DNA from: a bacterium
GTDB taxonomy: Bacteria; Babelota; Babeliae; Babelales; JABDEC01
NCBI GenBank assembly: GCA_947481115.1
Contig: CANKEI010000001.1
Location: 1 to 41,571, forward strand
DNA length: 41,571 bases
Direction: 5' to 3'
Numbering within the stretch: position 1 is the stretch's first letter; every line of letters starts with the position of its first letter. Of the stretch, positions 1 through 41,571 are shown piece after piece. The position numbers and the translations under genes are program-made. Under the pieces are notes generated by a model. The model was given only the letters and a program-made list of their open reading frames with translations. It made no database searches and was not told the DNA's origin.

Positions 1-8359: not shown

Positions 8360-9490
8360 TTATTGTGCTTGAATGCTGTCTGGTGAAACTGGCATCGCAA
8401 GATAAAGGTATTGTAATCGTTCATCGCGCGATTCGAAAATGATCGGCTGCGCAGAACTTTTCAAATAAAATTTAACTTCTGGCTCTGAGAATACTTGCAA
8501 GCCATTAAGAATATAGGGTGCATAAAATCTAATGCCCAGTTTTTGGTCACCATGTTCCGTAAGTTGCAAAACCTCTTGTAGCGAACCCACTTCTTTATTG
8601 TTCATTAAGACATTTAGTTCGCTATCGTGAAAATCAAATTTAGCGGCAATAAACTGCCCAGATAATAAGCAGGCTGATCGTTTCAATGTTTTCATAAAAT
8701 CAGCCCGCTTAATTGCTGATTTTTGAAAGCCTTCTTTAGATAAAATCGGTTTATATTCTGGAAAACTATCAACTAATAATTTACTAAAGAAATTAAAAGA
8801 TTCGCCAGAGAAAACCAACTGTTTATCACAGGTACCCAAAAATATAATCCCATCGTTAGCAGTTTCGACCAATTTTTTCAATTCAAAAATAGCTCTGCGC
8901 GGTAACAACCAGCTGTTATTTTGCGCTAGCTTACAGCTTTCAGAGCTGGCCTGTGCCAAACAGTGTCCATCGGTGGCTGTCATTTTTAAGCCAGAGGGTG
9001 AAATCTCTAAAAGCAGACCATTAAGGGCTGGATTACTGTTATTTTGCGGAATCACAAAAGCTACTTTTTCTAACATATCTAATAATAAACGCGATTCGAG
9101 ATGCATTAAGTTTTCGATGCGCTCTGGGAACGAAGGGAAATCTTGGATTTCGCGTAAATTTAACGACAATCTCGCTGCACAAGCTTGAATCGAAACCATG
9201 TTATTATCGATGGTAAATTTAATTTCACCATCCAGTTCTTTAACTAGATCAAAAATTCGTTTACCAGATAATAGAAACGCACAATCGCCAGCCAGATCGC
9301 TCTGCTCGATGGGGCAACTATATTGCAAACTAATCTCTAGGTCAGTGCTTTTTAAGATTAATTCTTTATGACGAGCTAAAAAGAAGATCGCTGCGGTTGA
9401 CTCTAGGGTAGTGCGTCGATTACAGATGGGCTGCATAGCGGCTAGCACAGTATTTAAACTTTTTTGATCTACGGAAAAGCTGTTCGACAT
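8360..9490 (-). CDS. dnaN: DNA polymerase III beta sliding clamp
   Basis: 376 aa with three-domain clamp-like sequence and length. Sits in dnaN-recF synteny, with a 5-nt gap to recF. Confidence 0.92.
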   Translation of the reverse strand: MSNSFSVDQKSLNTVLAAMQPICNRRTTLESTAAIFFLARHKELILKSTDLEISLQYSCPIEQSDLAGDCAFLLSGKRIFDLVKELDGEIKFTIDNNMVSIQACAARLSLNLREIQDFPSFPERIENLMHLESRLLLDMLEKVAFVIPQNNSNPALNGLLLEISPSGLKMTATDGHCLAQASSESCKLAQNNSWLLPRRAIFELKKLVETANDGIIFLGTCDKQLVFSGESFNFFSKLLVDSFPEYKPILSKEGFQKSAIKRADFMKTLKRSACLLSGQFIAAKFDFHDSELNVLMNNKEVGSLQEVLQLTEHGDQKLGIRFYAPYILNGLQVFSEPEVKFYLKSSAQPIIFESRDERLQYLYLAMPVSPDSIQAQ

Positions 9491-9546
9491 ATTTAAAAAG
9501 CACCTATTTAAAAAAACTAAATTAATTTTGGCATTTAATTATTCTA

Positions 9547-11820
9547 CTAAATTTCGCAGTTAGTGCCAACGCACGCCAATTCACGTTTTAGATCAGTTTC
9601 GTTTTCATGTTCGTACGTAACGATTTTGGAAAAATCAATATGCTGCACGCGTTTTAAGAGCTCATAGTACTGCGCTTCGGCAATCTCTTCATACGGAGCT
9701 AGTTCGTAGACATGCTCAAAACGCGGCAAGAAAGATAAACCGCCCACCGTGTCCCAGTTTTTATAGATCCAGTTAGCTACATCTAACCATTCATGATCAC
9801 TAATGGAGACTGTCACTGAGGGATTATGCTCCGTAAAATTTAACTTAGCTAATTTCCAGTGCTCCAATTGATCTAAGGCGGTTAAGTCGTTTTTGAAAAT
9901 GGCATGATCTGGTGCTTTAACCGGAAATTCTAGCACAAAAGTAGTGGCATTTTTAAGTTCCTGTCCAACTTCTGGGTGGTACGGTACCCCTTGATCACGT
10001 AACATTTTAAAGAGCGAATCTGTGGCCGAAATTCGTACGCGTCGAATATAATATGGCGCATATCTCGGGTGCATGCCAGAAGCACAATTAACTAATTGTG
10101 AGAGTGTGCCAGAAGGTTTTACACAAGTAATACAAGTTGATTCAACGGTGTTAAATCTAGCAGCATATTCACGATTTACGCGAATCGACTCGTTTCGCAA
10201 CTGTTGTAAGACTTGCGCATTGCGTACCACAGGGCAATCCCATTGGCCAGTAATAGAAACACCCAATAAGCGCTCTTCTTGACAGTTTTTGGCCCAATCT
10301 TGCGAAAGATAGGGAAAATTGGTTAAAGTTGCTTGATAAGTACCTAAAATAGTTGCGATGCGCGTTTTTCGCATTAAGATATCGACTGTATCTGTTTCGC
10401 GCGCCACTACTTCTGATAGATTACAAAACTGTTTGGAGCGTAAAATAATTTCACCACACGGATTGGTGCCCCACGCGCTATTAAGCTTATTTTTAGCCAA
10501 ACGACGGGTAGGTAAATTTTTATTAGTTGCCCAACGATTAAAGATTCCTCGTTCGCCAGACCCAGAACGAATTAATGACAGCCATTCTTCTAAAAATAAA
10601 CTTACCGAGGGCTTTTCAGTATAAACGGCAGAATTGTTAGCTAGTGAACGTTGCGAGTGGTTACGATAAAATTGCCCTTGTTTAGCATCGCGCATCTCTA
10701 AATCGTCGATATCAGAAAGTGAGATTAGCGCGCTGCGACGTACCCCACCGGCTACAACACATTCGCCGATCTTGCAAATAATATCATGCACATCGAGGGC
10801 CGTGATCTTTTCACCTTGGCGCTTTAAAATTGTATCGCGTGTAAAATTTAGTAAATTTCTCAGAGGTTCGGGCCCAGCACTTTTGCCACCCATAGTTTTT
10901 AGGCGAGCGCCAGCCGGTCGTAATTGCGATAGATCGAAACTTACATCTTGACCATTAAACCAAGTTTTTATGCCAAATGCTAACGCATCGGCCCAGCCCT
11001 CTTTGCTATCTGGTACAATATAAGTTTCTAATAATTCACTAGCTTGAGGTTTAATAGTCGGAAATTGTGAAACATTTTGGCGTTCGACTGAAAAGCCAAC
11101 CCCGGTACCGCACATTAAAATATATAAGATTTCCGCAAAATCCTGAAACTCGCTCGGCGCTATAAACGAACAATTGTAAGCCGCTATATTGGTAGCCCTA
11201 GCTGCGGTGCCGGCAAATTGCAGCAAACGCATTGATGGCATAGCTTCTTGACGCAAAATCGCCTGATGAATTTCGGTATATTCGTCGTTGGTTAACTTAC
11301 TGCCTAAATGCTCTTGCATAAAGCTCATGTAGCGCTTGACCGCTTCAATCCAAGTCTCGCGCCGCGATTCAGTTTCGATCCAACGTGCATAGGTGCGATA
11401 ATACACAAATTCAGCCAGTGAATTTTGAAAATATTGTTTGCTGTCTTGGACTAGTTCGCGCACATGTGTTGGTATATTACCTGATGTTTGACGCGCTTCA
11501 AAACGTTTTTGGCGATACAAAATATAAGCTTTCGCGGTTTTTACAAAACCAGCTAAGATTAATTGCGCTTCGACTATATCTTGCACCTGTTCTACTTCAG
11601 GCATAGTAGTAAAAAGAATAGTTATGTCTTGCTCTGGCGCACTATTTTGAGTTTTTGAATTAGCGATTTCAGTACAAACTTTTTGAGTGACAAAATCTGC
11701 ATCTGTTTCTGTACCCTCACCAGTTGCTTTAAAAGCTCTAAAAAGAGCTTCAAAAATTTTGCGATCATCAAAAGCAGCTACCGTACCATCACGTTTTTTA
11801 ATCGATTTATTTAGCAACAT
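9547..11820 (-). CDS. nrdJ: Class II (adenosylcobalamin-dependent) ribonucleotide reductase with an N-terminal ATP-cone
   Basis: 757 aa. ATP-cone-like N-terminus (KKRDGTVAAFDDRKIFEAL), active-site NPCGEI and CNLSEV motifs, and overall NrdJ-type organisation. Confidence 0.88.
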   Translation of the reverse strand: MLLNKSIKKRDGTVAAFDDRKIFEALFRAFKATGEGTETDADFVTQKVCTEIANSKTQNSAPEQDITILFTTMPEVEQVQDIVEAQLILAGFVKTAKAYILYRQKRFEARQTSGNIPTHVRELVQDSKQYFQNSLAEFVYYRTYARWIETESRRETWIEAVKRYMSFMQEHLGSKLTNDEYTEIHQAILRQEAMPSMRLLQFAGTAARATNIAAYNCSFIAPSEFQDFAEILYILMCGTGVGFSVERQNVSQFPTIKPQASELLETYIVPDSKEGWADALAFGIKTWFNGQDVSFDLSQLRPAGARLKTMGGKSAGPEPLRNLLNFTRDTILKRQGEKITALDVHDIICKIGECVVAGGVRRSALISLSDIDDLEMRDAKQGQFYRNHSQRSLANNSAVYTEKPSVSLFLEEWLSLIRSGSGERGIFNRWATNKNLPTRRLAKNKLNSAWGTNPCGEIILRSKQFCNLSEVVARETDTVDILMRKTRIATILGTYQATLTNFPYLSQDWAKNCQEERLLGVSITGQWDCPVVRNAQVLQQLRNESIRVNREYAARFNTVESTCITCVKPSGTLSQLVNCASGMHPRYAPYYIRRVRISATDSLFKMLRDQGVPYHPEVGQELKNATTFVLEFPVKAPDHAIFKNDLTALDQLEHWKLAKLNFTEHNPSVTVSISDHEWLDVANWIYKNWDTVGGLSFLPRFEHVYELAPYEEIAEAQYYELLKRVQHIDFSKIVTYEHENETDLKRELACVGTNCEI

Positions 11821-12431
11821 ATTGAGATCCTAGATACTAATTTTGAATAAAATTTATTGCTCAAGAGTAAACCCGAGGCGAAGTCGGGAGTAATTTTACA
11901 GTTGATACGTCCGTGGTGAGTGATTTTTAGCATCGCTAAAAATTGTATCGAACTATAAATTAAACTTGTGCTAGCACAATTACTAACCATATGCACTAAG
12001 CTAAATGGCACTTGCCCAATTAACATAACTAGCCAAGCTTGCTCAAAAAAAAGCGGACCAGTACTAGCCGTAAGTAAATCATAAAAAATGGTCACTAAAA
12101 CTGTGAAAATCAAAGAATTTATAAAGCTATAATTTTTAGTTTTTACCAAAGCGCTGGTTAAGCAACTTACTAAAAAATAACTGATGCTAGTAACTATACT
12201 CCATGTGCCCCAATTATCAGCCAGTAGATCTCCACCAAGAATGGTAGTAGCGCTCCAGAGTCCTAATGCGATTGGCCCAAAAATCTGCGCTAGTAGTAAC
12301 TGTATGCCCCAAATAAGATCGATATTGCCCGGCAAATTTAGCGAATATTTAAATAATAAGCAAAAGCTTGCACTTAACAGCCAAAAACTGATATATTTCA
12401 AAGATTTATTTTTTAAAATATTTTTCAACAT
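11811..12431 (-). CDS. Polytopic membrane protein (5-6 TM), resembling an ECF S-component or solitary vitamin transporter
   Basis: 206 aa and hydrophobic throughout. Its stop overlaps the nrdJ start by 10 nt (atgttgctaa reads ATG for nrdJ and TGT TGC TAA for this gene). Confidence 0.65.
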   Translation of the reverse strand: MLKNILKNKSLKYISFWLLSASFCLLFKYSLNLPGNIDLIWGIQLLLAQIFGPIALGLWSATTILGGDLLADNWGTWSIVTSISYFLVSCLTSALVKTKNYSFINSLIFTVLVTIFYDLLTASTGPLFFEQAWLVMLIGQVPFSLVHMVSNCASTSLIYSSIQFLAMLKITHHGRINCKITPDFASGLLLSNKFYSKLVSRISICC

Positions 12432-12590
12432 AGCATGTTTTCCAAGTTTAGTTTTTTAAAATTTAATTTCCGACTAAGCTTAATTTTAACTTAGCCAAGT
12501 AAACAGAAAAAAAGGGAAAATTCAATTCGATTTTTTTAGTGTAGCAGTTAAATTTTTCTTTTAAAAGAAGCTCTATAACAAAGGAAAAAA

Positions 12591-13145
12591 ATGGTTTTTG
12601 TCAACCAAAAATTAGTTAAGAATAGTAATTTTTTTACCCATACTGAAACTATTTTAATTTCACCAAAAACAGTTAAAAGACAACTGCACTTTTTGAGTTT
12701 GAGTTTGGCTTTTACAGTTCAACTTTGTGCCATGTCAACTGAAGGCGCAACTCGAACCGAAATCGCAGAAAGTCAACTCGGCACAGTTGCGAGCACATCC
12801 ATAGCAAATTTAGCCAGAATTAGAATACCTGACAGCCTAGAGAGAATTAGAGCGGACGTTAGTGCCGCCATGGCAGAGAGTTTCTATGATGAAGGTGCTA
12901 GTAGTGCAGTACGTGGAGTATCACCTAGTCGTGAAACTAGATTACGTAGAAGTTTTGATGTTCATAAATCAAGAGCTTGTTTAGATCTAGCGGCGTTTGC
13001 AGGAGAGCATGATGCAACAGGTCGTAGCAAAACTGTCGACCGACACCCTGGTAGGCCGCCTAGACACAAAGGCCCCCAAACTAGATGCAGAAATGCTGAT
13101 GGTTCCCCTACTCGAAGAGCACGCGTAGCAGCTATCAGAGTTTAG
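12591..13145 (+). CDS. Hypothetical protein with a hydrophobic segment after a long N-terminal region and an Arg/Pro-rich basic C-terminus
   Basis: AAGGA lies 6 nt upstream of the ATG. The h-region LHFLSLSLAFTVQLCA follows about 30 residues. The tail reads GRPPRHKGPQTRCRNADGSPTRRARVAAIRV. The body looks more G+C-rich than its surroundings by eye. Confidence 0.5.
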   Translation: MVFVNQKLVKNSNFFTHTETILISPKTVKRQLHFLSLSLAFTVQLCAMSTEGATRTEIAESQLGTVASTSIANLARIRIPDSLERIRADVSAAMAESFYDEGASSAVRGVSPSRETRLRRSFDVHKSRACLDLAAFAGEHDATGRSKTVDRHPGRPPRHKGPQTRCRNADGSPTRRARVAAIRV

Positions 13146-13169
13146 CTAGGAAAGTTTTAAACACGTAAA

Positions 13170-13475
13170 TTAGGGCCTAGGAATTGAGTGATAAGCATTG
13201 TAGAAAGACAGTCTATGTTTGGCAGGATCGATGGGATTACGCGAAACTTGCTCGATTTCACAAAAACCTTCTTTTGAACAAACTAAAGCTTTATCGTCTG
13301 AGCTAGGCACACTAGCTAGCCCAGCAAAACGCTCTAAGGGCTCCGCTGTGCCACAAATATCTCCAGCTGTGCGTTCGCTACAAGCTAAAGCACTATCGCG
13401 CCCTAAGGGGCTGTCTGCTAGTCCTGCCTGCAAGGCATAAGTTACCATCAAGAAAGATAATAACTTTTTATTCAT
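13170..13475 (-). CDS. Small secreted protein with 4 Cys
   Basis: Internal start MNKKLLSFLMVTYALQAGLA gives a signal peptide. The mature part carries CSERTAGDIC and CSKEGFC pairs. Convergent with 12591..13145. Confidence 0.55.
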   Translation of the reverse strand: MNKKLLSFLMVTYALQAGLADSPLGRDSALACSERTAGDICGTAEPLERFAGLASVPSSDDKALVCSKEGFCEIEQVSRNPIDPAKHRLSFYNAYHSIPRP

Positions 13476-13559
13476 AAGATCAACTCCGTAACTTAAATTA
13501 TTTTCGGGTATTAAAACACTAACACCCATTAAAACTTAAAGTAACAGATTAGCTTATCT

Positions 13560-13574
13560 GAAAACAAGAGTTTT
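13560..13574 (-). promoter_or_regulatory. Copy 2 of the recurrent motif (plus strand GAAAACAAGAGTTTT), upstream of gene 13170..13475
   Basis: The exact 12-mer aaaacaagagtt is at 13561-13572, about 84 nt upstream of the ATG at 13475. Confidence 0.4.
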
Positions 13575-13694
13575 AAAAAATTTTTAAATACTTGCTTTTT
13601 GCATCAAAGTTGTGCAAATCTTATAGTCAAATAGCAAAATTGCACAATAATTAACTAATTTCAGGTTTAAATTAAATTGTCGGGGGGCCTAAAT

Positions 13695-14858
13695 ATGTTT
13701 ATAGCACGAGAAATTACGGGACAATTATTAGCTTTTAGTAAGTTTTTTCCAGTAGTGGCACTTTTGGGACCGCGACAATCGGGCAAAACTACATTAACAC
13801 AGGCTGTTTTTGAACAATATTATTATCTAAATTTAGAAAACTTAGATCAAAGAACCGTAGCTTTATTAGACCCGCGGGGTTTTCTAGAAAAACTGCTAGT
13901 TCATCCAGGAGTAATTATCGATGAGTTTCAGCATGCACCAGAATTATTGTCTTACTTGCAGGTAATCGTTGATCGAGAAAAACGACCGGGTTTTTTTATT
14001 TTAACAGGTTCGCATAATTTTCTGATGAATCAAGCAATTAGCCAATCGTTGGCTGGGCGAGTCGGCATACTAACACTACTCCCATTGTCTAATCAAGAGA
14101 TTTTAACCGCTAAATTACAAGCAGATTTTAGTGAAACTGCGATAGTTAAAGGTTTTTACCCGCGGGCCTTTGCCGAAAATGCTTTGGCGCCACAATATAT
14201 CTATCCCAGCTATATTCAAACATATCTAGAACGTGATGTGCGCGCAATTACTAATGTAACTGATCTTAGCTTGTTTAAAAAATTTCTTGGCCTGTGTGCT
14301 GCGCGCGCCGGACAGTTGCTAAATTTTGCGGCACTAGCAACTGATGCTGGCATTAATATGGCCACAGTGCGCGCTTGGCTTACGATTTTAGAGGCTAGCT
14401 ATATTATATTTCTATTACAGCCCCACCATAGAAATTTTAATAAACGTTTAACTAAGAGTAGTAAATTATATTTCTATGATACCGGGATCGCTTGCGCGCT
14501 CTTAAATATCGAAACCAGTAGTCAATTAGAGCAGCATTATATGCGCGGAGCTTTATTTGAAAATTTAGCAATTGCTGACATTTATAAGCAGTTTTACAAT
14601 CGCGCTAAGAGCCCAGCAATTTATTTTTGGCGCGATAGCCATGGTCACGAAGTAGATTGTTTAATTGAGCAAGGCGCAGAATTGCTGCCGATCGAAATTA
14701 AAGCGGGCATGACGATTCAAGTGAACTTTTTGTCGGGTCTACAATATTGGCAAGAGTTAGCTGGGGTTAAACAGGGCCTGCTAATTTATGGCGGCCGCGA
14801 AGAGCTAAAAATCTCAAATATTGATATTAAAAGTTGGCGTGATTTTAAAATTTTTTAG
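13695..14858 (+). CDS. AAA+ ATPase with a C-terminal PD-(D/E)xK-like nuclease motif (AAA_14 plus DUF4143-type architecture)
   Basis: Walker A GPRQSGKT, Walker B VIIDEFQ, and the C-terminal GHEVDCLIEQGAELLPIEIKAG (D...ExK). A G6 run 7 nt upstream of the ATG at 13695 acts as the SD. Confidence 0.85.
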   Translation: MFIAREITGQLLAFSKFFPVVALLGPRQSGKTTLTQAVFEQYYYLNLENLDQRTVALLDPRGFLEKLLVHPGVIIDEFQHAPELLSYLQVIVDREKRPGFFILTGSHNFLMNQAISQSLAGRVGILTLLPLSNQEILTAKLQADFSETAIVKGFYPRAFAENALAPQYIYPSYIQTYLERDVRAITNVTDLSLFKKFLGLCAARAGQLLNFAALATDAGINMATVRAWLTILEASYIIFLLQPHHRNFNKRLTKSSKLYFYDTGIACALLNIETSSQLEQHYMRGALFENLAIADIYKQFYNRAKSPAIYFWRDSHGHEVDCLIEQGAELLPIEIKAGMTIQVNFLSGLQYWQELAGVKQGLLIYGGREELKISNIDIKSWRDFKIF

Positions 14859-14928
14859 AAAAAACTACTTGAGTAATTTACGGTTTCTACTCGCAATATT
14901 ACTATTATAAAGAGCTCTAACGCTGTAC

Positions 14929-15837
14929 TTAAGACCGTGGATGTCGTTTGTCATAAATCGAGCGTAAATAGTCGACATCGACGTGGGTATAGATCTGTAC
15001 AGTCGAGAGATTCTCGTGTCCCAACAACATTTGTAAAAGTCTTAAATTAGCCCCTTTGCGTAATAAGTGTGTCGCTAAAGAGTGGCGCAATTTATGGGGT
15101 GACAGCTCTGATTGAATGTTAGCTTGTTTAGCTAAATTTTTTAGAATTTGCCAAAAGGCTTGTCGGGTAATCGGTCGAATTTTGGCGCCGTATAATACTG
15201 GGAATAAACAAGCTGAGCTGTTTAAATTACTTTTGCCTGAAAGATTAGCATGGGCAGTTTTTAAATAATTTTGTTCAAGTTCTAGTAAAAACTCTTTCGG
15301 TACTGGCACTAGGCGCTCTTTGCCTCCTTTGCCGGAAACCGTAATAAAGCCCGTATCGAATCTAATATCAGAAATCTTAAGATTAGTTAGTTCGCTGACA
15401 CGCATGCCAGTAACATAAAGTAAACTAATCATGGTACGATTACGTACACCCAGGTCAGTCTTGTCTTGATTGGCACAGGTTAATAACTGTTCGACTTCAA
15501 GTTCAGTTAAAAATTTAGGTAAACGTTTTTCTAGTTTTGGTAAATTTAAGCTTTGGGCTAAATTTAAATGGTCATGTTCACGGGCTAAAAAATTATAAAA
15601 GACTTTTAAAGCTGAAATCTTACGCGACATTGAACGAGCTGAGAGCGCTTTATTTTTACGCAAATAAGTTAAATAAGCTTTTAATTGAACTAAATCTAGG
15701 TTGCTAAAACTCAGCTCACGTTTGCTTAAATAACTTTCGAATTGGCGCAAATCTTGCATGTAAGCGCTCACGGTATTGCGGGCTGAGCGTTTTTCAGTTA
15801 ATAAGTAAATCTCAAATTGCCCAATATACTGCTCCAT
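14929..15837 (-). CDS. xerD: Tyrosine recombinase of the XerC/XerD family, more XerD-like
   Basis: 302 aa. Catalytic pattern R (GMRVSEL), K, HKLRHSLATHLL, LLGHENLSTVQIYTHV with the nucleophilic Y. The LQMLLGH segment resembles XerD. Confidence 0.8.
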   Translation of the reverse strand: MEQYIGQFEIYLLTEKRSARNTVSAYMQDLRQFESYLSKRELSFSNLDLVQLKAYLTYLRKNKALSARSMSRKISALKVFYNFLAREHDHLNLAQSLNLPKLEKRLPKFLTELEVEQLLTCANQDKTDLGVRNRTMISLLYVTGMRVSELTNLKISDIRFDTGFITVSGKGGKERLVPVPKEFLLELEQNYLKTAHANLSGKSNLNSSACLFPVLYGAKIRPITRQAFWQILKNLAKQANIQSELSPHKLRHSLATHLLRKGANLRLLQMLLGHENLSTVQIYTHVDVDYLRSIYDKRHPRS

Positions 15838-15848
15838 AAACTTGCTCT

Positions 15849-17273
15849 CTAGTAAGATTTTGCTACAATCACATCTGATTTGCTAAATTCAGCACAGTTA
15901 AAACAGTTGGCCTGAGTCTTTTCAGCTAAGACACACCTAATTGACGCTTTATAATTTTTTAATTGCGCTTCACAATCAGGTGAGCTGCACCAACCAGTTT
16001 GATAAGCCCCACCCGCACCAGCTAATTCTTGGCCAAACTCAGTTAGCTTAGTACCAGTAGCTAAATTTTGCTTAAACTTAATTTCGGCACGCTTAAACAT
16101 CTCGGTTTGCAAAAACTCTAATTTATTAGTCACATGCGTAACTATTTCGGGCCAAGCTAACACTATTTTTTGTGAGTCTAATCTGTCAGTAAGAATTACT
16201 TGATTAGCTGCTAAATCTTTTGGGCCCAGTTCAATTCTTAAGGGCACACCTTTGAGCTCCCACTTATAAAATTTAGCCCCCGGGGTTTTATGCTCATCTA
16301 GATCGAGCTTAACACGCACACCAGCTAATTTTAATTGATCAGCTAAGTTTTGCGCAGCCAAAATAATATTATTTTTTTCGGTTAGATCGCCCCGTAAGAT
16401 TGGGATTATTACCACCTGAATCGGAGCTACTTTGGGTGGTAATACTAAGCCATTTTGGTCACCATGGACCATGATTAAAGCACCTACTAGTCTGGTAGTA
16501 GCACCCCAACTAGTAAAATATGGGTAAGCCATCTGGCCATTTTGATCTTGAAATTTAACTTCAAAAGCTTTCGCAAAACTCTGCGATAGCATATGTGAAG
16601 TGCCCATTTGCAAAGCTTTGCCATCGGGCATAATACCCTCGAAAGTATAAGTTTTCTCAGCGCCTGCAAATTTTTCGCTGGCTGATTTTTCGCCAACTAA
16701 AACTGGAATTGCCAAGTGATCTTGCGCTAGTGTAACATACTCGTTTAGCATGAGCAGCGCTTCAGTTTGTGCTTCTTCAAAAGTAGCATGTGCGGTGTGC
16801 CCCTCTTGCCAAAAAAATTCAGTTGATCTAATAAAAGGTCTCGGGCGCATTTCCCAGCGTACTACTGAAGCCCACTGATTTAATTTTAATGGCAAATCAC
16901 GATAAGACTTGATCCACTTGCTAAACATAAAATAAAAAATAGTCTCAGAGGTCGGACGTACGACTAACGGCTCTTCAAGCTCTTTACCACCAGCATGTGT
17001 CACTACTGCTAGCTCAGGCGCAAAGCCTTTGACGTGTTCAGCTTCGCGTTTAATAAAACTTTCGGGAATTAGTAGCGGGAAAGCCACGTTTTCGTGCCCA
17101 GTTGCTTTGATTCTCAGATCTAAGTAATCACGCATGTTTTCCCAAATTGCCCACCCGTAGGGCCGCACTACCATGCAACCGCGCACAGGCGCATTGTCGC
17201 TAAGCTCGGCTTGGTAGACCACTTCTTGGTACCATTCAGGAAAATTTTTCTGGATATCAGGTAATTTTTGCAT
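15849..17273 (-). CDS. proS: Prolyl-tRNA synthetase, archaeal/eukaryote-like type
   Basis: 474 aa. Class II motifs, no large bacterial INS editing domain, a C-terminal Cys-containing domain, and a terminal Tyr (…VAKSY). Confidence 0.92.
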   Translation of the reverse strand: MQKLPDIQKNFPEWYQEVVYQAELSDNAPVRGCMVVRPYGWAIWENMRDYLDLRIKATGHENVAFPLLIPESFIKREAEHVKGFAPELAVVTHAGGKELEEPLVVRPTSETIFYFMFSKWIKSYRDLPLKLNQWASVVRWEMRPRPFIRSTEFFWQEGHTAHATFEEAQTEALLMLNEYVTLAQDHLAIPVLVGEKSASEKFAGAEKTYTFEGIMPDGKALQMGTSHMLSQSFAKAFEVKFQDQNGQMAYPYFTSWGATTRLVGALIMVHGDQNGLVLPPKVAPIQVVIIPILRGDLTEKNNIILAAQNLADQLKLAGVRVKLDLDEHKTPGAKFYKWELKGVPLRIELGPKDLAANQVILTDRLDSQKIVLAWPEIVTHVTNKLEFLQTEMFKRAEIKFKQNLATGTKLTEFGQELAGAGGAYQTGWCSSPDCEAQLKNYKASIRCVLAEKTQANCFNCAEFSKSDVIVAKSY

Positions 17274-17301
17274 GACTACTTTCAGACTAAGATTTTAGAC
17301 T

Positions 17302-17357
17302 AAAACAAAAAAATATTTGCTAAACCAATTAAGACTTAACTAGTTTAGCAAATATTT
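17302..17357 (-). terminator. Rho-independent terminator of the ankyrin-repeat gene
   Basis: Perfect 15-bp stem, aaatatttgctaaac (17311-17325) with gtttagcaaatattt (17343-17357). The minus strand follows with TTTTTTTGTTTT. Confidence 0.7.
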
Positions 17358-17399
17358 AGTTTTTGATGCAAAAATTATTAGCCCTTTTTTTGTTGTTTT

Positions 17400-18146
17400 T
17401 TAATCTACATCGAGAATGTCAGAGTTTCTAGTCGGCCCGGTTATTAAATCTTCTGCTTTTTTTGCACCTTTCGAAAGCAAAAAATCTTTTGTTTTTTGCT
17501 TTCGAGAAATATAGTCAGCTGCACCGTACTTAGGATCCCTTAACCTTAATAAGTCGCCTTCAACCGTATCTAAAACTGTTTCATTATAGAGGGGAGCTAT
17601 GAGATTAATATTTGCTCCCGCCGCTAATAAAAGATTAATTTTTTCTATTTCCAAGCTTTTACTTCTCGCAGCTAACCTTATGGCTGTTAGACCATAACCG
17701 CTACCTGCTTCGTAACCAAAATTGGCGCCAGCCTTTAATAAAATATCAATAATTTCTAAGTTATTGCCACCTAAGGCTTGGAACAATGGTGTTTCATAAT
17801 CGGGTCCATTTTCTTGAATACTCGCACCTTCTGCAATGGCAGCTCTTACTGCTGCTACATCCTCAGCTTGAATTGCGCTATAAAGTTTACGATTTTTTAA
17901 TTCTTGTTTAGTCGTTTTTAATTCTTGTTCAGTCGAAGGCATAGGTTCTTTAACTAAGTTTAATCTCAGTCTTGTTGATTTCGCCGGCTCAATCAGCACT
18001 TTTGGTTGCCCGGTAGAAAAATCTTTCTCTGTTGTCGAGCCTATTGCAGCGTCAGTTGGCCTAAGTTCATATTCAATGCTATAGCTCAATTTACTATTAA
18101 TTAAAATTATCGATATTGATATTAGTAAAATTTTAGAAAACTTCAT
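17400..18146 (-). CDS. Secreted ankyrin-repeat protein
   Basis: AGGTAGG lies 6 nt upstream of the ATG at 18146. The signal peptide is MKFSKILLISISIILINSKLSYS. Ankyrin-like repeats are present (TPLFQALGGNNLEIIDILLKAGAN; LTAIRLAARSKSLEIEKINLLLAAGANIN). An in-frame 21-bp tandem duplication sits at 17895-17935. Confidence 0.8.
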   Translation of the reverse strand: MKFSKILLISISIILINSKLSYSIEYELRPTDAAIGSTTEKDFSTGQPKVLIEPAKSTRLRLNLVKEPMPSTEQELKTTKQELKNRKLYSAIQAEDVAAVRAAIAEGASIQENGPDYETPLFQALGGNNLEIIDILLKAGANFGYEAGSGYGLTAIRLAARSKSLEIEKINLLLAAGANINLIAPLYNETVLDTVEGDLLRLRDPKYGAADYISRKQKTKDFLLSKGAKKAEDLITGPTRNSDILDVD

Positions 18147-18246
18147 GTTAAACCTACCTTTCTTCAGAGATACGATCTCCAAAATCAAATAAGAATAATC
18201 TGCGATTACAGATTTATCGATTCTTATTGTAATAATAGCTTAACAA

Positions 18247-18264
18247 AGAGAGAGAGAGAGAGAG
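18247..18264. repeat. (AG)9 dinucleotide microsatellite upstream of the ankyrin-repeat gene
   Basis: agagagagagagagagag is read directly at 18247-18264, about 100 nt upstream of the ATG at 18146. Confidence 0.9.
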
Positions 18265-18344
18265 TAAACAGTTTGGGCTATTTTGTGACAAATAACGATT
18301 CAGCCGAGCTTAAGACGCTCAAGCAAGTTTTTTAAACTAAAAAT

Positions 18345-19262
18345 TTATAAAGTATGCTCATCCGGTATTTCCTGAAGCTGCTTAGGGGTAGCAAATATGT
18401 AAAGTGAGAGCCCTAAAGAAACGATCGCCAGTGCTATGAAAAAATTTAGCGACATTAACTGTCCTCTAAAGATCAGTTCCCAAAAGGCTGCAAATAACGG
18501 TGTGAATAAGCCTGCAAAAGCTAAAAGTGTGGCACTATATTTTTGCAATAGCTTAGCGTAAATATTGTAAAAAATAATATTAGAAATCAAAATTAAAATT
18601 CCAGACCAGAGTAATAGCAGCTTAAAATTAGCTAGGTCTAAACTAGGCCAGGTTTCAAAAATGGGGCTCACGGCTAATGCTAAGAGACCACTGAATAGCA
18701 TGCTAGCACCATTGACCAAGATGGGCGAATAAGCCTTTTGGACCAATTTTTGCACTAAAAGCCAAGCGTAGACTGAGCTAATGACAGATATGATTACGGC
18801 TAATTCTGGTAATGAAATTTTAAAGAAACCACCTGCGACTAATTCACCAGGTGTAGTATCTAATAAGATTGGCAAGAAACCTAATATCCCGATTAGCAAA
18901 CCCAATAATTGTCGCCAAACTAATTTTTCGCGCAACATAAAATAGGAGAAGACTGCGGTAAAAACTGGCGTAAAATTAAACAACAGGGCTGTTTTAGGTG
19001 CAGTTAGATATTGTAGTCCCCAAAATTCTGCTACAAACGGTATAAAAGCATGAAAGATGCCGACTTTAAAGAACAATAACCAATCTTGGCGTAAAATTCT
19101 TAGTTGCGCACGTTTAAAAATTAATAAATAACTTAATAGTAGTACGCCTGCGATGGTCATGCGAAAACCAATAAACCAGATCGGGGCGACTAGTTTTAAA
19201 CCCTGTTGGCCAACTAAAAAAGTTAATGCTAATAAAGCGTGAATCAAGAATACTAAAATCAT
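18345..19262 (-). CDS. EamA/DMT-family transporter (10-TM type), paralogue 1
   Basis: 305 aa with a two-fold EamA-like hydrophobic repeat. Clearly similar to the neighbour (shared AEFWGLQYL, ALLFNF, FMLRE, SSVYAWL, YSAT motifs). Confidence 0.85.
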   Translation of the reverse strand: MILVFLIHALLALTFLVGQQGLKLVAPIWFIGFRMTIAGVLLLSYLLIFKRAQLRILRQDWLLFFKVGIFHAFIPFVAEFWGLQYLTAPKTALLFNFTPVFTAVFSYFMLREKLVWRQLLGLLIGILGFLPILLDTTPGELVAGGFFKISLPELAVIISVISSVYAWLLVQKLVQKAYSPILVNGASMLFSGLLALAVSPIFETWPSLDLANFKLLLLWSGILILISNIIFYNIYAKLLQKYSATLLAFAGLFTPLFAAFWELIFRGQLMSLNFFIALAIVSLGLSLYIFATPKQLQEIPDEHTL

Positions 19263-19315
19263 AAAATAAATTTCACCTAAACAAAAATCATTCTATCAGT
19301 CCAACCCACTTTGCT

Positions 19316-20245
19316 CTAGCCAGCACTTTCTGTAATTAGCGCTGTTAAACGTGCTAAGCGTTTAGATTCGCCTAAATAAAATAAAATTAAACCTGTGGAA
19401 ATTATTACTAGGGAGCAATAAAAATTAAGCGACATGGTTTTACCTAAAAAGAGCCACTCCCAAAGTGCCGCGAAAACTGGGATAGTTAAACCCGTAATAG
19501 ATAAGAAAGTGGCGCTATAACGTTTAAGCAACCAAGCATACATGTTATAGCAAAAAACATTTGAAATTAAAATTAAGAGTCCTACCCAAAGACTTAACTT
19601 GCCAATTTCAGGTAAATTTAAGCTGGGATAAGTTTCAAATAATGGCACTGTAATTAAAGCTAATAGACCGCCACCCAGCATACCCATACCGTTAATAAAA
19701 ATGGGCGAATAGTTTTTGGTGCCCAATTTTTGAATCGTAAGCCAGGCATAAACTGAGCTAGTAGCGGAAACTAAAATCGCTATTTCGGGCAATGAAATTG
19801 AAAATAGTTCACCGGCGATCTTTTCAGCAGGCACATGTTCAAAAATAATTAAAAGAAAACCCGCAAAACTGATTATTAAACCCAAAATTTGTTGCCAAAT
19901 TAAGCGTTCGCGCAACATGAAATATGATAAAATAGCGGTAATGAACGGCCCAAAATTAAATAAGAGTGCTACTTTAGGTCCAGAAATATACTGTAAGCCC
20001 CAAAATTCTGCGATAAATGCTAAGTAAATATGAAAAAAACTGATTTTGGCAAAAGTTAATAGATCTGTGCGCTTGAGATTAAACTGCTTGCGACTAAATA
20101 AGGCTAGCGTACCCAATAATAAAAGACCGGCACCGGTCATCCGAAAACCAATTAAAAAAACTGGGCTCACGATTGCAAGCGCTTTTTGTGCGATTACAAA
20201 AGTAGTGCTTAAAAGTGCTTTAACTAAAAAAGCTAAAATATACAT
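19316..20245 (-). CDS. EamA/DMT-family transporter, paralogue 2
   Basis: 309 aa. About half its residues match 18345..19262 by eye, in the same orientation with a 53-bp gap. Confidence 0.85.
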   Translation of the reverse strand: MYILAFLVKALLSTTFVIAQKALAIVSPVFLIGFRMTGAGLLLLGTLALFSRKQFNLKRTDLLTFAKISFFHIYLAFIAEFWGLQYISGPKVALLFNFGPFITAILSYFMLRERLIWQQILGLIISFAGFLLIIFEHVPAEKIAGELFSISLPEIAILVSATSSVYAWLTIQKLGTKNYSPIFINGMGMLGGGLLALITVPLFETYPSLNLPEIGKLSLWVGLLILISNVFCYNMYAWLLKRYSATFLSITGLTIPVFAALWEWLFLGKTMSLNFYCSLVIISTGLILFYLGESKRLARLTALITESAG

Positions 20246-20304
20246 AATAATACCAAAACTTCTTTCGCTTTAACCCAAGTATGCTTTTTGTACGTTCGTA
20301 TTAG

Positions 20305-21168
20305 TTAAGCTTTAACGTCGTGATCGAGTATACTGAAATTTTCGATTTTGTCTGCTAAACCAGTACCTGTATCAATTGTAATACAGACACCAGATAAGAT
20401 AGCCGGCGGCAAAATATCGACCACAAATTTATTGGGCATCTGAGTTAGAAAGGTACTTAAAACGGCATCTTTTTGCATGCCAATCATGGAGTTATACGCA
20501 CCGGTAAAACCTAAATCTGTTATAAAAGCAGTACCCTTGGGTAAAATTCTGGCGTCTGCGGTCGGCACATGCGTGTGTGTCCCAACTACCGCACTAACGC
20601 GACCATCTAGGTAAAATCCTAGGCCAATTTTTTCGGCAGTTGTTTCGGCATGCATATCAACTAAAATAATTTTAGTTTTGGAGCGCATATAGCTAAGAGC
20701 TGTGTCGGCTGATCTAAATGGACAATCTAAGCTTTCCTTCATGAAAATTCGACCCTGTAAATTTAATACGCCAACAGTAATGGCTGGAGTAGCCGGGCTA
20801 TTATTTTTAGTTGATACTTGAATGTCAAAAAAAGTTAACCCCGAACCTGGTGCACTATTCGGAAAATTAGCGGGCCTCAATACCGAAACACGATCGCCAG
20901 ACTGTGAACTTAAAAGCGCTACGATCTCTTTTTTAGCCCAAATATGATTACCGGTAGTAATTACATTAACGCCACATGCTACAAAAAAATCGACCAACTT
21001 AGGAGTAATCCCACGACCGTTTTCAGCAGAATTTTCACCATTAACAATCACTGCATCGGCTTGATATTTAGCTTTTAAATTCGGTAAACTTTTTTGGAGC
21101 ATGGCGCAGCCCAACGGGCCGGCCACGTCACCAATCATCAACACTTTAATTTTAGCGGGCATATTCAA
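20305..21168 (-). CDS. ymdB: YmdB-like metallophosphoesterase (2',3'-cyclic-nucleotide phosphodiesterase family)
   Basis: KVLMIGDVAG, NGEN, GNHIW and DMHAETT/GTHTHV motifs. Overlaps the rny stop, in the conserved rny-ymdB arrangement. Confidence 0.85.
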   Translation of the reverse strand: MNMPAKIKVLMIGDVAGPLGCAMLQKSLPNLKAKYQADAVIVNGENSAENGRGITPKLVDFFVACGVNVITTGNHIWAKKEIVALLSSQSGDRVSVLRPANFPNSAPGSGLTFFDIQVSTKNNSPATPAITVGVLNLQGRIFMKESLDCPFRSADTALSYMRSKTKIILVDMHAETTAEKIGLGFYLDGRVSAVVGTHTHVPTADARILPKGTAFITDLGFTGAYNSMIGMQKDAVLSTFLTQMPNKFVVDILPPAILSGVCITIDTGTGLADKIENFSILDHDVKA

Positions 21169-22714
21169 TTGCTCGTTTCTCTCTGATCACACTAACTTTA
21201 ATTTGACCAGGAAAGTTCATTTCCGTTTCGATACGCTTAGCGATTTCACGCGCCAAAAGTACTGATCTGTCATCATCTAAAGAATCTTCTTCGACAATTA
21301 TTCTTAATTCACGACCAGCTTGCAAGGCATAAACTTTTTTAACGCCTTCGAAAGATTCGCCAATCTCTTCTAACTGTTCTAAGCGTTTAACATAGGCAGA
21401 ATAGGTTTCGCGACGAGCACCTGGACGTGAAGCCGAAATAGTATCTGCAATGACTACGATGGGACCATAAACGGAACTGTACGGAACCTCTTCATGGTGC
21501 GCGGCGATGGCATTTACAACTCGAGGGTCTTCGCCACATTCTTTGGCGATATCAGCACCAATTTTAGCGTGCGGACCTTCGACTTCAGCGGTCACTGCTT
21601 TACCGATGTCATGTAATAAACCGGCTCGTAAAGCGATTTGTGGATCAAGACCTAACTCTTCAGCAATCATGCGCGCAAAAATAGCAACTTCTTTGGAGTG
21701 GGTCAAAACATTTTGTGAGTAAGAAGTTCTAAATTGTAATTTTCCCAATAAAGTGACTATCTCTGGTGCTACGCGCTGTAAATTAAATTCTAAGACTGTT
21801 TGGCGACCATATTCTTGAATCGATTCTTCAATCTCTTTCTCGCATTGCTCTACAGTCTCTTCGATTTTAGACGGGTTAATCCGACCATCATTAATTAATT
21901 TATGGATCGCCCGTAAAGCAACTTCGCGTCTAATGGGATTGAAACCAGATATGGTAATAATTTCAGGCTGATCACCAATCACAATTTCCATGCCAGTAGC
22001 CATCTCTAGCGCTTTAATATTGCGACCTTCTTTACCGATGATCCGGCCCTTCATTTCATCATTGGGTAAATGAATTGTGCCTGAAGAATGCGGACTAACT
22101 TGATCAGCAACATAACGCTGCATCGCTGTCACAACTGTTTGAATGGCCTTGTCTTTAGCTGTATGCTTCGCTTCTTCGTCGACTTTTTGGACCCATTTTT
22201 CAGAACTAAGTTTGACTTCAGCTTCTAGTGTTTCGTAAAGATGCCGCTTAGCTTCTTCACGACTCATGCCGCTGACATTTTCAAGTTTGGCTGAGAGTGT
22301 ATCGTAAAGCGTTTTAAGTTTGATTTCATTGGCACGTGCTGCATCACTTAAACGTGAAAGATCCCGCTCTTTATGCTGTAATTCATAACGTAACTCATCG
22401 AGACCTAGTTCACGTTTTTCTAATTCTTCATACTTGCCATTAATTTTATCTTGCAGGCGCTGCACGTCCATGCGATCACGCTTAAGTTCGAATTCAAACT
22501 CTTTACGACGCTTGTACAATTCGTCTTTAAGTTTAAACGCAGCTTCACGACGCTCTGTTTCAGCTCTTTGTTTAATTAATTCGATTTCAGCAGTGGCTTT
22601 TTCGGCCAAAATACTAGCTTTAGCTTCACGCTGCTTAACATAAAAGAGCATTGCGGCCGCTAGAGCTATGCCAAAAAAACTAATTAGACCCAGTATACTA
22701 CTTAACTCTATCAC
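21152..22714 (-). CDS. rny: Ribonuclease Y
   Basis: 520 aa. N-terminal TM helix, coiled coil, KH domain (GRIIGKEGRNI) and HD domain (LLHDIGKA). Confidence 0.93.
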   Translation of the reverse strand: MIELSSILGLISFFGIALAAAMLFYVKQREAKASILAEKATAEIELIKQRAETERREAAFKLKDELYKRRKEFEFELKRDRMDVQRLQDKINGKYEELEKRELGLDELRYELQHKERDLSRLSDAARANEIKLKTLYDTLSAKLENVSGMSREEAKRHLYETLEAEVKLSSEKWVQKVDEEAKHTAKDKAIQTVVTAMQRYVADQVSPHSSGTIHLPNDEMKGRIIGKEGRNIKALEMATGMEIVIGDQPEIITISGFNPIRREVALRAIHKLINDGRINPSKIEETVEQCEKEIEESIQEYGRQTVLEFNLQRVAPEIVTLLGKLQFRTSYSQNVLTHSKEVAIFARMIAEELGLDPQIALRAGLLHDIGKAVTAEVEGPHAKIGADIAKECGEDPRVVNAIAAHHEEVPYSSVYGPIVVIADTISASRPGARRETYSAYVKRLEQLEEIGESFEGVKKVYALQAGRELRIIVEEDSLDDDRSVLLAREIAKRIETEMNFPGQIKVSVIREKRAIEYAR

Positions 22715-22760
22715 CTGTGCACCTATTTCCGCTCAAAATTTTAAAAGCCATAAAAGAGCT

Positions 22761-23030
22761 TTAAATGGTTTCTAGCTGCGTAATCATTTTCTGGACCGCT
22801 TGTTGCGTCTGATCGAGTTCTTCTTTTAAGCTTTGTACTTCTAAAGATAACTTGAGCGCTGCTAAAATAGCCGCTTTTTTAAGCGAAGTCGAAACAGTAC
22901 TATTGCTAATATCGTGCATTAAGGCATCGACACATGCGACAGAGTTCTCAACTTTAACTGGCGATTCGGCGCTAACTACGACATAAGTTTCGCCACCAAT
23001 TTGCACTGTATATTTTTTGCCGCTCAGCAT
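22761..23030 (-). CDS. zapA: Cell division protein ZapA
   Basis: 89 aa. N-terminal VQIGGETYVV beta segment followed by a helical tail, matching ZapA size and pattern. Confidence 0.7.
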   Translation of the reverse strand: MLSGKKYTVQIGGETYVVVSAESPVKVENSVACVDALMHDISNSTVSTSLKKAAILAALKLSLEVQSLKEELDQTQQAVQKMITQLETI

Positions 23031-23032
23031 GT

Positions 23033-23275
23033 TTAATTCAACTTATGATCAACGAGAGAATCGATACTCTCAATTAAACCGTCGACCACCATCTTAGTCA
23101 GTTCTTTTTCTTGACTAACATCTGACTTATCTTTAAGAATCAAAGTTTCTAAAGCATCTAATTGCTCGCGCAATTGTAGATTTTCTTCTAGCAAACGATT
23201 GTTTTCGGTCTTCAAAGTACCAACATGTGATACCAGAGCACGCACTTTATCTTCTAGAATTGTCAAAATATCCAT
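23033..23275 (-). CDS. ZapB-like coiled-coil protein
   Basis: 80 aa. LEDKVRALVSHVGTLKTENNRLLEENLQL resembles the ZapB/DUF904 N-terminus. It lies 2 nt upstream of zapA. Confidence 0.5.
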   Translation of the reverse strand: MDILTILEDKVRALVSHVGTLKTENNRLLEENLQLREQLDALETLILKDKSDVSQEKELTKMVVDGLIESIDSLVDHKLN

Positions 23276-23368
23276 GGCAAACTCCCCTTTTAAGTTTTGA
23301 ATAAAATCAGCAAAATTAATTTACGATTTATATTCTACTACCATGAATTTTTAGAGGTCAAGCAAACT

Positions 23369-23716
23369 TTATTTGTTAGCTAAAGAGACCAACTTATCGA
23401 AGGCTTTCGGCTCGTAAATTGCTAATTGACTTAACATTTTACGATTCAATTGCACTTGTGCATTCTTTAAACCAAAAATAAAGCGATTGTAGGGAGTATT
23501 ACGCAACTTGGTTGCTGAAGAGATACGAGCGATAAACAGGCCGCGCATATCACGTTTTTTTAATTTACGACCCTTAAAAGCAAACGCCATGGCGCGCAAT
23601 AAAGTTTCTTTGGCACGTTTAATTACGTTTTTGCGTTGACCCCAGAAGCCTTTAGTTTGCTTTAATAATCTTTTATGTCTTTTATGGGATGCAACCCCAC
23701 GTTTAACTCTACTCAT
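23369..23716 (-). CDS. rplT: 50S ribosomal protein L20
   Basis: 115 aa. The MSRVKRGVASHKRHKRLLKQTKGFWG start is canonical L20. Confidence 0.96.
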   Translation of the reverse strand: MSRVKRGVASHKRHKRLLKQTKGFWGQRKNVIKRAKETLLRAMAFAFKGRKLKKRDMRGLFIARISSATKLRNTPYNRFIFGLKNAQVQLNRKMLSQLAIYEPKAFDKLVSLANK

Positions 23717-23773
23717 GAATCTTTAACCTACTAAATTTTAAAATTATTCAATTAACACTATTTAAACGAAAAT

Positions 23774-23977
23774 TTACTTAAAACCATAAGGCAATAAGCG
23801 CATCACGCCAGGATGATCAGCGGCACAAATGTAGCCAGTTTGACGCATATGGCGTTTTAGTTTACGATTTTTCTTGGTCAACAAGTGACGTCGATAAGCT
23901 TTACCAATTTTAATTTTACCAGTACCGGTAATTTTAAAACGTTTTTTAGCTGATGACTTAGTTTTCATTTTTGGCAT
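23774..23977 (-). CDS. rpmI: 50S ribosomal protein L35
   Basis: 67 aa. MPKMKTKSSAKKRFKITGTGKIK is canonical L35. Confidence 0.96.
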   Translation of the reverse strand: MPKMKTKSSAKKRFKITGTGKIKIGKAYRRHLLTKKNRKLKRHMRQTGYICAADHPGVMRLLPYGFK

Positions 23978-23989
23978 AATACAAAATCC

Positions 23990-24532
23990 CTATTTCAAGT
24001 AATAAACACGTGACCAAAATTGCCCTGGAGAAGAATCTTTTTCCATCATTAAAGCAGCATGTGGAATATTAGGATTTTCTTTAAGCATTTGATCTATCTT
24101 GTTAAACATTTGCGTACCAAGCTCATTACGGCTGGAGTTTTCTCGCCCCCGAAACTGCACGGTAATCTTTAAGCGCATGCCACTTTTTAAAAAGCCTACA
24201 CCTTGATTAAGTTTAGTTAAAAAGTCGTGATCGCTAATTTTTGGACGCAATTTAAGCTCTTTAACTTTCACGACCTTTTGCTTTTTCTTACCCTCTGACA
24301 TCTTTTTTTTCTTGGCATAAATCACTTTGCCAAAATCCATCAGCTTAGCAACTGGTACTCCATCAGCACCATCGTTTGCAATTAGGACTAAATCCATCCC
24401 AGCATCATGTGCCAATTGCAAAGCGCGTTCTTTAGTTACAACCCCGATATTATCACCCGAATCGGTGATTAATTGTAACTGCGTAGCCAAAATACGCTCA
24501 TTGATTTGCGGCAAATTAACTTTATTTTTCAA
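23990..24532 (-). CDS. infC: Translation initiation factor IF-3, with a probable TTG start
   Basis: IF-3 N- and C-domain sequence (INERI…, KVKELKLRPKISDHDF…). AGGGGA lies 9 nt upstream of the TTG at 24532, giving a typical 180-aa product. The GTG-extended ORF reaching 24604 only adds an implausible hydrophobic leader. Confidence 0.88.
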   Translation of the reverse strand: MKNKVNLPQINERILATQLQLITDSGDNIGVVTKERALQLAHDAGMDLVLIANDGADGVPVAKLMDFGKVIYAKKKKMSEGKKKQKVVKVKELKLRPKISDHDFLTKLNQGVGFLKSGMRLKITVQFRGRENSSRNELGTQMFNKIDQMLKENPNIPHAALMMEKDSSPGQFWSRVYYLK

Positions 24533-24632
24533 ACCGAAGTTTCCCCTGAAACATTTTATAAAACAGTAAAATATAAATAATAAGATTAAAAAAGTTTTTA
24601 CCACACAGCTATAATTTAGCTATGTGGCCAAC

Positions 24633-25634
24633 TCATGGTACCATAATTTCACGCACACGCGCATTTAGCTGGGTAGCCAGTTCAACATTTTCTTTGAGAA
24701 ACTTGATGCCCTGCTCACGACCTTGTGCAATATGCTTACCTTCGAGTGACAACCAAGCGCCAGACTTAGTAATTATGCCATGTTCGAGTGCCGCATCTAA
24801 GATGGCCGCTTCGTGCGAAATGCCTTCACCAAAAAATAAGTCCAGCTCGACGCGTTTAAACGGCGGCGCCATTTTATTTTTAGCTACTTTCACAGCTATC
24901 CTATTGCCAATTACATCGTCACCTTTTTTAAGTGATGCGATGCGACGAATATCTAAACGCAATGAAGCATAAAATTTTAGAGCGTTTCCGCCAGTAGTAG
25001 TCTCTGGGTTACCAAATGAAACAGTGCCAATTTTTTGTCTAATTTGATTAATAAAAATCAAAGCAGTTTTGGATTTATGCACAATTGGCGTTAATTTACG
25101 TAAAGCTTGTGACATCAGGCGGGCCTGTAAGCCCATATGCGAGTCGCCCATTTCGCCCTCTAGCTCCGCTTTAGGAACTAAGGCAGCCACTGAATCAACT
25201 ACGATCATATCTACCGCACCAGAACGAACTAACGTTTCAACGATATCTAAGGCTTGTTCGCCATAATCGGGCTGTGAAATAATTAACTCGTCGATATTAA
25301 TGCCTAAGTTTTGGGCATGTTTAGGGTCCAGAGCATGCTCAGCGTCAATAAACGCACAAATGCCACCGGCCTTCTGAGCATTTGCAATACCATGCAGCGC
25401 CAAAGTGGTTTTACCCGTAGCTTCTGGTCCGTAGATCTCGGTGACTCTACCTCTAGGGAAGCCCATTACGCCAATGGCATAATCGATTAATAGTGAACCA
25501 GTTGAGATCACCTCAATCTGTTGATTTGGAGTTTCACCAAAGAGCATTACTGCTCCTTTGCCATGCGCTTTTTCGATTTGCGAGAAAGCAGCATCTAAGG
25601 CTTGTCGCTTGGAGTTAAGAATGTCTTTGCTCAT
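24633..25634 (-). CDS. recA: Recombinase RecA
   Basis: 333 aa. Walker [19 protein letters not shown], and L1/L2 loop regions are canonical. Confidence 0.97.
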
Positions 25635-27583
25635 TTGGTTGCTTTCAGTAAAGTTTTATTTGTTTCTATTCTAGCATTTTTGCCCAAAGACGCAATAAAA
25701 CCCTGCTGCCATTGGTAACTTCTTTGATTTTTTAGGGTTTTAGCAATGGCGGCTTTCTTTTCTGCCATTTCAGCGTTGGCCGCCGGTAGCGCTAGGTCAA
25801 CCAGTCTAATCACATAACCTGAGCGATCCGCCCGGCTAATGCCAGCTTCGCCAATCAAAAACTCGTCACCCTTGGTAACATAAGTGGTTACGGCATAAAC
25901 CTTAGCTAAATCCCATAAAACATCTAGGGGGATTCTTTTAGCGCGCAATTGAGCGTCTTCGTGAGCCTGTGAGCGAGTCAATTCTTTGGTAGTATATAAA
26001 GCACCATCAAATTGCTGGGCTAAGCTCTCGAAATCAACTTTTTTACCAGCATAAGCTTGCTTTACCTGGTTTAACTTGGCTTGCATAGCTTTGGCTACTA
26101 ATTCATCTTGGTAATCTTGTAAAACCGTAGCTCTAATTTCGTCCAACTTTTTGACATGCGCCTTATTAATACTGGTGAGCCCTTCGACCACCAATTTATC
26201 ACCCTCAAAGCTATAAGTTAGTTTGCCTGTCGCCTTAATCGCAAAGAGCGCCCGCACGGCTGGATTTTGGTCGTTAGTCGTGCCCACTAAGTTTTTACCT
26301 GGAATATTTTTCTTGTCCGCAAAAGCTTTAAATTGCTGTGTCCCAGTAGCTGAACTCGCCATCCGACGCAGAGTGACTTCAGCGATCTTGCGGAATTTTT
26401 GTGCGCTTAATTCTTTAGTAATTTGCGGCCGGAGCGATTCTAAACCTTTAAATGTCGCTGGAGTACGCGCAATTCTTTGAATGATTTCAATTCCGCCTGG
26501 TAATTCAATCGCTGGCGAAATCTCACCATCGGCCTTTAAGGCAAAGGCCGCTTTTTCTACCCCAATGGCTGTGTTTGTACTTTGTTTAATTAGTACTTCC
26601 TTTGCTTGGTGATTGGCAAAACTGTCTTGACCACTCACTAGCTTGTTACGCAACTCTTTGGCTTGCGTATAAAGTGCATAAATATCTTGGTCGGCTTTTT
26701 TCGGAATTAAGATACGACGAATTTTAATTTCCGCTGGTTTTTCTTGGTATAAAGCTTTTTTATTTTTGTGATAAAAATGCGACACATCTTGTTCTGATAT
26801 TTTAATCGCAAAATCTTTCTGGGTTAATTCCCACAGTTGTCCGGCGCGGGTCTCTTCAGTCCAATAGCGTTTTTTGAGATCATTTTGTTGCTTAAAATAA
26901 CCGGCCAGCTCATGATCGCTGATTTTTTGAGAGTTAATTTTGGCAATAATTTCTTTGGCTGGAAAAGTAATTACGGCGAACTTTTTTTGCCCGTGACGAT
27001 TGCCATAATCTTGGTCGATTTCAAATTGACCTACCACTGCCGCCGCTGAAACTAGATCCAGCACTAGCGTAGCTTGCAATTCTTTAGCGACCAGTTTTTC
27101 TAGTTCTGAAACTGACTGATTGTAAGTTTGCTGGACAGCTTGCTTGTCAATCTTACCGCTTGCTTGATCAATTAAAGCTGCTGGCAATTTACGACTTAGT
27201 TCTTTGCGAGCCATTGCTGACGCAACTATCAATTTTAATTTTTCACCAGCTTGGCCAACTAACGCACTCAAAATAAAATTATTAACGACGTTTTGGGCTG
27301 GATCTAACGAAAAACCAGTTTGTGAAGCTAGCATCATTTGCATCACTTGATCACCATACTGTTGCTGCATATAAGCTAATTTTTCTTTTTCAGTTTGTAT
27401 GCCATGTTCGAATTCCACGTAGCATAACGTTGTACCATTAACTCTAATCGCATAATCACCATGTTTTTTAAATAATTTTAAAAAATCCGACATAAAAACA
27501 ACGCCACTCATGGATAAAATTGCTAGCCATATAAAAGCATTTAGCCAACGCGTGCCCATTTTTTCTCTGATAAATGAAATCAT
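25631..27583 (-). CDS. PpiD-like periplasmic chaperone (membrane-anchored, SurA-N-like plus degenerate parvulin domain)
   Basis: 650 aa. N-terminal TM helix ([19 protein letters not shown]) with PpiD-like length and layout. Its stop overlaps the recA start by 4 nt. Confidence 0.6.
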
Positions 27584-27662
27584 TGTGATCCAATCGATAG
27601 TTTGCTTAAGTTACAACTCAGGCTTGTTTATGATTTATTAATTAGCTTTATTTTTAATTATT

Positions 27663-28196
27663 TTAAAGTTCGATAATTTTAGTGCTTGATAAATTTTCTT
27701 GCACTTTTATGGCTTGCATTAATTGCTCTAGTTTAGCCTTATCGGTAAATTTTTCGGTAACAATTTGGTACCAAGTATATAATTTATTTTTACTATTGCG
27801 ACTATGCTGTGTTTTAAGTTGTAAGTTATAACCCAAATTTTGGAGCTTATTTAAATATTTCCGCGCCGCTTTTAAGCTATTAAATCCCAGAATAGTTCCC
27901 TGATATTGTTGCTCAGTTGTTAAATTTACCTGCGAATCTTGATCCAACCCAGCTTGATCTTTAGGATTATTACTATCAGGCACTATTTTATTTAGCTCTG
28001 CTGCTTGCGCTAGAACTGCACTGGATAGCTGTTCAGTTAAATTTGCAACCGGTTGTCGACGGCCCCAAAAATAGCCGGCCAGAAAGCTAAGTAATAGACA
28101 AACTAGCAAAGCCGATAAGCCCAGACTAGCTTGCTTTTTAGCTATAAATAAACCAGTCGTCGAACGACATAAGCAATTTTCTGGTCGATTTTCCAC
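27663..28196 (-). CDS. Membrane-anchored SPOR-domain protein
   Basis: 177 aa with one TM helix. The C-terminal approx. 75 aa fit the SPOR pattern (YQGTILGFNSLKAARKYLNKLQNLGYNLQLKT…YQIVTEKFTDKAKLEQL). Confidence 0.6.
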   Translation of the reverse strand: MENRPENCLCRSTTGLFIAKKQASLGLSALLVCLLLSFLAGYFWGRRQPVANLTEQLSSAVLAQAAELNKIVPDSNNPKDQAGLDQDSQVNLTTEQQYQGTILGFNSLKAARKYLNKLQNLGYNLQLKTQHSRNSKNKLYTWYQIVTEKFTDKAKLEQLMQAIKVQENLSSTKIIEL

Positions 28197-28208
28197 TATT
28201 TCACTCGC

Positions 28209-29246
28209 TTACTTTTTATTCGCTAGATTAGCAAAATTTGGATCACTTAACAGTCGCTTAATATATAGATCAACATCGGTAGCCGTCAAGTTCAACCATT
28301 CAATTTCAATTTGCCCAGCGGAATTTTCGGTTAATTGGCGCGTGAGCATTTTAAAGAAAGCAATTTGGCGTTTAGCATAATTACGAGAACGTTTTTGAAT
28401 TAATTGCACGGTACTAGCAGCTAAGTTTTCTAGATCACCTGCTGACTTTAAACTGGTCAATAGATCATCGTAGCCAATCAAGCGTTTAGTTAGCAAAAAT
28501 TTTTCCCATGGTGTACCAACTAAGCCCTGGACTTCGGTTAACCAACCAGCGTCTAACATCTCTAAGACACGCTGATCAATTCGGGCATATAGTTCGGGCA
28601 AGTCACGTGTTAAAACAATTAATTTAATTTTTTCTATCTTGGGTATTATAGGCGCAAATATTGGCTTAGCTTGCGAAGGCAATATTTTATATCTCTGCCA
28701 GATTTCTAATGCTCTTTGAACACGATAACTGTCCTGCGGATCAATCGCTTGTGCTCGCACCGGATCAATTAAATTTAATTTTTCCCATAATTTTAAATTT
28801 TCTAAGCGCGAGTTATTGTCATAAATCACCCCGCTATTATCAGACGCCTGGGGAGAAATTTTATCCAAGGGGCTCTCAAAAAACAGTGCTTGCAAGTAAA
28901 AGCCTGACCCGCCGACTAAGATTGGTGTAGCTTTAAGCTCTTTAGTGCAACTATCGGGACTCGAATTTTCTGGCGAATTAGCTACTTGAAGCTTTAATTT
29001 TTTAAATAATTTGCTGACTAGTCTGCGATATTCAAAAGCCGTAAAATTCTCTGGTTGATCTAAAATATCAAATAGGTAATGGGGCACTGGCTCATTGCGC
29101 CAATCAGGTTTAGCGGTGCCAATTGTCAGTGGTGTATAAAGCTGGCCCAGATCTGCATTAACTATCGCTGGATTTTTGAACTGCGCCGCTAGCTTTAAAG
29201 AAAGTTCTGTCTTGCCGACGCCAGTCGGCCCCGCAATGATAATCAT
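28209..29246 (-). CDS. miaA: tRNA dimethylallyltransferase MiaA
   Basis: MIIIAGPTGVGKTELS P-loop start and GGSGFYLQAL motif. 345 aa, with an insertion. Confidence 0.9.
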   Translation of the reverse strand: MIIIAGPTGVGKTELSLKLAAQFKNPAIVNADLGQLYTPLTIGTAKPDWRNEPVPHYLFDILDQPENFTAFEYRRLVSKLFKKLKLQVANSPENSSPDSCTKELKATPILVGGSGFYLQALFFESPLDKISPQASDNSGVIYDNNSRLENLKLWEKLNLIDPVRAQAIDPQDSYRVQRALEIWQRYKILPSQAKPIFAPIIPKIEKIKLIVLTRDLPELYARIDQRVLEMLDAGWLTEVQGLVGTPWEKFLLTKRLIGYDDLLTSLKSAGDLENLAASTVQLIQKRSRNYAKRQIAFFKMLTRQLTENSAGQIEIEWLNLTATDVDLYIKRLLSDPNFANLANKK

Positions 29247-29355
29247 ATTGCCCCTAAGAAAACTCTAAGATTTTGATTCTTTAGAGCTTAGCAGAAACCC
29301 GAAAACGGGCCAGTATTTAAACCAGCCCGCTCAAGAAAATATTTAAAAAAATCAG

Positions 29356-29892
29356 CTAAATTTGCCTGCCTGTGAGATAAGCTGGGGTGTTTTTCGCCCA
29401 GGTAAAAGCTCCGCGCAACAGCTCTACAGCCCGCTCTTCCATCTCATTACGCACCAAAGAAATCTCTTCTGCCAATAGCGATTCAGTTTGCATTAATAAA
29501 CTTCGCTCACCAAAAGAAAGTTCTTTACGTCGCGAAATGTGATTTAAATCACGATAAATTTTAGATATTTCAAAGATGTCACCGGTTTTGATTTTAAATT
29601 GATACTTTTTACTGCGTTTATTCCATGAGCTGGGAATAGTTAACTGAATTCCAGTACAGTCATTAGGGGTAGATAGAATCTTAAAAATATGATCGATGTT
29701 TTCCTCAGAGCTTAATTTACGAATACCAACCATCTCGGTATTATCAACTGGCACCAAGATCATCATATCTTTATGCAAAAAAACTAATTCGAAGAAAAAA
29801 GCTGATTTACCAGCAATGCTCTTTTCTATTATGCGATTAAGCCTAGCTACTCCATGCCCCGGATAAACCACTTTTTCATTAAGAACGAACAT
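29356..29892 (-). CDS. carD: CarD-family transcription regulator
   Basis: 178 aa. N-terminal KVVYPGHGVARLNRI Tudor-like motif, with CarD/CdnL size. Confidence 0.85.
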   Translation of the reverse strand: MFVLNEKVVYPGHGVARLNRIIEKSIAGKSAFFFELVFLHKDMMILVPVDNTEMVGIRKLSSEENIDHIFKILSTPNDCTGIQLTIPSSWNKRSKKYQFKIKTGDIFEISKIYRDLNHISRRKELSFGERSLLMQTESLLAEEISLVRNEMEERAVELLRGAFTWAKNTPAYLTGRQI

Positions 29893-30044
29893 TACTACTC
29901 CTTTTTTTATGTGTAGAACGTCCTCTTGGGTTTACTCGTCTAAGAATCTATTTTATCATAGACTGTTAGGCATTTAAAATTTAGTAGTTTAGCCCTGTGA
30001 TTAAGCGAGGAATTACGGCGCCGAAAGTTAGGTATTTTTAAATT

Positions 30045-31454
30045 ATGCTGACCAGATCGTCATCGCTATATCAAAAATTTATTACAAACATCAAGTGGAA
30101 CGCTATATCCGCTACATATTATCAAACGATTTTAACTTGCTTTATGGTTTGGCTGTTTAAAGTTACGCCGTTAACTACATATGGCTTAATTGGCACAATC
30201 TTTGCAATCTTATATTTATTAGTGGATTTTTTGGACTTAGGCTTCGATGGTTCGCTAGCCATCGATTTTAAATTATTGAGTGCCAATAAATTAAAATTCC
30301 GAAAAATATTTTTAACGCAACAGTTAGCGCAATTCAGCTTATTAAGTTTAGTGAGCTTGGGCATAATCTTTAAGCACGAAATGGTTAATAGCTGGTTTGC
30401 TGCTAAATTTAGTTGTTGTACGATCACGCCAGCCGTATGGCTAACTTTAGGGCTGTTGTTGGTTTTTGAAGCTTTGCTGAAAGATTTACGGGCGTTAGCA
30501 CAGTTGTTTTTCTTAAGTAGAACTTTAGCCGTAGCTCAGGTGCTAGGTATTACAGTTTACACTGGCATAATCTTATTAAATTATTATTTTAATCCCAACC
30601 AACTTAGTGATCTTGACTCCCAAGCTAGTCTCGCGCCTAGTTTATTAAAAAATAGTTTTTTCGATTTAAATTTAAATTTAATTTTTGCGCCACTATTACT
30701 TAGCTCGATCTTAAGTTTAATAATCTTAAGTTGGGCAATTTACCAAAAATACCGGCAGCTTCCAGGCTATAATATTTCACACGACACCATTGCGCCAGAA
30801 ATAAATCAAACAATTTCCGAACCAAGATTAACTATTAAAACTTTAATAATTCAGCGTTTTTGGATTTTTTTAAATCAGCTTAGTAAATTAGCTTTTAGTG
30901 GCAATTTCTTAATTACGCTTTTAGCCAGTTTATTTGGGGCTGCTGCGATCGCACCCCTGAAATTAACTAGCCGAATCGCGGTCTATTTACGCTATGTGCT
31001 ATATCACGGACTAGGCTTGCCAATTCGATCATTATTATCGCAAACCCAGACTAAGCTTACGTTTCGCAACTATCGCCCAATTTTAAGCCAGATTTTTTAT
31101 AGTTTCATGGGAATTCTCACCAGCGCTGCTGTAATCTTAGTTAGCTTAACTGTAATTCATGCCGAAAGCTTAGAGCTTTTAATGCGCGAAAACAGTTTAA
31201 TTTTCCTAGGAATCTTATTGCTCGATAGCTTGTTTTTAGCGCATGAACAATATTTGCTGGTAATTAATAAAATTTATTATTTTGTGATTCCCAATTTGCT
31301 TACGATTATTTTAATTTATAATTTAGCTAGTAGCTATCACCCTACTTTAAATAGCTTACTACTCAGCTTAGCCGCACTACGGGTCTTAACTTTTATTTTA
31401 ATTAATTTAATCGTAATCAAAAAATTTGTTGAAAAAACTCCACAATCATTATAG
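30045..31454 (+). CDS. Polytopic membrane protein, possibly a MOP-superfamily (Wzx/MurJ-like) flippase
   Basis: 469 aa with 12 or more hydrophobic segments. The N-terminal region loosely resembles polysaccharide-biosynthesis flippases. The product call is weak. Confidence 0.55.
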   Translation: MLTRSSSLYQKFITNIKWNAISATYYQTILTCFMVWLFKVTPLTTYGLIGTIFAILYLLVDFLDLGFDGSLAIDFKLLSANKLKFRKIFLTQQLAQFSLLSLVSLGIIFKHEMVNSWFAAKFSCCTITPAVWLTLGLLLVFEALLKDLRALAQLFFLSRTLAVAQVLGITVYTGIILLNYYFNPNQLSDLDSQASLAPSLLKNSFFDLNLNLIFAPLLLSSILSLIILSWAIYQKYRQLPGYNISHDTIAPEINQTISEPRLTIKTLIIQRFWIFLNQLSKLAFSGNFLITLLASLFGAAAIAPLKLTSRIAVYLRYVLYHGLGLPIRSLLSQTQTKLTFRNYRPILSQIFYSFMGILTSAAVILVSLTVIHAESLELLMRENSLIFLGILLLDSLFLAHEQYLLVINKIYYFVIPNLLTIILIYNLASSYHPTLNSLLLSLAALRVLTFILINLIVIKKFVEKTPQSL

Positions 31455-31494
31455 CTTCGACTCCAGTCTAATTTAATAATCTAAAGGAGCTCTA

Positions 31495-32205
31495 ATGAAA
31501 CAAGTTACATCTAGTTTATTATTGTTATCAGTGGCACTACTCATGGTACCCAGCGAACTTTTGGGTAAAAAATCACGCAAAAATCAGGACACCGTTGACG
31601 CTGCTGACACTGAAGACGGGGCTAGTAGCCACATGGCCGCTAAACCAGTTATGTCGCCAGCCGTTGCTGAAGATCCGGTGCCAACTGCACATAGCGCCCT
31701 AGCTAAAGCGAAGCACCAAGCCACTGTCGCTGGCAATTCTTATAATCGAGAACATGGCGTGGACGCGATTTTTATGGATTTAAAACATGACCTAGAAAGC
31801 TTGCTGGAAAAAGTCCAAACCGAGCTGGGTCATGGTGCTAATGCACACGCTGGCGCCGTTTATGAAGAATCGCTCACAGTTGATGCACAGCACCCCGCTC
31901 ATAAAGAACATCAAGATGTTAAAAAAGCGGTCAGCGCAGTTCACGCAGCTAAAAAAGGCTCGGACGCGATTGCTACTAAAGCGGTTGATCATGTCAAAAG
32001 TATTGCCGAAGGCGCTAAAAAATTAGCTAAAGTCGCTGACGATAATAGTCATCAACTGGGCGAGCAAATGGCCGCCCAAGCTAAAACTAATACTAATGCT
32101 GCTACCGGTATGGCAACAGCGTTAGCCAAATCTAATATTGATCGTGAAGCAGCTGCCAATTTAGCCGCTGTAAGTGCTCCGGCCGAAATTGCCGAATTAG
32201 ACTAA
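31495..32205 (+). CDS. Secreted Ala/His/Lys-rich helical protein; function unknown
   Basis: AAGGAG lies 5 nt upstream of the ATG. The signal peptide is MKQVTSSLLLLSVALLMVPSELLG. The composition is biased and amphipathic-helix-like. Confidence 0.6.
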   Translation: MKQVTSSLLLLSVALLMVPSELLGKKSRKNQDTVDAADTEDGASSHMAAKPVMSPAVAEDPVPTAHSALAKAKHQATVAGNSYNREHGVDAIFMDLKHDLESLLEKVQTELGHGANAHAGAVYEESLTVDAQHPAHKEHQDVKKAVSAVHAAKKGSDAIATKAVDHVKSIAEGAKKLAKVADDNSHQLGEQMAAQAKTNTNAATGMATALAKSNIDREAAANLAAVSAPAEIAELD

Positions 32206-32218
32206 AAAAAGCTTACTT

Positions 32219-32297
32219 GCCCGCCTACGTAGGCGGGCATCCCAGGGCAAATCATTATTACTCCAGCGGGGCTGGGATGCCCGCTGGAGTAATTTTT
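32219..32297 (+). terminator. Compound terminator or attenuator-like element with three mutually exclusive helices
   Basis: H1 pairs 32219-32225 with 32232-32238 (gcccgcc/ggcgggc). H2 pairs 32233-32245 with 32272-32284 (gcgggcatcccag/ctgggatgcccgc, 13 bp). H3 pairs 32258-32270 with 32280-32292 (ttactccagcggg/cccgctggagtaa, 13 bp) and is followed by TTTTT. Confidence 0.7.
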
Positions 32298-32368
32298 AAT
32301 AAAAAATCTGAAAAAGAAAACTTTCAGTAAATCTGAGTCTTACTCGCTAAGATTTTTAGCTAGACAGA

Positions 32369-32397
32369 TTGACATAATTAACAGCTAAAATTATTAT
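32369..32397 (+). promoter_or_regulatory. Sigma-70-type promoter of dnaK
   Basis: TTGACA (32369-32374), a 17-nt spacer, then TATTAT (32392-32397), about 75 nt upstream of the dnaK ATG. Confidence 0.6.
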
Positions 32398-32470
32398 CTT
32401 AATAGTTTTAAATAAAATTTATTACTGTCCAAACAACTAAAACTAAAAATTAAAACAAAGGGGTATTCAG

Positions 32471-34366
32471 ATGGGAAAAAAAATTATTGGTATTGATTTA
32501 GGTACCACTAACTCGGTCGTTTCTTTCATGGAAGGTGGTTCGCCTAAAGTAATTCCTAACAAGGACGGCTCTAATACTACACCTTCAGTAGTAGCTTTTA
32601 CCAAAGACGGCAAACGCCTCGTTGGTACACTGGCTAAACGTCAAGCGATTACTAATCCAGAAAACACTATTTACTCTGCTAAAAGATTTATCGGCCAAAA
32701 ATATGACGATGTCAAAACTGAAGCCGCTAAGATGCCATACACCGTAGTTAAACGCGCCAATGGCGAAGTTGGAATTATGGCCCAGGGTAAAGAATATACT
32801 TCACAAGAAATCTCAGCCGCGATTTTAGCACAGCTAAAAGAGATCGCCGAAGATTATATCGGTGAAACAGTCACTGAAGCTGTGATCACAGTCCCAGCTT
32901 ATTTCAATGACGCTGAACGTCAGGCTACTAAAGATGCCGGCAAAATTGCTGGCTTAGATGTTAAACGGATTATTAACGAACCAACTGCTGCTGCGCTAGC
33001 ATATGGCGAAGATAAGAAGAAAAACGGGATTATAGCCGTTTTTGACTTCGGTGGCGGTACTTTTGACGTTTCAATCTTAGATATCAATGATGGTATGATC
33101 GAAGTTAAATCAACCAACGGTGACACTCACTTAGGTGGCGACGATATTGACCAACACTTGATTGATTATATTATCGCTGAGTTTAAAAAAGAACATGGCA
33201 TTGATTTAGCCCAAGATAAAATGGCACTTCAACGCTTAAAAGAAGCGGCTGAAAAAGCTAAAAAAGAGCTTTCATCACTGAGCGAAACTGAAATTAGTTT
33301 GCCATATATTACCGCAGACGCTACCGGACCTAAACATCTAAGTTTAAAGATTTCACGCGCTAAACTTGAATCACTCTGTGCTGACATCTTTCAACGCTTG
33401 CTAATTCCATGCAAGAATGCCCTAGCTGATGCCAAAATACCTAAAGAAAAAATCGACGAAGTTTTACTAGTCGGTGGCTCAACTAGAATTCCTAAAGTTC
33501 AAGAGCTAGTAAAAGAGTTCTTTGGCAAAGAACCTAATCGTTCCGTAAATCCTGACGAAGTAGTTTCAATTGGTGCTGCCATTCAGGGTGGTATCTTAGC
33601 TGGCGATGTCACAGATGTATTATTATTAGACGTTACGCCATTATCCCTAGGCATCGAAACTCAAGGTAGTATCGTAGCTAAGCTAATCGAACGTAATACT
33701 ACTATCCCAACTAAACGCTCACAAGTCTTCTCGACCGCTGAAGATAATCAAACTTCAGTTGATATTCGGGTTTTTCAAGGTGAACGTGAATTCGCTCGTG
33801 ATAATAAACTATTAGGTCAATTCAGACTAGATGGTATTCCAGCTGCCCCCCGCGGCATGCCACAAATCGAAGTTACTTTCGATATTGATGCCAACGGCAT
33901 CGTGCATGTGACTGCCAAAGACAAGGGTACTGGCAAAGAACATCGCATTACCATTTCTAATAGCGGTGGCCTATCTGATGCCGAAGTGCAACGTATGGTC
34001 AAAGAAGCCCAAGAGCATGCTGTAGAAGATCAGAAGGCACGCGAATTAATTGAAAAACGTAATCGTTTAGATGGTTTAATTTTAGAAATCGAAAAAACGG
34101 CGCACGAAAATAAAGACAAAATCGGCGCTGAAGAAATTCAGAAAGTCGAAGTTGCGCTAGAAAAAGCCCGCACAGTTCTAAAAGATAGCACTGATAATGC
34201 GGAACAAATTCAAGCGGCGACAGATGAGTTGATTCAGGCTTCGCATAAAGTAGCTGAGATTTTATATCAGCAGAAATCTGGTGAAGCCCCAGATCAAAAT
34301 AATTCTGGTGCAGATAATTCTGGCGACTCACAAGAGCCAATTGAACCAGAAGTGACTGAAAAATAG
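32471..34366 (+). CDS. dnaK: Molecular chaperone DnaK (Hsp70)
   Basis: 631 aa. [18 protein letters not shown] and other canonical Hsp70 signatures. AAAGGGG SD. Confidence 0.98.
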
Positions 34367-34393
34367 TCTAGGACTAAAATTAGACTAAAATTA

Positions 34394-34430
34394 ATAGCGA
34401 GCGGGAATTGATTAAGTTCTCGCTCGCTAT
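34394..34430. terminator. Bidirectional terminator between dnaK and the convergent small membrane-protein gene
   Basis: 14-bp stem, atagcgagcgggaa (34394-34407) with ttctcgctcgctat (34417-34430), including one G-U pair, with AT-rich flanks. Confidence 0.7.
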
Positions 34431-34455
34431 TATAAAAATATTATCGCAAGTGTGA

Positions 34456-34683
34456 CTACTTACAGCAACATTTACAACCAGTTACTAGCTGATATAAACC
34501 AATTACACCGGCTAGGCCAATCGCAATTTGTAACGGCTTCAGTAGCATTGGGGCATATTGTTGCACCAAGCCACCCTGAAAAACATTAATTCCGAAAGCT
34601 AATAAACCTACCGCAATCGCACCAGCTACTAATAAAACATCCGCAATAACGTACACGCTTCTTTCAATCATACCCTTGTTCAT
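34456..34683 (-). CDS. Small two-TM membrane protein with a C-terminal CKCCCK tail (possibly DUF2892/YgaP-TM-like)
   Basis: AAGGAG lies 6 nt upstream of the ATG at 34683. The sequence is MNKGMIERSV…LVTGCKCCCK. The ER motif near the N-terminus and the TG-C motif near the C-terminus recall DUF2892. Confidence 0.6.
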   Translation of the reverse strand: MNKGMIERSVYVIADVLLVAGAIAVGLLAFGINVFQGGLVQQYAPMLLKPLQIAIGLAGVIGLYQLVTGCKCCCK

Positions 34684-34814
34684 CGACATCTCCTTATTTT
34701 GTGTCAGAGTTTGAACATTTAAAACCACACCTAAGTTTTAACAATGAAAATGGGTTTTTTGCAAGAAGTTACAAATTCACAAGCAGTTTTTGTGAAAAAA
34801 GGGTATATTTTTAC

Positions 34815-34842
34815 TAAATAAACTAGAATAAATAAACTAGAA
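34815..34842. repeat. Perfect 14-bp tandem duplication in the ychF upstream region
   Basis: taaataaactagaa is read directly twice, at 34815-34828 and 34829-34842. Confidence 0.9.
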
Positions 34843-34883
34843 AATTTCAACTATTAATCTTGTAAATATACATAAGGGCATAT

Positions 34884-35999
34884 ATGAGTATCAAAGTTGG
34901 CTTAGTAGGACTGCCTAACGTGGGCAAATCTACTTTGTTTAATGCATTAACCAAATCTAACGTGCCCGCAGAAAATTATGCTTTTTGTACAATCGATCCT
35001 CATCTAGCAACTACCAATGTACCTGATCCACGCTCTGAGCAACTCTTAAAGCTTTATAATTCTACTAAAATTATTCCTTCACAAATCAATTTTGTGGATA
35101 TCGCAGGCCTCGTTAAAGGCGCAGCCTCTGGTGAAGGTCTAGGCAATCAATTCTTAGGCCACATTCGTGAAGTAGATCTAATTTTATATGTCTTACGTTG
35201 CTTCGACGATGTTAATATTATTCGTGATTCTGAAGTAGATCCACTCTCAGACTATGAGATTATCGCTACAGAATTAGTTTTAAAAGATTTAGAAAGTATC
35301 AGTAAGCGCTTAGAAAAATTACCTAAATTATTGCGCACTGCTGCAAGTAGCCCCAAAGAAAAATTAATTTTAGAGCAAGAGCAAGCATTCTTAGTTAAAT
35401 TAAATAAGCTCTGTGACACTGGCAACTTAGTTGAAATTACTAAATTTGTACGCGCTAACCAAGCGGCTAACACCCTGCCCTTACTCTGCACGAAAAATTT
35501 TTTAGTGATCGCCAATTTAACTGAAAGTGACTTAGACGGTAAAGCTTGGCAGCAAAATAAATATTATCAGACTTTGATCCAACATTTTGGTGCTGATCGC
35601 GTCATTCCAGTTTGCGCCAAGATCGAATACGAACTCTCACAGTTAGACAACCCAGAAGAAGTGGCCGAGTTAGCCAACATGATGGGCTTAGAAGGTTCTG
35701 GCTTAGATCGCATTATTTCTGCGGCTTATAAAAACTTGGGCTTAATTACGTTCTTTACTTGCGGCCCAAAAGAGATTCACGCTTGGCCCATTCCAGCTGG
35801 AATTACCATTCGCCAAGCTGCAGGCGAAATCCACTCTGATTTAGAACGTGGATTTATCTGTGCCGAAATCTTCAATTGCGAAGATCTTTTTAAAGCCGGT
35901 TCGATTAATACACTCCGCGATTCTGGCAAGTTACGTACCGAAGGCCAAGGCTATATCGTCCAAGATGGCGATATTGTTAACGTAAGATTTAATGTTTAA
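34884..35999 (+). CDS. ychF: Ribosome-binding ATPase YchF
   Basis: 371 aa. GLVGLPNVGKSTLFNALT P-loop, DIAGLVKGAS, and a TGS-like C-terminus. Confidence 0.95.
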   Translation: MSIKVGLVGLPNVGKSTLFNALTKSNVPAENYAFCTIDPHLATTNVPDPRSEQLLKLYNSTKIIPSQINFVDIAGLVKGAASGEGLGNQFLGHIREVDLILYVLRCFDDVNIIRDSEVDPLSDYEIIATELVLKDLESISKRLEKLPKLLRTAASSPKEKLILEQEQAFLVKLNKLCDTGNLVEITKFVRANQAANTLPLLCTKNFLVIANLTESDLDGKAWQQNKYYQTLIQHFGADRVIPVCAKIEYELSQLDNPEEVAELANMMGLEGSGLDRIISAAYKNLGLITFFTCGPKEIHAWPIPAGITIRQAAGEIHSDLERGFICAEIFNCEDLFKAGSINTLRDSGKLRTEGQGYIVQDGDIVNVRFNV

Positions 36000-36020
36000 T
36001 TTTAAGAGTTAATTTTATAT

Positions 36021-36055
36021 CTTGAGTTTTATTTGAGTTTTTATTTGAGTTTTTT
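36021..36055 (+). repeat. Three tandem copies of (C/T)TTGAGTTTTT(A/T) abutting the start codon of the hspR-like gene
   Basis: cttgagtttta (36021-36031), tttgagttttta (36032-36043) and tttgagtttttt (36044-36055), then ATG at 36056. Confidence 0.8.
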
Positions 36056-36478
36056 ATGGATAACAAGAAAAATTATCTTTCGATTTCTGCTGTAGCAAAA
36101 ATGTTTACGGTGCATCAGCAAACGATTCGCTTTTATGAAAAAGAAGGCCTAATTACGCCGAAGCGTTCGGCTGGCAATACACGTATGTTTTCAGAAGCAG
36201 ATATTCAACGATTAGAAGAAATTATCTATTATACGCACCAGCTGGGCATTAATTTATCCGGAGTTGAACTAATTTTAAAATTAAAAACTCAAATAGAGCA
36301 ACTACAAGCTACCATGAACCAAGCTTTTATCGAAACTCAAGCCCAATTAAATTTAGAAGTAGAAAATTCTAAACGCACAATTGAACATAGTGCAAAGCAG
36401 TTAACACGCCTAAAAAAATCTCAGAAACAAAAAACGGTTGACAGTAACCCATGGGATATGAAGTATGATGAGCAGTAG
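36056..36478 (+). CDS. MerR-family transcription regulator, HspR-like (heat-shock repressor type)
   Basis: 140 aa. The N-terminal wHTH YLSISAVAKMFTVHQQTIRFYEKEGLITPKRSAGNTRMFSEADIQRLEEI resembles HspR-type MerR proteins, and a coiled-coil tail follows. Confidence 0.75.
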   Translation: MDNKKNYLSISAVAKMFTVHQQTIRFYEKEGLITPKRSAGNTRMFSEADIQRLEEIIYYTHQLGINLSGVELILKLKTQIEQLQATMNQAFIETQAQLNLEVENSKRTIEHSAKQLTRLKKSQKQKTVDSNPWDMKYDEQ

Positions 36479-36512
36479 TAGTTTAACCGGCATTAAACTG
36501 TAGAGGTCCCGC

Positions 36513-36974
36513 ATGGCGAAAAAACCAAATTTATTACAAAATGAAGAGCAGATCGTACTATCTTACGAACTATTACAGTTAATGGATTGGCTAATGCAAT
36601 ATGAAGCCGAAGGTCTTAAAAAATTAATTTCTAAAGCTTTTAAACGCGGCTTATCACGTAATTTTAATCGGACAGTTGACAGTCAAAATCTATCTGCACT
36701 TTCATCGGACACCGTGGCTAATTTTATTTCGTTATTAGAACTACTTTTAGTAGAAACGGGCGCTGAACAAGCTAGTCAAAGTTCGCTGAATCGTGACTTG
36801 CTGCCAGAATTGGATCATATTGACTTGTCCAGCTGTCACTACTCCGTAATTCAGTCTAGTGCTGAAATCGCTTTTTCTAAAAAAGAAAAAAATCCCAGCG
36901 AGAACACTCAGGAATTATTATATAAAGAGCTTTTAAAACGCTGGAAACCCCATAAAAAACAACCTGAGAATTAA
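36513..36974 (+). CDS. Hypothetical protein, probably co-transcribed with the hspR-like gene
   Basis: 153-aa ORF with GAGG 6 nt upstream of the ATG. I recognise no motif. Confidence 0.55.
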   Translation: MAKKPNLLQNEEQIVLSYELLQLMDWLMQYEAEGLKKLISKAFKRGLSRNFNRTVDSQNLSALSSDTVANFISLLELLLVETGAEQASQSSLNRDLLPELDHIDLSSCHYSVIQSSAEIAFSKKEKNPSENTQELLYKELLKRWKPHKKQPEN

Positions 36975-36999
36975 GCTTTTATTAAAAGATTTTATAACT

Positions 37000-37272
37000 T
37001 TAACTTTTTAGGCAGCGCCCTGTTTGATCACAGTTATAACCTGGGCAACATTGGCTATAAGACCATCGAGCTGTGTCACATAGTTCACTGCCACCAAGAC
37101 AGCGCCGACAAGTCGAGCTCGCATAGTCGCAGGTAAGATTATTATGAGTATTATTAGTAGTCAGACAGTCATGCGGACTATTACAAGCGGCCGCAACCGG
37201 TAAGGCTAATAATACATTGGGGCAATCAACCATCACTACTAAGCTAAGTAATATTACGTGCATGATTTTCAT
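37000..37272 (-). CDS. Secreted 10-Cys peptide with knottin-like spacing in its C-terminal half
   Basis: Hydrophobic N-terminus MKIMHVILLSLVVMV…LLALPVAAA. The mature part has Cys at positions 30, 36, 48, 55, 58, 65, 75, 76, 81 and 87. The last six run C-x6-C-x9-CC-x4-C-x5-C. Its start lies 1 nt after the stop of the upstream gene. Confidence 0.65.
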   Translation of the reverse strand: MKIMHVILLSLVVMVDCPNVLLALPVAAACNSPHDCLTTNNTHNNLTCDYASSTCRRCLGGSELCDTARWSYSQCCPGYNCDQTGRCLKS

Positions 37273-37273
37273 A

Positions 37274-37750
37274 TTAATGCCCTGCTTTCAAAGGAAGAAC
37301 GGAAAGCACAATATACTGACAGCAGTGCTTGGGCATCATTTCTTGACATAAAATATAAGATAAATCTTTAGCATCAACTGTAGGATCAGAAGTTAGTCCC
37401 TCACAAAAATCACATAATTTTTTAGCATAATGGTTAATGTTTAGCGTAAAATCTGCTTCACTTTCTGAAATCAAAGCTTGTGGATTTACACTACAAGCTG
37501 CAGCTGCATATGAACCATTAGCTAGCTCTGTGTCCCAAATCGTAAAAGAAGTATCAGTCGTAGAAATTGTCGTAGTACCTCCAGACTTAAGATTTTCGAT
37601 TTTTTTGGACGGTAACATGATTAAGTTTATCCGATTGGCTCCTGCCTGGCCGCCAGAAAGATCATTTGCTGTAAAATTAACTGTTACTATCGCAGCTTTA
37701 ATTAAACCTGTAAAATCTAGCAGCATAAAGACTAATAATAATTTTCTCAT
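37274..37750 (-). CDS. Secreted protein with a Ser/Thr-rich, beta-like core and a Cys-rich C-terminus
   Basis: GGGAG lies 7 nt upstream of the ATG. The signal-like N-terminus is MRKLLLVFMLLDFTGLIKA. The C-terminus reads KKLCDFCEG…ILCQEMMPKHCCQY. Confidence 0.6.
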   Translation of the reverse strand: MRKLLLVFMLLDFTGLIKAAIVTVNFTANDLSGGQAGANRINLIMLPSKKIENLKSGGTTTISTTDTSFTIWDTELANGSYAAAACSVNPQALISESEADFTLNINHYAKKLCDFCEGLTSDPTVDAKDLSYILCQEMMPKHCCQYIVLSVLPLKAGH

Positions 37751-37832
37751 AACAACACTCCCACTTGCTTTCTAGTAAAATTATTAATCTTAAACATAAG
37801 TTTTTTATTTCAAACCCTCCAATACTCTACAA

Positions 37833-38315
37833 TTAATCTAACGCTATCAATTGATCCCTGAGATCTGTTAACAGATCTATAAGTCTTTCCCAATATAATT
37901 CCATATCAAGTATTAATTCTTCTCGATCACCAGTCTCAAAGGCTGCTTGAGTCGCTAGAAAAATTAGCTCTAAGTCTTCGATAGCACCTCTTAATTCATC
38001 CACATTGGCATTCAGTACCACCCTGCCAGGCATACCTGCCGGCAATGGCGCATCAAACTGCACTTCCATCGCTTCCAGCACATTCTTAAGATTATGCACT
38101 CGTTGTGCAATACCTGCTAAACTAGCTACATCCAACTCATCTGCCCCATACGCGGCTAACAACTGCGCATAAATACCAGCAAAATCGTGTATTACTGCTA
38201 ATGTGTCAGCTCGCACCACTCGCACTATCCGAATATCAGGATTATGCTGATTTAAAGCACACAATTTCTGAGAGCTAACAAATAGCAGCATTAAACCTAA
38301 TAACAATTTCTTCAC
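37833..38315 (-). CDS. Secreted acidic helical protein, paralogue A of a three-member tandem family
   Basis: GTG start with an AAGGGTAGG SD. Signal peptide MKKLLLGLMLLFVSSQKLCA. Shares blocks with the two upstream genes (HDFAGIY with NNFGRVY; NVDELRGAIEDLELIFLA with SLQQVLNAIAALNQIELILA). Confidence 0.6.
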   Translation of the reverse strand: MKKLLLGLMLLFVSSQKLCALNQHNPDIRIVRVVRADTLAVIHDFAGIYAQLLAAYGADELDVASLAGIAQRVHNLKNVLEAMEVQFDAPLPAGMPGRVVLNANVDELRGAIEDLELIFLATQAAFETGDREELILDMELYWERLIDLLTDLRDQLIALD

Positions 38316-38342
38316 AAACCTACCCTTTAAATTTAATTTAAA

Positions 38343-38921
38343 TCAATCTATAGCGGGTATAGCTAACCCTAACGGCATATCAGGCAACTGGGCATCAATA
38401 GCCATTAAAATTATATTCACCGCTTCTGCTGCTACTTCTTCTATTTCTTGTAAACGGTCTAAATTACCATTAGACACTTCTGCTAAAATTAATTCGATTT
38501 GATTTAGTGCTGCTATTGCATTCAAAACTTGCTGTAAACTAACTTGAATTATTGGCATTAAATCATCACCGTCTTCTGGAGCTAGTTCAGGCTCCGCTGC
38601 TAATCCTTCTTGTAATAGTGCCAGCACACCTTTGATCATGCCCACCTGTTCTATAAGTATCAGCATGTCTTCAGCCGGATATGGCTCAACTGCAAAATCG
38701 TAATCCATTAATTCAGGTAAAGACTCTGTTACCAGCAAATCCCACAGGTCAATTGCACCGTGCATTAAAACATTATTAACTTGCGCTGCTATCAGAACAT
38801 TCGCGTCCACAGCTAAGTTGGGTGCGCCATTTTCTGCTAAAGCCCAAAGATTTTTAGCTCCAACTGCACTTAACAGAACTATGGACCACACCATAAATTT
38901 TTTCATAAACATAATTTTCAT
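38343..38921 (-). CDS. Secreted acidic helical protein, paralogue B
   Basis: GGAGG lies 11 nt upstream of the ATG at 38921. Signal peptide MKIMFMKKFMVWSIVLLSAVGA. The ENGAP motif follows the cleavage region, as in paralogue C. Confidence 0.6.
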   Translation of the reverse strand: MKIMFMKKFMVWSIVLLSAVGAKNLWALAENGAPNLAVDANVLIAAQVNNVLMHGAIDLWDLLVTESLPELMDYDFAVEPYPAEDMLILIEQVGMIKGVLALLQEGLAAEPELAPEDGDDLMPIIQVSLQQVLNAIAALNQIELILAEVSNGNLDRLQEIEEVAAEAVNIILMAIDAQLPDMPLGLAIPAID

Positions 38922-38957
38922 CAAGTTCAAATCCTCCAGTTAATATTATAAATAAAA

Positions 38958-39527
38958 TCAATGACCATGCAGTTGTGGCATAATTACCTCAAATATATGA
39001 TCTATTCTGTGCAACAAACTATTATCATCCCAGACGATATCTAACAAATCGTCATGCTCCAAAATATCTGCATCTAACAAGTTTATCGCAATTAAGTTAT
39101 CAATAGTCTGCAAAATATTATTAGCCGCCCCTACCGCCTGATTTAAAAGCGCCGGATCAAAGTGGATATTCACTAAACCTAACGCCGCTGGCACCGCCAC
39201 TGGCGCTATTAGCTGCACAGCTAAATTATTAGCTAAATCATTAAAAAAATTTCTAACCACTAAAACTCTTGGCCTAATCGCAGCTAATGGTATCACATCT
39301 GCATGCATACCAAATATATTTATGGGCGCTCCGGCAACATTAAAATTAAAAAAATCATATACCCGCCCAAAGTTATTCCTAGCCACGAGTACTTGGGCGC
39401 GGGAAACGGCCAGTACTACATCTAGCACTGGACCATTTTCTTCCATGGCTGAAAGCTCACTGTTATCTAAGACACCTAATGTGCTCAAGCAGAGTATTAA
39501 TCTCAAAACAAACTGCTTCACAGACAT
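38958..39527 (-). CDS. Secreted helical protein, paralogue C; first gene of the cluster
   Basis: Signal peptide MSVKQFVLRLILCLSTLGVL. The ENGP motif and later blocks (LLNQAVGAANNILQTIDNLIAIN) align with paralogue B. Confidence 0.6.
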   Translation of the reverse strand: MSVKQFVLRLILCLSTLGVLDNSELSAMEENGPVLDVVLAVSRAQVLVARNNFGRVYDFFNFNVAGAPINIFGMHADVIPLAAIRPRVLVVRNFFNDLANNLAVQLIAPVAVPAALGLVNIHFDPALLNQAVGAANNILQTIDNLIAINLLDADILEHDDLLDIVWDDNSLLHRIDHIFEVIMPQLHGH

Positions 39528-39589
39528 AACCCCTATTTTAGTCTAAATATATTCTTACTGTAACCTTAGCTTACTAAACCTGATATTCC

Positions 39590-39604
39590 AAAAACAAGAG
39601 TTCT
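39590..39604 (-). promoter_or_regulatory. Copy 3 of the recurrent motif (plus strand AAAAACAAGAGTTCT), upstream of the five-gene secreted operon
   Basis: The exact 12-mer aaaacaagagtt is at 39591-39602, about 62 nt upstream of the ATG at 39527. Confidence 0.4.
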
Positions 39605-39784
39605 ATGTAAAAAATTACTAAATATTAAATATAAACCTGTAGATAACTATAAATCGCGTCTCCTGGCTCTAAGAATCCTGTTTTAACTTGTTTTAGCTAA
39701 CTTTTAGCTGCTTGCTGGGATTACTAAAAAAATATTACTGCTGCTATACTTAAAATATAAAAAATTAAGCTTAGGTGTAATCGC

Positions 39785-40612
39785 TTGAAACTAAAAATCA
39801 TATATCTAATTTTACCCTTAATTTTAACTGGCTGTGTCGGTTTTCCAGAATGGACCAACATGACTTTTTATCAGGCTGACAATATTAATCCAGCCTATTG
39901 GCTTAAATGGCGCCAAAATATTCGTACTACTAGAGTTTACAATGGGTTTAGTACTACTGGGATTTTCGATGTTCTACTGGTCCCTACTAGCACGCCTAAG
40001 CACGGCTATGTTTTTTATGTCTTGGCTTATGCACCATACATGTATGATCAAATGTTATGGACTGATGAGCCACCCAATGTACGCGGCTGGAATATTAGCT
40101 TACAACTTGGCGCAGATTGTTATCGACCTTCAGTATTAACCTCAGTGGCATTACCAGGTAAATATCAGTTAGCTTTTGGAAATAGATTTAATAAGCACAA
40201 GCAAGTTTATCTAGTCGGCTTTGATTTAAAACCCCAAAATTTAATAAATAATAATAATAATAGCACGGGTGACAGTAATAATATTAGCCCCAGCCCAGAC
40301 AACTTAAATAATTTAAATCATAGTCGCTACTTACAGCACAATCAAAGTAGCTGTGCTGCGCCTGAAACGCGCGACAAACTAGCAATTTGCAAACAAGTTG
40401 AACAAGAATTAGTTATTATAGATATGCCAGCCAACTCAGAACTACTTAAAACTGCTAAACTAGCACGCCCAGAACAGCTAATAGTTAGTATTAAACTTAG
40501 ATCACTACAACAAGCTGCTGTCTTACATTGGGCCCCGGGAAATTACCAGCTATGCGATCAAACCAATGATGAATGTGATCCGGCTGAATTTTTATTACGA
40601 GTACGAAAATGA
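39785..40612 (+). CDS. Lipoprotein with an Asn-rich low-complexity insert
   Basis: TTG start with AGGTG 7 nt upstream. The lipobox LILTGC is at residues 12-17. The NNNNNSTGDSNNISPSPDNLNNLN insert includes (AAT)5 at 40247-40261. Its stop overlaps the rpiB start (ATGA). Confidence 0.62.
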   Translation: MKLKIIYLILPLILTGCVGFPEWTNMTFYQADNINPAYWLKWRQNIRTTRVYNGFSTTGIFDVLLVPTSTPKHGYVFYVLAYAPYMYDQMLWTDEPPNVRGWNISLQLGADCYRPSVLTSVALPGKYQLAFGNRFNKHKQVYLVGFDLKPQNLINNNNNSTGDSNNISPSPDNLNNLNHSRYLQHNQSSCAAPETRDKLAICKQVEQELVIIDMPANSELLKTAKLARPEQLIVSIKLRSLQQAAVLHWAPGNYQLCDQTNDECDPAEFLLRVRK

Positions 40613-41061
40613 GTTTAAGCATTGCTATTGGCGCGGATCATCGCGGCTATGAACTAAAAAAATTTATTATCGCAAAAATTGCCCCAGAAAAAATTATTGG
40701 GAAAGAAATTATTTGGCTAGATCAGGGCTGTGATAATAATTTAACTTGCGATTATCCAGAATTCACTAATAAAGTTTGCCAGCAGCTTTTAACTAACCAA
40801 GCTGATCTGGGAATCTTAATTTGCGGCTCGGGCATTGGCATGTCGATCGCAGCTAATCGTTATCCCAAAATTTATGCTGGCCTAGTTTGGAATACTGAGC
40901 TCGCCCAAAAAGCTAAAGCCGATAACAACTGTAATGTTTTAGTTTTACCCGCTGATTTTCTAACTCCAGAACTAACTTTAGAAATTATTAAGATCTGGTT
41001 AAACACTAAATTTAAAGCCGGTAAATACCAAGCTCGCTTAAACAATCTAGATTTAATTTAA
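40609..41061 (+). CDS. rpiB: Ribose-5-phosphate isomerase B
   Basis: 150 aa. IAIGADHRGYELK, CDYPEF and ILICGSGIGMSIAANR are canonical RpiB/LacAB motifs. Confidence 0.9.
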   Translation: MSLSIAIGADHRGYELKKFIIAKIAPEKIIGKEIIWLDQGCDNNLTCDYPEFTNKVCQQLLTNQADLGILICGSGIGMSIAANRYPKIYAGLVWNTELAQKAKADNNCNVLVLPADFLTPELTLEIIKIWLNTKFKAGKYQARLNNLDLI

Positions 41062-41078
41062 AAATTCGAAACTCGCAT

Positions 41079-41571
41079 ATGCTCATTTGGCTCGCTAAAC
41101 GCCTAATCTTCAGCCCGCACACCAATCACGCTACTAAAACCATGCTAATTATCAGTATGGTTAGTATAGCGTTAGCCTGCGGTGCATTAGCGTTAACCTG
41201 GTCGATTATGCGCGGCTTTGAAGAGGTCACGCTTAGAAATCTACAGACGATTCATCCGCAGTTAATTATGGAGAGTAAGACCGGTGCTGCGCTAAATTTC
41301 CCCGCTATCCAAAAAGTCTTAAAAAAAGAGTTTCCCGAAATTAGTGCTTGTGCCCCCAAAATCACCCGTCAAGTAATGATTGCGACCCAGGAACAACAAC
41401 TTAGTCCTGCCATCACGATCATGGGTATCGATCCAGAGTTAGAATATTTAGTAACTAATTTAAATTCGCAAATACTTACCCAAAATTTAAATATCCAGCC
41501 AGCATCTAATTGTACAGATAGCTTAGATAATAAAGTTTCTCAAAAGCTACAAGCATCTTCCAAGCCCGCAA
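41079..41571 (+). CDS. LolC/LolE-like (FtsX/MacB-type) ABC transporter permease; 5' part, truncated by the window end
   Basis: My own translation from the ATG at 41079 gives MLIWLAKRLIFSPHTNHATKTMLIISMVSIALACGALALTWSIMRGFEEVTLRNLQTIHPQLIM…. This is the typical LolC/E N-terminus (TM1, then the MxGFE…hPh motif). The frame stays open to the window end. Confidence 0.7.
   Translation, partial: MLIWLAKRLIFSPHTNHATKTMLIISMVSIALACGALALTWSIMRGFEEVTLRNLQTIHPQLIMESKTGAALNFPAIQKVLKKEFPEISACAPKITRQVMIATQEQQLSPAITIMGIDPELEYLVTNLNSQILTQNLNIQPASNCTDSLDNKVSQKLQASSKPA

Follow-up and report, generated by a model that had tools for sequence, protein, structure and literature searches.

Dependentiae parasitise protists obligately, with secretomes that depend on Sec and are rich in ORFans; in a cultured member about 44% of coding sequences carry signal peptides, which are enriched in ORFans (PMC6561590). 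The group is widespread and barely studied, and almost nothing is known of its effectors. Their ORFan secretome (for example that of Chromulinavorax destructans) resembles the locus described here in phylum, in Sec export (predicted for our locus), in functions that are not assigned and in inferred host manipulation; it has been treated in bulk, without mention of a cluster of Cys-rich mini-proteins or of a helical-bundle family (PMC6561590). A full-text literature search for Dependentiae and 'cysteine-rich' found nothing relevant.

Small disulfide-rich proteins are familiar from other settings. The inhibitor-cystine-knot (ICK) mini-proteins include the spider toxins hanatoxin, hainantoxin and ProTx/Tp1a, the squash trypsin inhibitor EETI-II and the sponge asteropsins. 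Their defining disulfides link Cys I–IV, II–V and III–VI, the third passing through the ring that the first two close. Knottins had been called rare in bacteria in a preliminary description of the present DNA, a statement that is softened by the bacterial sequences listed in the KNOTTIN database (PMC5753296). Domains of the colipase/Dickkopf/Draxin type, and the IGFBP-like single-domain protein SIBD-1, combine ten Cys residues and five disulfides in about 65 residues. In the chlamydiae, OmcA is a Cys-rich exported lipoprotein with a precursor of about 90 amino acids, and its gene adjoins that of another Cys-containing exported protein.

The window analysed here (the whole 41,571-nucleotide stretch of DNA) comes from a member of the Babeliales (Dependentiae/TM6), its YchF being 93–94% identical to that of Babeliales MAGs. 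The proposal that the bacterium is host-associated is thereby borne out, as this phylum consists of protist parasites (PMC6561590). We give an even chance to the reading that its five genes P1–P5 form a lineage-restricted, fast-evolving cluster of Sec-exported orphan proteins, most likely acting where the bacterium meets its protist host. The cluster is typical of the large orphan secretome of Dependentiae. Its constant element is P5, a mini-protein of about 65 residues with five predicted disulfides, accompanied by P4 as the usual companion and by a variable number of acidic proteins.

Cluster organization, gene content and evolutionary rates

All five genes lie on the minus strand: P1 (39527..38958, 189 aa), P2 (38921..38343, 192 aa from ATG; a TTG at 38930 would give 195), P3 (38315..37833, 160 aa from a GTG start), P4 (37750..37274, 158 aa) and P5 (37272..37000, a 90-aa precursor). 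The ORF coordinates agree with the close packing first described (gaps of 27, 27, 82 and 1 nt), and the claim that each gene has its own Shine–Dalgarno (SD) sequence is matched by purine-rich SD-like motifs read from the sequence 3–11 nt 5' of the starts (AGGGG, GGAGG, GGTAGG, GGGAG and CAGGG). Judged by their retention in relatives and ω < 1, the five ORFs are real genes. Horizontal transfer by composition was rejected, as the GC content of the cluster (0.37–0.40) equals that of the remainder of the window, and a plasmid origin was rejected, the dnaK region being without any megablast match.

The cluster occupies a variable slot with rpiB and a lipoprotein gene on one side and the hspR–ychF block on the other. 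This slot was compared in five related genomes (labelled L006/L087, L086, L089, L007 and L088), where it holds 2–6 genes and contains P5 in every one. Most of them also have P4 and a helical protein of the P1 type; P2 and P3 are present in some and absent from others. The slot reads P1-P4-P5 in L006/L087, with a single helical gene, and P1-P2-(92 aa)-P4(split)-P5 in L086, and has six genes in L089; the linkage assumed in the preliminary description is therefore kept, with P1, P4 and P5 together in all three. In L007 the slot consists of a 234-aa signal-peptide protein and P5, and in L088/P0006 a signal peptide, a helical region and the P5 domain are fused in one protein. The signal-peptide-bearing upstream genes that adjoin P5 in L007 and L088 do not match the P1 or P2 families significantly (including the 234-aa protein when compared with both families), nor does the helical region of P0006 match the 92-aa protein of L086. 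By eye, the one feature shared in these comparisons is a C-terminal '...AQL(P/S)' ending.

Word-indexed homologue searches yielded nothing beyond the P5 sequence, one relative of P3 and three close relatives of P1. An exhaustive phmmer search with P5 among 1.84 billion proteins added one further relative, P0006, and the P5 family comprises two 50%-identity clusters in that collection. Eleven weak stretches of similarity between P5 and P0005, a 1,270-aa ankyrin-repeat protein, were rejected as a repeat/composition artefact. Scans of the JGI metagenomes with the P5 alignment and of IMG/VR gave nothing, and a JGI scan with the conserved neighbour N153 gave two distant loci only. Pfam, NCBIfam and PHROGs scans of the five proteins and their relatives identified no family, and profile searches of PDB sequences with the alignments of P1, P2, P4 and P5 returned nothing significant, in line with the earlier failure to assign a known family.

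Amino-acid evolution is 5–30 times faster in the cluster than in its neighbours (ω of 0.15–0.8 versus 0.02–0.14). Against L089, ω is 0.82 for P4, the fastest-evolving gene of the cluster (dN of 0.17), 0.71 for P5 (from small counts of 6.5 non-synonymous and 2.5 synonymous changes), 0.47 for P3, 0.45 for P2 and 0.15 for P1, compared with 0.017, 0.05 and 0.04 for the flanking DnaK, YchF and HspR. Against more distant relatives dN is 0.15–0.63 in the cluster and 0.02–0.07 in the flanks. As ω is below 1 throughout, positive selection is not demonstrated.

These comparisons bear on a rival explanation, which we consider rather unlikely, that five independent exported ORFans have accumulated in a slot open to recombination and are not functionally coupled. 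With signal peptides on about 44% of coding sequences in a cultured member of the Dependentiae (PMC6561590), exported ORFans may be neighbours by chance, and in distant Babeliales the conserved 153-aa gene is followed by unrelated small signal-peptide or Cys-rich ORFs. Each relative has a different set of genes in the slot, yet the adjacency, order and common strand of P1, P4 and P5 are kept across species with saturated synonymous sites. The dS against L089 (0.04–0.35) is uneven along the locus (N153 0.35, P4 0.21 and P5 0.04), which suggests recombination, but the gaps are short, no internal terminators were found between the cluster genes, the 1-nt P4–P5 junction occurs in two strains and P0006 joins a helical region and the P5 domain in one chain.

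Predicted signal peptides and the acidic proteins

The N-termini of all five proteins have a basic n-region, a hydrophobic core of 8–14 residues (mean Kyte–Doolittle value of 2.2–3.5) and Ala at −1; the predicted cleavage contexts are LSA↓M, LWA↓L, LCA↓L, IKA↓A and LLA↓L in P1–P5 order. Signal peptides were called with a crude heuristic rule (basic n-region, h-region of 7–15 residues, small residues at −1/−3 and no lipobox) and by reading of the N-termini. Four of the five proteins pass the rule, and P1 is flagged for one reason only, a hydrophobic 19-mer with a Pro (residues 103–122) that its orthologues do not conserve. Signal-peptide-like N-termini are also kept in the cluster orthologues. 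All five products therefore look Sec-exported, as first proposed, with N-termini that fit the type I (Sec/SPase I) pattern when rule and reading are taken together. The emphasis on an operon of exported proteins only is less striking given the 44% of coding sequences with signal peptides in the phylum (PMC6561590).

Mature P1–P3 are acidic, as described (computed pI of 4.0–4.7), and contain no Cys. P1 has orthologues of 51–71% identity (L006/L087/L086 and P0002–4); in L089 the gene is truncated at the 5' end and has lost its signal peptide. The best AF2 model of P1 (pLDDT of 73 and pTM of 0.70, with the five models spanning pLDDT values of 34–73) has four long helices and two short strands, and the protein is predicted to be an up-down helical bundle. 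Foldseek matched this model to generic four-helix bundles only (designed proteins, Borrelia OspC/FbpA and the Tsr sensor domain), all with E > 1. P2 is very acidic (pI of 4.05), with orthologues of 72% identity in L086 and 96% in L089; a P2 paralogue of 35% identity is encoded at 3880–4371 of L089, outside this window. The sole P3 orthologue found was P0008/L089 (81–83% identity).

The three proteins had been read as divergent paralogues sharing motif blocks. The blocks exist, but statistical support for similarity is confined to the P1–P3 pair. In hhalign the P1 family aligns with P3 over 122–140 colinear columns (probability of 53–65%, E of 6e-5 to 1e-4), and reciprocal hmmsearch gave E values of 0.002–0.004 among 5,921 ORFs (0.026/0.0037 with mature regions only). 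By contrast, the similarity between the P1 and P2 profiles is confined to the signal peptide, the P2–P3 comparison is not significant (hhalign E of 0.03–0.16) and pairwise BLASTP of P1, P2 and P3 returned nothing significant. Judged by these profile alignments, P3 is a probable but weakly supported distant paralogue of P1, and paralogy of P2 is unsupported. The acidic proteins fall into two or more sequence families, one of P1 and P3, for which a helical bundle was modelled, and one of P2 (putatively helical). An internal duplication in P1, P2 and P3, suggested by a β-strand plus helix unit seen by eye in the P1 model, gained no support from half-profile hhalign, in which only the N-terminal halves of P1 and P3 matched each other significantly (5e-4).

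P4, P5 and a possible role at the host interface

Mature P4 has the described Ser/Thr-rich core (18% Ser+Thr) and six Cys residues, including the C-terminal CDFC...C...CC cluster. Its conserved Cys set comprises AAC, C-D-F-C and CC, the CDFC motif being present in all P4 homologues, and it is a putatively β-rich protein with a conserved CxxC/CC tail. The orthologues share 34% identity in L006/L087, where the number of Cys residues is odd (5), and 74% in L089, and P4 is split in two in L086. Searches of Pfam, NCBIfam and the PDB gave no match for P4, including to any thioredoxin-like family; a thioredoxin-fold thiol-disulfide oxidoreductase was therefore rejected, although CDFC is kept. P4 is absent beside P5 in L007 and L088 and is therefore not an obligatory folding factor.

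The P5 precursor begins with a predicted signal peptide (residues 1–23, 37204–37272, minus strand). It was introduced as a ten-Cys peptide, which holds for the mature part of about 67 residues (15% Cys); the precursor has 11, with Cys17 lying inside the signal peptide and not conserved. The last six Cys residues follow exactly the spacing first reported, C58-x6-C65-x9-C75C76-x4-C81-x5-C87, which is invariant in six homologues, as are all ten mature Cys residues, CNSxHDC, CDY, D66, Y72 and G85. All six of the replacements relative to L089 fall between C58 and C87, leaving the Cys residues unchanged.

This C-terminal segment (residues 58–87, 37012–37101, minus strand) is a candidate knottin-like subdomain. 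Its C-C-CC-C-C framework is that of the ICK mini-proteins, with loop lengths within the accepted knottin/ICK ranges. The AF2 model of P5 has a mean pLDDT of 63 (moderate confidence, from a two-sequence alignment), rising to 73–83 for residues 50–90, and shows two β-hairpins, with strands predicted at 79–81 and 86–89. The tail of about 34 residues superposes on ICK toxins with an r.m.s.d. of 1.3–2.0 Å over 33–34 residues (TM of 0.65–0.75 normalised to the toxin), but the Foldseek E values are 0.6–3, with no match at E ≤ 0.001. No curated ICK family in Pfam matched P5 at the default threshold; the isolated tail scores 12.2 bits against Toxin_7 (cut-off 27, E of 0.23) and the L007 homologue 8.4 bits against Toxin_12 (cut-off 21, E of 4.7). 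PDB profile matches of P5 to ICKs have E values of 1–6, and the weak profile matches go only to ICK families; matches to SIAH1 (E of 0.13) were set aside as Cys/His composition matches. The six C-terminal Cys residues probably form a knottin-like fold, as modelled. The closeness to the ICK consensus claimed initially stands for the Cys framework; the modelled tail is compatible with an ICK fold, but has no significant structural match.

Like the ICK mini-proteins, P5 is a predicted secreted precursor with a modelled C-terminal β-hairpin, and its substitutions cluster in the inter-Cys loops. Unlike them, it is bacterial, carries an extra N-terminal four-Cys subdomain and the invariant CNSxHDC...CDY, and has no significant sequence or structure match among them. 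The whole domain is similar in size and predicted disulfide number to colipase/Dickkopf/Draxin-type domains and SIBD-1 (best Foldseek match Draxin 5z5k_B, E of 0.05, probability of 0.87, TM of 0.35/0.44; SIBD-1, E of 0.2; Dkk1, E of 1.6–2.8). However, TM values for this group are only 0.35–0.52 with an r.m.s.d. of 4–10 Å, there is no sequence similarity and Pfam detected neither Dickkopf nor colipase in P5. In Dkk CRD2, moreover, the CC doublet presumably sits elsewhere and the Cys residues are presumably spaced differently.

In the mechanism that we infer, which runs from a shared transcript through export and formation of the knot to release and action on the host, the cluster genes would be transcribed together from the conserved upstream region and each product exported by Sec with cleavage of its signal peptide. 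P5 would then fold oxidatively in the periplasm, possibly with help from P4, and the proteins would be released or surface-exposed and bind host targets; such binding is proposed to drive the diversification of loops and gene content. We know of no characterised periplasm-to-host route for such proteins in Dependentiae. The carrier, chaperone or immunity roles suggested for the partners are speculation. A small disulfide-locked secreted peptide with an invariant Cys scaffold, hypervariable loops and shifting partner genes would be a concrete and tractable host-interaction candidate; P5 would join very few bacterial knottin-like scaffolds, and at 7 kDa it is easy to synthesise, fold and screen.

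A bolder version, which we regard as improbable, makes P5 a genuine two-subdomain bacterial knottin that is secreted into the protist host and binds a channel, receptor or protease in an arms race. P4 would be a dedicated CxxC escort or folding factor, the helical-bundle proteins interchangeable carriers or pro-domain-like partners, and the P0006 fusion a pre-pro-peptide form. If so, toxin-precursor logic so far tied to animal venoms would have been invented in an intracellular bacterium.

It is distinctly improbable that P5 and P4 are instead disulfide cross-linked in the envelope of an extracellular infective stage, by analogy with the Cys-rich OmcA/OmcB complex of the chlamydial outer membrane, and stabilise it. 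The parallel with OmcA is that of a small, Cys-rich, exported protein (by prediction for P5) of an intracellular bacterium, encoded beside another Cys-containing exported protein, and the 90-aa precursor and 15% Cys of P5 come close to OmcA in size and Cys density. OmcA is a lipoprotein, however, whereas in P5 and P4 the h-region does not end in an L-x-x-C lipobox, and neither protein matches chlamydial OMP families in Pfam. The odd Cys count of P4 in L006/L087 would leave a thiol for an intermolecular bond, but the invariant, evenly spaced Cys residues and compact predicted fold of P5 point to intramolecular disulfides. A structural component should also span the Babeliales, in contrast to the narrow distribution of the P5 family and its high amino-acid turnover. 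Even if P5 proved to be no more than a protein of the envelope or an orphan of the periplasm, the locus would offer a clean case of a secretome hot spot in which genes are gained, lost, fused and degraded.

A Sec-secreted, bacteriocin-like P5 (with or without P4) with the acidic helical proteins as periplasmic immunity factors is highly improbable: a small peptide with predicted disulfides beside variable, fast-evolving, paralogous small acidic proteins recalls the known arrays of divergent immunity genes, but a strictly intracellular parasite whose genome is reduced meets little bacterial competition, Pfam gave no toxin or immunity match, the genes for the helical proteins precede that for the peptide and are much longer than it, L006/L087 has one helical gene only and the L089 P1 has lost its signal peptide.

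Upstream region and the 82-nt spacer

The intergenic region that the cluster shares with the divergent lipoprotein gene (39528..39784, minus strand) contains long blocks that are invariant between species with saturated synonymous sites, and is likely to be the promoter/operator region of the cluster. A σ70 consensus scan of it was not above chance, and promoter and terminator scans of the locus were uninformative. A structured RNA or riboswitch was rejected: Rfam gave no match to the conserved region, and RNAalifold returned −3.4 kcal/mol with neither covariation nor a consensus structure. The motif TTTAGTAA occurs three times within 158 nt upstream of the cluster (39571, 39615 and 39721, minus strand) and 12 times in the whole window, compared with 4.7 expected.

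Alignment with L089 shows the 82-nt gap between P3 and P4 (37751..37832, minus strand) to be the deletion scar of a sixth gene, a P2 paralogue. Positions 37898..37777 of the window are 84% identical to L089 3790..3911, a match that reaches the start of the 163-aa gene of L089; about 520 nt of L089 are then missing from the window, and the alignment restarts at the start of P4. The spacer still carries the SD sequence of the lost gene and about ten degenerate codons, with the ATG now ATA.

The five genes and their setting

Five minus-strand open reading frames, termed P1–P5 in transcription order, occupy window positions 39527..38958 (P1, 189 aa), 38921..38343 (P2, 192 aa, or three codons more from a TTG at 38930), 38315..37833 (P3, 160 aa, GTG start), 37750..37274 (P4, 158 aa) and 37272..37000 (P5, 90 aa). 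The ORF listing and the reverse-strand sequence agree with the preliminary description of this arrangement, with intergenic gaps of 27, 27, 82 and 1 nt, and a purine-rich SD-like motif lies upstream of each of the five starts, as had been claimed. At each of the five N-termini a basic n-region precedes a strongly hydrophobic core, and position −1 is Ala, matching the signal-like segments described earlier. A crude signal-peptide rule passes P2–P5 and flags P1 solely for a Pro-containing hydrophobic stretch, which is unconserved among P1 orthologues. From this heuristic and a reading of the sequence we infer that all five proteins are exported. Mature P1–P3 are indeed acidic (pI 4.0–4.7) and are Cys-free. 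P4 is 18% Ser/Thr and has six Cys residues, and its orthologues share the motifs NR(I/V), LPS, DT-F, G-YAAC, LCDFC and CC-(Y/H)-I. Mature P5 (7.3 kDa) contains ten Cys residues, the last six with exactly the reported spacing C-x6-C-x9-CC-x4-C-x5-C; the count of ten does not hold for the precursor, which has an 11th, nonconserved Cys (C17) in its signal peptide.

The window is ENA metagenome contig ERZ27263733 k141_1747636, and its GC content does not differ between the cluster (0.37–0.40) and the remainder. The neighbours of the cluster are a divergent lipoprotein gene with rpiB to one side and, to the other, a convergent block consisting of a gene for a 153-aa protein of unknown function (36513–36974, plus strand), the MerR/HspR-type regulator that it follows, ychF and dnaK. 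The 153-aa protein has no match in Pfam or NCBIfam; it is 88–93% identical within the clade and, at 31–45% identity, lies no more than 10 kb from ychF in some 20 loci of remoter Babeliales. The lipoprotein ORF (39785–40612, plus strand, TTG start) begins MKLKIIYLILPLILTGC, with the lipobox LTGC, and finds nothing in Pfam or NCBIfam. The lipobox is also conserved in the related locus L006, and the public call of the gene (250 aa) begins downstream and leaves it out. The window YchF shares 93–94% identity with its counterparts in two MAGs of Babeliales and about 60% with those of many Dependentiae/TM6 genomes. Since the Dependentiae in culture live as obligate protist parasites (PMC6561590), the earlier guess of a host-associated bacterium was right.

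Co-transcription of P1–P5 is plausible, as the gaps are short and internal terminators are absent; consensus promoter and terminator scans returned hits at or below chance. Between species, the 257 nt upstream of P1 (39528–39784), shared with the divergent lipoprotein gene, have changed less than the coding genes, and some blocks are invariant even where synonymous sites are saturated. The region contains a repeated TTACAG and, within 158 nt, three copies of TTTAGTAA (at 39571, 39615 and 39721, minus strand), which occurs 12 times in the whole window against 4.7 expected. Neither an Rfam match nor a conserved RNA structure was found in it, which points to control at the DNA level shared with the lipoprotein gene. 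It is thus a candidate operator or promoter of the cluster, of the lipoprotein gene or of both.

Families and predicted folds

P1, P2 and P3 had been described as three divergent paralogues. BLASTP among them gave no significant match. In pairwise hhalign comparisons of family profiles, P1 and P3 are colinear over 122–140 columns (probability 53–65%, E of 1e-4 to 6e-5). They are also reciprocal best non-self matches among 5,921 ORFs (E of 0.002–0.004), and without the signal peptides the E-values are 0.026 and 0.0037. P3 is therefore a probable distant paralogue of P1, and P2 as a third member is not supported: it resembles P1 only in its signal peptide and ENG motif, and its colinear match to P3 (E of 0.03–0.16) is not significant. 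These profiles separate two families at the locus, a probable P1/P3 family and P2. Tandem amplification does occur there, because P2 has a clear paralogue in the related locus L089. In the AlphaFold2 (AF2) model of P1, four long helices form an up–down bundle, accompanied by two short strands (best model pLDDT 73, pTM 0.70; pLDDT range over five models 34–73); for this model Foldseek returned generic helical bundles only, all with E > 1.

P5 was modelled with AF2 from an alignment of P5 with its database homologue P0006. The mean pLDDT is 63, rising to 73–83 for residues 50–90, and the model has two β-hairpins, at 46–57 and 79–89. No PDB entry matched it in Foldseek at E ≤ 0.001, but disulfide-rich mini-domains predominate in the match list. 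The best whole-domain match is Draxin (E of 0.05, probability 0.87), with SIBD-1 and Dickkopf also present, and a long series of inhibitor cystine knot (ICK) toxins and squash inhibitors matches the last ~34 residues (r.m.s.d. of 1.3–2.0 Å, TM of 0.65–0.75 normalised to the toxin, 24–35% identity). ICKs are also the sole weak sequence matches of P5: a PDB profile search gave hainantoxin-3, asteropsins and ABU8-3 at E of 1–6. In Pfam, Toxin_7 (E of 0.23) and Toxin_12 (E of 4.7) fall far below the cut-offs, and family membership by sequence fails. The Cys framework, reported as close to the ICK consensus, and the predicted shape are compatible with a four-Cys subdomain followed by a candidate ICK subdomain. 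Such a knottin would be unusual in bacteria, as had been stated, but not unprecedented, since the KNOTTIN database already lists bacterial sequences, without experimental structures (PMC5753296). Among viral models (BFVD), the best matches to P5 are the Cys-rich parts of the Pithovirus LCPAC404 membrane protein A0A481ZEH7 (E of 3e-3) and of the Chloriridovirus protein W8R9N5 (E of 4e-2); both cover the whole P5 domain (61 aligned columns) below the significance bar and may serve as leads only.

The variable slot in relatives

P1–P5 were compared by tblastn with 80 YchF neighbourhoods, and the contigs carrying the few homologues known from databases were then looked up. Together these steps yielded five further versions of the slot, the variable position between the rpiB/lipoprotein genes and the 153-aa gene/hspR/ychF block. 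L006/L087 have only P1 (55% identity), P4 (34%) and P5 (57–60%). L086 has P1 (71%), P2 (72%), an unrelated helical 92-aa protein with a signal peptide in the P3 position, P4 and P5 (62–63%); its P4 is broken into ORFs of 63 and 78 aa (7068–7538), which could reflect a frameshift, a deletion or an assembly error. L089, from a near-identical strain (DnaK 99.7% identical), has six genes: P1 (2074–2502), whose SD, start codon and signal peptide were removed by a deletion of ~150 nt, P2, P3, an extra gene (3880–4371) encoding the 163-aa P2 paralogue (35% identity), P4 and P5. The 82-nt P3–P4 spacer of the window (37751–37832, minus strand) keeps an SD and about ten degenerate codons of this sixth gene. 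Window 37898..37777 is 84% identical to L089 through the end of P3, the next SD and those first ~10 codons; the start codon is mutated from ATG to ATA, and ~520 nt of the L089 sequence are then missing. By this alignment, the gap is the scar of a deleted sixth gene that is intact in L089.

In L007 the slot adjoins maf, not rpiB, and holds a 234-aa signal-peptide protein and P5. L088 (726 bp) has a single gene (127–609), encoding the 160-aa P0006, between the 153-aa gene and the C-terminus of a gene ending '...GQLP' that looks P2-like by eye. P0006 runs from a signal peptide through a ~70-residue helical region to a P5 domain with a six-residue deletion between Cys2 and Cys3, a fusion that resembles a pre-pro-peptide. 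The motif A-(L/A)-P-x3-(G/A)-C precedes this domain; in unfused forms it directly follows the signal peptide.

In more distant Babeliales, hspR and the 153-aa gene persist, no P1–P5 homologue lies within 10 kb and the slot is filled with other small signal-peptide or Cys-rich ORFs. The Cys-rich ORFs with signal peptides (L012 13906–14760, L015 7688–8469, L029 17086–17625 and L030 15047–15265) lie directly downstream of the 153-aa gene in L012 and L015 and 2–3 kb away in L029 and L030; they encode 55–59 aa with 6–7 Cys or 159–188 aa with 11–13 Cys, with no sequence relation to P5. When P5 was searched exhaustively with phmmer against 1.84 billion representative proteins, it matched its own cluster and P0006, and nothing further came from scans of JGI metagenomes and IMG/VR; the P5 family is thus confined to a narrow clade. 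A third phmmer match was an ankyrin-repeat artefact. The less exhaustive, word-indexed searches with P1 and P3 returned only close relatives.

Evolutionary rate and possible roles

The nonsynonymous/synonymous rate ratio (ω, Nei–Gojobori) was calculated between the window and L089, where synonymous divergence is unsaturated (dS 0.04–0.35). It is 0.017 for DnaK, 0.04 for HspR, 0.05 for YchF, 0.09 for RpiB, 0.14 for both the lipoprotein and the 153-aa gene, 0.15 for P1, 0.45 for P2, 0.47 for P3, 0.71 for P5 (6.5 nonsynonymous and 2.5 synonymous changes) and 0.82 for P4 (55 and 20). Against more distant relatives, for which dS is saturated, dN is 0.15–0.63 in the cluster genes versus 0.02–0.07 in the flanks, with ω of 0.07–0.44. 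These rates indicate that P1–P5 are real, constrained genes with an amino-acid turnover 5–30 times that of the flanking genes. In P5 the ten Cys residues, CNSxHDC, CDY, D66, Y72 and G85 are invariant, and all six differences from L089 fall in loops between C58 and C87. As ω never exceeds 1, diversifying selection is suggested at most.

The CxxC of P4, beside the gene for a ten-Cys peptide, raises the possibility that P4 is a folding or escort factor dedicated to P5. Against this, P4 has no thioredoxin-like match in Pfam, NCBIfam or the PDB, is absent beside P5 in L007 and L088, and is the fastest-evolving gene of the cluster (74% amino-acid identity between the window and L089, despite DnaK at 99.7%).

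The genes of the proposed dedicated exported module are as first described; its interpretation is borne out in part only. We give roughly even chances to a lineage-restricted, Sec-exported, fast-evolving host-interaction module, with a knottin-like mini-protein at its centre and variable helical-bundle partners. That the slot is only a secretome hot spot, with genes that are not functionally coupled, seems rather unlikely. In one cultured member of the Dependentiae, signal peptides occur in 44% of CDS and ORFans are enriched in the secreted set (PMC6561590), so that five exported orphans in a row are characteristic of the phylum, not exceptional; conserved linkage was found in relatives, with P1, P4 and P5 together in L006/L087, L086 and L089. 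A disulfide cross-linked envelope component, as in chlamydial OmcA/OmcB, is improbable. An antibacterial peptide with periplasmic immunity proteins is very improbable. The sequence families are new but of a familiar sort, namely fast-evolving Cys-rich secreted proteins that resemble effectors, in an intracellular parasite. Demonstration of the knot and of a host target would add to the interest of the cluster.

At the edge of the cluster, dS of the 153-aa gene against L089 is 0.35, about three times that of the neighbouring genes, which hints at a recombination breakpoint there.
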